Positions 1-64,000 of a DNA stretch of 64,000 bases are shown here, piece after piece. Numbering within the stretch: position 1 is the first letter of the stretch; each line of letters begins with the position of its first letter. The stretch lies in NCBI GenBank assembly GCA_035911095.1, contig JAMHWF010000005.1:126093-190092 (forward strand), given 5' to 3'. Both the position numbers and the translations under genes were made by a program. Origin of the DNA: Ideonella sp. (GTDB taxonomy: Bacteria; Pseudomonadota; Gammaproteobacteria; Burkholderiales; Burkholderiaceae_C). The notes under the pieces are model-generated. The model did not search any database and was not told the origin of the DNA. It saw only the letters and a program-made list of their open reading frames with translations.

Positions 1-1
1 G

Positions 2-1084
2 CGCGAACTGCGGCTGCCGGCGCCGGCGCGCACGCTCGCCGTCTCGGCGCTGGCCGGCGCGCTCTACGTGGCGCGCGCGGGCGAGCCGCGGGTCGACGCG
101 ATCGACCTCGACAGCGGCGTGCTGCGCGCCAGCGCGCCGCTGCTGCGCACCGCCTCGCGCCTGCTCGCGAGCCCGGACGGCCGCTGGCTCTTCGGGATCG
201 CCGACGACGAAGGCGTGGTCTCGGTGATCGACACCGCGACGCACCGGCCGCGCCACGCGCTGCAGATCCACGCCGGCATCGCCGACGCGCGCCTCTCGGC
301 CGGCATGCTCTACCTGCGCGAACGCCGCCGCGCGTTCACGAGCCTGTTGCGGCTCGACTCGCTCGGCGGGCGCGAGCCGCGCGTGATCGCGGTGCCCGCC
401 GGCACGGCCGAGGCGGCGCCGGGCCGGCTCGCGCCGCTGGGCGGCGACGGCATGGCGATGCTCAATGCCGACGAGGGCGTGGCCTACCTCTACATGGAGA
501 GCGGCATGGCCGACGGCCACGGCCCGATGCGTTCGCCGACCGAGATGGTGAATCCCTACGAGGCGGTGCGGCTGCGCGCCGGCCGCGTGGTCGCGATGGA
601 GGTGCACGAGCGCGGCTTCGGCGAGGCGCGGCCGGGCCACTTCGAGGCGACCGCGCGCGTCGCCGATGGCGGGGCCTGGCGCCTGGTCGTGCGGGAGGCG
701 CGCAACGACCTGCTCGCCTGCCTCGACTTCGACGTGGCCGGGCCGCCGCGCGCGCAGGCCGCGCCGGCGGCGGTCGGCTGGCGACTCGTTGCCGCGCAGG
801 CACGGCCGCGCGTCGACGGCGACGGTCCGCCCGCCGTCTGGCCGCTGCGCCTGGTCGACGCGCACGGAGAAGCGCTGGCCGCCGGCCCGGACCGGCTGGC
901 CCTGCTGCTCTACGCCCCCGGCCGCAACTGGCAGCGCCGCGTCGAACTGGCGCGCTCGGCGGATGGCCAATACCGGTTGCCGCGCGCGGGGCTGGCCGGG
1001 CTCGACGGCGAGCGCCTGAATCTGCTGCCGCTCGGCCGCCGCTTCGACGGCGCGCGGCCGCTGACACTGGAGTGGGCGCCGTGA
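2..1084 (+). CDS. Periplasmic beta-propeller-like protein (partial; 5' end lies upstream of the window) with a Met/His-rich Cu(I)-type motif
   Basis: The frame is open from nt 2, with no stop before the GTG at 68 listed in the ORF track. It contains repeated strand-like segments (SPDGRWLFGIADDEGVVSVIDTATH) and the motif YMESGMADGHGPMRSPTEM (about nt 490-549). The stop TGA at 1082-1084 overlaps the next start (GTGA). Confidence 0.55.
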   Translation, partial: RELRLPAPARTLAVSALAGALYVARAGEPRVDAIDLDSGVLRASAPLLRTASRLLASPDGRWLFGIADDEGVVSVIDTATHRPRHALQIHAGIADARLSAGMLYLRERRRAFTSLLRLDSLGGREPRVIAVPAGTAEAAPGRLAPLGGDGMAMLNADEGVAYLYMESGMADGHGPMRSPTEMVNPYEAVRLRAGRVVAMEVHERGFGEARPGHFEATARVADGGAWRLVVREARNDLLACLDFDVAGPPRAQAAPAAVGWRLVAAQARPRVDGDGPPAVWPLRLVDAHGEALAAGPDRLALLLYAPGRNWQRRVELARSADGQYRLPRAGLAGLDGERLNLLPLGRRFDGARPLTLEWAP

Positions 1085-1725
1085 ACGTCTGGCGGCGGCA
1101 GGCCCGCTCGCGGCCGGCTCGCGCCCTTCGCGTCCCCCGCGCCTTGTTCACGCGCCTCGCGGTGCGCCTCGCCTGCTTCGGGCTGGCGCTCCCGTGGCTG
1201 GCAGGCGTCGCGGTCGAGGCGCAGGCCGCCGGGCCGCGGCTCGCGCAGGCCGAACTGGTCGAGCGCAGCGGCCGCGCCCTCGATTTCCCGCGCGAGGTGA
1301 TCGGCCGCCGGGTGGTCGTGATCAGCTTCACCTGGGGCGGCTGCACGACGGTCTGCCCCTTGAGCGACCGCATCATGGAACAGCTGCAGCAAGCGCTCGG
1401 GCCGCGGCTCGGCGCGGTGCGGCTGCTGACGATCACGCTCGATCCGCTCGGCGATTCGCCGGCGCTGCTCGCCGAACGCGCACGGGCACTGGGTGCCGGG
1501 CCGCACTGGTGGTGGCTCGGCGGGGCCTGGCCCGAGGTGCAGGGCGTGCTGGCGGGGCTGGGCGCGCAGGCGGGCGGCGACCTGTCGGCGCACCCGCCGC
1601 TCTTCATCGTCGGCGACGGTGCGAGCGGGCGCTTCCGGCGCGAGCTCGGGCTGCTCGCCGCCGACGAACTGGTCGCCAGGGTCGACGCGCTGCTCGCGGC
1701 GCGCGGACCGGGGCGCGGGCCGTGA
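1081..1725 (+). CDS. SCO1/SenC family copper chaperone (thioredoxin fold)
   Basis: It has the CxxxC motif WGGCTTVCP (TGC at 1342 and 1354) and a downstream conserved His (LSAHPPLFIVGD). The N-terminus is hydrophobic. I prefer the GTG at 1081 (GGAG 9 nt upstream, GTGA overlap with the previous stop) over the GTG at 1072. Confidence 0.8.
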   Translation: MNVWRRQARSRPARALRVPRALFTRLAVRLACFGLALPWLAGVAVEAQAAGPRLAQAELVERSGRALDFPREVIGRRVVVISFTWGGCTTVCPLSDRIMEQLQQALGPRLGAVRLLTITLDPLGDSPALLAERARALGAGPHWWWLGGAWPEVQGVLAGLGAQAGGDLSAHPPLFIVGDGASGRFRRELGLLAADELVARVDALLAARGPGRGP

Positions 1726-3263
1726 GCCGGCGGCCGCCTTCGCGTTGGCGGCGCCTGCGGCGGGCGCTCGCCACGGCCGTCGCCTTCGCCGTGGCGGCGG
1801 TCGCGACCGCCTGGGCGGTCACGATCGCTGCGCCGGCGCGGGCGCAAGGCGTCACCGGCGCGGCGCCGTCTGCCGCCGGGCTCGGCGCGCCGGCCGCTGG
1901 CCGCGCCCTCTACGAGCGAGGCGTCGGCGTCGGCGCCGCCCCGCTGGCCGGCCGCAGCTTCGGCGTCGAGCTCGCGGCTGCGGCGGCGGCCTGCGCCAAC
2001 TGCCATCGCGACCCGCGCCGCGGCGGCGGCGAGAGCGGCATCGCGGCGCCGCCGCTCGCCTGGGCCGCGCTCGCCCAACGCAGCGCGGGGCGCCCGGGCT
2101 ACGACGCCGCCGCCTTCGCGCGCGCGCTGCGCGAAGGCGTCGACCCGGGCGGGCGGGCGCTGCATGCGCTGATGCCGCGCTACCGCATCGGCGAGGCGGA
2201 CCTCGCCGCGCTCGGTGCCTACCTGCGTGCCGCCGATGCGGTACCGGGGGTCGACGCGACGAGCGTCCGCCTGGCGACGCTGCTGCCGGCCGCCGAAGGG
2301 CCGCTGCGCGAGGCGGGGCAGGCTGCCGCCGCGGTGCTCGACGAGGCGGTGCAGGCGCTCAACGCGCAGGGCGGGATCTACGGCCGCCGCTTCGTGCTGG
2401 CGGTCTGGGACCGCCGCGACGGCGAGGCCGGGCTGCACGAGCGCCTCGAACGCGAGCCGCCGCTGGCGTTCATCGGCAGCGTCGGCCTCGACGGGCGCGA
2501 CCCGTTCGACGCCGCGCTGCGCGAGCGGCAGGTGCTCAACCTGGGGCCGCTGGCCGCGGCCGACGGCGAGGCGTCGCATCAGCGCCTCGCGCGCCCCGGC
2601 CTGCGCCACCAGGCGCTGGCACTGGCGCGGCGGGCGCTGGCGGCGCAGGGCTGCCTGGACGTCGATGCGGCCGACGATGCGGTGTCGGCGCAGGTGGCCG
2701 AGCGGCTGTCGCACGAGGTGGCGGCGCTGGCGGGCGCGCGGCAGGGCGCGGTGCGCCGGGTCGGCGCCGGTGGGCCGTTCGGCGCGACCGGCGGTGGCGG
2801 CGAACACGAGGGCGCCGACAGGCGTCGCGACGTGGCAGGCACCGAGGGCAGGGCCGCCGCGGCGGGCGCGCGCGCCTTCCCCACCACACGCGTGGCGGGT
2901 CGGCCGTCCGACGCGGGTCGGGAGCCCACGAACTGCCCGGCGCGCCTGGTCCTCGCCGGTGGCGAGGCGGCTGCCCAGCGCGTCGCCCAGGCGCGCCGCG
3001 AAGGCGTGCGAGAGGTCTACTTGTCGGCCGAGCAGGCCGGCGCGGCGAGCGCCTCCGGGTCGGGCGCCGTCGTCGCGGCTTTCGGCGGCGAGGGCTCGCT
3101 CGCCGCGCAGGCGCGGCTCAATGCCCGCGCCGCCATGCAGGCGCTGCAGGCGGCATTGGAGGCGGCGGGGCGCCAGGTCGCTCCCGAGGCACTGCTGCAG
3201 GCCTGGCCGGTGAGCGACGAGGTGCTGGAGCGCCGGGTGGTGCTGCGCGACTCCGGCCGCTGA
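1722..3263 (+). CDS. Fusion protein: N-terminal mono-haem cytochrome c domain plus LivK-like periplasmic binding domain (Peripla_BP_6-like)
   Basis: GTG 1722 overlaps the SCO1 stop (GTGA). The N-terminus looks like a signal peptide (RRALATAVAFAVAAVATAWAVTIAAPARAQG). The haem motif CANCH lies at nt 1992-2006, with a distal Met in LMPRY. A LivK-like stretch follows (VRLATLLPAAEGPLREAGQAAAAVLDEAVQALNAQGGIYGRRFVLAVWD). The longer ORF-track start at 1194 runs through the SCO1 gene in another frame and was rejected. Confidence 0.7.
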   Translation: MSRRPPSRWRRLRRALATAVAFAVAAVATAWAVTIAAPARAQGVTGAAPSAAGLGAPAAGRALYERGVGVGAAPLAGRSFGVELAAAAAACANCHRDPRRGGGESGIAAPPLAWAALAQRSAGRPGYDAAAFARALREGVDPGGRALHALMPRYRIGEADLAALGAYLRAADAVPGVDATSVRLATLLPAAEGPLREAGQAAAAVLDEAVQALNAQGGIYGRRFVLAVWDRRDGEAGLHERLEREPPLAFIGSVGLDGRDPFDAALRERQVLNLGPLAAADGEASHQRLARPGLRHQALALARRALAAQGCLDVDAADDAVSAQVAERLSHEVAALAGARQGAVRRVGAGGPFGATGGGGEHEGADRRRDVAGTEGRAAAAGARAFPTTRVAGRPSDAGREPTNCPARLVLAGGEAAAQRVAQARREGVREVYLSAEQAGAASASGSGAVVAAFGGEGSLAAQARLNARAAMQALQAALEAAGRQVAPEALLQAWPVSDEVLERRVVLRDSGR

Positions 3264-3403
3264 CGATCGCTGGTCGCTCCTCGGCCTGCGCCGCTTCGCG
3301 GGCCCGGGCCACGACGCCCAGCTGCTGAACTTTCAGCGCTCTTTTCTTCGGTACCGCAGTGGCGCGAGCCCGTCGCCTGGTCGGCGGCCCGACTTCCTGA
3401 AGC

Positions 3404-5071
3404 TCACCCCTCGCGTCGCAACGCCCGCGACAGCAGGATCACCGGCAGCAGTCCCACCAGCACGATCGCCAGCGAGGGCAGTGCGGCCTCGCCCAGGCGC
3501 TCGTCGCGTGCGAACTGGTAGGCGACGACGGCCAGCGTGTCGCTGTTGAAGGGGCGCAGCACCAGGGTGGCGGGCAGCTCCTTCATCACGTCGACGAAGA
3601 CGAGCAGCAGCGCCGCCAGCACCGAGCGGCGCAGCAGCGGCAGGTGGAGCCGGAAGAAGAGGCGCCGCTGCGGCGTGCCGAGCATGCGCGCCGTCTCGTC
3701 GACGCTGGCCGGCACGCGCGCGTAGCCGGATTCGACCGATTGCAGCGCCACCGCCGAGAAGCGCACCAGGTACGCGTAGAGCAGGCCGAACACGGTGCCG
3801 GTGATCAAGGCGGTGCTGCCGCCTTCCGGCCAGGCCTGCTGCAGCCAGCCGAGCGGCAGCAGCAGGCCGATCGCGATCACCGCGCCCGGCACCGCATAGC
3901 CGAGCGAGACGACCCGCGCGGCCGCGCGCAGCGAACGGGTGCCCGGCGCGCCGGCCGGCTGGCGCAGCGCGAAGCCGAGCGCGAGCGCGAACAGCGCCGC
4001 CAGCAGCGCGGCGCCGCCGGCGAGCTTGAAGCTGGTCCAGGCCCAGCCGGCGAAGCGCGCGAGCGGCAGCTCGTGCCCGTGCGCCGCGACCTCGCCCCAG
4101 AACAGCTTGACCAGCACCGCCACCGGCAGCACGAAGCCGAGCAGCACCGGCAGCAGGCAGAACAGCCACGCGGCCAGCGCGCGGCCGCCGGCGAGGCGCA
4201 GCGCGTGGGCGTCGGTGCCGCTGGTGCTGCCGGCGCGCAGGCTGGCAAAGCGCAGCCGGCGCCGCGCGCGCGACTCGAGCCAGAGCAGCGCGGCGACCAG
4301 CGCCAGCAGCATCGAGGCGAGCTGGGCCGCGGCCATGCCGTCGTACATCACCAGCCAGGCGCGGTAGATGCCGGTGGTGAAGGTGGTCAGGCCGAAGTAC
4401 GAGACCGCGCCGTAGTCGGCCAGCGTCTCCATCAGCGCCAGCGCGACGCCGGCGGCGATCGCCGGGCGCGCCAGCGGCAGCGCCACCTCGCGCACGCGGC
4501 GCAGCGTGCCGGCGCCGAGCAGGCGTGCCGCCTCCATCAGCGGCGCCGCGCGCTCGGCCAGCGCGGTGCGGGTCAGCAGGTAGACATAGGGGTAGAGGCA
4601 GAGCACCAGCAGCGCCACCGCGCCCCAGAGGCTGCGCACGTCGGGCCAGAGCGCGCCCTCGGCGCCGGTCACGGCGCGCAGCCAGACCTGCAGCGGCCCG
4701 CTGTACTGCAGGAAATCGGTGTAGGCGTAGGCGAGCACGTAAGCCGGCATCGCCAGCGGCAGCAGCAGCGCCCACTCGAAGACACGCCGGCCCGGGAACT
4801 CGAACAGCGTGACCGCCGCCGCGGTCAGCCCGCCAAGCAGCGCGACGCCGATACCGACACAGACGACGAGGACGAGCGAGGTCACCGCGTAGCCGGGCAG
4901 CACCGTGTGCCACTGGTGCGAGAGCACCGCGAGCGCCGAGGCGTCGAGTGCGAACCAGGAGCCGAGCACCGCGAGCACGGGCACGGCGAGCAGCAGGGCG
5001 ATCGGGATCAGCAGGCGCAGCATGGGCGAGGGTGGTGGCGCAAGCGCCGGACTAATGCGAACCATCCTCAT
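3404..5071 (-). CDS. Fe(3+) ABC transporter permease (FbpB/HitB-like, duplicated 6-TM permease)
   Basis: This is a long polytopic protein with two ABC permease EAA-type segments (EAARLLGAGTLRRVREVALPLARPAI and ETARMLGTPQRRLFFRLHLPLL). The start is uncertain: in-frame ATGs occur at 5071, 5065 and 5023, none with a clear SD. Confidence 0.85.
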   Translation of the reverse strand: MRMVRISPALAPPPSPMLRLLIPIALLLAVPVLAVLGSWFALDASALAVLSHQWHTVLPGYAVTSLVLVVCVGIGVALLGGLTAAAVTLFEFPGRRVFEWALLLPLAMPAYVLAYAYTDFLQYSGPLQVWLRAVTGAEGALWPDVRSLWGAVALLVLCLYPYVYLLTRTALAERAAPLMEAARLLGAGTLRRVREVALPLARPAIAAGVALALMETLADYGAVSYFGLTTFTTGIYRAWLVMYDGMAAAQLASMLLALVAALLWLESRARRRLRFASLRAGSTSGTDAHALRLAGGRALAAWLFCLLPVLLGFVLPVAVLVKLFWGEVAAHGHELPLARFAGWAWTSFKLAGGAALLAALFALALGFALRQPAGAPGTRSLRAAARVVSLGYAVPGAVIAIGLLLPLGWLQQAWPEGGSTALITGTVFGLLYAYLVRFSAVALQSVESGYARVPASVDETARMLGTPQRRLFFRLHLPLLRRSVLAALLLVFVDVMKELPATLVLRPFNSDTLAVVAYQFARDERLGEAALPSLAIVLVGLLPVILLSRALRREG

Positions 5072-5097
5072 TCAGGCTGGCCCGATATGATAGGTCG

Positions 5098-6183
5098 ATG
5101 TTTTTGCAGCTTGAGCAGGTGGGGGTCCGCTACGGTGGCGCACGCGGGGGTCACGCGGCGGTCGAGGACGTGTCGTTCGGCCTCGCTGCCGGCCAGATCG
5201 GCGTCCTGATCGGCCCCTCGGGCTGCGGCAAGACCTCGGTGCTGCGCGCGATCGCCGGCCTGGAGCGGCCGAGCGGCGGCCGCATCGAGCTCGACGGGCA
5301 GCGCCTGTCGGATGCCGCCACCGCGAGCCACCTGCCGGCCGAGGCGCGGCGCATCGGCATGGTGTTCCAGGACTACGCGCTGTTTCCGCACCTGAGCGTC
5401 GGCCACAACGTCGACTTCGGCATCCGCCACCTGCCGAAGCCCGAGCGCGAGGCGCGCACGCGCGAGATGCTCGAACTCGTCGGCCTGGCGCACGCCGCGG
5501 CGCGCGCGCCGCACGAGCTGTCCGGTGGCCAGCAGCAGCGCATCGCGCTGGCGCGGGCGCTCGCGCCGCAACCGCGCCTGCTGCTGCTCGACGAGCCGTT
5601 CTCGAGCCTCGACGTCGACCTGCGCGAGCGCCTCGCCTTCGAGCTGCGCGCGATCCTGAAGCAGACCGGCACCACCGCGCTCTTCGTCACCCACGACCAG
5701 CTCGAGGCCTTCGCGATCGGCGACGTGGTCGGCGTGATGCAGGGCGGGCACCTCGAGCAGTGGGACGTGCCCTATGCGCTCTACCACCGGCCGGCCTCGC
5801 GCTTCGTCGCCGACTTCATCGGGCATGGTGTGTTCGCGCCGGCGCAGCTCGTCGCGACGCCCGAGGGGCCGGTGCTGCGCACCCCGCTCGGCGACCTGCC
5901 CCAGAACGGCACGCCGGCGCCGAGCTATCCCGACGGCGCCTGCGACGTGCTGCTGCGTGCCGACGACGTGACGCACGACGACCTTGCGGCGGTACAGGCG
6001 CGCATCGAGACCAAGGCCTTCCGCGGCAACGAGTTTCTCTACGGGCTGCGCCTGAAGAGCGGCGAGCGGGTGCTCGCCCATGTGCCGAGCCACCACGACC
6101 ACCAGATCGGCGAGTGGATCGGCATCCGGCCCGACGTGCGCCACATCGTGACCTTCCCGCGCGAGACGCCAGCGGGCGGCTGA
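5098..6183 (+). CDS. ABC transporter ATP-binding protein (FbpC/PotA-like, Fe(3+) import)
   Basis: It carries Walker A (GPSGCGKTS), the ABC signature (LSGGQQQRIALARAL) and Walker B (LLLLDEPFSSLD), plus a C-terminal TOBE-like extension. Confidence 0.9.
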   Translation: MFLQLEQVGVRYGGARGGHAAVEDVSFGLAAGQIGVLIGPSGCGKTSVLRAIAGLERPSGGRIELDGQRLSDAATASHLPAEARRIGMVFQDYALFPHLSVGHNVDFGIRHLPKPEREARTREMLELVGLAHAAARAPHELSGGQQQRIALARALAPQPRLLLLDEPFSSLDVDLRERLAFELRAILKQTGTTALFVTHDQLEAFAIGDVVGVMQGGHLEQWDVPYALYHRPASRFVADFIGHGVFAPAQLVATPEGPVLRTPLGDLPQNGTPAPSYPDGACDVLLRADDVTHDDLAAVQARIETKAFRGNEFLYGLRLKSGERVLAHVPSHHDHQIGEWIGIRPDVRHIVTFPRETPAGG

Positions 6184-6233
6184 GCGCCGGCGCCGCCGGC
6201 GGGCAGGGGCGATGCCCCGCCCGGGCGGCCGGC

Positions 6234-7283
6234 TTACTTGTAGCCGGCGCGGTCCAGCATCTGCTGCACCTTCACCTGGTGGCCGCCGACGCTGGAGATC
6301 GGGATCGTCTCCATCTTGAAGCTGCCCATCGCGGCGAGCGCCGGGTTGTCGGTCTTGACCGACTGCACCGCCGGCCACTCGTTGTTGCCGTTGGCGAAGT
6401 AGGCCTGGGCCGAGTCGCTCGCCAGGTACTCGAGGAAGCGCACCGCCGCGTCGCGGTGCTTGGCGTGGCGCGCCATGCCGGCGCCGGCGATGTTGACGTG
6501 GGTGCCCCAGCTCTGCTGGTTCGGGAACACGTACGCGACCTTGTCGACCACGGCCTTGTCTTCCGGCTTCTCGGAGCGCATCAGGCGCGCGAGGTAGTAG
6601 GAGTTGGTGATCGCGATCTGGCACTCGCCGCTGGCCACCGCCTTGATCTGGTCGGTATCGCCGCCCTTGGGCTCGCGCGCGAGGTTGTCCTTCAGGCCCT
6701 TGAGCCAGGCCTCGGCCTTGGCCTCGCCCAGGTGCTCGGAGATCGCGCCGAAGAGCGAAAGGTTGTACGGGTGCGAGCCCGAGCGGGTGCAGAGCTTGCC
6801 CTTGTTCTTCGGGTCGGCGAGTTCCTCGTAGGTGTCGACGTCGTCCTTCTGCACCTTGGTCTTGTCGTAGACGACGATGCGCGCGCGCGTCGAGTAGCCG
6901 AACCAGGCCGAGCCTTCGCCGCTGTCCTTGCCGCGCAGCGAGGGCGGGATGCGCTCGTCGAGGACCTTCGAGCTGACCGGGGCGAAGAGGCCTTCCGACT
7001 CTGCCTTCCAGAGGCGCGCCGCGTCGACCAGCAGCACGACGTCGGCCGGGCTCGAGGTGCCCTCGCTCTTCAGGCGCGCCAGGATCGAGGCGTCGTCGCC
7101 GTCGACCCGGTTGATCTTGATGCCGGTCGCCTGCGTGAAGTCCGAGTAGAGCTTCTCGTCGGTCTGGTAGTGGCGGGCGCTGTACAGGTTCAGCACCTGC
7201 TCCTGGGCGCCGGCGCTGGCCGCGAGCGTGGCCAGGGCGGCGGCGACGACGGCGCTGCGTCGGAAGAGGCTGGGGATGGGCAT
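6234..7283 (-). CDS. Fe(3+) ABC transporter substrate-binding protein (FutA/IdiA/FbpA type)
   Basis: It has a signal peptide (AVVAAALATLAASAGAQ) and the hallmark LNLYSARHYQTDEKLY, and continues NSYYLARL...NGNNEWP. A strong SD (GAGGAG) precedes the ATG at 7283. Confidence 0.9.
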   Translation of the reverse strand: MPIPSLFRRSAVVAAALATLAASAGAQEQVLNLYSARHYQTDEKLYSDFTQATGIKINRVDGDDASILARLKSEGTSSPADVVLLVDAARLWKAESEGLFAPVSSKVLDERIPPSLRGKDSGEGSAWFGYSTRARIVVYDKTKVQKDDVDTYEELADPKNKGKLCTRSGSHPYNLSLFGAISEHLGEAKAEAWLKGLKDNLAREPKGGDTDQIKAVASGECQIAITNSYYLARLMRSEKPEDKAVVDKVAYVFPNQQSWGTHVNIAGAGMARHAKHRDAAVRFLEYLASDSAQAYFANGNNEWPAVQSVKTDNPALAAMGSFKMETIPISSVGGHQVKVQQMLDRAGYK

Positions 7284-7417
7284 CGAGAACTCCTCGTGTC
7301 GGTGTGGGGCCGGTCTTGGAGTCTAACAACACGAATAGTTCTCACTGCTTGGGTCTGAGTGGGGCGAATCAGTGTTCGCAAGGGGCAGGCGGGGAGCGCC
7401 TGCTAACCTCGCGGCCG

Positions 7418-8518
7418 ATGCCCGCCGACCTCCTGCTCAAGCTGCTCGGCATCTTCGCGGTCGTCGGCTTCGGCTGGGCCGTCGGTCGCGCCGGCTGGAT
7501 CGATGCCGGCAGCGCGCCCGGCGCCGCGCGCGCCAGCGTCGCGCGGGTGCTCGCGAGTGCCGCCTTCGTGCTGTTCATGCCGGCGCTGCTGTTTCGCACC
7601 ACGGCGCGGATCGACATCGCCGCGCTGCCCTGGCGCGTGCTGGCGGTGTTCTTCGTGCCGCTGCTGGGTGTGATGCTCGGGGTCTACCTGTGGCAGCGGC
7701 GCCGGCTGCGCCGCGCCGGGGACGCTGCCGGCGCCGCCGGCCCGGCCGCAGCGGCGGGCGGGGCCGGGCCGGGGGGCGCGGTGCCGAACGACGGCCTGGG
7801 GGACGACGACCCGGCCGCGGTGCCTGCCGTGCGGGCGATGAGCGTCGGCTTCGGCAACACGGTGCAGCTCGGCATCCCGGTCGCCGCCGCGCTGTTCGGC
7901 GAGGCGGGCCTGGCGGTGCACCTGGCGATCGTCAGCCTGCACTCGCTGGTCATCCTGACGCTGATGACGGCGCTGGTCGAAGCCGACCTGGCCCATGCGC
8001 ACGCGCGGCGCGGCGGCACCTCGGCCGCCCTCGGCGCGCTGCTGTTCGCCACCGCGCGCCGCACCGTGATCCACCCGGTGGTGCTGCCGGTGGTGGCCGG
8101 CCTGGCCTGGAACCTGACCGGCTGGCCGCTGCCTTCCACGGTCGACGAGGCGCTGGCGCTGCTGGCCCAGGCGGCGGTGCCGCTGTGCCTGGTGATCATC
8201 GGCCTGTCGTTCGCCGAGGAAGGGCTGGCGGGCCTGCGCGCGGCGGCGCGGCCGGCCGTAGGGATCACGCTGGCGAAGCTGCTCGGGCTGCCGCTGATCG
8301 TGCTCGGCGCCTCCTGGCTGGCGCGGCTCGACCTGCCGACGACGGCGGTGCTGGTGATGTGCGCGGCGCTGCCGACCGGCTCGAACGCGCTGATCTTCGC
8401 CCAGCGCTACCGCGCGCTGGGGGGCGAGGTGTCGGTGGCGACCGTGCTCTCGACGCTGGCCTATGCGGTGACCGCGCCGCTCTGGTTGCTGCTGCTCGGG
8501 GCGCTCGGCAGCGGCTGA
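7418..8518 (+). CDS. AEC (auxin efflux carrier) family transporter
   Basis: It is polytopic, with two 5-TM halves separated by a Gly/Ala/Pro-rich cytoplasmic loop. The N-terminus MPADLLLKLLGIFAVVGFGW is typical of the family. I chose the ATG at 7418 rather than the ORF-track GTG at 7304. Confidence 0.8.
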   Translation: MPADLLLKLLGIFAVVGFGWAVGRAGWIDAGSAPGAARASVARVLASAAFVLFMPALLFRTTARIDIAALPWRVLAVFFVPLLGVMLGVYLWQRRRLRRAGDAAGAAGPAAAAGGAGPGGAVPNDGLGDDDPAAVPAVRAMSVGFGNTVQLGIPVAAALFGEAGLAVHLAIVSLHSLVILTLMTALVEADLAHAHARRGGTSAALGALLFATARRTVIHPVVLPVVAGLAWNLTGWPLPSTVDEALALLAQAAVPLCLVIIGLSFAEEGLAGLRAAARPAVGITLAKLLGLPLIVLGASWLARLDLPTTAVLVMCAALPTGSNALIFAQRYRALGGEVSVATVLSTLAYAVTAPLWLLLLGALGSG

Positions 8519-8605
8519 CGCGGCTCGCCGCGCCCGCGGGGCCCTGGCGCGCGGCTTGTCCCCGCGCCGGACGGCCGCGGCCGGGTTTGCGACAATCGCG
8601 GCCCC

Positions 8606-9907
8606 ATGACGCACGCCACCGCTTCCGACCTCGAACGCTACATGCAAGGCCTCGGCGAGGCCGCGCGCGGCGCGTCGACGCGGATGGCTGCGGCGACGAC
8701 CCAGGCCAAGAACAAGGCCCTGCTCGCGCTGGCCCGCCTGCTGCGCGAGGAGCGCGCCGCGCTCGAAGTGGCGAATGCCGCCGATGTCGCCGCCGCGCAG
8801 GCGGCCGGCCTCGCGGCGCCGATGGTCGACCGGCTGCGCCTGATCGAGCGGGTGGTCGAGCAGATGGCCGAGGGCTGCGAGCAGATCGCCGCGCTGCCCG
8901 ACCCGATCGGCGGCATGAGCGGGCTGCAGCGCCGTCCGAGCGGCATCACCGTCGGCCAGATGCGGGTGCCGCTGGGCGTGTTCGGCATGATCTACGAGAG
9001 CCGGCCGAACGTGACCGTCGACGCCGCCTCGCTCGCGGTCAAGAGCGGCAACGCCTGCATCCTGCGCGGCGGCTCGGAGGCCCAGCGCTCGAACCTCGCG
9101 CTCTGGCGCCTGACGCAGCGCGCGCTGGCCGAGGCCGGGCTGCCGGCCGAGGCGGTGCAGCTCGTCGAGACGACCGACCGCGCCGCGGTCGGCCTGCTGA
9201 TCTCGCAGCCCGCCTATGTCGACGTGATCATCCCGCGCGGCGGCAAGGGCCTGATCGAGCGCATCACGAACGAGGCGCGGGTGCCGGTCATCAAGCACCT
9301 CGACGGCAACTGCCACGTGTACGTCGACGCCGGCGCCGACCTCGAGCTGGCGGTCAAGGTGACCGACAACGCGAAGACGCAGAAGTACAGCCCCTGCAAC
9401 GCGGCCGAGTCGCTGCTGGTGCATCGCGACATCGCCCCCACCTTCCTGGCGCGCATCGGCGCGGTGTTCGCGGCCAAGGGCGTCGAGATGCGCGGCGACG
9501 CCGAGAGCCTGGCCGTCCTGCGCGACGCGCTGGCGCCCGCCGAGGGCGCGCGCCTGCTGCCGGCGACCGAGGTCGACTGGTCCGAGGAGTACCTGGCGCC
9601 GGTGATCTCGATCAAGCTCGTCGGCTCGCTCGATGAGGCGATCGCGCACATCAACCGCTACGGCTCGCACCACACCGACGCGATCCTGACCGCCGACCAC
9701 GCGCATGCGATGCGCTTCCTGCGCGAGGTCGACTCGGCCAGCGTGATGGTCAACGCCAGCACCCGCTTCGCCGACGGCTTCGAGTACGGGCTGGGCGCCG
9801 AGATCGGCATCTCGACCGACAAGTTCCACGCCCGCGGGCCGGTCGGGCTCGAGGGACTGACCTCGCTGAAGTGGATCGTCTTCGGCCAGGGGGAAGTGCG
9901 CGGCTGA
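8606..9907 (+). CDS. proA: Glutamate-5-semialdehyde dehydrogenase (gamma-glutamyl phosphate reductase)
   Basis: The match to ProA runs full length, including [58 protein letters not shown] and [11 protein letters not shown]. Confidence 0.95.
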
Positions 9908-9967
9908 AGCCGAACCGCCGCCGCTGGCGGTAGAGTGCGCGCCGATGCACGCGCTGCCCCGGCCCCG

Positions 9968-10513
9968 ATGGACACCTCGCTGACGGTCAGCCTGCTGCTG
10001 CTGGCCCTGCTGGGCTTCTGGATGATCGGCGCCTACAACCGGCTGGTCGGGCTGCGCGGCGGCATCGTCGCGGCCTGGAAAGAGTTCGAGGCTCCGCTGC
10101 GCCGGCGCCACGAGCTGCTGCCGCCGCTGCTGTCGGGGCTGCGCCAGGGGCTGCCGCAGGAGCAGCCGGCGATCGACGCGGTGCTCGCCGCCAGCGAGCA
10201 GCTCGCCGGCGCGGCCGAAGCCCTGCGCGCGCGCAGCGTCGACACCGCGGCGGCGGAGCACCTGCGGCGGGTCGAGCAGACGCTGGGCGCCGCGCTGACG
10301 CGGCTGCGCGCCCTGCTCGAGCACCATCCCGAAGCCACCGAGGACGAGTCGGTCGGCGCGGCGCTCGGCGAACTCACGACGCTCGACGAGCGGCTGCGCT
10401 TCCGGCGCCAGCTCTTCAACCAGGCCGCGCAGCGCTACAACGTGGCGATCGCGCAGTTCCCGACCAGCTTGCTGGTGCCCTTGTTCCGCTTCGTGCCGGC
10501 GGGCAGCCTTTGA
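9968..10513 (+). CDS. LemA family protein
   Basis: It has an N-terminal TM segment (LTVSLLLLALLGFWMIGAYNRLV) and the LemA C-terminal hallmark QLFNQAAQRYNVAIAQFPTSL. Confidence 0.85.
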   Translation: MDTSLTVSLLLLALLGFWMIGAYNRLVGLRGGIVAAWKEFEAPLRRRHELLPPLLSGLRQGLPQEQPAIDAVLAASEQLAGAAEALRARSVDTAAAEHLRRVEQTLGAALTRLRALLEHHPEATEDESVGAALGELTTLDERLRFRRQLFNQAAQRYNVAIAQFPTSLLVPLFRFVPAGSL

Positions 10514-10521
10514 GGGGCGAC

Positions 10522-10992
10522 ATGGGTGCGCTGTGGGTCGGGCTCGGGCGTCGGGTTCGCAGGGCGGGGCCACCGGCATGCGCCGCCCGCCGGCGCCACT
10601 CCGGCCTGGGCGCGTCGGGGCGCCCAGACCGGCGCGCCGTCGTGCACCCAGGCGAGACCCGTGCCGCGCGGGCCTGGGGTGTCGCCCTTGCGCTGGCGGT
10701 GTCCGCCGCCGTCGCGGCCGCCGCACCGGCAGACGACGCGCTGCTGCGGGACCGCGCGCTCGCCGCCACCTGCGCGGCCTGCCATGGCACCGACGGCAGG
10801 CCACCGCCCGACGCCGTCATCCCGCCGCTGGCGGGCCTCGACGCCGACGCCTTCGTGCGCCGCATGGCGGCCTTCAAGGCCGGCGCGCCGGAGGCGACCG
10901 TGATGCCGCAGATCGCGCGCGGCTACAGCGACGCGCAGATCGCGCGCCTGGCCGCCTACTTCGCGGCGCAGCCGGCCGCGCTGCGGCGCTGA
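10522..10992 (+). CDS. Class I c-type cytochrome, probable cytochrome subunit of flavocytochrome c sulfide dehydrogenase
   Basis: The haem motif CAACHG starts at TGC 10771, and the gene lies immediately upstream of fccB. The start is uncertain because the signal-like segment (RAARAWGVALALAVSAAVAAAAP) lies about 45 aa into this ORF. An in-frame GTG at 10642 would give a more typical precursor. Confidence 0.65.
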   Translation: MGALWVGLGRRVRRAGPPACAARRRHSGLGASGRPDRRAVVHPGETRAARAWGVALALAVSAAVAAAAPADDALLRDRALAATCAACHGTDGRPPPDAVIPPLAGLDADAFVRRMAAFKAGAPEATVMPQIARGYSDAQIARLAAYFAAQPAALRR

Positions 10993-11043
10993 AGCCGGGC
11001 GGCCTGGCGAACCTCCGGCACGACCGACGACGTGGTCCGCGAC

Positions 11044-12357
11044 ATGAGCTGCACCCCGCCCGCCACCCCGCTGCCCCGGCGCCGCCTGCTGCGTGGCGCT
11101 GCCGCCGGCGCGCTGGCCCTGCTCGGCGCCTGTGCCGGCGGCCCGGGGCGTGCGGCGCGCCCGCGCGTGGTCGTCGTCGGCGGCGGTTTCGGCGGGGCGA
11201 CGGCCGCGCACTACCTGCGGCGCTGGTCGGCCGGGGCGATCGACGTCGTGCTGGTCGAGCCCGACGCCGGCTTCGTCTCGTGCCCGCTCTCCAACCTCGT
11301 CATCGGCGGCAGCCACGGCCTGGACGAACTGAGCCGTGCCTACACCGGCCTCGAGCGCGCCGGCGTGCAGGTCGTGCGCGACACCGCGACCGCGATCGAC
11401 CCGGCGCACCGCAGGCTGTCGCTCGCGGCGGGCGCGCCGATCGGCTACGACCGCCTGCTGCTCTCGCCCGGCGTCGAGCTGATGGTCGACGCGGTGCCGG
11501 GCCTGCGCGCCGGGCACGATGCCGGCCGCTGGCCGACCGCCTGGCGGGCCGGCGCCGAGACCCTGGCGCTGCGCCGCCAGCTCGAGGCGATGCCCGACGG
11601 CGGCGTCTACGCGATCACGGTGCCCGAGGCGCCCTACCGCTGCCCGCCCGGGCCCTACGAGCGCGCCTGCCAGGTGGCGAGCTACTTCGCGCAGGCCAAG
11701 CCGCGCTCGAAGGTGCTGATCCTCGACGCCAACCCGGACGTCACCTCGAAGGCGGCGCTCTTCAAGGCCGTCTGGGCCCAGCGCTACCCGGGCCTCGTCG
11801 AGTACCGGCCGCAGCACCGCGTGCTGTCGGTGGCGCCGGCAGGCGGCGGCGGTGGCGGCGTGGTCGAGTTCGAGGTGCACGAACCGGTGCGTGCCGACGT
11901 GCTGAACCTGCTGCCGCCGATGCGTGCCGGTGCGCTGGCGGTGCAGGCCGGGCTGGCGAACGTCAATGCGCGCTGGTGCGGCGTCGACTTCCGGACCTTC
12001 GCCTCGCGCGTCGCGCCCGGCATCCACGTGATCGGCGACGCGATCCAGGCCGCGCCGCTGATGCCCAAGAGCGGCCACATGGCGAACGCCCATGCGAAGG
12101 TGGCGGCCGCGGCGATCGTCGCCGAGCTCGCCGGGCGCGAGCCCGACCCGGCACCGACGCTGACCAACACCTGCTACAGCTTCATCGACGCGACGGAAGT
12201 CATCCACGTCGCCAGCGTGCACGCCTACTCGGCGGCCGAGGCGACCTACCTGACGGTGCCGGGCTCGGGCGGCGTCTCGACCGGGCCGAGCGCGCTGGAG
12301 GGCCGTTACGCCTGGAACTGGGCGCATTCGATCTGGGCCGACCTGGGGCTGGCCTGA
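11044..12357 (+). CDS. fccB: Sulfide dehydrogenase [flavocytochrome c] flavoprotein subunit
   Basis: It has a Tat-type leader (PRRRLLRGAAAGALALLGA) and the FAD-binding fold VVVVGGGFGGATAAHYL. Strong FccB hallmarks are present: PYRCPPGPYERACQVASYF, LLPPMRAG and MPKSGHMANAHAKVAAAAIV. An alternative GTG start lies at 11032. Confidence 0.9.
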   Translation: MSCTPPATPLPRRRLLRGAAAGALALLGACAGGPGRAARPRVVVVGGGFGGATAAHYLRRWSAGAIDVVLVEPDAGFVSCPLSNLVIGGSHGLDELSRAYTGLERAGVQVVRDTATAIDPAHRRLSLAAGAPIGYDRLLLSPGVELMVDAVPGLRAGHDAGRWPTAWRAGAETLALRRQLEAMPDGGVYAITVPEAPYRCPPGPYERACQVASYFAQAKPRSKVLILDANPDVTSKAALFKAVWAQRYPGLVEYRPQHRVLSVAPAGGGGGGVVEFEVHEPVRADVLNLLPPMRAGALAVQAGLANVNARWCGVDFRTFASRVAPGIHVIGDAIQAAPLMPKSGHMANAHAKVAAAAIVAELAGREPDPAPTLTNTCYSFIDATEVIHVASVHAYSAAEATYLTVPGSGGVSTGPSALEGRYAWNWAHSIWADLGLA

Positions 12358-12475
12358 TAGGGCGCCCCCGTGCTTGCTCCGTTCGCTGCCCCGCGAGGGG
12401 TGGCTCGACGCCTTCGACACGGCCGCCCGGCGCTGAGGGCCGGCCGGCCTCGCGGGCCGGCCGCGCGCCCGCGCC

Positions 12476-12901
12476 TCAGGCGTGGCCCATCACCGAGGCC
12501 GTGGCGACCAGTTCCTCGAACAGCGCCATCGAGGCCTGGCCCGAGACGCAGTAGGGGTCGAGCGTCGCCGTCTCGGAGTACTTCAGCAGCAGCGCCGGGT
12601 TGAGCCGCGAGACGTTGACGCGGCCCATCGACCAGCCGGCGAAGCGGCGCTCGGCGATGTCCTGGTAGCTCAGCAGCTCCACGTCGCGGTGCCGCGGGTC
12701 GGAGGCGATGCGGTGGTAGACGCGGCTCACCGCGCCGCGCCCGCCCTCGAGCACCTGCAGGAAGATGCCGCCCGAGAAGCACAGCGCGCCGGTGACGCCG
12801 CACCTCGGGTTGTTCGCCTGCGACTGGCGCAGGATCACGCTGAGCACCTCGGCGTCGGCGGGCTCGACGGCGCGGCTCGCATACATCAGTCGCACGAGCA
12901 T
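12476..12901 (-). CDS. Short BLUF-domain blue-light (FAD) photoreceptor
   Basis: The hallmark residues are all present: Tyr in LVRLMYASRA, Gln in GGIFLQVLEG, and Trp/Met in FAGWSMG. An AAGGAG SD sits 5 nt upstream of the ATG at 12901, directly after the folE stop. Confidence 0.9.
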   Translation of the reverse strand: MLVRLMYASRAVEPADAEVLSVILRQSQANNPRCGVTGALCFSGGIFLQVLEGGRGAVSRVYHRIASDPRHRDVELLSYQDIAERRFAGWSMGRVNVSRLNPALLLKYSETATLDPYCVSGQASMALFEELVATASVMGHA

Positions 12902-12914
12902 GACGGCTCCTTGC

Positions 12915-13646
12915 CTAACGCGGCTTGTCGATCAGGGACAGGAATTCGCGGCGCAGGTTCGCGTCCTTCAGGAAGGCGCCGCGCATCACGCTGTTGGTCA
13001 TCATCGACTCGTCGTCCTTCACGCCGCGCCAGTGCATGCAGAAGTGGTCGGCCTGCATCACGATCGCCAGGCCGTCGGGGCGCACGCGCTCCTGCAGTTC
13101 GTTGGCGAGCATCGTCACCGCCTCTTCCTGGATCTGGGGCCGGCTCATGATCCAGTCGCAGATGCGGGCGTACTTCGACAGGCCGATCAGGTTCGAATGC
13201 TCGTTCGGCAGCACGCCGATCCAGACCCGCCCGAGGATCGGGCACAGGTGGTGCGAGCAGGCGCTGCGCACCTTGACCGGGCCGACGATCATCAGCTCGT
13301 TCAGTCGCTCGACGTTCGGGAACTCGGTGACGCCCGGCATCTCGGCGTAGCGCCCGGCGAAGACCTCGGAGACGAACATCTTCGCCACCCGGCGCGCGGT
13401 GTCGTTGGTGTTGTGGTCGCTCTCGGTGTCGATCACCAGCGCGCGCAGCACCTCCTGCATGCGGCCGGCGACCTCCGCCTTCAGCTCTTCGAGCTCGCCT
13501 TCGCGGATGTACGCGGCGATGTTGTCGTTCGCATGGTGGCGCTGGCCGGCGGCGAGCAGGCGCCGGCGGATGCGCTCGGAGGCCGGGGCGTCGGCCGGGT
13601 TCTCGGGCGCGGGGCGGGCGTCCGGCGTCTTGAAGGGGGCCGGCAT
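12915..13646 (-). CDS. folE: GTP cyclohydrolase I (type 1)
   Basis: It contains TARRVAKMF, VRSACSHHLCPILG, LIGLSKYARI and QADHFCMHWRGV. The ATG at 13646 has an AGGA SD. The longer ORF-track start at 13769 adds a non-homologous Arg/Pro-rich extension. Confidence 0.92.
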   Translation of the reverse strand: MPAPFKTPDARPAPENPADAPASERIRRRLLAAGQRHHANDNIAAYIREGELEELKAEVAGRMQEVLRALVIDTESDHNTNDTARRVAKMFVSEVFAGRYAEMPGVTEFPNVERLNELMIVGPVKVRSACSHHLCPILGRVWIGVLPNEHSNLIGLSKYARICDWIMSRPQIQEEAVTMLANELQERVRPDGLAIVMQADHFCMHWRGVKDDESMMTNSVMRGAFLKDANLRREFLSLIDKPR

Positions 13647-13855
13647 GGCGGTCGTCCTGTCGATGGTTCGCGTGCGGGAGGGCATTGTGACGGCTTGGTG
13701 CATGGCCCCACGGCGCGCCCGGATCGCGCGGCGGCAGGGCGGTGGCGGGTCCGGCCGGGCTGCTTGCACCTTGGGGGTCGAACACTACACTCGTCTGGAC
13801 GGGTCCCGACGGCCCGCCGGGTCGCGGCCCCGGCTCCGCCGCGCAGGAGCGCCTC

Positions 13856-14053
13856 ATGGCTCGAACCGGCCTGCTCTTTGCCTCTCTCTTCGCGCTGGCG
13901 GGCTGCGCCAGCCTCTTGCCACCGGGGACCGAAAGCGTGGTCGATCAGGCCAAGGGTGACCGCATCGAGCGCGCGGCCACCGTGACCGGCACGCGGGTCA
14001 TCTGGGTGCGGATGCCGACCGTGCGCGTTGCCGAGGCCCCGCCGGGCGGCTGA
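13856..14053 (+). CDS. Small putative lipoprotein (65 aa)
   Basis: It has a lipobox signal peptide (MARTGLLFASLFALAG|C) and an AGGAG SD about 7 nt upstream of the ATG at 13856. I recognised no family. Confidence 0.5.
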   Translation: MARTGLLFASLFALAGCASLLPPGTESVVDQAKGDRIERAATVTGTRVIWVRMPTVRVAEAPPGG

Positions 14054-14131
14054 GCACCCCGGGCACGCCCGACGGGCTGTGCGAACGGGGCAGCCCGGGC
14101 ATCTTCGCGGCCACGGGCCGCGGCGATCGGC

Positions 14132-15565
14132 ATGCCGCACACTGCGCCGCGCGGGCCGGTGGCGGCCCGGAGGCCGATCGTCTTCGTGTCCCCAGTGTCT
14201 CTTTCTAAAGCCTCCCCCCAGCCCTCCCACAGCCTGCCGCTCGCACGCCTGCTCGGCCATGCCGCCGACGCAGTGCAGTCGGTGCGGGCCGGCCGTTCGT
14301 TGACCGAGGTGCTCGCCGGCGTGCCCGAGGCGGCCCGTCCCGGCACCCAGGCGCTCGCCTTCCACGCGCTGCGCTGGCTCGGCGGCGCCCAGGCCGCGCG
14401 CGCGGTGATGGCGCCCAAGGCGCCGCCGCCGAACGTCGACGCGCTGCTCACCACCGCGCTCGCGCTGCTCTGGCCCGAGGCCGAGCCGCCGTATCCGGCG
14501 CACACCCTGGTCGACCAGGCGGTCACGCTGGTGCGCCAGCGCGCGCCGGCCGCCCAGGGCTTCGTCAACGCGGTGCTGCGGCGCTTCCTGCGCGAGCGCG
14601 ACGCCGTCGTGCAGGCCGCGCAGCGCGACCCGGTCGCCGCCTTCCAGCACCCGGCCTGGTGGATCGACCGCGTACGGCACGACTGGCCCGCCCAGTGGCA
14701 GGCGCTGCTGCGTTCGGGCAACCAGCACCCGCCGATGTGGCTGCGCGTCAACGCGCGGCGCGGCGGGGCGCAGGCCTATGTCGACAAGCTCGCCGCGGCC
14801 GGCATCGAGGCGCGGGCGGCCGGCGGTCAGGCCGTCGTGCTCGCCCGCGCCCGGCCGGTCACGCAGCTGCCCGGCTTCGCTGAAGGCGAGGTCTCGGTGC
14901 AGGACCTCTCGGCCCAGCTCGCGGCGCCGCTGCTGCTCGGCGAAGGCGGCGCGCCCGAAGCGGCGCTGCCGCCCGGCGCGCGCGTGCTCGACGCCTGCGC
15001 CGCGCCGGGCGGCAAGACGGCGCACCTGCTCGAACGCGCCGAGCTGGACCTGCTTGCGCTCGACAGCGACGCCCGCCGCCTCGACCGCGTCGGTCAGACC
15101 CTGCAGCGCCTGGGGCTGCGGGCGACGCTGCGCGCGGCCGACGCCCGCCGGACGGCCGACTGGTGGGACGGGCGCCCTTTCGACGCGATCCTGGTCGACG
15201 CGCCCTGCAGCGGCTCGGGCGTGGTGCGCCGCCACCCGGACATCCGTTGGCTGCGTCGGGCCGACGACATCGCGGCGTTGGTGCGCGTCCAGGCCGAGCT
15301 GCTCGACGCGCTGTGGCCGACCCTGGCGCCCGGAGGGCGCCTGCTCTACGCGACCTGCTCGGTGTTCCGTGCCGAGGGCCAGGCGCAGATCGACGCTTTT
15401 TTGCAACGTCGTTCGGACGCCGGCCCCGTGGCGAGCCCGGTCGCGCCCGGCCATCTGCTGCCCCTCGCCGACAATGGCCCGCAAACGCCGGCGGTGACCG
15501 CTGGCGTCCCAGACCCGGCGCCAGGGGACGGATTCTTCTACGCGCTGCTCGAAAAGACCCGCTGA
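14132..15565 (+). CDS. rsmB: 16S rRNA (cytosine967-C5)-methyltransferase
   Basis: An N-terminal NusB-like region is followed by the SAM-MTase core (VLDACAAPGGKTAHL, ILVDAPCSGSGVVRRHPDIRW, LLYATCSV). The start may instead be an in-frame GTG at 14186 or 14195. Confidence 0.9.
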   Translation: MPHTAPRGPVAARRPIVFVSPVSLSKASPQPSHSLPLARLLGHAADAVQSVRAGRSLTEVLAGVPEAARPGTQALAFHALRWLGGAQAARAVMAPKAPPPNVDALLTTALALLWPEAEPPYPAHTLVDQAVTLVRQRAPAAQGFVNAVLRRFLRERDAVVQAAQRDPVAAFQHPAWWIDRVRHDWPAQWQALLRSGNQHPPMWLRVNARRGGAQAYVDKLAAAGIEARAAGGQAVVLARARPVTQLPGFAEGEVSVQDLSAQLAAPLLLGEGGAPEAALPPGARVLDACAAPGGKTAHLLERAELDLLALDSDARRLDRVGQTLQRLGLRATLRAADARRTADWWDGRPFDAILVDAPCSGSGVVRRHPDIRWLRRADDIAALVRVQAELLDALWPTLAPGGRLLYATCSVFRAEGQAQIDAFLQRRSDAGPVASPVAPGHLLPLADNGPQTPAVTAGVPDPAPGDGFFYALLEKTR

Positions 15566-15650
15566 CCCAAGCCCCGTGGCCCGCCTCGACAAGGCAAGAC
15601 TGCAGCGGACGGGCCCGCGCCGCTCCGGTCGCGTCCCGCCGGGCGACGCC

Positions 15651-16223
15651 ATGCCCGGGCGGCGTCGCTTTCTCGCCGGGCTCGGGCTGCTGGTGCTGGG
15701 CGGGGCCGGCGGCCCGTTCGCACCCGGCGCCGCCAGGGCGCAGGGCGCGCACCCGCCGCAGCTGACCGCCTTCGAGCTGCGCCGCGCCGCGGACGGCCTG
15801 CATCTGAGCTTCCAGACCCGCTTCGAGCTGCCGCGCGCGGTCGAGGATGCGCTGGTCAAGGGCGTGCCGCTCTATTTCGCGGCCGAGGCGCTGACCTACC
15901 GGTCGCGCTGGTACTGGCGCGATGCCCGCGTCGCGCGCGCCAGCCGCGTCTGGCGCCTGGCCTGGCAGCCGCTGACGCGCAGCTACCGCGTGAGCTTCGG
16001 CGGCCTGCACCAGACCTTCGAGACGCTGCCCGACGCGATGGCCGCGCTGCGCGGCGTCGGCGACTGGCGCATCGCCGACGCGACCCAGATCGAGGACGGC
16101 GTCGACTACGTCGAGTTCCGCTACCGGCTGGACACCGACGAGCTGCCCCGCCCGATGCAGATCGGCATGGTCGGGCAGGAAGACTGGGCGCTCGCGGTCG
16201 AGCGCATCGAGACGCTGAAATGA
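15651..16223 (+). CDS. DUF4390 domain-containing periplasmic protein
   Basis: It has a Tat-like leader (MPGRRRFLAGLGLLVLGG). The body matches my recollection of DUF4390 (LYFAAEALTYRSRWYWRD, YRVSFGGLHQTF). It sits in the conserved position between rsmB and the ntrY-like kinase, and its stop overlaps the kinase start (ATGA). Confidence 0.75.
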   Translation: MPGRRRFLAGLGLLVLGGAGGPFAPGAARAQGAHPPQLTAFELRRAADGLHLSFQTRFELPRAVEDALVKGVPLYFAAEALTYRSRWYWRDARVARASRVWRLAWQPLTRSYRVSFGGLHQTFETLPDAMAALRGVGDWRIADATQIEDGVDYVEFRYRLDTDELPRPMQIGMVGQEDWALAVERIETLK

Positions 16224-18493
16224 CGCGCGGCGCCCGCTGGGGCTGGATCGTCGCGGCCGTCGCCGTCGCCGGCGCGGCGCTGGTGCTCGGCTACCTGCTG
16301 TCGGTGGCGACCGACAACCGCGAGCTGTTCGAGCGCCACTACGTCTGGCTGTTCTGGGTCAACGTCGCGATCGCCGGGCTGCTCGCCTTCGTGATCGGTC
16401 TGGCGGTGGTGCGCCTGACGAAGCGGCTGCGGCGCGGCAAGTTCGGCAGCCGCCTGCTCGCCAAGCTGGCCGGCATCTTCGCCCTCGTTGGCGTGCTGCC
16501 GGGCCTCTTGATCTACGGCGTCTCGTACAGCTTCGTCTCGCGCAGCATCGAGACCTGGTTCGACGTGCAGGTCGAGGGCGCGCTGGACGCCGGGCTCGAC
16601 CTCGGCCGCGGCACGATCGACGCCTTCGTCGATGACCTGGCAGACAAGACGCGGCTCGCCGCCGAGCGGCTCGGCGAGGGCAGCGGCAACCCGCCGCCGC
16701 TGGTGCTCGAGCGGGTGCGAGAGCAGCTCTCGGCGCTCGAGGTGATCGTGCTCGACGGCAGCGGGCAGGTGCTGACGATGGTCGGCGGCAACGACTCGAT
16801 CTCGCCGCAGCGGCCTTCGGCGGCGCTGCTGCGCCAGGCGCGCAGCAGCCGCGTCGCAAGCCAGCTCGAAGGCCTGGAGGACGACGCGAGCACCACCGGC
16901 GGCGTGCCGAACGCGCGCGCGCGGGCACTGGCGCCGATCCCCACCAGCGGCTTCACGCTCGAGCGCGAGGGCCGCTTCCTGATGGTCACGAAGCCGCTGC
17001 CGGGCCAGGTCGCGGCCAACGCGCTGGCGGTGCAGAAGGCCTACAGCGAATACCAGCAGCGCTCGTTCGCGCGCGACGCGCTGCGCCGCATGTACATCGG
17101 CACGCTGACCCTGGTGCTGGTGCTGTCGGTGTTCTGCGCGGTGCTGCTCGCGGTGCTGCTGGGCAACCAGCTCGCGCGGCCGCTGCTGCTGCTGGCCGAA
17201 GGCGTGCGCCAGGTGGCGCGCGGCGACCTGACGCGCAAGCAGGTCTTCGAGTCGCGCGACGAGCTGGGCGGGCTCACCCGCTCGTTCGCCGAGATGACCG
17301 ACCAGCTCTCCGAGGCGCGCGAGCTCGCCCAACGCAGCCTGACCCAGCTCGAGCGCGCGCGCACGCGGCTGCAGACGATCCTAGACAACCTCAGCGCCGG
17401 GGTCATCGTGTTCGCGCACGACCGCCGGATCGAGATGGTCAATCCCGGGGCGACGCGCATCCTGCGCCTGCCGCTGTCCGCCTATGTGGGCCGCGGCCTG
17501 CAGGAGGTGCCGGGCCTGGCCGACTTCGAGCACGCGGTGCACCAGCGCTTCGAGCTGCACCGTGCGAGCCCCGAGGCGGGCGAGCGTGACCAGTGGCAGG
17601 ACGCCTTCGAGCTGCAGACCGCCGCCGATCGCGACACGCTGACGCTGCTGGTGCGCGGCGCGGCGCTGCCCCAGCGCGCCCGCCTGCTCGTCTTCGACGA
17701 CATCAGTGAAGTCGTCTCGGCGCAGCGCTCGGCCGCGTGGAGCGAGGTGGCGCGGCGCCTCGCGCACGAGATCAAGAACCCGCTGACGCCGATCCAGCTC
17801 TCGGCCGAGCGCCTCGAGCACCGGCTCGCGGCCAAGCTCGAGGGCAACGACCAGGCGATGCTGGTGCGTTCGGTGGCGACGATCGTCAATCAGGTGCAGG
17901 CGATGAAGCGGCTGGTCGACGAGTTCCGCGACTACGCGCGCCTGCCGGCGGCGCAGCTGCGGCCGCTCGACCTCAGTGCCCTCGTCGTCGAGGTGCTCGC
18001 GCTCTATGCCGGGCCGCAGGAAAGCGGCCGCCTGAGCGCCGACTGCGCCCCCGGCGTGCCGTGGATCGTCGGCGACGCGACCCAGCTGCGCCAGGTGATC
18101 CACAACCTGGTGCAGAACGGGCTCGACGCCGTCGCGGAACGCGCCGACGGCCACGTCAGCATCGCCACCGAGGCCGTGCATGGCGAAGCGGGCGACGTGC
18201 ACGCGGTGCGGCTGAAGGTCAGCGACAACGGTCCGGGCTTTGCCGAGAAGGTGCTGAAGCGGGCCTTCGAGCCCTATGTGACGACAAAGTCGAAGGGCAC
18301 CGGGCTCGGTCTGGCGGTGGTGCGCAAGATCGCCGACGAGCACGGTGCGCGGCTGCGCGTTGCCAACCTTGGGTCGGGCCGGCCGGACGACCCGGGGAAC
18401 GGCGCGCAAGTTTCGCTATCATTTTCGAAGTTGGCTCCTCCGCAGGGCCTCCCCGGCGTTGCAGACGACGCTGCAGCCGAGCAGGCGCACTGA
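16220..18493 (+). CDS. NtrY-like sensor histidine kinase (TM-HAMP-PAS-HisKA-HATPase)
   Basis: It starts with N-terminal TM segments, followed by a HAMP-like region (LARPLLLLAEGVRQVARGDL) and a PAS region. The H-box is EVARRLAHEIKNPLTPIQLSAERL, the N-box is HNLVQNGLDA, and the G-boxes are DNGPGF and GTGLGLAVV. Confidence 0.9.
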   Translation: MTRGARWGWIVAAVAVAGAALVLGYLLSVATDNRELFERHYVWLFWVNVAIAGLLAFVIGLAVVRLTKRLRRGKFGSRLLAKLAGIFALVGVLPGLLIYGVSYSFVSRSIETWFDVQVEGALDAGLDLGRGTIDAFVDDLADKTRLAAERLGEGSGNPPPLVLERVREQLSALEVIVLDGSGQVLTMVGGNDSISPQRPSAALLRQARSSRVASQLEGLEDDASTTGGVPNARARALAPIPTSGFTLEREGRFLMVTKPLPGQVAANALAVQKAYSEYQQRSFARDALRRMYIGTLTLVLVLSVFCAVLLAVLLGNQLARPLLLLAEGVRQVARGDLTRKQVFESRDELGGLTRSFAEMTDQLSEARELAQRSLTQLERARTRLQTILDNLSAGVIVFAHDRRIEMVNPGATRILRLPLSAYVGRGLQEVPGLADFEHAVHQRFELHRASPEAGERDQWQDAFELQTAADRDTLTLLVRGAALPQRARLLVFDDISEVVSAQRSAAWSEVARRLAHEIKNPLTPIQLSAERLEHRLAAKLEGNDQAMLVRSVATIVNQVQAMKRLVDEFRDYARLPAAQLRPLDLSALVVEVLALYAGPQESGRLSADCAPGVPWIVGDATQLRQVIHNLVQNGLDAVAERADGHVSIATEAVHGEAGDVHAVRLKVSDNGPGFAEKVLKRAFEPYVTTKSKGTGLGLAVVRKIADEHGARLRVANLGSGRPDDPGNGAQVSLSFSKLAPPQGLPGVADDAAAEQAH

Positions 18494-18499
18494 CACTTC

Positions 18500-19240
18500 A
18501 TGGCCACCATCCTCGTAGTCGACGACGAACTCGGCATCCGGGCGTTGCTCTCGGAAATCCTCAGCGACGAGGGTCACACGGTTGAACTGGCGGAGAACGC
18601 GGCCCAGGCCCGCGAATGCCGCGAGCGCATCCGGCCCGACCTCGTGCTGCTCGACATCTGGATGCCCGATGTCGACGGCATCACGCTGCTGAAGGAGTGG
18701 GGCGCGACCGGACAGCTGACGATGCCGATCGTGATGATGTCGGGGCACGGCACGATCGACACCGCGGTCGAGGCGATCAAGTTCGGCGCGATGGCCTTCC
18801 TCGAAAAACCGATCACCCTGCAGAAGCTGCTGCGCGCGGTCGAGCAGGCGCTGCAGCGCCCGGTGCCGCCGCCGAAGACGGCAGTGCCGATCGGCACCGC
18901 CGCCGGCAGCCTTGCGCCGCTGGTCACGCCGATGCGCTTCGACGGGGCGGCGCTGGCGCCGGCCGTGCTCGACGGCGTCTCGTTCCAGATGGCCGCGGTC
19001 ACCGTGCCGGCGCCAGGCCTGCTCGGCCCGCAGTCGGAGCAGAGCTTCGAACTCGACCGGCCGCTGCGCGAAGCGCGCGACGCCTTCGAGAAGAGCTACT
19101 TCGAGTTCCATCTCGCGCGCGAGAACGGCAGCATGACCCGCGTGGCCGAGAAGACAGGCCTCGAGCGCACCCATCTGTACCGCAAGCTCAAGCAGCTCGG
19201 CGTCGACCTGACACGCAACCGGCGCGGCGGGGCGCTCTGA
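18500..19240 (+). CDS. NtrX-like response regulator (receiver plus Fis-type HTH, no AAA+ domain)
   Basis: The receiver domain shows ILVVDDE...LVLLDIWMPDVDGI...MMSGHG. A Pro/Ala-rich linker of about 110 aa follows. The C-terminal HTH_8 reads SMTRVAEKTGLERTHLYRKLKQLGV. At 246 aa it is too short to hold a sigma-54 interaction module. Confidence 0.85.
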   Translation: MATILVVDDELGIRALLSEILSDEGHTVELAENAAQARECRERIRPDLVLLDIWMPDVDGITLLKEWGATGQLTMPIVMMSGHGTIDTAVEAIKFGAMAFLEKPITLQKLLRAVEQALQRPVPPPKTAVPIGTAAGSLAPLVTPMRFDGAALAPAVLDGVSFQMAAVTVPAPGLLGPQSEQSFELDRPLREARDAFEKSYFEFHLARENGSMTRVAEKTGLERTHLYRKLKQLGVDLTRNRRGGAL

Positions 19241-19284
19241 GGGCCGGCACAGCGCGCCCGGCGCCGGGCCTGTCGCCGCCCCCC

Positions 19285-19290
19285 TATAAT
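19285..19290 (+). promoter_or_regulatory. Candidate -10 box (TATAAT) for tRNA-Phe
   Basis: A perfect TATAAT hexamer lies 11 nt upstream of the mature tRNA 5' end. No convincing -35 element is present. Confidence 0.3.
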
Positions 19291-19301
19291 CGCCGGCTCA
19301 C

Positions 19302-19377
19302 GGCCAAGTAGCTCAGTTGGTAGAGCAGCGGATTGAAAATCCGCGTGTCGGTGGTTCGATTCCGCCCTTGGCCACCA
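19302..19377 (+). tRNA. tRNA-Phe (anticodon GAA), CCA encoded
   Basis: The cloverleaf folds by hand. The acceptor stem is GGCCAAG/CTTGGCC and the D-arm is TAGCTCAGTTGGTAGAGCA. The anticodon stem is GCGGA/TCCGC with loop TTGAAAA, giving anticodon GAA. The T-arm is GGTGGTTCGATTCCGCC, followed by discriminator A and CCA. Confidence 0.95.
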
Positions 19378-19412
19378 AACATTGATCCGCAAGCGTGCGG
19401 TGTCATCCATAA

Positions 19413-19446
19413 AGCCCTAGAGATTCAACGCTCTGGGGCTTTTTTG
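19413..19446 (+). terminator. Rho-independent terminator downstream of tRNA-Phe
   Basis: A 10-bp stem (AGCCCTAGAG / CTCTGGGGCT, one G-U pair) with an 8-nt loop is followed by TTTTTGTTG. Confidence 0.75.
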
Positions 19447-19481
19447 TTGTCCGCATCGCTGCGCAATGAGCCGCGTGGCTT

Positions 19482-19811
19482 TCAGCGCTGCTGGGTGTTC
19501 GCCTCGCGTTCCAATCGCTGGAGCCGACGTTGCTCGGCTCGCTCTCGGGCGGCATCGGCTGTTGGCGAACTCGGCCAGGTGCCGATCATCACGCTGCGGT
19601 GCGTCCGGCCGTCACGATGATGTTCGCGGGTGATGCCGACGTATCGCCCGTCGGGCAAGACCAAGGTTGTGATCTCGATGCGCAGGAGGGGCACGGCGAT
19701 GCTCCGATGTTGTGGTCGCGCGAGTCTCCGCCTCCGCATGCGGCCGTATGTGACCGGAGTCTGCCCGACCACGAACTTGCGCTCGCAGCACCGGGGCGAG
19801 CCCCGCCTGCC
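19482..19811 (-). pseudogene. Possible gene remnant (AraC-type HTH C-terminal-like fragment fused to unrelated sequence)
   Basis: The in-frame translation RCCERKFVVGQTPVTYGRMRRRR resembles the C-terminal F..-G-.-TP-..-YRR signature of AraC/XylS regulators, but no upstream domain is present. The fragment sits in the patchy lower-GC stretch after the tRNA. It could equally be a 96-aa orphan ORF. Confidence 0.2.
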
Positions 19812-20165
19812 TCAGGCGCGCTGCACTTCCATCACCGCATGCGCCGTCGCCTGCTCGTAGACCCCCGGCATGCGTGCCGCGAGATGCAGCAAGATGCGCG
19901 GCGCCTGCGTCTTGACGACCCGCCGCAACGCGACGCCGGCGACGACGAGCGCGCCGCCGATCCACGGGTGTCCGGCGAGCGCCAGCGCGATGCCCGGGCC
20001 GATCAGCGCGATCGCCAGCGGCGTTGCATGGGTGCGGTGGGCGACGAAGGGCGCCGCGAGCTGCGGGTTGACGATGACCCGGAAGCGGCCGTGCGGCAGC
20101 CCGTTGCGGAACTCGTCGAATGGGATGAACTCCGCCCTGCCGCTCGCATCGTCGCTGCCGTTCAT
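19812..20165 (-). CDS. Hypothetical small membrane protein (117 aa, about 2 TM)
   Basis: The ATG at 20165 opens an ORF with a hydrophobic hairpin (ATPLAIALIGPGIALALAGHPWIGGALVVAGVAL). There is no clear SD and I recognised no family. Confidence 0.4.
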   Translation of the reverse strand: MNGSDDASGRAEFIPFDEFRNGLPHGRFRVIVNPQLAAPFVAHRTHATPLAIALIGPGIALALAGHPWIGGALVVAGVALRRVVKTQAPRILLHLAARMPGVYEQATAHAVMEVQRA

Positions 20166-20332
20166 GGGCGCATTCTGGCGCCAGCGCGGGCGTGAGGGTC
20201 GACCCTCGCCGCAGGGGCCGCGGGCAGGCACAGAATGCGGCGCCGACCGTCGAGGTCGGCCAGAGCAAGGCGGACGGCCGGGCGACCCGATCGATCGAAC
20301 GGGTCGCCGGCGCCGCGCCAGAGGAGACATCG

Positions 20333-21664
20333 ATGCTGCGATTCGACACGGGACGCCTGCGCTTGCTGAGCCTCGCCCTTGCGGCCGTGCTCGCCGCCTG
20401 CGGCGGCGGCGACGACGGCGACGACAGTGCGCCGGGCAGCCTCGTCGAGGCGCCGGAGGCGGTCGGCAGCTACGCGCCGGCGGAGCTCGACCTGATCGCC
20501 GCGGCCAACGGGGTGGCGCCGCTCGTCGGCCCGGCGCGCTGCGGCGTGCAGGTGACCGCGCTCGACTACCGCACGCGCGGCCCGCGCGGCGAGGGGACGA
20601 ACGCCTCGGCCGCGCTGCTGACACCCACCGGCGACAGCGCCTGCCTGGTCGAGCCGCCGCTCGTCGCCTATGCGCGCGGCACCGAGGTGCTGAAGACCCG
20701 GACGCTCGCCGACGCGCGCGACAGCGAGACCCTGCTGCTGGCGATGATGTTCGCGGCCCAGGGCTATGCGGTGGTCGCGACCGACTACCTGGGCTTCGCG
20801 AAGTCGCGCTTTGCCTACCACCCCTACCTGCACGCCGAGTCCGAGGCGACCAGCGTGCTCGACTCGGTGCGCGCCGCCCGCCGGGCGGCGGCCGAACTCG
20901 GCCAGCCGCTGTCGAGCAAGCTGCTGCTTGCCGGCTACTCGCAGGGCGGCCAGGCCTCGATGGCGGCGCATCGCGCCGCCGAACGCGACAACCCCGGCGA
21001 GTTCGCGGTCGCGGCCGGCGCCCACCTGGCCGGGCCGTACAACCTCTCGGGGATGATGCGCGCCGGCGTTGCCTTTGCCGGCGACCAGTTCTTCGTGCCC
21101 TTTCTCGTCACCGCGATGCAGAAGGTCTACGGCAACGTCTACACCAGCGCCGACCAGGCCTTCAAGGCGCCGTATGCCGCGACCATCGAGAACCTGCTGC
21201 CGAACCCCACGCTCACCTTCACCACGCTCGTGACCACCGGCGCGCTGCCCGGGGCCGCCGGCGAGACGCCCGCACAGATCCGCGCGGCCCTGATGCAGCC
21301 CGCGTTCCTCACGTCGGTGCAGACGGATGACAGCAACGGCCTCTATGTCGACGCCAAGGCGCAGGACCTGCTGGACTGGTCGCCGCGCGCGCCGCTGCTG
21401 ATGTGCTCCGGCGCAGCCGACCCGACGGTGCCGAAGGCGCTGAACCAGGACGCCGCCAAGGCGGCCTTCGACGCCCGCGGCTTGGCGAACGTGACCTCGA
21501 TCGATGTCGACCCGCAGATCCAGGCGGCCTTCGGGCCCGGGGGCGTCGCCCCGACCGATCCTTCGACGCCCGAATTCGCCACCTATTACGGCAACTACCA
21601 CGGCGGCTACGCGCCGCCGTTCTGCCTGGCTGCGGCGCGGCAACTGTTCGACGCGGTGCGCTGA
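20333..21664 (+). CDS. Alpha/beta-hydrolase lipoprotein (secreted lipase/esterase-like)
   Basis: A GAGGAGA SD precedes the ATG at 20333. The lipobox reads LALAAVLAA|CGG and the nucleophile elbow is GYSQGG. The C-terminal region contains ADPTVP, as expected around a catalytic Asp. Confidence 0.7.
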   Translation: MLRFDTGRLRLLSLALAAVLAACGGGDDGDDSAPGSLVEAPEAVGSYAPAELDLIAAANGVAPLVGPARCGVQVTALDYRTRGPRGEGTNASAALLTPTGDSACLVEPPLVAYARGTEVLKTRTLADARDSETLLLAMMFAAQGYAVVATDYLGFAKSRFAYHPYLHAESEATSVLDSVRAARRAAAELGQPLSSKLLLAGYSQGGQASMAAHRAAERDNPGEFAVAAGAHLAGPYNLSGMMRAGVAFAGDQFFVPFLVTAMQKVYGNVYTSADQAFKAPYAATIENLLPNPTLTFTTLVTTGALPGAAGETPAQIRAALMQPAFLTSVQTDDSNGLYVDAKAQDLLDWSPRAPLLMCSGAADPTVPKALNQDAAKAAFDARGLANVTSIDVDPQIQAAFGPGGVAPTDPSTPEFATYYGNYHGGYAPPFCLAAARQLFDAVR

Positions 21665-21890
21665 GGCGTCGGCGCCACGCCAGCGCGCGCCCGTGCGGCA
21701 CGGCCGGGGTGCGCTGCGCCCCGGTGTCGCGCCGGTCGGCTAGGCTTGGCGTGGCGCGGCGGCATGGCACGCATCGTGATTCCCCGCCCCGCATCCCTTG
21801 CCGCCGGCGCGCACGGTCCGTCGGCCGGCCCTTTCCACGACGACCCCGGCATTCGAAGCACGGGCCCGCGGTCGGTTTCCGGAGCAATAC

Positions 21891-22742
21891 ATGAGCATCG
21901 AACGGATCGGCGTCATCGGCGCCGGCACCATGGGCAACGGCATCGCCCAGGTCTGCGCCCAGGCCGGGTTGACGGTGACGATGGTCGACGTCTCGGCCGA
22001 GGCCGTCGCGCGCGGCGTCGCGGCCCTGGGGTCGAGCCTCGACCGCCTGGTCAAGAAGGAGAAGCTGAGCCCCGCGCAGCGCGAGGAGGTGCTCGCCCGC
22101 GTCAAGGGCAGCACGTCCTACGACGACCTGAAGGACGCCGGCCTGGTGATCGAGGCGGCGACCGAGAACCTCGAGCTCAAGCTGCGCATCCTGCGCCAGA
22201 TCGAGTCGCTGGTGCCGGCAGAGACGGTGATCGCGACCAACACCTCGTCGATCTCGATCACCCAGCTCGCCGCCGCGCTCGCGCAGCCGCAGCGCGTGAT
22301 CGGGCTGCACTTCTTCAACCCGGTGCCGCTGATGGCGCTGCTGGAGGTGATCCGCGGTCTGCAGACCTCGGACACGACGCATGCGGCGGCGCTGGCCTTC
22401 GCGAAGGCGGTCGGCAAGACGCCGGTGTCGGTGAAGGACGCGCCGGGCTTCGTCGTCAACCGCATCCTGTGCCCGATGATCAACGAGGCGATCCTCGTGC
22501 TGCAGGAGGGCCTGGCCACGGCCGAGGACATCGACACCGGCATGCGGCTCGGCTGCAACCACCCGATCGGCCCGCTGGCGCTGGCCGACATGATCGGCCT
22601 GGACACGCTGCTGGCGGTGATGCGCGTGTTCCAGGACGGCTTCGGCGACCCGAAGTACCGCCCGGCGCTGCTGCTGAAGGACATGGTCGCGGCCGGCCGG
22701 CTGGGCCGCAAGACCGGACGCGGCTTCTACGACTACAGCTGA
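21891..22742 (+). CDS. hbd: 3-hydroxybutyryl-CoA (3-hydroxyacyl-CoA) dehydrogenase
   Basis: The Rossmann motif is [16 protein letters not shown]. Further matches are [37 protein letters not shown] and the C-terminus [11 protein letters not shown]. Confidence 0.9.
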
Positions 22743-22787
22743 CGGCGTCCGCCCGGCGCCGCGTTCAGGCGGCACCGCCGCGCAGGC

Positions 22788-23777
22788 TCACTCGATTTCG
22801 ATCTTCGCGTCGGCCGCCACCTTGCGCCAGGTCTCGACCTCGGCCGCGGTGTGCTTCGCCAGGGCCTCGGGCGTGTAGTCGGCCGGGGGAAGCAGCTGGA
22901 TGCCCTGTTCGCTCATCTTCTGCTGCCAGGCCTTGTCCTCCAGGGCCTTGGCGTAGGCCGCGTAGAGCTTCTGCACGATTTCCTTCGGCGTGCCCTTGGG
23001 CGCGTAGAGGCCGTACCAGGTCGTCGCCTCGAACCCGGGCAGCGTCATGTCGGCCAGCGGTGGCACGCCGGGGTACTGCGGCATCGGGCGGGTCGAGGTC
23101 AGCGCGATCGCGGTCAGGCGGCCACCGGCCACCTGGGGGAGCGCGGTGTTGGTCTGGTCGAACATCGCGTCGACCTGGCCGGCGATCAGGTCGTTCATCG
23201 CCGGCGCCACGCCCTTGTAGGGCACCGGCAGCACGTCGATGCCGGCCTTGGCCTCGAACATCGCGGCGATCAGGTGCGAGCTCGAACCCACTCCGGCGTT
23301 GCCGAAGTTCATCGTGCCCGGTTTGGCCTTCGCCGCGGCGATCAGCTCGCCCGCCGTCTTGTAGGGCGAGTTCTTCGGCACCAGCAGCACGAGCGGCGTG
23401 TCGGGAAAGCGGAACACCGCGTCGTAGCTCTTGACCGGGTCGTAGTTCAGGTTCTTGTACAGCGACGGCGCGGCGCCCATGTAACCGAGGTGGCCGACGA
23501 GGAAGGTGTAGCCGTCGGCCGGCGCGCGCGCCGTCTTGCCGGCACCGATCGTGCCGCCGGCGCCGCCGAGGTTCTCGATGATCACCTGCTGGCCGATCTG
23601 CTTGCCGACCTTGTCGGCGATGTCGCGGGCCATCGCGTCGGTCGGCCCGCCGGCGGAGAAGGGCACGACCCAGGTCAGCGGCTTGGTTGGCCAGCTCTGG
23701 GCCAGGGCAAAGGAGGTGGCGGCGCAGAGCGCGGCGGCGCAGAGGGTCCGGGCGAGGGAGGGACGGGCGAAGGTCAT
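22788..23777 (-). CDS. Bug family (TctC-like) tripartite tricarboxylate transporter substrate-binding protein
   Basis: It has a signal peptide followed by the family hallmarks WPTKPLTWVVPFSAGGPTD, GSSSHL, VPYKG and LIAGQVD. Confidence 0.9.
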   Translation of the reverse strand: MTFARPSLARTLCAAALCAATSFALAQSWPTKPLTWVVPFSAGGPTDAMARDIADKVGKQIGQQVIIENLGGAGGTIGAGKTARAPADGYTFLVGHLGYMGAAPSLYKNLNYDPVKSYDAVFRFPDTPLVLLVPKNSPYKTAGELIAAAKAKPGTMNFGNAGVGSSSHLIAAMFEAKAGIDVLPVPYKGVAPAMNDLIAGQVDAMFDQTNTALPQVAGGRLTAIALTSTRPMPQYPGVPPLADMTLPGFEATTWYGLYAPKGTPKEIVQKLYAAYAKALEDKAWQQKMSEQGIQLLPPADYTPEALAKHTAAEVETWRKVAADAKIEIE

Positions 23778-23906
23778 GGCAGTCTCCGGGGCAGTGTGGG
23801 GTGTCGGGAACGACGGGCACGGCGCAGCCGGCGGCCCGGCAGGCCGCCGCTGCCGCAGCGCGCGGCAGGGATCGGGAGCGGGGAAGGGGGGCGCTGGGGC
23901 CCGGCG

Positions 23907-25274
23907 TCAGGCCTGGATGGCGGCGGAGCGCTCGAGGGCCCGGTCGACCATCCGCGGCGCGAGGCCGAGGTAGTTCGCCGGGTCGGTCAGCCGCTCGATC
24001 GCGGCGCGGTCGAAGTGCTTGGTCACCGCCGGCAGCGCCAGCAGTGCCTCGGCCAGCGTGCCGCCCTGGGTGTTCACCGTGCGGCAGGCGTCGTAGACGA
24101 TGTCGTGCGCCTGCTGACGGCCGGTGGAGGGCGCCAGGCCCATCATCACCGCCTCGGCGACGATCAGGCCGCGGCTGAGGCCGAGGTTCTCGCGCATGCG
24201 GGCCGTGTCGACGATCAGCCCGCCGAGCGCGAACCTGGCCTGGTGCAGCGCGCCCGCGGTGAGCACGAAGCTCTCGGGGATCGCGATCCACTCGGCATGC
24301 CAGGGGCCGGTCGCGCGCTCGAAGTCGTGGACCATCGCGTCGACCATCAGGCCGGCGTGCTGGCGCACCGCCTTCGCCGCGGCGAGCATCAGCTCACTCG
24401 AGATCGGGTTGCGCTTCTGCGGCATCGTGCTCGAGGCGCCGCGGCCCTTGACGAAGGGCTCGTAGACCTCGGCGAACTCGGTCGAGGCCATGATCATGAT
24501 GTCGAGCGCGATCTTGCCGAGCGAGCCGGTGACCAGCGCCAGCAGGTTGACCGCCTCGGCGAAGCCGTCGCGCGCGACATGCCAGGTGGTGGCCGGCACG
24601 CCGAGCTTCAGCTCGTCGGCCAGCGCCGCCTGCACCTCGAAGCCCCGGTTGCCGTCGGCCGTGCCGAGCGAGGCCAGCGTGCCCGCCGCGCCGGCGAACT
24701 CGACCACCAGCACCCGCTCGCGCAGTTCGGCCAGGCGCTGCTGGTGGCGGTCGAACATGCCGAGCCAGATCGCGACCTTGTAGCCGAAGGTCACCGGCAG
24801 CGCCTGCTGCAGGTGGGTGCGGCCCGCCATCGGCGTGTCGCGGTGGGTCTTCGCCAGGTCGGCCAGGATGCCGCGCAGCGCGCGGATATCGTCGTCGACG
24901 ATGTCCAGCGCCTCGCGCAGCTGCAGCACGTTGGCGGTGTCCATGATGTCCTGCGTCGTCGCGCCCCAGTGCACGTAGCGGCCGGCCTCGCCGCACATCT
25001 CGACCATCTGGTGCACCAGCGGCAGGATCGGGTAGCCGACGATGTCGGTCTCTTCGCGCAGGTGGTCGAAGTCGATCCGCTCGAGCCTCGATTCGCGGGC
25101 GATCACCTCGGCCGCCTCGGCCGGGATCACGCCGCAGCGCGCCTCGGCGCGCGCCAGCGCCACCTCGACCTCGAGATAGCGTCCGACGAGCGCGCGGTCG
25201 GAGAACACCTCGCGCATGCGCTGGGTGCCGAAGGCGTCGCGGAACAGGAGCGAGTCGATCACGGTGCTGGCCAT
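23907..25274 (-). CDS. Class II fumarase/aspartase superfamily lyase (adenylosuccinate lyase / PcaB-like cycloisomerase family)
   Basis: The signature loop is GASSTMPQKRNP. Other matches include HWGATTQDIMDT and GRTHLQQALPVTFG. A GAGGA SD lies 5 nt upstream of the ATG at 25274. Confidence 0.8.
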   Translation of the reverse strand: MASTVIDSLLFRDAFGTQRMREVFSDRALVGRYLEVEVALARAEARCGVIPAEAAEVIARESRLERIDFDHLREETDIVGYPILPLVHQMVEMCGEAGRYVHWGATTQDIMDTANVLQLREALDIVDDDIRALRGILADLAKTHRDTPMAGRTHLQQALPVTFGYKVAIWLGMFDRHQQRLAELRERVLVVEFAGAAGTLASLGTADGNRGFEVQAALADELKLGVPATTWHVARDGFAEAVNLLALVTGSLGKIALDIMIMASTEFAEVYEPFVKGRGASSTMPQKRNPISSELMLAAAKAVRQHAGLMVDAMVHDFERATGPWHAEWIAIPESFVLTAGALHQARFALGGLIVDTARMRENLGLSRGLIVAEAVMMGLAPSTGRQQAHDIVYDACRTVNTQGGTLAEALLALPAVTKHFDRAAIERLTDPANYLGLAPRMVDRALERSAAIQA

Positions 25275-25315
25275 TTGTGTCCTCGATATGTTTGACAAAT
25301 ATCGAACATATCTGT

Positions 25316-25351
25316 ATGTTCGAACAAATGAAGTCTAATTTGTTCGAACAT
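25316..25351. promoter_or_regulatory. Paired palindromic operator in the divergent lyase/GntR intergenic region
   Basis: The perfect 14-nt inverted repeat ATGTTCGAACAAAT (25316-25329) / ATTTGTTCGAACAT (25338-25351) is separated by 8 nt. Each arm contains the self-complementary core TGTTCGAACA. The surrounding region is AT-rich. Confidence 0.6.
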
Positions 25352-25372
25352 AAAGCCAACGAGGGTAAACCC

Positions 25373-26149
25373 TTGAGTGAATCATCGGGCCCGCCGGACC
25401 TCCCAGTCGCCAAGTTGCGCCACCCCGGATTCACCGCCGAGCTTGCAGCGGGCATCGCCGAGGGTCGCTGGCCGGTCGGCACGCTGCTGCCGACCGAGTT
25501 CGAGCTCTGCGAGCGCTACGGCCTGAGCCGCTACGCGGTGCGCAAGGCGCTCGACGAGCTGCAGGAACAGGGCTTGATCTCGCGCCGCAAGAACGTCGGC
25601 ACGCGTGTCGAATCGGCCCGCCCGGTGGCCGCCGGCTTCACGCAGTCGCTCGCCACCGTCGACGAGCTGGCGCAGTTCGGCGCCGAGCATGTGCGCGTCG
25701 TGCGGGACGTGGGCGAGGTCGTGGCCGACCTCGTGCTCGCCAGGACGCTCGGCTGCCCGGGTGGCACGCGTTGGCTGCGCATTTCGAGCCTGCGCCTCGC
25801 CGGCGGGCCGCGGCCGAAGCCGATCTGCTGGACCGACGCCTATGTCGACCCTGCCTGCACCGAGATCGGCGCGCTGGCGCAGGCGGCGCCCGGCCGCTTG
25901 ATCAGCTCATTGATCGAGGAGCACTACGGGCGCCGGATCGCGCGCATCCGGCAGGAGATCGCCGCCGTGCGCCTGCCCGAGGCGCTGGCCGGCGACCTGC
26001 ACGCGGAAGCCGGATCACCGGCGCTGCGCCTGGTGCGGCGCTACCTCGACGCGGCCGATGCGGCCTTCGAGGTCACTGTCTCGATCCATCCGGCGGATCG
26101 CTTCACCTTCACGATGGAGCTGAACCGCGCGCGCGCATCAGGCGGGTGA
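25373..26149 (+). CDS. GntR family transcriptional regulator (HutC subfamily, UTRA effector domain)
   Basis: The winged HTH reads LPTEFELCERYGLSRYAVRKALDELQEQGLISRRKNVGTRV, and a UTRA-like C-terminal half follows. I prefer the TTG at 25373 (GAGGG SD 7 nt upstream). An in-frame ATG at 25328 lies inside the operator. Confidence 0.8.
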   Translation: MSESSGPPDLPVAKLRHPGFTAELAAGIAEGRWPVGTLLPTEFELCERYGLSRYAVRKALDELQEQGLISRRKNVGTRVESARPVAAGFTQSLATVDELAQFGAEHVRVVRDVGEVVADLVLARTLGCPGGTRWLRISSLRLAGGPRPKPICWTDAYVDPACTEIGALAQAAPGRLISSLIEEHYGRRIARIRQEIAAVRLPEALAGDLHAEAGSPALRLVRRYLDAADAAFEVTVSIHPADRFTFTMELNRARASGG

Positions 26150-26234
26150 GGCCCTCAGGAACCGCGCCGCGGTCGTGCAAGGCGCGTTTCGGCGGCGTCC
26201 GCCGATGGCGCGCCTGCAGCGCGCCCTGCATCGC

Positions 26235-26531
26235 TCAGGGCAGGCTGCGCTCGAAGTGCTCGACCACCGGCGGCTGGGCGAAGAACGATCCGACGATCGA
26301 GCGCCACTCGGTGAACAGCGGCGAGTTGCGGAACACCACCATGTGGTCGTCGAACGTCTCCCAGCGGATCAGCAGCAGGTACCGCTCGGGGGTCTCGATG
26401 CCGTGCTGCACCTCGTAGCCGAGGTAACCCGGCGACTTCGCGATCACCGTCTCGACGCCGCGCCTCAGCGCGGACTCGAACTCGGCCTGGCGGCCGGGCT
26501 GGATGCGGAGGTCGGCGTGCTCGAGGATCAT
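26235..26531 (-). CDS. Antibiotic biosynthesis monooxygenase (ABM) domain protein
   Basis: This 98-aa ferredoxin-like protein (LRIQPGRQAEFESALRRG, RYLLLIRWETFDDH, F..SP.F.EW) has a perfect AAGGAG SD upstream of the ATG at 26531. Confidence 0.75.
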   Translation of the reverse strand: MILEHADLRIQPGRQAEFESALRRGVETVIAKSPGYLGYEVQHGIETPERYLLLIRWETFDDHMVVFRNSPLFTEWRSIVGSFFAQPPVVEHFERSLP

Positions 26532-26654
26532 GCGGGGCTCCTTTGGCGGGGTAGGGTCCGCGAGTGTGCGTCAGCGAGGGCGCCGAGGCGTTCCGGCCCG
26601 AGCCTCCTGTCTCGCCCGCGCGGACGCGGGTCGTCGTGGCGGCCGAATCCGCCT

Positions 26655-27485
26655 TCAGGCGCTCGCGTCGCGGATGAAGGCGCCGGCCGTGGCGATCAGC
26701 ACCTCGGGCTGGTCGCGATGGGGCGAGTGTCCGCAGTGCGGCAACTCGAGCAACCGGGTGGCGGGTCGCCGGCGACGGATCACGCGGATCTGTTCCAGCG
26801 TGCCGTACTCGTCGTCCACGCCCTGCACCGCGAGCACCGGGCAGGCGATCGCGTCGAGCGCGGCCTCGATGTTCCAGTCCGCGAAAGCCGGGTCGAGCCA
26901 GGCACCGTTCCAGGCCCAGAAGGCCGAGTCGACGTCGTCGTGGTACTTCGCGAGGCGCTCGCGCAGGCCCTGCTCGCGATAGGCCACGCGCGCAGCGGCG
27001 ATGCCGGTCAGGCTCACCTCTTCGACAAAGCAGTGCGGCGCCATCACCACGATGCCCTGCACGCGCGCCGGGTGCATCGCCGCGGCGAGCAGCGCGATCG
27101 AGCCGCCGTCGCTGTGGCCGAAGAGCCAGGCGCGCTCGACGCCGACGGCGTCGAGCAACGCCGGCAACACGTCGCGCGCCTCTCGATGCAGGTAGTCAGG
27201 GCGGAATGGCTCGTCGTGCGGGCGCGGCGTCGAGCGGCCGTAGGCGTATCGCGAATAGACGAGCCCGCGCAGCCCGTTCACCTCGCAGAATCGCTGCGGA
27301 AAGTCCTTCCACATCGCGACGCTGCCCAGGCCTTCGTGCAGGAAGACGACCGTCGTCGCCCCGGCCCGGGTCGGGCCGACCCAGGCCGTCTCGAGCCGCA
27401 GCGCGCGGCCCGCCGCCTCCATCGAGACAAAACCTTCCATGGGCCCTCGGCCGTCGGCCTCGGGCGGGGCGGTCGTCGTGCTCAT
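26655..27485 (-). CDS. Alpha/beta fold hydrolase
   Basis: The oxyanion region is VVFLHEGLGS and the nucleophile elbow is GHSDGG. The C-terminal catalytic His lies in LPHCGHSPH. The ATG at 27485 has a GAGGA SD. The ORF-track extension to 28199 crosses the PepSY gene in another frame. Confidence 0.8.
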   Translation of the reverse strand: MSTTTAPPEADGRGPMEGFVSMEAAGRALRLETAWVGPTRAGATTVVFLHEGLGSVAMWKDFPQRFCEVNGLRGLVYSRYAYGRSTPRPHDEPFRPDYLHREARDVLPALLDAVGVERAWLFGHSDGGSIALLAAAMHPARVQGIVVMAPHCFVEEVSLTGIAAARVAYREQGLRERLAKYHDDVDSAFWAWNGAWLDPAFADWNIEAALDAIACPVLAVQGVDDEYGTLEQIRVIRRRRPATRLLELPHCGHSPHRDQPEVLIATAGAFIRDASA

Positions 27486-27547
27486 CCCGTGCCCGTCCTC
27501 GCGCTTGCTCGCTCCGACGGACGGTAGCACTGGCAGTATGGCCATCC

Positions 27548-28072
27548 TCAGATCTTGCCGATCTCCAGCCACTCCGGGCTCGACTCGGTGATCTCGCCGC
27601 TGGTCGCGTCGACCTCGACACGCCAGTCGTGGCCCGAGGCCGGCTTGATGTCGAACTCGTAGACCACCCGGCCGTCGGACTCGATCTCGTACTCGACGCG
27701 TTCGACCGTCCCGGGGAACTTGGCGAGCGCGGTCGCCTTGGCGGCCTCTTCGCTGACCTTGACCTTCTCCTTGAAGCCCGGAGCGTCGGCGCTCGTCACG
27801 CGGGTCTCGGTTTCGGTGATCTTGCCGGTGACGCCGCTGCACTCGATGTCGTAGAGCTTGCCGTCGGCGCCCTCGATCTCGATCTCCCAGCTGGCAGCAC
27901 CTTTCTCGGTCTTCAGCACCGCCTGCAGGATCTCGCCGGGGAACTTGGCGAGCACGGTCGGCCCGCAGCGCTCGATGCCGACGGCGACCTTCGGGAACTT
28001 TTCGGCCTTCTGGGCCCAGACGGGTGCGGCGGCCAGCGCAGCGAGGGAGATGGATAGCACGATAGGGCGCAT
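27548..28072 (-). CDS. PepSY domain-containing periplasmic protein (two PepSY repeats)
   Basis: The signal peptide is MRPIVLSISLAALAAAPVWA. Two repeats of the pattern A...A...PG.......E.......YE.......G....V.VDA.TG..I are present, and an AGGAA SD lies upstream. Confidence 0.75.
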   Translation of the reverse strand: MRPIVLSISLAALAAAPVWAQKAEKFPKVAVGIERCGPTVLAKFPGEILQAVLKTEKGAASWEIEIEGADGKLYDIECSGVTGKITETETRVTSADAPGFKEKVKVSEEAAKATALAKFPGTVERVEYEIESDGRVVYEFDIKPASGHDWRVEVDATSGEITESSPEWLEIGKI

Positions 28073-28219
28073 GAAGTTTTCCTGTTGTGTTGAGGAATAC
28101 CGAGCGTCGCACCTGAAAGTTAGGGAGTTTTTCCCGATTTGCGTCGTCGTGGGGCTCCGGCAGCCGTGGGTGGTGCATCGACGACACTTTCCATTCCAAG
28201 CAGCAGCCAGCATCCGCCG

Positions 28220-28660
28220 ATGCGCTTCGCAGACTTCCACCCGGGCCTGGTGATCGAGCATGGGCCCTACCAGCTCGACGAGGCCTCGCTGCTGGCCTTC
28301 GCCCGCGAGCACGACCCCCAGTGGTTCCACACGGACCCCGGGCGCGCGGCGGCCGGCCGCTGGGGCGGGCTGATCGCGAGTGGCTGGCAGACCTGCGCGA
28401 TCGCGATGCGTCTGGTCGTCGAGGCCGCCCTCGAAGGCTCGGAGTCCTTCGCCTCGCCGGGACTCGCCTACGTGCGCTGGCCGCAGCCCGTCCGCGCCGG
28501 CGACGAGCTGCGTCTGCGGGCGACGGTGCTCGAAGCGTGCCGCAGCGAGCGCCACGCGACGCTCGGCCTGCTGCGCTGGCGCTGGCAGCTCTTCAACCAG
28601 CACGGCGCCGAGGTGCTCGACCTCGAAGCCACGAGCCTGTTCGACCTGAAGCCGCGTTGA
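28220..28660 (+). CDS. MaoC-like (hot-dog fold) dehydratase family protein
   Basis: The 146-aa protein contains FAREHDPQWFHTDP, IASGWQT and GDELR. Confidence 0.75.
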   Translation: MRFADFHPGLVIEHGPYQLDEASLLAFAREHDPQWFHTDPGRAAAGRWGGLIASGWQTCAIAMRLVVEAALEGSESFASPGLAYVRWPQPVRAGDELRLRATVLEACRSERHATLGLLRWRWQLFNQHGAEVLDLEATSLFDLKPR

Positions 28661-28706
28661 TCCTGCGCCGCCGAGCGGCCGCGGCCGGGCGTCGATCGCG
28701 TCGCGC

Positions 28707-29180
28707 TCAGCGCGGGCCGACCGGCAGCGGCGACGGGGGCTTGATCTCCTCCAGGCAGATCATCGAGCGCACGTCGTCCACCCCGGGCACCTGCATCAGC
28801 ACGTCGGTCAGGAATGCCGACAGGCTCTTCAGATCGTGAGCGACCACTTTCAAAAGATAGTCGCTGTCGCCTGACACGGTATGGCACTCGAGCACCGCTT
28901 CGAAGCCGCGGATCGTCGCCTCGAGCTCGCGCATGCGACCGAACTGGTCGCCGCGGACGTTCAGGCTGACGAAAGCCGTGACCGCGAGGCCGAGCGCCTC
29001 GGGCGCGAGTTGCGCGGCGTAGCCGCGGATCACGCCGCGCTCTTCCAGCGCGCGCACCCGGCGCAAACATTGCGGGGCCGAGAGGTGCACCTGAGCGGAG
29101 AGCTCGACGTTCGAGGCCCGGCCGTCAAGCTGGAGACCCTCAAGAATCCTGCGGTCAATCGCGTCAAGATCGTCGTTCAT
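28707..29180 (-). CDS. Lrp/AsnC family transcriptional regulator
   Basis: The N-terminal region reads LDAIDRRILEGLQLDGRASNVELSAQVHLSAPQCLRRVRALEERGVIRGY. The C-terminal RAM domain contains ECHTVSGDSDYLLKV. Confidence 0.9.
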   Translation of the reverse strand: MNDDLDAIDRRILEGLQLDGRASNVELSAQVHLSAPQCLRRVRALEERGVIRGYAAQLAPEALGLAVTAFVSLNVRGDQFGRMRELEATIRGFEAVLECHTVSGDSDYLLKVVAHDLKSLSAFLTDVLMQVPGVDDVRSMICLEEIKPPSPLPVGPR

Positions 29181-29195
29181 ATGGAAGGACATCAT

Positions 29196-29212
29196 ATGTA
29201 TGCACGATACAT
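29196..29212. promoter_or_regulatory. Inverted repeat ATGTAT-N5-ATACAT in the divergent lrp/rocD intergenic region (candidate Lrp-type site)
   Basis: The repeat sits in an AT-rich spacer between divergently transcribed regulator and aminotransferase genes. The 6-bp arms are perfect. Confidence 0.35.
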
Positions 29213-29305
29213 GCGCCAATTGGCGTGTTCTTGAAAGAATATGCAAACAAGTTTCTCTCCGGCACCTCTACAGTGCCAAACTACCGGATTCCCGATGGAG
29301 TGCGC

Positions 29306-30592
29306 ATGAACAGCTTGCTAGAGGGCCATCCCGCCACCGCGGAACACATCGCATCGGCTTCTGCCGCGGCCACGGCGAGTGCAGCGGCGCGCCCGGCTGA
29401 GCTCGAGATGCGATACGGGGCGACCAACTACGACCCGCTGCCGGTGACCTTCGTGCGCGGCGAAGGCGCGCACCTCTGGGACGACCGCGGGCGGCGCTAC
29501 CTGGACATGATGTCGGCCTACTCGGCCGTCAGCTTCGGTCACTCCAACCCGGTGCTGCTGAAGGCGCTGACCGAGCAGGCCCAGCGCCTCGCGGTGCTGT
29601 CGCGCTCGTTCCACACCGCCACGCTCGGCCCCTTCCTGAAGCGCATCTGCGAGGTCACGGGGATGGACCGCGCGCTGCCGATGAACACCGGCGCCGAGGC
29701 AGTCGAGACCGCGATCAAGGCGGCGCGCAAATGGGCCTACCAGGTCAAGCGGGTGCCGGACGGGCGGGCGCAGATCATCGTCGCGGCCGGCAACTTCGCG
29801 GGCCGCACGACGACGATCGTCGGCTTCTCGAGCGAGGCGCAGTACCGCGAGGGCTTCGGCCCCTTCGCACCCGGCTTCGTGCACGTGCCGTTCGGCGACG
29901 CGGCGGCGCTCGAGGATGCGATCACGCCGGACACCGCGGCCTTCCTGGTCGAGCCGGTGCAGGGCGAGGCCGGCATCGTCGTGCCGCCGCCCGGCTACCT
30001 GCGGCAGGTGCGCGAGATCTGCACGCGCCACAACGTGCTGATGATCTGCGACGAGGTGCAGACGGGGCTCGGCCGCACCGGCCGCGTGCTGGCCTGCGAG
30101 CACGAGGCCGTGCGCCCGGACGGCGTCACGCTGGGCAAGGCGCTCGGCGGCGGGCTGCTGGCGGTGAGCGCCTTCGCCGCGCGCGAGGACGTGCTCGGCG
30201 TGTTCCGCCCCGGCGATCACGGCAGCACCTTCGGCGGCAATCCGCTCGGTGCGGCGGTCGGCACGGCGGCGCTTGACCTGCTGATCGAGCAGAACTACTC
30301 GGCGCGCGCAGCTGAACTCGGCGAATACCTGCTGAAGCAGTTGAACGCGCTGAAGCACCCCGGCATCCGGGCGGTGCGCGGGCTCGGCCTGCTGGTCGGG
30401 GTCGACTTCCATCCGTCCTTTGCCGGTGCGCGCGAACTGTGCGAGCTATTGCTCGAAGAGGGCGCCGTGAGCAAGGACACCCACGGCACGGTGCTGCGCT
30501 TCGCACCGCCGCTGATCGTGACGCGCGAGCAGATCGACGAGGCGGTCGAGGCGCTGAAGCGCGCCCTCGCGCGCGCCGAGCGGCGCGGCTGA
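29306..30592 (+). CDS. rocD: Ornithine--oxo-acid aminotransferase (class III PLP aminotransferase)
   Basis: The hallmarks are YGATNYDPLPV, LDMMSAYSAVSFGH, NTGAEAVE, EPVQGEAG, CDEVQTGLGRTG and the PLP-Lys region TLGKALGGG. A GGAG SD precedes the ATG at 29306. Confidence 0.85.
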   Translation: MNSLLEGHPATAEHIASASAAATASAAARPAELEMRYGATNYDPLPVTFVRGEGAHLWDDRGRRYLDMMSAYSAVSFGHSNPVLLKALTEQAQRLAVLSRSFHTATLGPFLKRICEVTGMDRALPMNTGAEAVETAIKAARKWAYQVKRVPDGRAQIIVAAGNFAGRTTTIVGFSSEAQYREGFGPFAPGFVHVPFGDAAALEDAITPDTAAFLVEPVQGEAGIVVPPPGYLRQVREICTRHNVLMICDEVQTGLGRTGRVLACEHEAVRPDGVTLGKALGGGLLAVSAFAAREDVLGVFRPGDHGSTFGGNPLGAAVGTAALDLLIEQNYSARAAELGEYLLKQLNALKHPGIRAVRGLGLLVGVDFHPSFAGARELCELLLEEGAVSKDTHGTVLRFAPPLIVTREQIDEAVEALKRALARAERRG

Positions 30593-30633
30593 GGCTCTCG
30601 CGGCCGGCGCTGCCGCCGCCGCTGCTGCTGCGT

Positions 30634-30660
30634 CCCGGCCGGAGCCGAGGCACGGCCGGG
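30634..30660. terminator. GC-rich hairpin between convergent rocD and pcaF
   Basis: An 8-bp stem (CCCGGCCG / CGGCCGGG) closes an 11-nt loop. There is no U-tract, so intrinsic termination is uncertain. Confidence 0.3.
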
Positions 30661-30686
30661 TCCCGCGTCCTGGCGAGTGCTCCCGC

Positions 30687-31895
<1,209 letters not shown>

Positions 31896-31916
31896 GGGTC
31901 TGTCTCCGGGTAGGGG

Positions 31917-32906
31917 TCAGTCGAGCGAGACGTTGGCCGACTTGATGATCTTTTCGAAGCGCGCCGACTCGCTGGCGATGAAGCGCTTGAACTCGGGCGC
32001 GCCGATCGGGAAGGGCTCGTAGCCGAAGGCCTCGTACCGGGTCTTGATGTCGGGCTCGGCGAGCGCCTTCTCGATGTCGCCGCGGATCTTCGCCAGGCGC
32101 TCCGGCGGCAGGCCTGGCGGCGCGGCGATCGCCGTCCAGCCGATGACGTCGAAGTTCGCCGGCCCGCCCGACTCCCCGACCGTCGGCACGTCGGGGAAGG
32201 CAGGCAGGCGCTTCGAGCCGGTCACCGCGAGGTAGCGCAGCTTGCTGGCGCGATAGAGCGCGCCCGAGGTGCCGCTGCTGCCGAGCGCGAACGAGAGCTC
32301 CCCGTTGGCGACGCCGGTGTAGAGCTGCGAGGTCTCCTTGTAGATCACGTGCTCCATCTGCGTGCCGGTGATCGACTCGAACTGCTCCGAACCCAGGTGC
32401 ACCGGGTTGCCGATCGACCAGGAGCCGTAGTTCAGCTGCCCCGGGTGGGCCTTCGCGTCGGCGATCAGATCGCCGACGGTCTTGTAGGGGCTGCTCGTCG
32501 CGACGGCGAAGAAGAACTGGGTCTTGAACTGCGGCAGTACCAGCTCGAAGTCCTTCTGCGCGTCGTAGGGCAGCTTCTTGAACAGGTGCGGGTAGGCGAC
32601 GAGGTGCACGTTGTCGAGCTGGATCAGGTCGTAGCCCGACTTGTCGCCGCGCTTGAAGGCGTCGATCGCGATGAAGCCGTTGGCGCCCGGCTTGTTCTCG
32701 ATGACGACCGGCTGGCCCCACAGGCGCTGCAGCTTCTCGGCGAGCAGCCGGGTCACGGCCTCGGGGCCGGCCCCGGCGGGGAAGGGCGTCAGGATGCGCA
32801 CCGGCTTGTTCGGGAAGTCGTCGGCGGCCTGCGCGGCGCCAGCGGCGAGGCCGAAGCCCACCGCGAGCAGGGAGGCGCCGGCGGCGCGGCGGGTGAGGGT
32901 CTTCAT
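31917..32906 (-). CDS. Bug family (TctC-like) substrate-binding protein
   Basis: It has a signal peptide and the family motifs PNKPVRILTPFPAGAGPE, NYGSWSIGNPVHL and AVTGSKRLPAFPDVPT. An AAGGAGA SD lies upstream. Confidence 0.9.
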   Translation of the reverse strand: MKTLTRRAAGASLLAVGFGLAAGAAQAADDFPNKPVRILTPFPAGAGPEAVTRLLAEKLQRLWGQPVVIENKPGANGFIAIDAFKRGDKSGYDLIQLDNVHLVAYPHLFKKLPYDAQKDFELVLPQFKTQFFFAVATSSPYKTVGDLIADAKAHPGQLNYGSWSIGNPVHLGSEQFESITGTQMEHVIYKETSQLYTGVANGELSFALGSSGTSGALYRASKLRYLAVTGSKRLPAFPDVPTVGESGGPANFDVIGWTAIAAPPGLPPERLAKIRGDIEKALAEPDIKTRYEAFGYEPFPIGAPEFKRFIASESARFEKIIKSANVSLD

Positions 32907-32946
32907 CGTGGGTCTCCTTGGCTTGTCGCGGGGCGCGCCGGCCGGC

Positions 32947-33621
32947 TCAGGCGGCGGGCTTCAGCGGCACGCCGGTGCGCTGTTGCAACTCGTCGAACGA
33001 GATGCCTTCGGCGCGCTCGATCACGACCACGCCCTCGGGCGTGATCTCGAGCACCGCGAGGTCGGTGTAGATGCGGCTCACGCAGCCGATGCCGGTCAGC
33101 GGGTAGGTGCAGGCGGGGACGATCTTGCTTTCGCCGCTCTTCGTGGTGTGCTCCATCATCACGAAGGTCTTCTTGGCGCCGATCGCCAGGTCCATCGCAC
33201 CGCCGACCGCGGGGATCGCGTCGAAGGCGCCGGTGTGCCAGTTGGCGAGATCGCCGCTGCCGGAGACCTGGAAGGCGCCGAGCACGCAGAAGTCGAGATG
33301 GCCGCCGCGCATCATCGCGAAGCTGTCGGCGTGGTGGAAGAAGCTGCCGCCGGCGAGCAGCGTCACCGGCTGCTTGCCGGCGTTGATCAGGTCGTAGTCC
33401 TCGCTGCCCTTGGCCGGGGCCGGGCCCATGCCGATGACGCCGTTCTCGCTGTGCAGCACCACCTCGCGGTCGGGCGGCAGGTGGTTGGCCACCAGCGTCG
33501 GCAGGCCGATGCCGAGGTTGACGACGGCGCCGTCGGGGATGTCCTGCGCGACGCGGGCGGCCATCTGGTCGCGGGTCCATTTGCCTGTGGCGGGCTTGGT
33601 GGTCGTGGAGGTCGCGGTCAT
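32947..33621 (-). CDS. pcaJ: 3-oxoacid (3-oxoadipate) CoA-transferase subunit B
   Basis: It contains VNLGIGLPT and the catalytic-Glu motif SENGVIGMGP, plus GGAMDL. An AGGAGA SD lies upstream of the ATG at 33621. Confidence 0.9.
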   Translation of the reverse strand: MTATSTTTKPATGKWTRDQMAARVAQDIPDGAVVNLGIGLPTLVANHLPPDREVVLHSENGVIGMGPAPAKGSEDYDLINAGKQPVTLLAGGSFFHHADSFAMMRGGHLDFCVLGAFQVSGSGDLANWHTGAFDAIPAVGGAMDLAIGAKKTFVMMEHTTKSGESKIVPACTYPLTGIGCVSRIYTDLAVLEITPEGVVVIERAEGISFDELQQRTGVPLKPAA

Positions 33622-33873
33622 GGTGGTCTCCTGTCGTGTCCTGTATAGAGAGTGCGCGGGACGCGGCGGCTGACGCGGATCGATCCGGCCCGGCGCCTCG
33701 CCGTTCGGTCCGGCTCGATGCCGGCCGCGGAGATGACGCGGCCCACTTCGTCGATTCGGCCTACATCAGGGCCGCGGCATCGGCCCCGTTGCCGCCGAGC
33801 GGCTGCGCGCCCTCGCCCTGGAAGGCGTCGAGCAGCGCGGGCGCCTTGCGCGGCCTCGATGCGCACCGGGCCC

Positions 33874-34575
33874 TCAGGCCGCGGCCTTGAAGCCGCCCGC
33901 GGTCGTCGCGGTGCGGGCGACCTGGACGAGGCGCTGCACGAAGATCCCGGGCGTGACCACCGCCTCCGGGTCGAGCGTGCCGAGCTCGACCACCTCGTGT
34001 ACGGTCGCGATCGTTGTCTTCGCGGCCATCGCCATCACCGGGCCGAAGTTGCGCGCGGTCATGCGGTAGGTCAGGTTGCCCCAGCGGTCGCCGCGCTCGG
34101 CCTTGATCAGCGCGTAGTCGGCGTGGATCGGCGCCTCGAGCACGTACATGCGGCCGCCGATCTCGCGCGTCTCCTTGCCCTTGGCGAGCTCGGTGCCGTA
34201 GCCGGTCGGCGTGAAGAAGCCGCCGATGCCGGCGCCGGCAGCGCGGATGCGCTCGGCGAGGTTGCCCTGCGGGACGAGTTCGAGCTCGATCTGGCCGCTG
34301 CGGTACAGGGCGTCGAAGTGGTGGCTGTCGGCCTGGCGCGGGAAGCTGCAGACGATCTTGCGCACGCGCTTCTTCGCCAGCAGCGCCGCCAGGCCGATGT
34401 CGCCGTTGCCGGCGTTGTTGTTGACGATCACCAGATCGCGCGCGCCTTGCTCGATCAGCGCGTCGATCAGCTCGTTGGGCAGGCCGGCGGTGCCGAAGCC
34501 GCCGATCATCACCGTGGCGCCGTCGGGCACGTCGCGCAGGGCTTCGGCGGGCGAGGAGGAGATCTTGTCGATCAT
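33874..34575 (-). CDS. pcaI: 3-oxoacid (3-oxoadipate) CoA-transferase subunit A
   Basis: It contains DGATVMIGGFGTAGLPNELI, VNNNAGNG and VPQGNLAERIRAAGAGI. Confidence 0.9.
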   Translation of the reverse strand: MIDKISSSPAEALRDVPDGATVMIGGFGTAGLPNELIDALIEQGARDLVIVNNNAGNGDIGLAALLAKKRVRKIVCSFPRQADSHHFDALYRSGQIELELVPQGNLAERIRAAGAGIGGFFTPTGYGTELAKGKETREIGGRMYVLEAPIHADYALIKAERGDRWGNLTYRMTARNFGPVMAMAAKTTIATVHEVVELGTLDPEAVVTPGIFVQRLVQVARTATTAGGFKAAA

Positions 34576-34629
34576 GGGTGTCTCCGGTGGATGTGCCGCG
34601 AGTCGGACTCATGAAGCCCGCCGGTAAAT

Positions 34630-34664
34630 GTTCTTTAATAGAACTACAGTTCCTTAATAGAACT
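34630..34664. promoter_or_regulatory. Tandem palindromic operator-like repeats upstream of pcaI
   Basis: GTTCTTTAATAGAACT (34630-34645) and GTTCCTTAATAGAACT (34649-34664) differ by one mismatch and recur with a 19-nt period. Each contains GTTCN5-6AGAAC dyad symmetry. They lie 55-90 nt upstream of the pcaI ATG in the only AT-rich patch of the spacer. Confidence 0.55.
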
Positions 34665-34857
34665 TTGAGCGAACTATAGCGTCTCTTGCTGGCGCTTAGC
34701 CAGGTTTTTTCGTCGTGCTTGCGCTTCGCAAGGGTTCCAGCGCGGCAGGAATGCCTGCTGTGAGGGCTCCGCCGGCAGCCGGGCGATTCAAGCCGCCGAG
34801 CGTCGCTGCCGAAAACTGAGCACCGGCCGCACCCTCTCCTGGGGCGGTGGCAGCCCT

Positions 34858-36198
34858 ATGAACCAGATCAGCTCCGATCCGCACGTCGACATCCAGAACC
34901 TCAAGGTCGGGATGTTTGTGCATCTCGACCTGGGCTGGATGTCCCATCCCTTCCCGCGTGGCAGCTTCAAGATTTCCGACCCCGGGCAGATCGAGACGAT
35001 CCGCACGCTCGGCCTGAAGCGCCTTCGCTGGTCGCCCGAGAAGAGCGACCTCGACGAATCGGCCGCCGGCGCGATGCCTGGCCAAGGCGTCGGGCTGCAC
35101 ACCTGGACCGGCGCCGAGGCCGATGCGCAGCGACTGGCCGCCGAGAGCGCGCCGACCGGGGACGTCACCGCCAGCCCCCCCGCCGACGCGTCCACGCGCC
35201 GCCGCAGCGCGGTCGCCGAGCAACGCGAGGCCCGGCGCGAGTGCGAGCGTCGCTTCACCGAGGCGAGCGGTCGCCTGCGCCAGGCGCTCTACCTCACCGC
35301 CACCCAGCCGGAGCAGGCCGGCGACCAGACCGAGGCGCTGACGCGCGATGTCGTCGAGAAACTGCTCGGCGACCGCGAGATGTCGATCCGGTTGCTCAGC
35401 GAGTCGTCGAACGACCGCAGTTCGCTGCACGCGATGAACGTCGCGGTGATCTCGCTGCTGCTCGGGCGCGCGGTCGGCCTCGGCGAGGAAGAACTGCTGG
35501 ACATCGGCGTCGGCGCCCTGTTGCACGACATCGGCAAGCTCGCGCTGCCCGAGCGTGTGCGCCACCGCGAAGACCACTTCACGACGTCCGAGCTCGACTT
35601 CTACCAGAGCCACGTCGCCCAGGGCGTGTCGGCTGGGCGCCGGATGCGCCTGCGCCCCGGCGCCCTGCTGGTGATCGGCCAGCATCACGAGCATGCGGAC
35701 GGCAGCGGCTTCCCGCAGCGCCTGCAGGGCGACCGCCTGACGACGGCCACCAAGATCGTCGCGCTCGTCAACCGCTACGACAACCTGTGCAATCCGGCGC
35801 TGCCCTCGCGGGCGTTGACGCCGCACGAGGCGCTGTCGCTGCTCTTCGCCCAGGGCCGGCACAAGTTCGACGCCGCGATCATGGGCTCGTTCATCAAGAT
35901 GATGGGCGTCTACCCGCCGGGCTCGACGGTGCAGCTCACCGACGACCGCTACGGCCTTGTCACCGCGGTCAGCTCGCACCGGCCCCTGAAGCCGCGCGTG
36001 CTGGTCCACGATCCGAGCGTGCCGGCGGAAGAGGCACTGATCATCGACCTCGAGACATTGCCCGGCGTCGGCATCCGCCGCAGCCTGAAGCCGAGCCAGT
36101 TGCCGCGCGCGGTGCTGGAAGCCCTGACGCCGCGCGAGCGCGTCGTGTACTTCTTCGAGCCGGCGGTGTCCCTGCGCTCGGAGGAGACCCCCGCGTGA
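34858..36198 (+). CDS. HD-GYP domain c-di-GMP phosphodiesterase with N-terminal DUF3391-like domain
   Basis: The N-terminus (LKVGMFVHLDLGWMSHPF) is typical of DUF3391. The HD motif is ALLHDIGK, and the GYP-type motif reads HHEHADGSGFP (GFP variant). Confidence 0.85.
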   Translation: MNQISSDPHVDIQNLKVGMFVHLDLGWMSHPFPRGSFKISDPGQIETIRTLGLKRLRWSPEKSDLDESAAGAMPGQGVGLHTWTGAEADAQRLAAESAPTGDVTASPPADASTRRRSAVAEQREARRECERRFTEASGRLRQALYLTATQPEQAGDQTEALTRDVVEKLLGDREMSIRLLSESSNDRSSLHAMNVAVISLLLGRAVGLGEEELLDIGVGALLHDIGKLALPERVRHREDHFTTSELDFYQSHVAQGVSAGRRMRLRPGALLVIGQHHEHADGSGFPQRLQGDRLTTATKIVALVNRYDNLCNPALPSRALTPHEALSLLFAQGRHKFDAAIMGSFIKMMGVYPPGSTVQLTDDRYGLVTAVSSHRPLKPRVLVHDPSVPAEEALIIDLETLPGVGIRRSLKPSQLPRAVLEALTPRERVVYFFEPAVSLRSEETPA

Positions 36199-38333
36199 AG
36201 CGCGACGTGTTGCGGATCGAGGCGCCGGGCGGCCCGTCGTCGGCCCACGCGGTGTTCGACGCGCTCGACGCCGAGGCCTCGTTCGAGGACGTGACGGCGC
36301 TGATCGACACCCTGCTCGAAGCCGTCTGGATCGTCGACGGCCCGACGCTCGGCATCGTCTGCGCCAACCGCGCCGCCGGCAGCCTGTTCGGCCTCCCGCG
36401 CGAGACGCTGCGCGGGCGCGACGTCACCTCGCTGGCCGCAACGCCGGAGGAACTGCTGTTCTGGTCCGACGTGGCCGCCGGCATCTGCGAGCCGATCCAT
36501 TCCGAAAGCCATGTGCGCCGCTTCGACGGCACCCTGGTGCCGGTCAACCGCCGCGTCACGCCGCTCGCCGGCTCCGGCGGCACGCGCTTCGTCGTCGCGA
36601 TGCAGGACCGCAGCGAGCAGCGCCGCGGCGAGGAAGAGCGCGAGACGCTGCTGTCCGAGCTGCGCGCCACGCTCGAGTCGACCGCCGACGGCATCCTGGT
36701 GCTCGACCTGGCCGGTCGGATCCGCGCCTTCAACCAGCGCTTCGCTTCGATGTGGGGCCTGCCGGAAGACCTGCTGGTGCAGCGCGACGACTCGGCGATC
36801 ACCGCCTGGATGCGGCGCAGCGTGACCGACCCCGAGGCCTACCTCCTGCGCCTGGAAGTGATCGCCGAGGCGACGCTGCTGCAGGCGAGCGACGTGATCC
36901 GGTTGCACGGCGGGCGCGTGCTCGAACGCATGACGCTGCCGCAGTGCAGCCGCGGGCGGCCGATCGGCCGCGTGTACTCGTTCCGCGACATCACCGACCA
37001 CCTCGCGGCCAACCAGCGCATCGAGGAGCTGTCGCAGACCGACGGCCTCACGCGCTTGCCGAACCGCACGGTGCTGGCGCACCGCTTCGACTACGCGCTG
37101 GCGATGACGCGTCGCGAGGGCACGCCGTTCGCGACCCTGCTGCTCGACGTCGACCGCTTCAAGCACCTGAACGACACCTTCGGCCAGGACTTCGGCGACC
37201 GCGTGCTGTTCGAGGTCGCCGAGCGCCTGCGCGGCTCCGTGCGCCAGGTCGACACGCTCGCCCGTCTCGGCGGCGACCAGTTCGTCGTGCTGGTGCATGC
37301 GGCCGACAGCGCCGGCGCCGAGGTGGCCGCGCGCCGCATCATGGAGGCGATCAACCGGCCCTTCATGCTCGACGGCCTGACCTTCACCGTCACCTGCAGC
37401 ATCGGCATCGCGCTGCATCCGGGCGACGGCACGTCGATGGACGACCTGATCCGCCATGCCGGCGACGCCATGCATCGCGTGAAGGGCGCAGGCCGCGCGC
37501 ACTACCGCTTCCACCTCGCGCGCCCCGACGTCGACCTGCGCGCGCAGATCCGCCTCGACCACGCGATGCGCCAGGGGCTCGCGCGCGGCGACTTCCGCCT
37601 GCACTTCCAGCCGCAGTACGGCGTCGACGGCGAACTGCTCGGCGCCGAGGCGCTGCTGCGCTGGAACGACCGCGAGTTCGGCGAGGTGCCGCCCGGCCGC
37701 TTCATCCCCGTCGCCGAGGAGAGCGGCTTCATCGTGACGCTCGGTCAGTGGGTGCTCGACCAGGCGGTGCGCCAGTCGGCCGCCTGGCGGCGTGCCGGAC
37801 ACGAAGTGCCGGTGGCCGTCAACGTCTCGGCGCTGCAGTTCCAGCAGCACGACTTCGTCTCCGTCGTCGACGCCGCGCTGCGTGCCTCGGGGCTGGAGCC
37901 GCACCTGCTGGAGCTCGAGCTGACCGAGTCGATCCTGGTGCATGACGCGACCGAGGCCTTGGCGCGGCTGCAGGCGCTGGCCGACCTCGGCGTGTGCCTG
38001 GCGATCGACGACTTCGGCACCGGCTACTCGAGCCTCGCCTACCTGAAGCGCTTCCCGATCCAGCGCCTCAAGCTCGACCGCACCTTCGTCAGCGGCCTGC
38101 CCTACGACGAGAGCGACGCCGCCATCACCACCGCCGTGGTCAGCATGGCGCGGGCGCTGAAGCTGAAGGTCATCGCGGAAGGGGTCGAGACCGCCGAACA
38201 GCGCGACTTCCTGCGCGAGGTCGGTTGCGACCAGTACCAGGGTTACCTGTTCTCTCCCCCCCTGCCGGTGGAGACCTTCGAGCGCGCCATGCTGTCTGCG
38301 GGCGGCAGCAGCCACCTGAGCGCAGCCGCCTGA
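36195..38333 (+). CDS. PAS-PAS-GGDEF-EAL protein (degenerate GGDQF A-site, intact I-site and EAL)
   Basis: GTG 36195 overlaps the HD-GYP stop (GTGA), with a GAGGAG SD at 36181. The GGDEF region reads RQVDTLARLGGDQF. The EAL set is complete: GAEALLRW, VAEESG, AVNVS, ELELTES, IDDFGTGYSSL, LKLDRTF, AEGVET and QGYLFS. Confidence 0.9.
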   Translation: MKRDVLRIEAPGGPSSAHAVFDALDAEASFEDVTALIDTLLEAVWIVDGPTLGIVCANRAAGSLFGLPRETLRGRDVTSLAATPEELLFWSDVAAGICEPIHSESHVRRFDGTLVPVNRRVTPLAGSGGTRFVVAMQDRSEQRRGEEERETLLSELRATLESTADGILVLDLAGRIRAFNQRFASMWGLPEDLLVQRDDSAITAWMRRSVTDPEAYLLRLEVIAEATLLQASDVIRLHGGRVLERMTLPQCSRGRPIGRVYSFRDITDHLAANQRIEELSQTDGLTRLPNRTVLAHRFDYALAMTRREGTPFATLLLDVDRFKHLNDTFGQDFGDRVLFEVAERLRGSVRQVDTLARLGGDQFVVLVHAADSAGAEVAARRIMEAINRPFMLDGLTFTVTCSIGIALHPGDGTSMDDLIRHAGDAMHRVKGAGRAHYRFHLARPDVDLRAQIRLDHAMRQGLARGDFRLHFQPQYGVDGELLGAEALLRWNDREFGEVPPGRFIPVAEESGFIVTLGQWVLDQAVRQSAAWRRAGHEVPVAVNVSALQFQQHDFVSVVDAALRASGLEPHLLELELTESILVHDATEALARLQALADLGVCLAIDDFGTGYSSLAYLKRFPIQRLKLDRTFVSGLPYDESDAAITTAVVSMARALKLKVIAEGVETAEQRDFLREVGCDQYQGYLFSPPLPVETFERAMLSAGGSSHLSAAA

Positions 38334-38438
38334 AGCGCCCCAGCCCGGGCTCTGAGGCGTAGTCGCACGCCCTCGTCGCAGGCGGGCTTTGCCGCCGCAA
38401 TCACCCGGCCGCGGCCCAGATTCCGTAAAGTTGGGCGC

Positions 38439-39710
38439 ATGAGCCCCGTCGAAGGCCTGCTGGAGCGCCGACTCGCGGCGCTCGACGCGCCGCTTGCGTT
38501 GGTGCTGCCTGGTGGCCGCCGTCTCGGCGCCCCGCCGCCGGCGGCCAAGGTCACCCTGACGCTGCGTGAAGCGGCGCCGCTGCTGCACCTGGCTACGGGC
38601 GAGGTGGGCCGCGTGGCACAGGCGGTCGTCGAAGGGCGGCTCGACCTCGACGGCCCGATGCGCGAGGTGATGCGCGTGGCCGCCCAGCTGATCACGCGCG
38701 ACCCCACGCAGGTCTCCCAGCCGCCGCCGCTGCGCTGGTGGCGCGAGCTGCTGCGCCGTGGCCGCTCGCGCATCGGCCATGCGATACAGCGCGACGCGAA
38801 GCAGATCCAGTTCCACTACGACGTCTCCGACGACTTCTACGCCCTCTGGCTCGACCCGCGGCGGGTCTACTCCTGCGCCTACTTCCGCGACGACGCGATG
38901 AGCCTCGCGCAGGCGCAGGAGGCCAAGCTCGACCACATCTGCCGCAAGCTGCGCCTGCAGCCGGGTGAGCGCTTCCTCGATGTCGGCGCCGGCTGGGGGG
39001 GGCTGCTGATGTGGGCCGCCGAGCACTACGGCGTGCGCGGCCACGGCGTCACCTTGTCGCGCAACCAGCATGCGCACGTGCAGCGCCTGATCGACGAGAA
39101 GGGGCTCGCCGGACGGGTCGCGATCGAGCTGCGCGACTACCGGCACCTGCCCGACGACGCCCCCTGGGACAAGATCGCCTCGGTCGGCATGTTCGAGCAC
39201 GTCGGCCTGGCCCAGCTGCCCGGCTACTTCCGCAAGCTCTGGCGCCTGCTGCGTCCGGGCGGCCTGCTGATGAACCACGGCATCACGGCGGCCGGCACCC
39301 GCAATGCGCAGCTCGGCGCGGGCATGGGCGACTTCATCGAGCGCTACATCTTCCCGGGCGGCGAGCTGCTGCACGTCTCGCACGTGCTCGAGGTGATGGC
39401 CGAGGCCGGCCTCGAGCCGCTCGACATCGAGAACCTGCGGCCGCACTACGCCCGCACGCTCTGGGCCTGGTCGGACGCGCTCGAGGCGCAGCTCGATGCC
39501 GCGCGCCGCCTGACGAGCGAGGCGGTGCTGCGTGCCTACCGCCTCTACCTCGCCGGCAGCGCGATGTGCTTCGAGCAGGGCTGGATCTCGCTCAACCAGA
39601 TGCTCGCCGCGCGGCCCGACGGCGAGGTCGAGGCGCGCCCGGAGACGCCCGCGCTGAGGGGCGCACAATCGGCCTATCCGTTCAATCGCAGCTACATGTA
39701 CCGGTCATGA
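38439..39710 (+). CDS. Cyclopropane-fatty-acyl-phospholipid synthase family SAM-dependent methyltransferase
   Basis: It contains IQFHYDVSDDFYALWLDPRRVYSCAYF, the SAM motif LDVGAGWGGL, FEHVG and HYARTL. Confidence 0.85.
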   Translation: MSPVEGLLERRLAALDAPLALVLPGGRRLGAPPPAAKVTLTLREAAPLLHLATGEVGRVAQAVVEGRLDLDGPMREVMRVAAQLITRDPTQVSQPPPLRWWRELLRRGRSRIGHAIQRDAKQIQFHYDVSDDFYALWLDPRRVYSCAYFRDDAMSLAQAQEAKLDHICRKLRLQPGERFLDVGAGWGGLLMWAAEHYGVRGHGVTLSRNQHAHVQRLIDEKGLAGRVAIELRDYRHLPDDAPWDKIASVGMFEHVGLAQLPGYFRKLWRLLRPGGLLMNHGITAAGTRNAQLGAGMGDFIERYIFPGGELLHVSHVLEVMAEAGLEPLDIENLRPHYARTLWAWSDALEAQLDAARRLTSEAVLRAYRLYLAGSAMCFEQGWISLNQMLAARPDGEVEARPETPALRGAQSAYPFNRSYMYRS

Positions 39711-40027
39711 TCTACAAGTTCAAATCGAAGGCCGCGGGCGACGTGATCATGCTTGCCGACAGCGGCGACCAGGTGCTGCGCGCGGTCGGCCGCGAGCCGG
39801 CACCGAAGGGCATCTTCGAGGTGGCCGCGATGGGCGGGCTGATCACTGCCCTCGAGCAGGCGATCGCCGCCGAGGAGGCCGAGCGCGCCGAGCTGGAGGC
39901 GAAGGCCAAGGCCGAAGGCGGGGTGTTGCCCGCGCCCGGCATCGGCCTGCGCCAGCGGGCCTGGCCGCTGGTCGAGATGCTCAGGCGCGCCCAGGCGGCG
40001 GGCGAGCCGATCGTCTGGGGCGTGTGA
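39707..40027 (+). CDS. DUF1840 domain-containing protein
   Basis: ATG 39707 overlaps the cfa-like stop (ATGA). The N-terminus MIYKFKSKAAGDVIM and the C-terminal QRAWPLVEMLRRA match my recollection of DUF1840. Confidence 0.7.
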   Translation: MIYKFKSKAAGDVIMLADSGDQVLRAVGREPAPKGIFEVAAMGGLITALEQAIAAEEAERAELEAKAKAEGGVLPAPGIGLRQRAWPLVEMLRRAQAAGEPIVWGV

Positions 40028-40082
40028 GCGGCCGCAGGGCGGCAGGACCACGAGCGACACGACTACGAGAGGAGCCAGACCG

Positions 40083-40724
40083 ATGAAACTGCGCAGCCAG
40101 AGCTGGACCAACGGCGACCGCATTCCCGCGCGCTACGCCGCCGGCAAGCCCGACGCGGCGCATACCGTGACCTTCTCCGACAACGTCAACCCGCACTTCG
40201 TCTGGGACGACGTGCCGGCGGGCACGCGCTCGTTCGTGCTGATCTGCCACGACTTCGACGTCCCGAGCAAGGGCGACGACGTCAACCAGCCCGACCGCGA
40301 GGTGCCGAGCGACCTGCCGCGCGTGGACTTCTATCACTGGGTGATGGTCGACATCCCCGCCAGCGTGCGCGAGATCGCCGAGGGCCGTTTCAGCAACGGC
40401 TTCACCCCGCGCGGCAAGGCCGGCCCGGCGGTCGAGGTCGAAGGCTTCGCCGGCGCGCGCCACGGCCTGAACGACTACACCGGCTGGTTCGCCGGCGACG
40501 CGACGAACGGCGGCCGCTACTTCGGCTACGACGGCCCGTTCCCGCCGTTCAACGACTCGCTCGTGCACCACTACGTGTTCACGCTCTACGCGGTGTCGGT
40601 CGAGCGCCTGCCGCTCGAGGGCGACTTCGGCGGCAACGAGGTACGGCAGGCGATCGCCGGCAAGGTGCTCGGCGAGGCGACCTACTCCGGGACCTACACG
40701 CTCAACCCGCGCCTGCTCGGCTGA
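40083..40724 (+). CDS. YbhB/YbcL family Raf kinase inhibitor-like (PEBP) protein
   Basis: It contains NPHFVWDDVPAGTRSFVLICHDFD, FYHWVM, GYDGPFPP and HHYVFTLYA. An AGGAG SD lies upstream. Confidence 0.85.
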   Translation: MKLRSQSWTNGDRIPARYAAGKPDAAHTVTFSDNVNPHFVWDDVPAGTRSFVLICHDFDVPSKGDDVNQPDREVPSDLPRVDFYHWVMVDIPASVREIAEGRFSNGFTPRGKAGPAVEVEGFAGARHGLNDYTGWFAGDATNGGRYFGYDGPFPPFNDSLVHHYVFTLYAVSVERLPLEGDFGGNEVRQAIAGKVLGEATYSGTYTLNPRLLG

Positions 40725-41419
40725 TGCGCGTCACGGGCGACGAACCGCACCAGGCGGCGCCCGGCGCCGCGCCCTGGCCCGAACCGACCCGCGTGCTGGC
40801 GATCCGCCACGGCGAGACCGCCTGGAACGTCGACAGCCGCATCCAGGGCCAGCTCGACATCCCGCTCAACGACAAGGGCCGCTGGCAGGCGCGCCGCATG
40901 GCGGCCGCGCTGGCCGACGAGCCGCTCGAGGCGATCTATGCGAGCGACCTCGCGCGCGCCTTCGAGACGGCCACGGCGCTGTCGGCGGCCACCGGGGTCG
41001 CGGTGCGCGGCGAGCCCGGGCTGCGCGAGCGTGCCTTCGGCCACTTCGAGGGCCAGACCTTCGCCGAGATCGAGCAGCGCTGGCCCGAGCTCTCGCTGCG
41101 CTGGCGGCGCCGGGAGCCCGACTTCGGCCCGGTGGGCGGCGAGACCCTGCAGGCCTTCTTCGACCGGGTCGCGGCCACCGCGCGCCGGCTGGTGGCCGGC
41201 CACGCGGGCGGCACGATCGCGCTCGTGGCGCACGGCGGCGTGCTCGACTGCCTCTACCGCCTCGCCGCGCGCGTCGAGCTGAACGCCTCGCGCACCTGGC
41301 AGCTCGGCAACGCCAGCATCAACCGCCTGCTCTATACGCCCGACGGCTTCACCCTCGTCGGCTGGAGCGACACCTCGCACCTCGACGGCGCATCGATGGA
41401 CGACGGGGTCGAGAGATGA
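40724..41419 (+). CDS. Histidine phosphatase family protein (phosphoglycerate mutase-like)
   Basis: The RHG motif is LAIRHGETAWN. It also has SDLARA, ERAFGHFEG and VAHGG. The start overlaps the PEBP stop by 1 nt (TGATG). Confidence 0.85.
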   Translation: MRVTGDEPHQAAPGAAPWPEPTRVLAIRHGETAWNVDSRIQGQLDIPLNDKGRWQARRMAAALADEPLEAIYASDLARAFETATALSAATGVAVRGEPGLRERAFGHFEGQTFAEIEQRWPELSLRWRRREPDFGPVGGETLQAFFDRVAATARRLVAGHAGGTIALVAHGGVLDCLYRLAARVELNASRTWQLGNASINRLLYTPDGFTLVGWSDTSHLDGASMDDGVER

Positions 41420-41432
41420 GCGTGGCCCGCCG

Positions 41433-42575
41433 ATGAGCCGCACGCTGCCGCGCCCGGGAGAAGGCGTCGACGCCGTCGACACGCCGGCGCTGGTGGTGGA
41501 CCTCGACGCGATGGACCGCAACCTGCAGCGCATGGCCGGCTTCGCCGCCGCGCGCGGCCTGCGCCTGCGCCCGCACGCCAAGATGCACAAGTGCGCCGAG
41601 ATCGCACGGCGCCAGATCGCCGCCGGCGCGGTCGGCGTGTGCGTGCAGAAGCTCGAGGAGGCTCTCGCGCTCGCCGCCGGGGGCATCGACGACATCTATA
41701 TCAGCAATGAGATCGTCGCCCCGGCCAAGCTCGAGCGCCTGGCCGCGCTGGCGACACGCATCCGCATCGCGATCGCGGTCGACAGCCCGCTCGGCATCGA
41801 GCGCCTGGCCGCGGCGCTAAGCGCGGCGGGCAGCACCGCCGACGTTTTCGTCGAGGCCGACATCGGCCAGGGGCGCTGCGGCGTGCCGCCTTCGCAGGCC
41901 GGCGCGCTGGCGCGCCAGGTGGTGGCCCACGGCCTGCGCCTGGGCGGCCTTCAGGCCTACCACGGCGGCGTCCAGCACCTGCGCGACGCAGCCGCGCGCG
42001 AGGCCGCGCTGCGCCATGCGATCGGCCTCGCACGGGCGGCCCAGGCCTCGATCACCGCCGCCGGCCTCGACTGCCCGCTCGTCACCGGCGCCGGCACCGG
42101 CAGCTTCGTGCACGAGGCGGCCAGCGGCCTCTACGGCGAGCTGCAGGCCGGCAGCTACCTCTTCCTCGACCGCGACTACGCCGACAACGAGCCGACGCCG
42201 CAGGCCCCGGTGTTCGAGCCGGCCTTGTTCATCAAGGCTCAGGTGATGAGCCGCGGCGAGGCGCACGCGGTGATCGACGCCGGCCACAAGTCGCACGCGC
42301 TCGACAGCGGTCCGCCGCGGGTGCATGGCCGCGAGCTCGTCTGGCACAACGGCGGCGACGAGCACGGGCTGCTGACGCGGCCGCCCGCCGGGGCCCCGCG
42401 CGCGGCCGCGGCGCCGGCGACCCTGCCGGCGCTCGGCGAGACGGTCTGGCTGATGCCCGGCCATTGCGACCCGACGGTCAACCTGCACGACCACTACGTC
42501 GTGCTGCGCGGGGGCCTCGAGCGTGGCGTCGTCGAGGCCGTCTGGCCGATCGACGGGCGCGGCGCGCTCGGCTGA
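41433..42575 (+). CDS. DSD1 family PLP-dependent enzyme (D-serine dehydratase / D-threonine aldolase-like, alanine racemase N-terminal fold)
   Basis: It contains TPALVVDLDAMDRNL and the PLP-Lys region RPHAKMHKC, followed by QKLEEA and the C-terminal PGHCDPTVNLHD. Confidence 0.8.
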   Translation: MSRTLPRPGEGVDAVDTPALVVDLDAMDRNLQRMAGFAAARGLRLRPHAKMHKCAEIARRQIAAGAVGVCVQKLEEALALAAGGIDDIYISNEIVAPAKLERLAALATRIRIAIAVDSPLGIERLAAALSAAGSTADVFVEADIGQGRCGVPPSQAGALARQVVAHGLRLGGLQAYHGGVQHLRDAAAREAALRHAIGLARAAQASITAAGLDCPLVTGAGTGSFVHEAASGLYGELQAGSYLFLDRDYADNEPTPQAPVFEPALFIKAQVMSRGEAHAVIDAGHKSHALDSGPPRVHGRELVWHNGGDEHGLLTRPPAGAPRAAAAPATLPALGETVWLMPGHCDPTVNLHDHYVVLRGGLERGVVEAVWPIDGRGALG

Positions 42576-43039
42576 GGGCCGACCCCGACCTCGACCTCGA
42601 CCGCCGCGGTGGCCCGCAGGGCTGCCGGTGACCGGCCCGACCCCGATCCCCACTTGCCGCGGCGGTGACCCCGTTCCAAGCGGCCGCGCCTCCCCGCGCG
42701 CCGGGCGCGGGCGCCGCGTCGCTCGCAAGCGGCCCCGCACCGCGCTGACGTGACCCATTGCCTGCCCGCCGGCAAGGCGGCGCACAGACGCGGGCGGCGT
42801 GAAGTAAGCGCGTGAGCGTTCGCACGGACCCTGGTGGGCGGGCCGGGCGCCCGGCGACAGCTGCCGAAATGGCCGTTGAAACTGGCTCACCTCCATCGAT
42901 GGCGGCGGTTGGTTAGGCAAAAAGATCCTCACCCCGGGGCTTTGGCCCGTGCGAGCGGCAGGTGGCGTCGACCACCGGCCTCCGGCACGGCGCAGGGCTA
43001 CTGAGAAGAACGCCTCCGCCAATAACAACCTGAGCACGC

Positions 43040-44782
43040 ATGCGCCTTCGTCACCCCTCCAAGCTCACGCACGTCCTCGAACCCTCCAGACCCGCCCTGC
43101 GCCGCTGTCAGCCGCTGATCCTCGCGGCCGCCCTGCTGTCGGCGCTGCCCACCGCCTGGTCGCAGGCACTGCCGCCGCAGCTGCCTTCCGCCGCGGAGCC
43201 GGGGCGCGAGCCCCTTCGCCCGCCGCAGCCGCTGCCGCAGGGCAGCGTCCCGCCGGTGTCGGTGCCGCAAGGCACGGTGACCCGCGCGCCGGCCGGCGCC
43301 GACCAGCTCCAGTTCACGCTGACGCGGGTCGACGTGAGCGGCGCCACCGCCTACACGGAAGCCGCGCTGCGCCCGCTCTACGCCGACCTGCTGGGCCGCG
43401 CGATCAGCGTCGCGCGGGCCTTCGAGGTGGCCGGGGCGATCGAGCGGCGCTACCGCTCCGAGGGCTACGTCACCACGCGCGTGCTCGTGCCCGAGCAGAC
43501 GATCGCGGACGGGGTGTTCCGCATCCAGGTCATCGAAGGCTTCATCAGCGAGATCGTGATCGACGACCAGGTCGGTCGCGCTCGCGTCGCGGTCGAGCGC
43601 CTGCTGGCCTCGCTGCGCGGCGCCAAGCCGGTCAACGTCGCCGAGATCGAGCGGCGCCTGCTGATCGCCAACGACCTCGCCGGGCTCACCGTGCGCGCCA
43701 CGCTCGAGCCCTCGCTCACCGAGCAGGGCGGCTCGACGCTGGTCGTCAGCACGGCCCGGCTGGCGCGCGAAGGCAGCGCCACGCTCACCAACCGCATCTC
43801 GCCCTACCTCGGCAGCGCCGAAGTCGGCGCGACGCTCGCCTTCAATGCGGTGGGTGAACGCGCCGACCGCATCCGCCTCGGCGCGCGCAGCTCGCTGCCG
43901 CTGGGCGGCAGCGCCAGCATCACCGGCGGCTGGGACGCGCTGGTGGCCGACAACGGCAGCACGCTCGGCCTGTCGGCCACCTACAGCCGCTCGAAGCCCG
44001 GCCGCGAACTCGACCCGCTGAACGTGCGCAGCAACGTCAGCGCGGCCGAAGGCACGCTGGCCTACCCGCTGGTCCGCTCTCGGCTGCAGAACCTGCGCCT
44101 CGTCGGCCAGTTCGAGGCGCGCAACGTCGACACCGACATGGTCGGCACGGCCTACACGCGCGACCGCCTGCGCATCGCCCGCGTCGGCCTCAGCTTCGAC
44201 CGCGCCGACCGCTGGGACGGCATCACCGCCGGCCGCGTGATGCTGCACCAGGGCCTCGACGTGCTGGGCGCCAGCAAGCGCGGCAATGCCCAGGCCTCGC
44301 GCGCCAAGGGGCGCAGCGAGTTCACCAAGCTGACGGCCGAGCTCACGCGCCTGCAGCAGCTGGGCGCCCGCACCAGCCTGCTGGCGACGATGGCCGCGCA
44401 GTGGACGCCCGACGCGCTGCTCGCCAGCGAGGAGATGGCCCTTGGCGGCGCGAGCTTCGGCCGTGCCTACAACGACGGCGAGATCTCCGCCGACAGGGGC
44501 ATCGCCGGCTCGGTCGAGCTCCGGTACAGCCCGGCGCAGACGCTGCTGCCGCACGGCATGCAGCTCTACGGCTTCCTCGACGGGGGACGCGTCAGCGCCG
44601 CCTCCGAAGGCATGTCGCCCGGCACGCGGCGTTCGCTCGCGTCGTTCGGCCTCGGGGCGCGCGCCAACCTCCTGCCCCGCGTGCTCGCCTCGATCGAAAT
44701 CGCCAAGCCCGTCAGCGCCCAGGTGGCGACCGAGGGCAACAAGCATCCGCGCGTCTTCGCCTCGTTGACCGCCCAGTTCTGA
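43040..44782 (+). CDS. ShlB/FhaC/HecB family two-partner secretion outer-membrane transporter (TpsB)
   Basis: A signal peptide is followed by a Pro-rich linker. The POTRA segment reads FTLTRVDVSGATAYTEAAL...FRIQVIEGFISEIVI. The rest is a beta-barrel body with a C-terminal aromatic residue (...SLTAQF). Confidence 0.9.
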   Translation: MRLRHPSKLTHVLEPSRPALRRCQPLILAAALLSALPTAWSQALPPQLPSAAEPGREPLRPPQPLPQGSVPPVSVPQGTVTRAPAGADQLQFTLTRVDVSGATAYTEAALRPLYADLLGRAISVARAFEVAGAIERRYRSEGYVTTRVLVPEQTIADGVFRIQVIEGFISEIVIDDQVGRARVAVERLLASLRGAKPVNVAEIERRLLIANDLAGLTVRATLEPSLTEQGGSTLVVSTARLAREGSATLTNRISPYLGSAEVGATLAFNAVGERADRIRLGARSSLPLGGSASITGGWDALVADNGSTLGLSATYSRSKPGRELDPLNVRSNVSAAEGTLAYPLVRSRLQNLRLVGQFEARNVDTDMVGTAYTRDRLRIARVGLSFDRADRWDGITAGRVMLHQGLDVLGASKRGNAQASRAKGRSEFTKLTAELTRLQQLGARTSLLATMAAQWTPDALLASEEMALGGASFGRAYNDGEISADRGIAGSVELRYSPAQTLLPHGMQLYGFLDGGRVSAASEGMSPGTRRSLASFGLGARANLLPRVLASIEIAKPVSAQVATEGNKHPRVFASLTAQF

Positions 44783-44800
44783 ACATCAAGAAAAACCACC

Positions 44801-47800
44801 ATGCGCAACCGTCGTTGGACCCCCGGTATCCGCCTCGCCCATCAACTGGTCTTCGTGCGCTGCCCGCGCCGCGTGCGACGCGCGCTGCGCTGGCACCTGC
44901 TGCGCGGCCACGGGGTCGCGCTCACCCAGCTGGCGCTGGCCGCCGGTGCGGCTGTGGCGCCGATGCTGGCCACGGCCAACCCGACCGGCGCGCAGGTGGT
45001 GGCGGGCAAGGTGCAGGTCCACAGCAGCGTGCCGACCGTGCTGGACATCCAGCAGCAGAGCAACCTGGCCATCATCCACTGGCAGAGCTTCAACATCGGG
45101 GCGGGCGAGACGGTCAACTTCGTCCAGCCCTCGCTGCGCAGCGTGGCGCTGAACCGGGTGCTGGGCAACGACCCCTCGGCGATCTTCGGGCGCCTGAACG
45201 CCAACGGCACGGTGATGCTGGTCAACCCGAACGGCGTCGTCTTCGGCGCCGGCTCGCGGGTCGACGTGGGCGGCCTGGTGGCCACCACCGCCGACATCAA
45301 GGACAGCGACTTCCTGGCCGGCCGCTACCGCTTCGGCCAGGCCTCGCCCGTGTCGGGCGCGGCGGTCGTCAATGCCGGCCACATCAGCATCAAGGACAGC
45401 GGCCTGGCGGCCCTGGTGGCGCCGCGCGTGGCCAACAGCGGTGTCATCGAGGCGAAGCTGGGCCGCGTGGCGCTGGGCGGCGCGCAGACCTTCGCGCTCG
45501 ACTTCCAGGGCGACGGCCTGCTCAGCTTCAGCGCCGGCTCGGCGGTCGACGCCAACGGCCAGCCGCTGGTCAGCAACACCGGCACCCTGAGCGCCGAGGG
45601 CGGCAGCGTGCTGCTCACCGCGCAGGCCGTGCAGCGCGTGGTCGACACCGTCATCAACACCGACGGCGTGATCGAGGCCACCTCGGTGGGCAGCCATGAA
45701 GGCCGCATCGTGCTGTCAGGCGGCAGCGCGGGCGGCGTGGCCGTCGCGGGCACGGTCGATGCCTCGGGCCGCGGGACGGGCGAGCACGGCGGCACGGTGC
45801 AGGTCACCGGCCAGGCCGTGCAGGTGAAGCGCGGCACCGCGATCGATGCCTCCGGCGACGCCGGCGGCGGCGAGATCGCACTGGGCAGTCGCGGCGTGGC
45901 CTCGGGCTTCGCCGACAAGAGCGAGACCACCCGCGTCGACGCGGGCGCGACCCTGCGAGCCGACGCGCTGCGCCAGGGCGACGGCGGCAGCGTCACCGCC
46001 TGGTCGAGGGACACGACCGTCTTCGCCGGCAGCCTGTCGGCGCGCGGCGGTGCCGAGGGCGGCGACGGCGGCTTCGCCGAAGTCTCGAGCCTGAAGCACA
46101 TCGGCCTCACCGGCAGCGTGGACCTGCGCGCGCCGAAGGGCGCGACCGGCCAGCTGCTGCTCGACCCGACCGACCTGCGCATCACCGACAGCCCCTCGGG
46201 CGGCAGCCAGGACGGCAATGCCGGCGACGGCCAGGTCGCGGCCGGCGACCCCAACCAGGGCGCGGACGACACGCTCAACACGGTCTCGCGCGGCCTGCTC
46301 GAAAGCATGGCCGGCAACGCCAACATCACGCTGCAGGCCACCGGCCAGATCACCGTCGACGCGATGGCGGGCGGGCGCATCGACCTGGCCACGGCCCCGG
46401 GCCACAGCTTCACGCTGCAGTCCACCCAGAGCGGCGGCATCCGCTTCGCCGACGCGCAGACCGAGATCCGCACCCAGGGCGGCAACATCACGCTCGAGGC
46501 GCAGGGCATCGGCAGCAGCCTGGCCAACATCGGCAAGCTGACCAGCAACGGCGGCACCGTCGCGCTGCGCGCCACCGGCGACATCCAGCTGGCTGGGCAC
46601 ATCGATGCCGGCAGCGGCGCGGTGCAACTGCAGTCCACCGTCGGCTCGATCACCAACGGGGCCGGCTCGCCCCGCCTGAGCGGCGCCTCGGTCGAGCTGT
46701 CCGCCCGCGGCGGGCAGATCGGCGCGGCCGGCAACGCGATCGCCACCACCACCCCGCGCCTCGGCCTCGAGGCCGGCGGCAGCATCCACGCGGCGAACAG
46801 CAGCGCGCTGACCGACCTGTCGGTCAACGCGCTGCACGCCCTCGCCGGCAGCCACGGCTACCAGGTCAGCGCCACCGGCCTCGACCTGCGCATGACCGAC
46901 GGCAGCGTCGTCAGCGCCGAGCGCGTGGTCCAGGCCGGCGGCCTGAACCTCGCGCTGTCGAGCGACCGCACGCTGGAGGTCGGCACGATCGACGTCGGCA
47001 GCGGCACGGCCACGCTCTCGAGCCGCGGCGGCAACCTCAGCGGCGCCGCCGGCAACCGGGTCACCGCCGGCTCGGTGAAGCTCGGCGCCGAAGGCAGCGA
47101 CGGCAACAACGGCGCCATCGGCAGCGCCAGCCAGGCGATCCACACCGCCACCGCGCGCCTCGAGGCGACCACCGGCAGCGGCGGCGCCTTCGTCGCCAAC
47201 ACCGGCGCGCTCGACCTGGCCAGGCTCGGTGCCACCGGCGCGTCGCGCGTCAGCGCCACCGGCAGCCTGACCGCCGGCAGTGTCGACGCCGGCAGCGCCG
47301 CCTTGACCCTCGCCTCCACGACGGGCAGCGTGCTCGACGACGGCTCGGCCGCGACCCGCATCACGGCGGGCGCGCTCACGGTGAATGCCGGCGGCGCCGT
47401 CGGCGGCGCCAGCCTGCGGCTGCAGACGACCGCCACCGAGTTCAATGCCGACGCCGCCTCGGGCGGCGTCCACGTCCACAACGCGGCGACTTCCTCGACG
47501 CTGGCGGACGTCCGCTCGGGCAACGGCGCGATCGACATCACGACCGGCGGCAGCACCACGATCGGCAACCTGCTGTCGGCGACCTCGGGCGCCGGCAACG
47601 GCATCACGGTCGCGGCCGCCGGTGCGGTCACCGTGAACGGGGCCGTGAACGCCGGGTCGCAGGGCGACGTGCAGCTGAGCACCACCAGCGGCGCCATCTC
47701 CGACGGCAGCAGCAGCCTGGTCACCGGCCACACCGTGTCGCTCAGCGCCACCTCCGGCGTCAGCGCCCGCACCGCGGCCTCGACGCTGCAGGTGCAGGCC

Positions 47801-50800
47801 GGCACCGGCAACGTCACGCTGGTGCAGGCCGGCAGTGTCAGCGTCGAGCAGATCGCCACCACCGGCAGCACCGTCACGCTCACCGCCACCGACGGCGACA
47901 TCACGGTCGGCGCGGTGCAGTCCGGCCTCTCGGGCAGGGTCAGCCTGAGCGCCACCGATGGGTCGATCCTCGACGACGGCGATGCCGGCACCCGCATCCA
48001 GGCGAAGACGGTCGCGCTGGACAGCGCCGGCTCGATCGGCGACGCCAGCCACGCAGTGCAGACCAAGGCCACCGAACTGTCGGTGGCCGGCGCGGGCGAC
48101 CTGTACGTCAGCAACGACAGCACGCTCACCAGCCTGGGCGTCGATCACCGCCACGCCACGCCCGGCCAGGCGGCGACGCTGCAGATCACCTCGCCGTACC
48201 TGACGTTCCAGGTCGGCGACAACGGCTCGGCCTATGCAGTGGAGCGCCTGGTCGGCGTTCCGCTCACCGACCTGTCGTTCCAGGGCGACCAGACGCTGGT
48301 CGTGGGCCAGGTGCAGGGCGCCGGCAGCGTCAGCCTCGTCGCGACGCAAGGCGACATCCGTGACGACGGCAATGCGCAGTCGCGCATCACGGCCGGCGGC
48401 AGGCTCAGCCTGCAAGCGAGCCAGGGCAGCCTGGGCAGCGCGACCACGGCGCTCGACGTCAACGCCAGCCAGCTCGTGCTGGCGACCCACGGCGACCTCT
48501 ACCTGCGCAGCCTGGCCGACCTGTCCTCCCTGGCGATCAGCAGCACCCACGCGGACGCGACCACCAGCTACGGCATGGCGATCAGCGCCCCGTCGCTGAA
48601 CTTCAGCGTCACCGACTCGGCGGCCGGGCACCACGTGCACACGCTGACCGACACCTCGTCGCTGAGCCTCGAGTTCGCGAGCGACCGCGACATCACGCTC
48701 GGCCGCGTCGACGTGAGCGACAGCGGCAGCGCGAGCTTCACCTCGACCGGCGGCAGCATCCTCGACGACGGCGACAAGAGCACCCGCGTGCTGGCCGACA
48801 GCACCACGCTGAGCGGCGCTGCCGTGGGTGCCAGCGGCAACGGGCACCTCGACGTGGTGACCAGCCAGCTCTCGGCCACCGCCACTGCCGGTGGCGTCTA
48901 CATCGAAGTGCCGATGCCCGCGGGCAGCAGCAACACCACCAGCACGCTCACGCTGGGTTCCGTCACCGCGGCCGGGCCGGTCGAGATCCGCGCGCTCGAG
49001 GGCGACGTCTCGCTCGGCGGGGTGATCACGGCGACCGACCAGGCGGTCAGCCTCAGCGCCCAGCGGGGCTCGATCCTGAGCCCCTCCGGCTACTTCGGCT
49101 ACACCGGCGGCTTCCGCATCGGCAGCGGCAGCCTGACGCTGAACGCCGCCCAGTCGATCGGCACCGAAGGGCGCGCGGTGTGGTTCGACGGCGAGGGCGC
49201 GAGCTTGCAGGCGCAGGCCGGCACCTCGATGTTCCTGACCGCCGGCAATGCGACGACCCTGGCCAGCCTGCAGGCCGGCAGCGGCATCACCTACACCCAG
49301 AACAGCGGCACGGTCACCGTGGGCCACGTGGACGCCACCGCGGGCGGCACGGTGTCGATCACCGCCGCCAGCGGTGCGATCGAGGACGACGGCAACGGCG
49401 CGACCGGCGTCAGCGCCGGCCAGGTGAGCCTCGCGGCCAGCACCGACATCGGCAGCGCCGGCAGGGCGGTCGCGGTGGCGACGCCGAGCCTGGCGCTCAG
49501 CGCCAACGGCACGGTGAACGTCGCCGACAGCGTCACGCTGCAGAGCCTGTCGCTGACGCGCGGCAGCGGCTCGACCGGCAGCATCGCGATCACCGCGGGC
49601 GCGGGCCAGAGCTTCACGATCACCGAAGACGCCAGCGAGCACCTGCTGCAGGCCGTGAGCAGCGGCACGCCGCTGGACTTCAGCTTCTCGGGCCAGCGCA
49701 CGGTCAAGGTCGGTGACCTCGACGTCGGCGCGGCCGGCTCGGTCACCCTCGCCTCCGCCACCAGCGTGGTGGACGACGGCCAGGCCGGCACCGGGATTGC
49801 GGCCGGCACCGTGTCGCTCACCGCCGGCACGGCCGGCTCGATCGGCGCCTCGGGCAGCGGCAACGCCATCAGCCTGGAAGGCACGACCTCGCTCGCGCTC
49901 AGCGCCGGACGCGACATCTTCGCCAGCAGCGACACCAGCCTGACGGACCTGTCGATCGCCAGCACCAGCGCCGGCGGCAGCAGCCAGTTCGGCGTCGTCG
50001 CCCAGGGCCAGACCTTCGGCATCACCGACAACGGCAGCACGCAGAGCCTCGACTTCAGCGGCAACGCGCTCGGCAACTTCAGCTTCAGCAACCACAAGAA
50101 CATCCAGGTCGGCACGATCAACGCCACCGGCGACGTGACCCTGGTCACCCGCAACGGCGGGGCCAACAGCAACATCAGCAGCGACGGCGGCAGCGGCCGC
50201 ATCGCCGGCGGCCGCGTGCTGCTGACCGCCGCCTCGAACACCGCCAACGGCGGCTCGATCGGCAGCAGCGGCACGGCGTTGCGCGTCGACACGCCTTCGC
50301 TGATCCTGGACGGCAGCGCCAACGTCTACGTCAACGACGCGCAGGACCTGAGCTTGCTGGACATGACGCTGACCCACGGCACGAACACCACGTTCGGCTA
50401 CGGCGTCACGGCCACCAACATCAACTCGTTCTCGGTCACCGACGGCAGCACGCAAGCCCTGGGCCTTGCGGTCAGCAACGCGATCGACTTCCGCTACAGC
50501 GTGGATCGGGCGCTGATCCTCGGCACGATCGACGCCGGCACCAGCAGCGTCGGCGCGATCTCGCTCACCTCGCGCAGCGCGCCCACCGGTACCAATGCGC
50601 AGATCAACCGCGCCAGCGGCACCCTCGTCGCCGGCAGCGTCACGCTGTCGGCCATCGGCAGCAACGGCGGCGTGGGCGCCACCGGCACGATCAGCACCGG
50701 CACGCAGAACCTCAGCATCGCCTCCGGGGGCAATGTCAGCGTCAGCAACAGCACGACCCTGAACTCGCTGAGCCTGGAAGCGCTGCACCGCACCAGCGGC

Positions 50801-53800
50801 AGCAACACGCACACCTACGGCCTCAGCTCCACCGGCCTGACCTTCAGCGTCACCGACAACACGGGCACCGACGGCCTCCACCTGAACAACATAGCCCAGT
50901 CGGGTCTGGACCTCACGGTCAAGTCCGACCGCACGATCACCGCGAGCGCGGTGAACACCGGCGTGGGCGGCAAGGTGACGCTCGACAGCAACACCATCCG
51001 GGGCGGCAGCGGTGCCAGCGCCGGCAATCCCTCGATCTCGACCGGCGACCTCACGCTGCTCGGCTACAGCGCACACGGCAGCTCGGGCGGCGCGCTCTAC
51101 ACCGCGGCCCAGACGCTGAGCAGCACGCTCAGCGGGAGCCTGGAGCTGTCCAACAGCGGCGACCTGACCTTGCGCCACAACAGCGTGGGCTCCTCGGCCG
51201 TCGTCGCCAGCAGCAATGGCTCGCTGCGGCAGGAGGCGGGCGGCCTGTTCACCGCGCCGACGCTGACGCTGAAGGCGCAGCAGTCGCTCGCCGGCGGCGG
51301 CGGCAACACGCTGGCGACGAACGCACGCCAGCTCAAGCTGGAGTCGGGCGGCGACATCGACGTCGCCAATGTGACCGACCTCTACACGCTCGAGCTGGTG
51401 TCGAACCACGCCACGCCGGGCGCGCAGAACACGATCTCGGTGCAGGCCGACCGCCTCAACCTGGCGCTCACCGACAGCGTCGCCGGCGACCAGTACCACC
51501 TCGCGCAGCTGACCGACAGCAGCGGCCTTGATTTCACGCTGCGCACCGACGTCGCGCTGGCGCTGGGTGCCGTCGACGTGCACGACGGCCGCTCGCTGGG
51601 CCTCTACAGCACCGGTGCGGGCACCTCGATCACCAACGACGGCAGCAGCCTGCTGAAGGCGGGCGACATCACGCTGTCGGCCACCGGCTCGGTGGGCGCG
51701 GCCGGCGACGGCACGACGCGCATGCAGACCGACGCGCTGGGCGTGCGCCTGATCACCGGCGGCAACGCCTACCTCGACAACGCGCAGGACCTGAGCAACC
51801 TCTCGCTGACCAGCAACCAGTCGACGGGCGGCACGGCACCGGTCTACGAGGTGACCGCCCCGTCGCTGAGCTTCGCGCTCAGCGACGACGGCACGACGCA
51901 CCTCGACCAGGTGGTCGACAGCACGGGTCTGAACTTCGTGCTCGACACCCGGCGCAGCCAGGCGATCGGCGTGGTCGACGTCGGTCCTTCGGGCAGCGTG
52001 TCGCTGAAGAGCGCGGGCGACATCCACGGCGACGCCGACAGCAGCAAGCGCCTCACCGCGGCCAGTGTCACGCTGCAGACGTCCCAGGGCGGCGACGTGG
52101 GCAGCGTCGCCAACCCGATCCATCTTTCGGCGCCGCTCGCGACGTTCCGCGTCACCGGCGCGCTGAACGTCGAGTCGGACACCCACATCGACAGTCTCAC
52201 CGTCCACACCACCCACCCGACGGCGACTTACGGCGGCACCTACAGCATCGTCTCGGTGCCGGTCACGGGCGCAACGCCGTACGCGCTGTTCACCGCGACG
52301 GACGACGCAGCCGGGACCGAGCTGACCCAGGTGTCCGATCCGGAAGGCCTGGCGTTCACCTACTCGAGCGACCGCGACATCAAGGTCGTCACGCTCGACC
52401 TGGGCAGCACCGGCACCGTGGCGCTCACCAGCGGCGGCAGCATCGTCGGCGACGGCGATGCGAACACGCTGATCCAGGCCGCCGGCCTGAAGCTGAACGC
52501 CGACGGGGCCATCGGTGGCGCCGGGGCGGGCAACGCGATCGACGCCAAGGTGGGCACGCTGGATGCCCGCGCCGACGGTGGCGCCGTCAAGCTGGCGCTG
52601 CATGGCGCGACCACGATCGGCAGCCTCTACGGCAGCGACGGCGTCGGCCTGGTCAACGCGGTGGGCGACATCCACCTGGGCTCGATCGACGCCGGCGGCG
52701 ACACCGTGGACATCGACAACCAGGGCGGCTCGATCCTCGGCGGCTCGATCAATCGCAGCACCACGGTGATCCTGAGGGCCGCGGGCTCGATCGGCAACCA
52801 GAGCGCGATCCGCACCACCGCCAACGGCGGCGGCACCACCACGCTGACGGCCGAGGCCAGCGCGGCGAACGGCGCCGACGGCAGCGTCGCGGTGACCGAG
52901 AGCTACAACCTGAGCGCGGTGGCGGTGACGGCCCCCGCGGCCGTCACGCTGGAGGCCGGCAGGGCGCTGTCGGTCGGCACCGTCGACAGCGGCGGCGCGG
53001 TGAGCCTGAAGGCCTCGCAGGGCAACCTGACCGGCGTCGACGGCAGCAACTCGATCAGCGGCACCAGCGTCAGCCTGGCGGCCAGCTACAACGGGAGCAT
53101 CGGCACCAGCGGGACGCGCCTGAACGTGGACACGACGGCGCTCGACCTCAAGGCGCCGGGCAACGTCTACATCAGCGGCCAGGCCGACCTGGACAGCCTG
53201 AGCATCGACCGCAGCAACAGCAGCTCCGGGAATTTCAGCAGCGGTGCGCTCAGCGTGACCGCCACCAACCTGACCCTCAACGCCAGCGACGGCGGCAACA
53301 CGACCACCTTCACGACACTGACCGACAGCACCGGGCTCGACTTCAGCTACCTGGGCATCGGTTCGATCAACGTGGGCACGGTCGACGTCGGCAGCGGCTC
53401 TGCGCTGCTGAGGGCCAGCCTCTACCAGGGCGACGGCCACATCCGGGCGGTCGACGGCTCGTCGTCGATCACCGCGGGCGCGCTGACGCTGCAGGCCAAC
53501 GGCGCCGCCAGCGCGATCGGCAGCAGCGGCACGGCGCTCGGCATGGCCGTCGACTCGTTGACGGCGAGCTCGGGCACCGGCGGCCTCTACGTGCGCCAGG
53601 CCGGCTCGCTCAGCCTGAGCGACCTCAACACCACCGGCAACCTGTCGGTGAACGCCACCGCAGGCGACCTGACGCTCGGCAACCTCAGCTGGGGCGGCAC
53701 ACTGGACCTGAATGCGGCCGCGGGCAGCATCCTGGCGGGCGGCGGCGCGCTGGCCGGCAAGTCGAGCACCGCGTCGGTGACGCTGAGCGCGGCCAACGGC

Positions 53801-56800
53801 ATCGGCACCGAGCTGGCGCCGGTGCTGGTCAACGGCGCCCAGGGCCATGCCGTCAGTGCCAGCGTTACCGGCACCGGCTCGCTCTACCTGGCCAGCGTCG
53901 CCAAGCTGAACGGCGGGTTGACCACCTCGGTGAACAACGGCGCCACGTCCATCAGTGCGGCGGACGACATCCGCCTCGCCTCGCTGACCTCGAACACGGA
54001 TGCCGAAGGCAACGACATCCGGGTCGTGGCCACCGCCGGCAACATCACGGCAGTCAGCGTGTCGGCTGGCGGCGGTGACGCGCGCCATGCCGAGGTCGAC
54101 CTGTCGGCCAACGCCGGCAGCATCCTGGCCACGTCGAGCAGCACGTTGCAGGGCGCGGGCATCCGCCTGCACGGCACCGCGGGCGTGGGCTCGGCGAGCC
54201 AGCGCGTGATCGCCAACAGCAGCGGCAGCGTGCAGGTGAGCAGCACCGGCGGCGACATCTATCTGGGCACGGCCGGACCGTCGGTGCTGACCAACATCAG
54301 CTCCGCGGGCGGAGACATCGACATCGCCAGCGCCAAGGACCTGCTGATCGCCAACGCCTCCTCGGGCGGCGGCGACATCAAGGTGGCGGGTACCGCCAAC
54401 GACGTGGCCCTGAGCGCCGGCAACATCGACGCGGGCGCCGGCAGCGTGACGCTGGCCTCCACCTCCGACGGCGGCAGGCTGCTCGACGACGGCGACGCGA
54501 CGACGCGCATTCGCGGCGCGACGGTCACGCTCAACGGCAAGGCCGGCGTCGGCGCCGAGTCGGCCCGTCTGCAGACGGCCGCCGGCACGCTCGACGCGAG
54601 CAGCGGCAACGGCATCTACCTGGCCGACCAGAACGCCGCCGGCGTCACGCTGCGGTCGGTGGTCGCCAGCGACGGGGCGGTGAGCATCACCACCGCCGGG
54701 CCGACCACGGCCACCCTGGTCAAGGCCGAGACCGACGGCGCGGGCAAGGACGTCAGCATCAGCACCAGCAGCGGCAACCTGACGCTCGGCGCGGTGACGG
54801 CCGGTGCGACGCAGGGCCGGGTGCTGCTCGCGGCCGCGGGCTCGATCCTCGGCAGCGGCGGCGGCGCGCAGGTCAGCGCCCATGGCGTCAGCCTGAGCGC
54901 GGGGGCCGACATCGGCACGGTGACCGACCCGGCCACCGGCGCGGGCAGCCCGGTCACGCTCGACGTCGACGTGATCGAAGCCCTCGGCACCACCGGCAGC
55001 CACCGCGTGGTCTCGGTCGAGCACGTGGGGACCGACGCGCTGACCCTGGGCAGCGGGATGCTGTCGCTGGGCAGCGGCAGCTCGGTCTACATCAAGGCGG
55101 GCGGCGACCTCGACGCGACCGCGAGCCTGGGCTCGACCAGCGGCACGCTGTCGCTGACCTCCGGCGGCACGCTGACGCTGCCGGACGCGGCCTTCGTCTC
55201 TGCCGGCGCGGTGCGCCTCGTCGGCGCCACCGACGTGGTGACCAGCGGCAGCGGCGACGCGGCGCGCAACCTGCGCGTCAACAGCAGCTCGCTCACCCTG
55301 CGCAGCGGCGCGGCGGGCGGCGACACGCTGCTCACCACGGCGGTCGGGGCCGTCGACGCGGAACTGCAGGGGGCAGGCGACCTGACGCTGCTCAACACCG
55401 GCACCGTGGCGGCAGCGACGCTGAAGACCAGCGACGGCGACATCACGGCCACCAGCAGCAACGGCCTGGTCGTCGACTCGGCGGTCGCGGGCGGCAGCGA
55501 ACGCCAGGTGGCGCTCACGGCCACCGGCGGCGACCTGAAGGTGGGCACGATCAGCGCAGGAACGGACGGCAGCCTGCTGCTGACGTCCAGCGCCGGCTCG
55601 ATCCTCGGCGACGCGGCCGTGCTGGTCGGTCAGTCGCTGGCGCTCAGCAGCGCCACCGGCATCGGCTCCAGCACCGCGGCGTTCAACACCGACATCGGCC
55701 ACGTGAGCGCCGAGGTCACCGGCAGCGGCGACATCCACCTCGCCTCGGCCGGCACCCTCCACCTGGGCCGGCTGGCGACGCAGGACGGCGACATCGCCGT
55801 CCGTGCGACGGGCGACGTGAACACCACGACGCTCAGCGCCGGCCAGGGCGGCAGCGTCACGCTGGCCTCCAGCCACGGCAACGTCCTGTTGACGCAGGCG
55901 CTCGCGCTCGACGGAGGCGCGCTGCTGATCGACGGCAATGCGGCCCTGGTCGGCGGCGCCCACAGCCTGGCGACCGGCGGCGGCGCGCTGCGCATCACTG
56001 GCGCGCTGATCGGCGGCGACGAGGCGGCCACGCTCGACGCGGGCAGCGGTGCGGTGTCGCTCGAAGGGGCGGTGTCGAACCTGGCCTCGCTGACGGTCAC
56101 CGGCGGCAGCATCCATACCGCGGGCGTCAGCACCGATGGCGCGCAGACCTATCACGGCAGCACCACGCTGAACGGCGCCCACGCCACCCAGGGTGGCGCC
56201 TTCACGGTCGACGGCGCGACGACGCTCGGCAGCGCGACGACGGTGGCGACCGCTGGCGGTGACGCGAGCTTCAAGGGCGGCGTCGACGGCGCGGCCGACC
56301 TGAGCGTGAGCACCGGGGCCGGCAACACCCGCTTCAGCGGCGCGGTGGGCCAGACGGCGCGGGTCGGTCAGCTGACGGTCGACACCGCCGGCACCACGAC
56401 CTTCAGTGGCGCCGTGGCGGCAGCCAGCGTCGCCACCGACGCGGCCGGCACGCTGGTGCTCGACGGCGGCAGCGTCAACACCACCGGCGCGCAGCGCTAC
56501 GGCGAGCACGTGACGCTCGGGACGCACACGACGCTCACCGGGCAGGGCGTGGCTTTTGCCGGCGACATCGACGGCAACGCCAACCTGACGGTCAACTCGG
56601 GCACCGGTGTGGCGAGCTTCGGCGGCGACATCGGCGCGGCGACGCGCATCGGCCGCCTGAGCGTCAACAGCGCCGGCGCCACCAGCTTCGACGGCACGGT
56701 GAGCGCGGCCAGCGTCACCACCGACGCCGCGGGCTCGCTGGCGATCAACGGCGGCAGCATCGACACCACCGGCACGCAGACCTATGGCGAGCGCGCGGTG

Positions 56801-64000: not shown

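Follow-up and report, generated by a model that had tools for sequence, protein, structure and literature searches.

Two-partner secretion is usually explained through FHA, HMW1, ShlA, and CdiA. With the FhaB/FHA and FhaC pair of Bordetella, the Ideonella locus described here has in common a TPS domain, an adjoining Omp85-type TpsB, a very long β-rich repetitive passenger, and a conserved C-terminal region that is probably regulatory rather than catalytic. In contrast to the 19-20-aa repeats of FhaB, however, the Ideonella TpsA has a unit of about 126 aa, with 25 units in fixed order and no match to PF05594 or PF13332, and its locus differs further by an expandable array of about 89-aa units, by the gene sapC, and by having no recognisable long prodomain. 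Three genes with an accessory third one are likewise found in HMW1A/B/C of Haemophilus and EtpBAC of enterotoxigenic E. coli, which represent the non-toxin adhesin type. Passenger size and repeats of these adhesins differ from those of the Ideonella TpsA, and their third gene, a cytoplasmic accessory, encodes a glycosyltransferase, whereas a SapC-family protein is encoded here. CdiA/CdiB/CdiI systems also combine a giant TpsA and a TpsB with a small gene directly downstream, but the Ideonella TpsA lacks VENN/PT-VENN, DUF637, a polymorphic toxin, and a variable immunity gene, and its C-terminus is conserved. Finally, TpsAs with DUF5649, DUF5650, YDG, and MBG_2 show that passengers can use units of more than 20 aa. 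Two of them, carrying DUF5649/YDG and DUF5650/MBG_2/YDG, respectively, are encoded in the same Ideonella genome, whereas hmmscan found none of these four families in the tpsA product.

The window analysed comprises 64,000 nt of Ideonella sp. (GCA_035911095.1, contig JAMHWF010000005.1, 126,093-190,092, forward strand). In this window, tpsA is preceded by tpsB and followed by sapC, and the following features are distinguished:

43040-44782, plus strand: tpsB, outer-membrane transporter of 580 aa (POTRA_2, E 1.2e-19; ShlB, E 3e-19)
44801-58051, plus strand: tpsA, single exoprotein ORF of 4416 aa, coordinates including the stop codon
44975-45730, plus strand: TPS secretion domain, residues 59-310 (PF05860, E 1.6e-35; TIGR01901, E 2.1e-23)
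46409-55861, plus strand: class-1 array, residues 537-3687, with 25-26 copies, 15 of them full and 10-11 truncated
56141-57607, plus strand: class-2 array, residues 3781-4269, with 5 copies of about 89 aa and the motif T-T-G-x-Q-x-Y-G
56678-58048, plus strand: conserved C-terminal region, residues 3960-4416, with the last class-2 units, a β-rich cap, and PYF-x-N-x-x-W-x-P
57848-58048, plus strand: terminal 67 residues, 4350-4416, of conserved sequence and with no confident predicted fold
58068-58799, plus strand: sapC, third cassette member, encoding a SapC-family protein of 243 aa (PF07277, E 5.6e-63)

The 4416-aa TpsA of the original prediction is thus present, and its TPS domain contains an NPNG motif at residue 142, as found in a motif scan. 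Both sequence hallmarks of a type Vb TpsA, the N-terminal TPS domain with NPNG and an adjoining TpsB with POTRA and ShlB domains, are found, and the tpsA product is a predicted TpsA exoprotein of two-partner (type Vb) secretion. An antisense ORF of 3990 aa (45716-57688, minus strand) was set aside: homology is confined to the plus strand, and the ORF is regarded as a side effect of repetitive, GC-rich coding sequence. The adjoining TpsB shares 54% identity with the transporter encoded beside the Achromobacter orthologue of tpsA, and tpsB also adjoins tpsA orthologues in a neighbourhood check. SapC is 57% identical to its Achromobacter copy, and sapC lies directly 3' of orthologous tpsA genes at two further loci, so that the order tpsB-tpsA-sapC is kept in all three loci examined. 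The cassette is rare: among 401 genomes from this order, 2 contain it. A PDB sequence search with SapC gave no meaningful relative, and a Pfam scan detected no glycosyltransferase domain in it.

The preferred reading, with a probability of about 0.7, is that the tpsA product is a giant TpsA exoprotein without a toxin, which most likely serves as a surface fibre or adhesin. The adhesin role is assigned by analogy as the most likely one, because literature searches (SapC/PF07277, two-partner secretion, and Achromobacter/Azospirillum filamentous hemagglutinin) gave no study of the tpsA family. The original prediction had proposed a very long β-helical fibre, and this agrees with AlphaFold models, in which residues 1040-1642 are all-β with a pLDDT of 92.5. 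The C-terminal region is also all-β with a pLDDT of 86.0, and the value is at least 90 over most of the stretch 3960-4349. The models were computed from shallow alignments of 15-16 sequences, and AlphaFold can be over-confident on repeats. Fold-search matches were all weak and all β-solenoids, with none in the PDB at E<=1e-3 and one borderline match in BFVD. They comprise SPATE passengers, the TPS domains of HxuA, HMW1, and EtpA, CsgA, tailspikes, and the S-layer protein RsaA. A β-solenoid class is a best guess for TpsA.

Among the alternatives, a released matrix, surface-layer, or biofilm scaffold instead of a cell-anchored adhesin, with SapC acting in export or maturation, is unlikely but retains some weight. 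The SapC family name derives from a Campylobacter S-layer locus, and this hint at an S-layer, the co-conservation of SapC, and the presence of RsaA (S-layer) and CsgA (curli subunit) among the weak fold matches would fit such a scaffold. The conserved terminal tail, in contrast, suits a FhaB-style control of retention or release, yet it is compatible with both a released and an anchored form.

Class-1 copies were found with an HMM iterated from one module of about 126 aa (domain E-values as low as 3.5e-41), and the array spans about 3150 residues of TpsA. Consecutive full modules are spaced by 129-142 aa, corresponding to 387-426 nt, which matches the composite module of about 390-420 nt that had been proposed. 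The repeat itself was recovered between 46.6 and 53.7 kb, where 20 copies start instead of the 17-19 originally estimated; an additional partial class-1-like copy lies at residues 4149-4213 inside the class-2 array. G-S-I-L-D-D-G anchors begin at 47960, 48350, 48752, and 49373, as had been noted, and also at 47324, whereas the remaining proposed site, 49763, is assigned to the module starting at residue 1645. A role of the 'DDG(D/N)' anchor in periodic calcium binding was weighed and rejected, as conservation of these columns across 188 full modules is no more than moderate. The second half of the module has a conserved His, F-x-x-x-D, and L-x-F-S-F, with long strands and two-residue turns in the model.

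An ordinary FHA-type TpsA, in which the 126-aa module would be a by-product of 19-21-residue β-helix coils and a composition rich in Gly, Ala, Ser, and Thr, is very unlikely. A weak undertone of 21-22 aa does exist, with whole-protein autocorrelation peaks at lags of 20-22 (z about 5), a strand pattern with a lag of 21-23 in the AlphaFold model, and weak peaks at lags of 22 and 63-65 in the module profile. Nevertheless, neither Fil_haemagg (PF05594) nor Fil_haemagg_2 (PF13332) matched the whole protein at E<=0.01 or any of six pieces of it at E<=10, although PF13332 does match another TpsA encoded in this GC-rich genome. In a profile-profile comparison of the module with itself, no internal repeat emerged (probability 0.4%), and no module match was obtained in composition-preserving controls consisting of 20 fully shuffled copies and 20 copies shuffled within 25-aa blocks. 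Furthermore, the class-1 module was not found in either of the two further TpsAs of this genome, and its profile is unrelated to their repeats (hhalign probability <=1.7%; the comparison covered DUF5649, DUF5650, and one stretch resembling Fil_haemagg_2). As the undertone is weak and the module self-comparison negative, the array does not resolve into plain 19-20-residue repeats, and the earlier view that the dominant repeat is not a short FHA unit is upheld. The long-period module is the statistically dominant repeat of TpsA. No Pfam or NCBIfam repeat model matches it, a PDB sequence search with its profile gave nothing meaningful, and only 188 representatives matched it among 1.84 billion proteins, about 23 of which are giants with roughly 14-23 copies. 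The label 'non-canonical' holds for this module, which is uncatalogued, but not for long repeats in general, because databases already list TpsAs whose repeats are not of the Fil_haemagg type. What is novel is this particular module together with its fixed array; with the class-2 repeat added, the architecture is two-tier and likewise uncatalogued.

The full class-1 modules within TpsA show a mutual protein identity of 20-40%. At the DNA level, Tandem Repeats Finder detected no long-period array and direct repeats are fragments of 60-80% identity, in line with the strong divergence noted earlier. Orthologues, whose pieces were taken from a search for homologous proteins, are found in Roseateles, Ideonella, Achromobacter, Bordetella ansorpii, Azospirillum, and Nitrospirillum, and full-length ones have 38-66% identity over the stretches compared; a search of genome contigs with a single 603-aa TpsA piece found no relative. 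In 16 orthologues of beta- and alphaproteobacterial origin, full and truncated modules follow one another in the same order as here and occupy almost unchanged positions. The best match of a full module is its positional counterpart for 14 of 15 modules in the orthologue P0012, for 12 of 15 in the Azospirillum orthologue, and for 9 of 15 in the Achromobacter orthologue. The array appears ancient because modules mostly resemble the positional orthologue more than neighbouring modules, and these comparisons strongly support the original suggestion of old, stably maintained modules. Judging from the sequences, number and order of class-1 modules appear to have changed very little since a time preceding the split between beta- and alphaproteobacterial copies. 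Members of the family also occur in Azospirillum, which is plant-associated, and in Achromobacter xylosoxidans, an opportunist, where the database annotation is only 'filamentous hemagglutinin N-terminal domain-containing protein'.

The comparison of module counts that had been proposed revealed a different behaviour of the second repeat. Its predicted position at 56.1-57.2 kb is confirmed by four T[TDS]GxQxY sites at 56132, 56480, 56765, and 56990 and by an autocorrelation peak at 95 aa (z 7.7). While the class-1 order is nearly fixed, class-2 copies, counted by profile search, range from 5 in the Ideonella TpsA to 8-44 in 16 orthologues by the same count; by a stricter count, one orthologue likewise has 5. 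In some orthologues, class-2 copies are up to 100% identical, and the length range of the orthologues (4416-7528 aa) maps to this array. By eye, T-G-x-Q-x-Y-G resembles the Y-D-G and Y-G-x signatures of YDG-type repeats; a kinship with YDG/MBG prompted by the Y-G motif was not supported by hmmscan.

The C-terminal region bears on the question of a toxin. A CdiA-like contact-dependent inhibition protein, whose toxin and immunity protein are too divergent to be recognised, would have the observed size, TPS/TpsB organisation, and small gene directly downstream (58068-58799). CdiA C-termini are polymorphic, whereas over the C-terminal 457 residues the Ideonella TpsA and 14 orthologues share 42-59% identity and 51 invariant columns, so that this part is conserved across genera. 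The terminal 67 residues contain the conserved positions VPS-x-P, LF, and P-x-VL and have a pLDDT below 50 (model residues 391-457), so that the predicted C-terminus, consisting of β-repeats of β-solenoid-like character and a low-confidence tail, leaves no room for a globular toxin. Motif scans of TpsA detected neither VENN nor (E/Q)LYN or related motifs, and no toxin or pre-toxin domain, including PT-VENN and DUF637, was found when pieces were scanned at E<=10. No significant PDB fold or sequence match was obtained for the C-terminal region. The downstream gene encodes the conserved SapC and not a variable immunity protein. A CdiA-like function is accordingly highly improbable, and the initial impression that pre-toxin boundaries and CDI-type markers are absent is supported. 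The suggested hmmscan for Fil_haemagg, Fil_haemagg_2, PT-VENN, and DUF637 remained without match. A haem/haemopexin-binding (HxuA-like) or cytolytic (ShlA-like) TpsA is hardly credible, because the name 'Heme:hemopexin utilization protein A' given to two orthologues by their sources is automatic and based on the common TPS domain, outside of which no similarity was found, and because HxuA and ShlA are far shorter and without class-1 and class-2 repeats. In its favour stand this name and the weak fold match to the TPS domain of HxuA.

For the preferred reading of a giant non-toxin fibre or adhesin, the following route is suggested by established knowledge of type Vb secretion (FhaB/FhaC and HMW1A/B). 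TpsA would pass the inner membrane via Sec, and its TPS domain would dock onto the POTRA domains of TpsB. The chain would then thread the TpsB barrel and fold module by module outside the cell into a β-solenoid-like rod, which would be roughly 90 nm long if each coil takes up about 21 residues and adds 4.8 Å. The fixed class-1 shaft may serve as a spacer of set length, while the expandable class-2 array and the cap would form the distal and probably binding end if the direction of the fibre is analogous to FhaB and HMW1. By the same analogy, the conserved terminal tail may hold the fibre at the transporter or control its release. A more far-reaching proposal is that the 126-aa module represents more than six ordinary coils, namely a new structural unit of type Vb fibres whose second half would provide a module-specific element protruding from the rod at intervals of ~126 residues. 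In that case, the 25 modules, each conserved individually, would form a fixed-length fibre with non-equivalent sites, acting as a molecular ruler or multi-site platform, and SapC would be a dedicated cytoplasmic factor for such giant cargo. This proposal is speculative and rather doubtful as a whole.

The tpsA family shows another way to build a very long passenger, namely by combining a fixed shaft with a distal array that is free to grow and shrink. As a fixed and a variable array occur in one protein, the family provides a clean natural case for asking what sets the length of a fibre and which part of it binds. A repeat model for the family would improve annotation, and the cassette supplies another fixed context for the orphan SapC family.

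The tpsA gene is one uninterrupted open reading frame of 4416 codons with a G+C content of about 72%, and it forms a cassette with its two neighbours:

43040-44782, + strand: tpsB, with POTRA_2 and ShlB domains, immediately 5' of tpsA
44801-58051, + strand: tpsA, with a TPS secretion domain at residues 59-310 (PF05860, E 1.6e-35; TIGR01901, E 2.1e-23)
58068-58799, + strand: sapC, SapC family (PF07277, E 5.6e-63), immediately 3' of tpsA, starting 17 nt past its stop

The TPS domain is the sole part of the TpsA protein known to Pfam and NCBIfam. No ESPR (PF13018) was recognised in the leader ahead of it (44801-44975, + strand), unlike in the two other TpsAs of the genome. Because the leader stretch LVFVRCPRRVRRALRWHL is nearly unaltered in the closest orthologues, it probably belongs to a distinct, conserved leader. 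A 3990-codon open frame antisense to tpsA (45716-57688, - strand) lacks homology support as a gene and is best explained by the GC-rich repetitive coding of the plus strand. Ordinary housekeeping genes surround the cassette: those for a PEBP, a histidine phosphatase and a D-serine-dehydratase-like enzyme lie 5' of it, while ruvB and ruvA lie 3'. About 2.6 kb 3' of sapC, past ruvB/ruvA, a LuxR-type response regulator and a 7TMR-DISM histidine kinase are encoded (61447-64000, - strand), and in an Achromobacter contig (L013, 338-3929) a 7TMR-DISMED2 hybrid kinase and a receiver-AraC regulator lie immediately 5' of tpsB. These 7TMR kinases near both cassettes could reflect a common regulatory theme or a coincidence.

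The original prediction described a long-period repeat, the anchors of which were located at 47324, 47960, 48350, 48752 and 49373. With residues 1041-1171 as the seed, iterative profile searches of the protein converged on a 126-position model (class 1) with 26 matches. Fifteen of these span the whole model (domain E-values 1e-9 to 3.5e-41), while the other 11 end after the first 60-107 positions. The matches tile residues 537-3687, with an additional partial copy at 4149-4213, and from one full copy to the next the start shifts by 129-142 residues. At the same threshold, 20 whole-sequence shuffles and 20 shuffles within 25-residue blocks gave no match. Thus, the long-period repeat is real; 20 copies start between 46.6 and 53.7 kb, compared with the predicted number of about 17-19. 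The profile matches neither of the two other TpsAs of the genome, so the module is not common to all its TpsAs:

G000, C107, ~41075-51751, - strand: giant TpsA of 3558 aa, with ESPR signal extension and catalogued repeats, without the class-1 module
G000, C71, ~157006-168375, - strand: giant TpsA of 3789 aa, with ESPR signal extension and catalogued repeats, without the class-1 module

Short periods form an undertone in the protein. Its autocorrelation peaks at lags 20-22 as well as at 132-137 and 272, lags 22, 41-46 and 63-65 stand out weakly (z 1.4-2.9) in a profile built on 188 full modules of 17 proteins, and the strand pattern of the AlphaFold shaft model recurs at 21-23, 31-32 and 132-133 residues. 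Profile-profile self-comparison of class 1 gave no off-diagonal alignment (probability 0.4%), and no haemagglutinin repeat model matched when pieces of the protein were scanned at E<=10, so that the ordinary 19-20-residue Fil_haemagg repeats named as the competing outcome were not seen. Thus, the ~126-aa module is the unit of sequence repetition, and its roughly six coil-length segments are now distinct positions. As internal positive controls, the same scan detected Fil_haemagg_2, DUF5649 and YDG in one other TpsA of the genome and DUF5650, MBG_2 and YDG in the remaining one. The DUF5649/DUF5650/Fil_haemagg_2-like repeats of these proteins were unrelated to both repeat classes of TpsA in hhalign (probability <=1.7%).

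The shaft was modelled with AlphaFold from residues 1040-1642, comprising full (F) and partial (p) modules in the order F F p p F, with a shallow alignment of 16 orthologous pieces. The model (pLDDT 92.5, pTM 0.86) consists of 57% strand with negligible helices. Foldseek returned no PDB match at E<=1e-3, and the best, weak matches were all beta-solenoids (EspC, SepA, VacA, the HxuA TPS domain, CsgA and tailspikes), from which we infer a beta-solenoid-like rod distant from any solved one. A viral library gave a similar picture, including the entries 'Hemagluttinin repeat protein' and 'Parallel beta-helix repeat'. The beta-helical fibre of the original prediction agrees with the all-beta model and the weak beta-solenoid matches. 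In the second half of each modelled module, strands are longer with two-residue turns between them, and the most conserved class-1 positions (His, F-x-x-x-D, L-x-F-S-F, D-R) fall in the same half, which leaves room for a putative module-specific element there.

Databases give the full-length relatives of TpsA no name beyond 'filamentous hemagglutinin N-terminal domain-containing protein'. Identity over the compared stretches is 50-66% for Roseateles, Ideonella, Aquabacterium and Niveibacterium, and 38-51% for Achromobacter xylosoxidans, other Achromobacter, Bordetella ansorpii, Pollutimonas, Azospirillum and Nitrospirillum. In 16 orthologues, spanning Burkholderiales to Alphaproteobacteria, the class-1 profile has 24-27 matches each in a near-identical succession (p F p F p F F p p F F F F p F F F p F p F p F ...) at almost equal residue numbers. 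Full modules within TpsA share 20-40% identity (mean 30%), and the positional counterpart is the best match for 14 of the 15 in the orthologue P0012 (48-77% identity), 12 in Azospirillum and nine in Achromobacter. Because order is shared and positional counterparts match best, the modules appear to have become distinct from one another before the split between beta- and alphaproteobacterial copies, and to have remained unhomogenised afterwards. This fits the picture at DNA level, where Tandem Repeats Finder reported no long-period array and direct repeats in tpsA are short pieces of 60-80% identity. The conserved order and this divergence bear out the predicted old, stably maintained modules.

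The second repeat class, also anticipated, consists of five ~89-aa units bearing T-T-G-x-Q-x-Y-G at residues 3781-4269 (autocorrelation lag 95, z 7.7; mean identity 31%). This class-2 array behaves opposite to the fixed class-1 array. With the same profile, orthologues contain 8 to 44 units, TpsA having the smallest array of those compared, and by a stricter count the identity between units rises to as much as 100% in Niveibacterium and Achromobacter insolitus. Protein length across the family (4416-7528 aa) follows class-2 copy number, whereas the class-1 shaft is constant. A homologous stretch with 49% identity in another sampled genome (G335, C1, 156604-162123; pieces L010 and L012) lies inside a 9410-codon open frame, which exceeds every relative from the protein search (longest 7531 aa).

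The C-terminus is without a toxin. VENN-type motifs, PT-VENN and DUF637 were sought in TpsA and none was found, as predicted, and the last 457 residues are conserved in 14 orthologues (42-59% identity, 51 invariant columns, including P-Y-F-x-N-x-x-W-G-P and the tail V-P-S-x-P ... L-F ... P-x-V-L). At 57812-57875 (+ strand, residues ~4338-4358), the near-invariant W-G-P of the family is W-A-P in TpsA, followed by a five-residue insertion, P-L-L-V-Y, present in none of the 14 aligned orthologues. AlphaFold, again with a shallow alignment, predicts beta structure for residues 3960-4349 (pLDDT mostly >95), with pLDDT <50 for the last 67 residues. Foldseek found only weak beta-helix matches (PL6 lyase, HMW1 and EtpA secretion domains, IgA1 protease, RsaA, CsgA), and PDB sequence searches found nothing for this region and no relative of SapC. 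The SapC protein shares 57% identity with its counterpart next to the Achromobacter tpsA orthologue and is thus more conserved than TpsA itself, which is the reverse of the immunity-gene pattern.

Among 1.84 billion proteins, only 188 cluster representatives matched the class-1 profile, and about 23 of these are giant proteins in which the module occurs roughly 14-23 times. Of the whole genomes sampled, 2 of 401 from the order, G335 being the only other carrier, and 2 of 201 from the family have the gene, and it is absent from the one other genome of the genus. In this genome (G515, C3, 41735-50938, piece L022), compared with positions 42576-58857, no TPS cassette stands between the D-serine-dehydratase-like gene and ruvB; an IclR regulator, a Liv-type branched-chain amino-acid ABC transporter and a MacB/HlyD pump are encoded there instead, which makes this a variable region. 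The order tpsB-tpsA-sapC is kept at all three loci compared, namely the present one, L013 and a metagenomic contig (L014) with unrelated flanks. Given this rarity and conserved order, the cassette is an accessory unit, and its patchy spread suggests that it may move between genomes.

The family is present in databases, uncharacterised, and neither Pfam (2025 copy) nor NCBIfam release 20 has an entry for its repeats. TpsA falls into the known category of TpsAs with long non-FHA repeats, like the other two of the genome; what appears to be new is the class-1 module itself, the fixed 25-unit array, and its contrast with the expandable second array. While the architecture is close to certain, the function, approached by analogy, is uncertain; the protein is likely (probability about 0.7) a non-toxin surface fibre or adhesin with two arrays. 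Type Vb secretion is established for FhaB/FhaC and HMW1A/B. By analogy, TpsA would cross the inner membrane via Sec, its TPS domain would be recognised by the TpsB POTRA domains, and the chain would thread the TpsB barrel and fold vectorially outside the cell into a rod about 90 nm long. The conserved tail, for which no fold is predicted with confidence, would fit a part in retaining the protein or controlling its release. As in FHA, the mature C-terminal end would face away from the cell, so that the functional tip would consist of the class-2 array and the cap, with the fixed class-1 shaft as a spacer.
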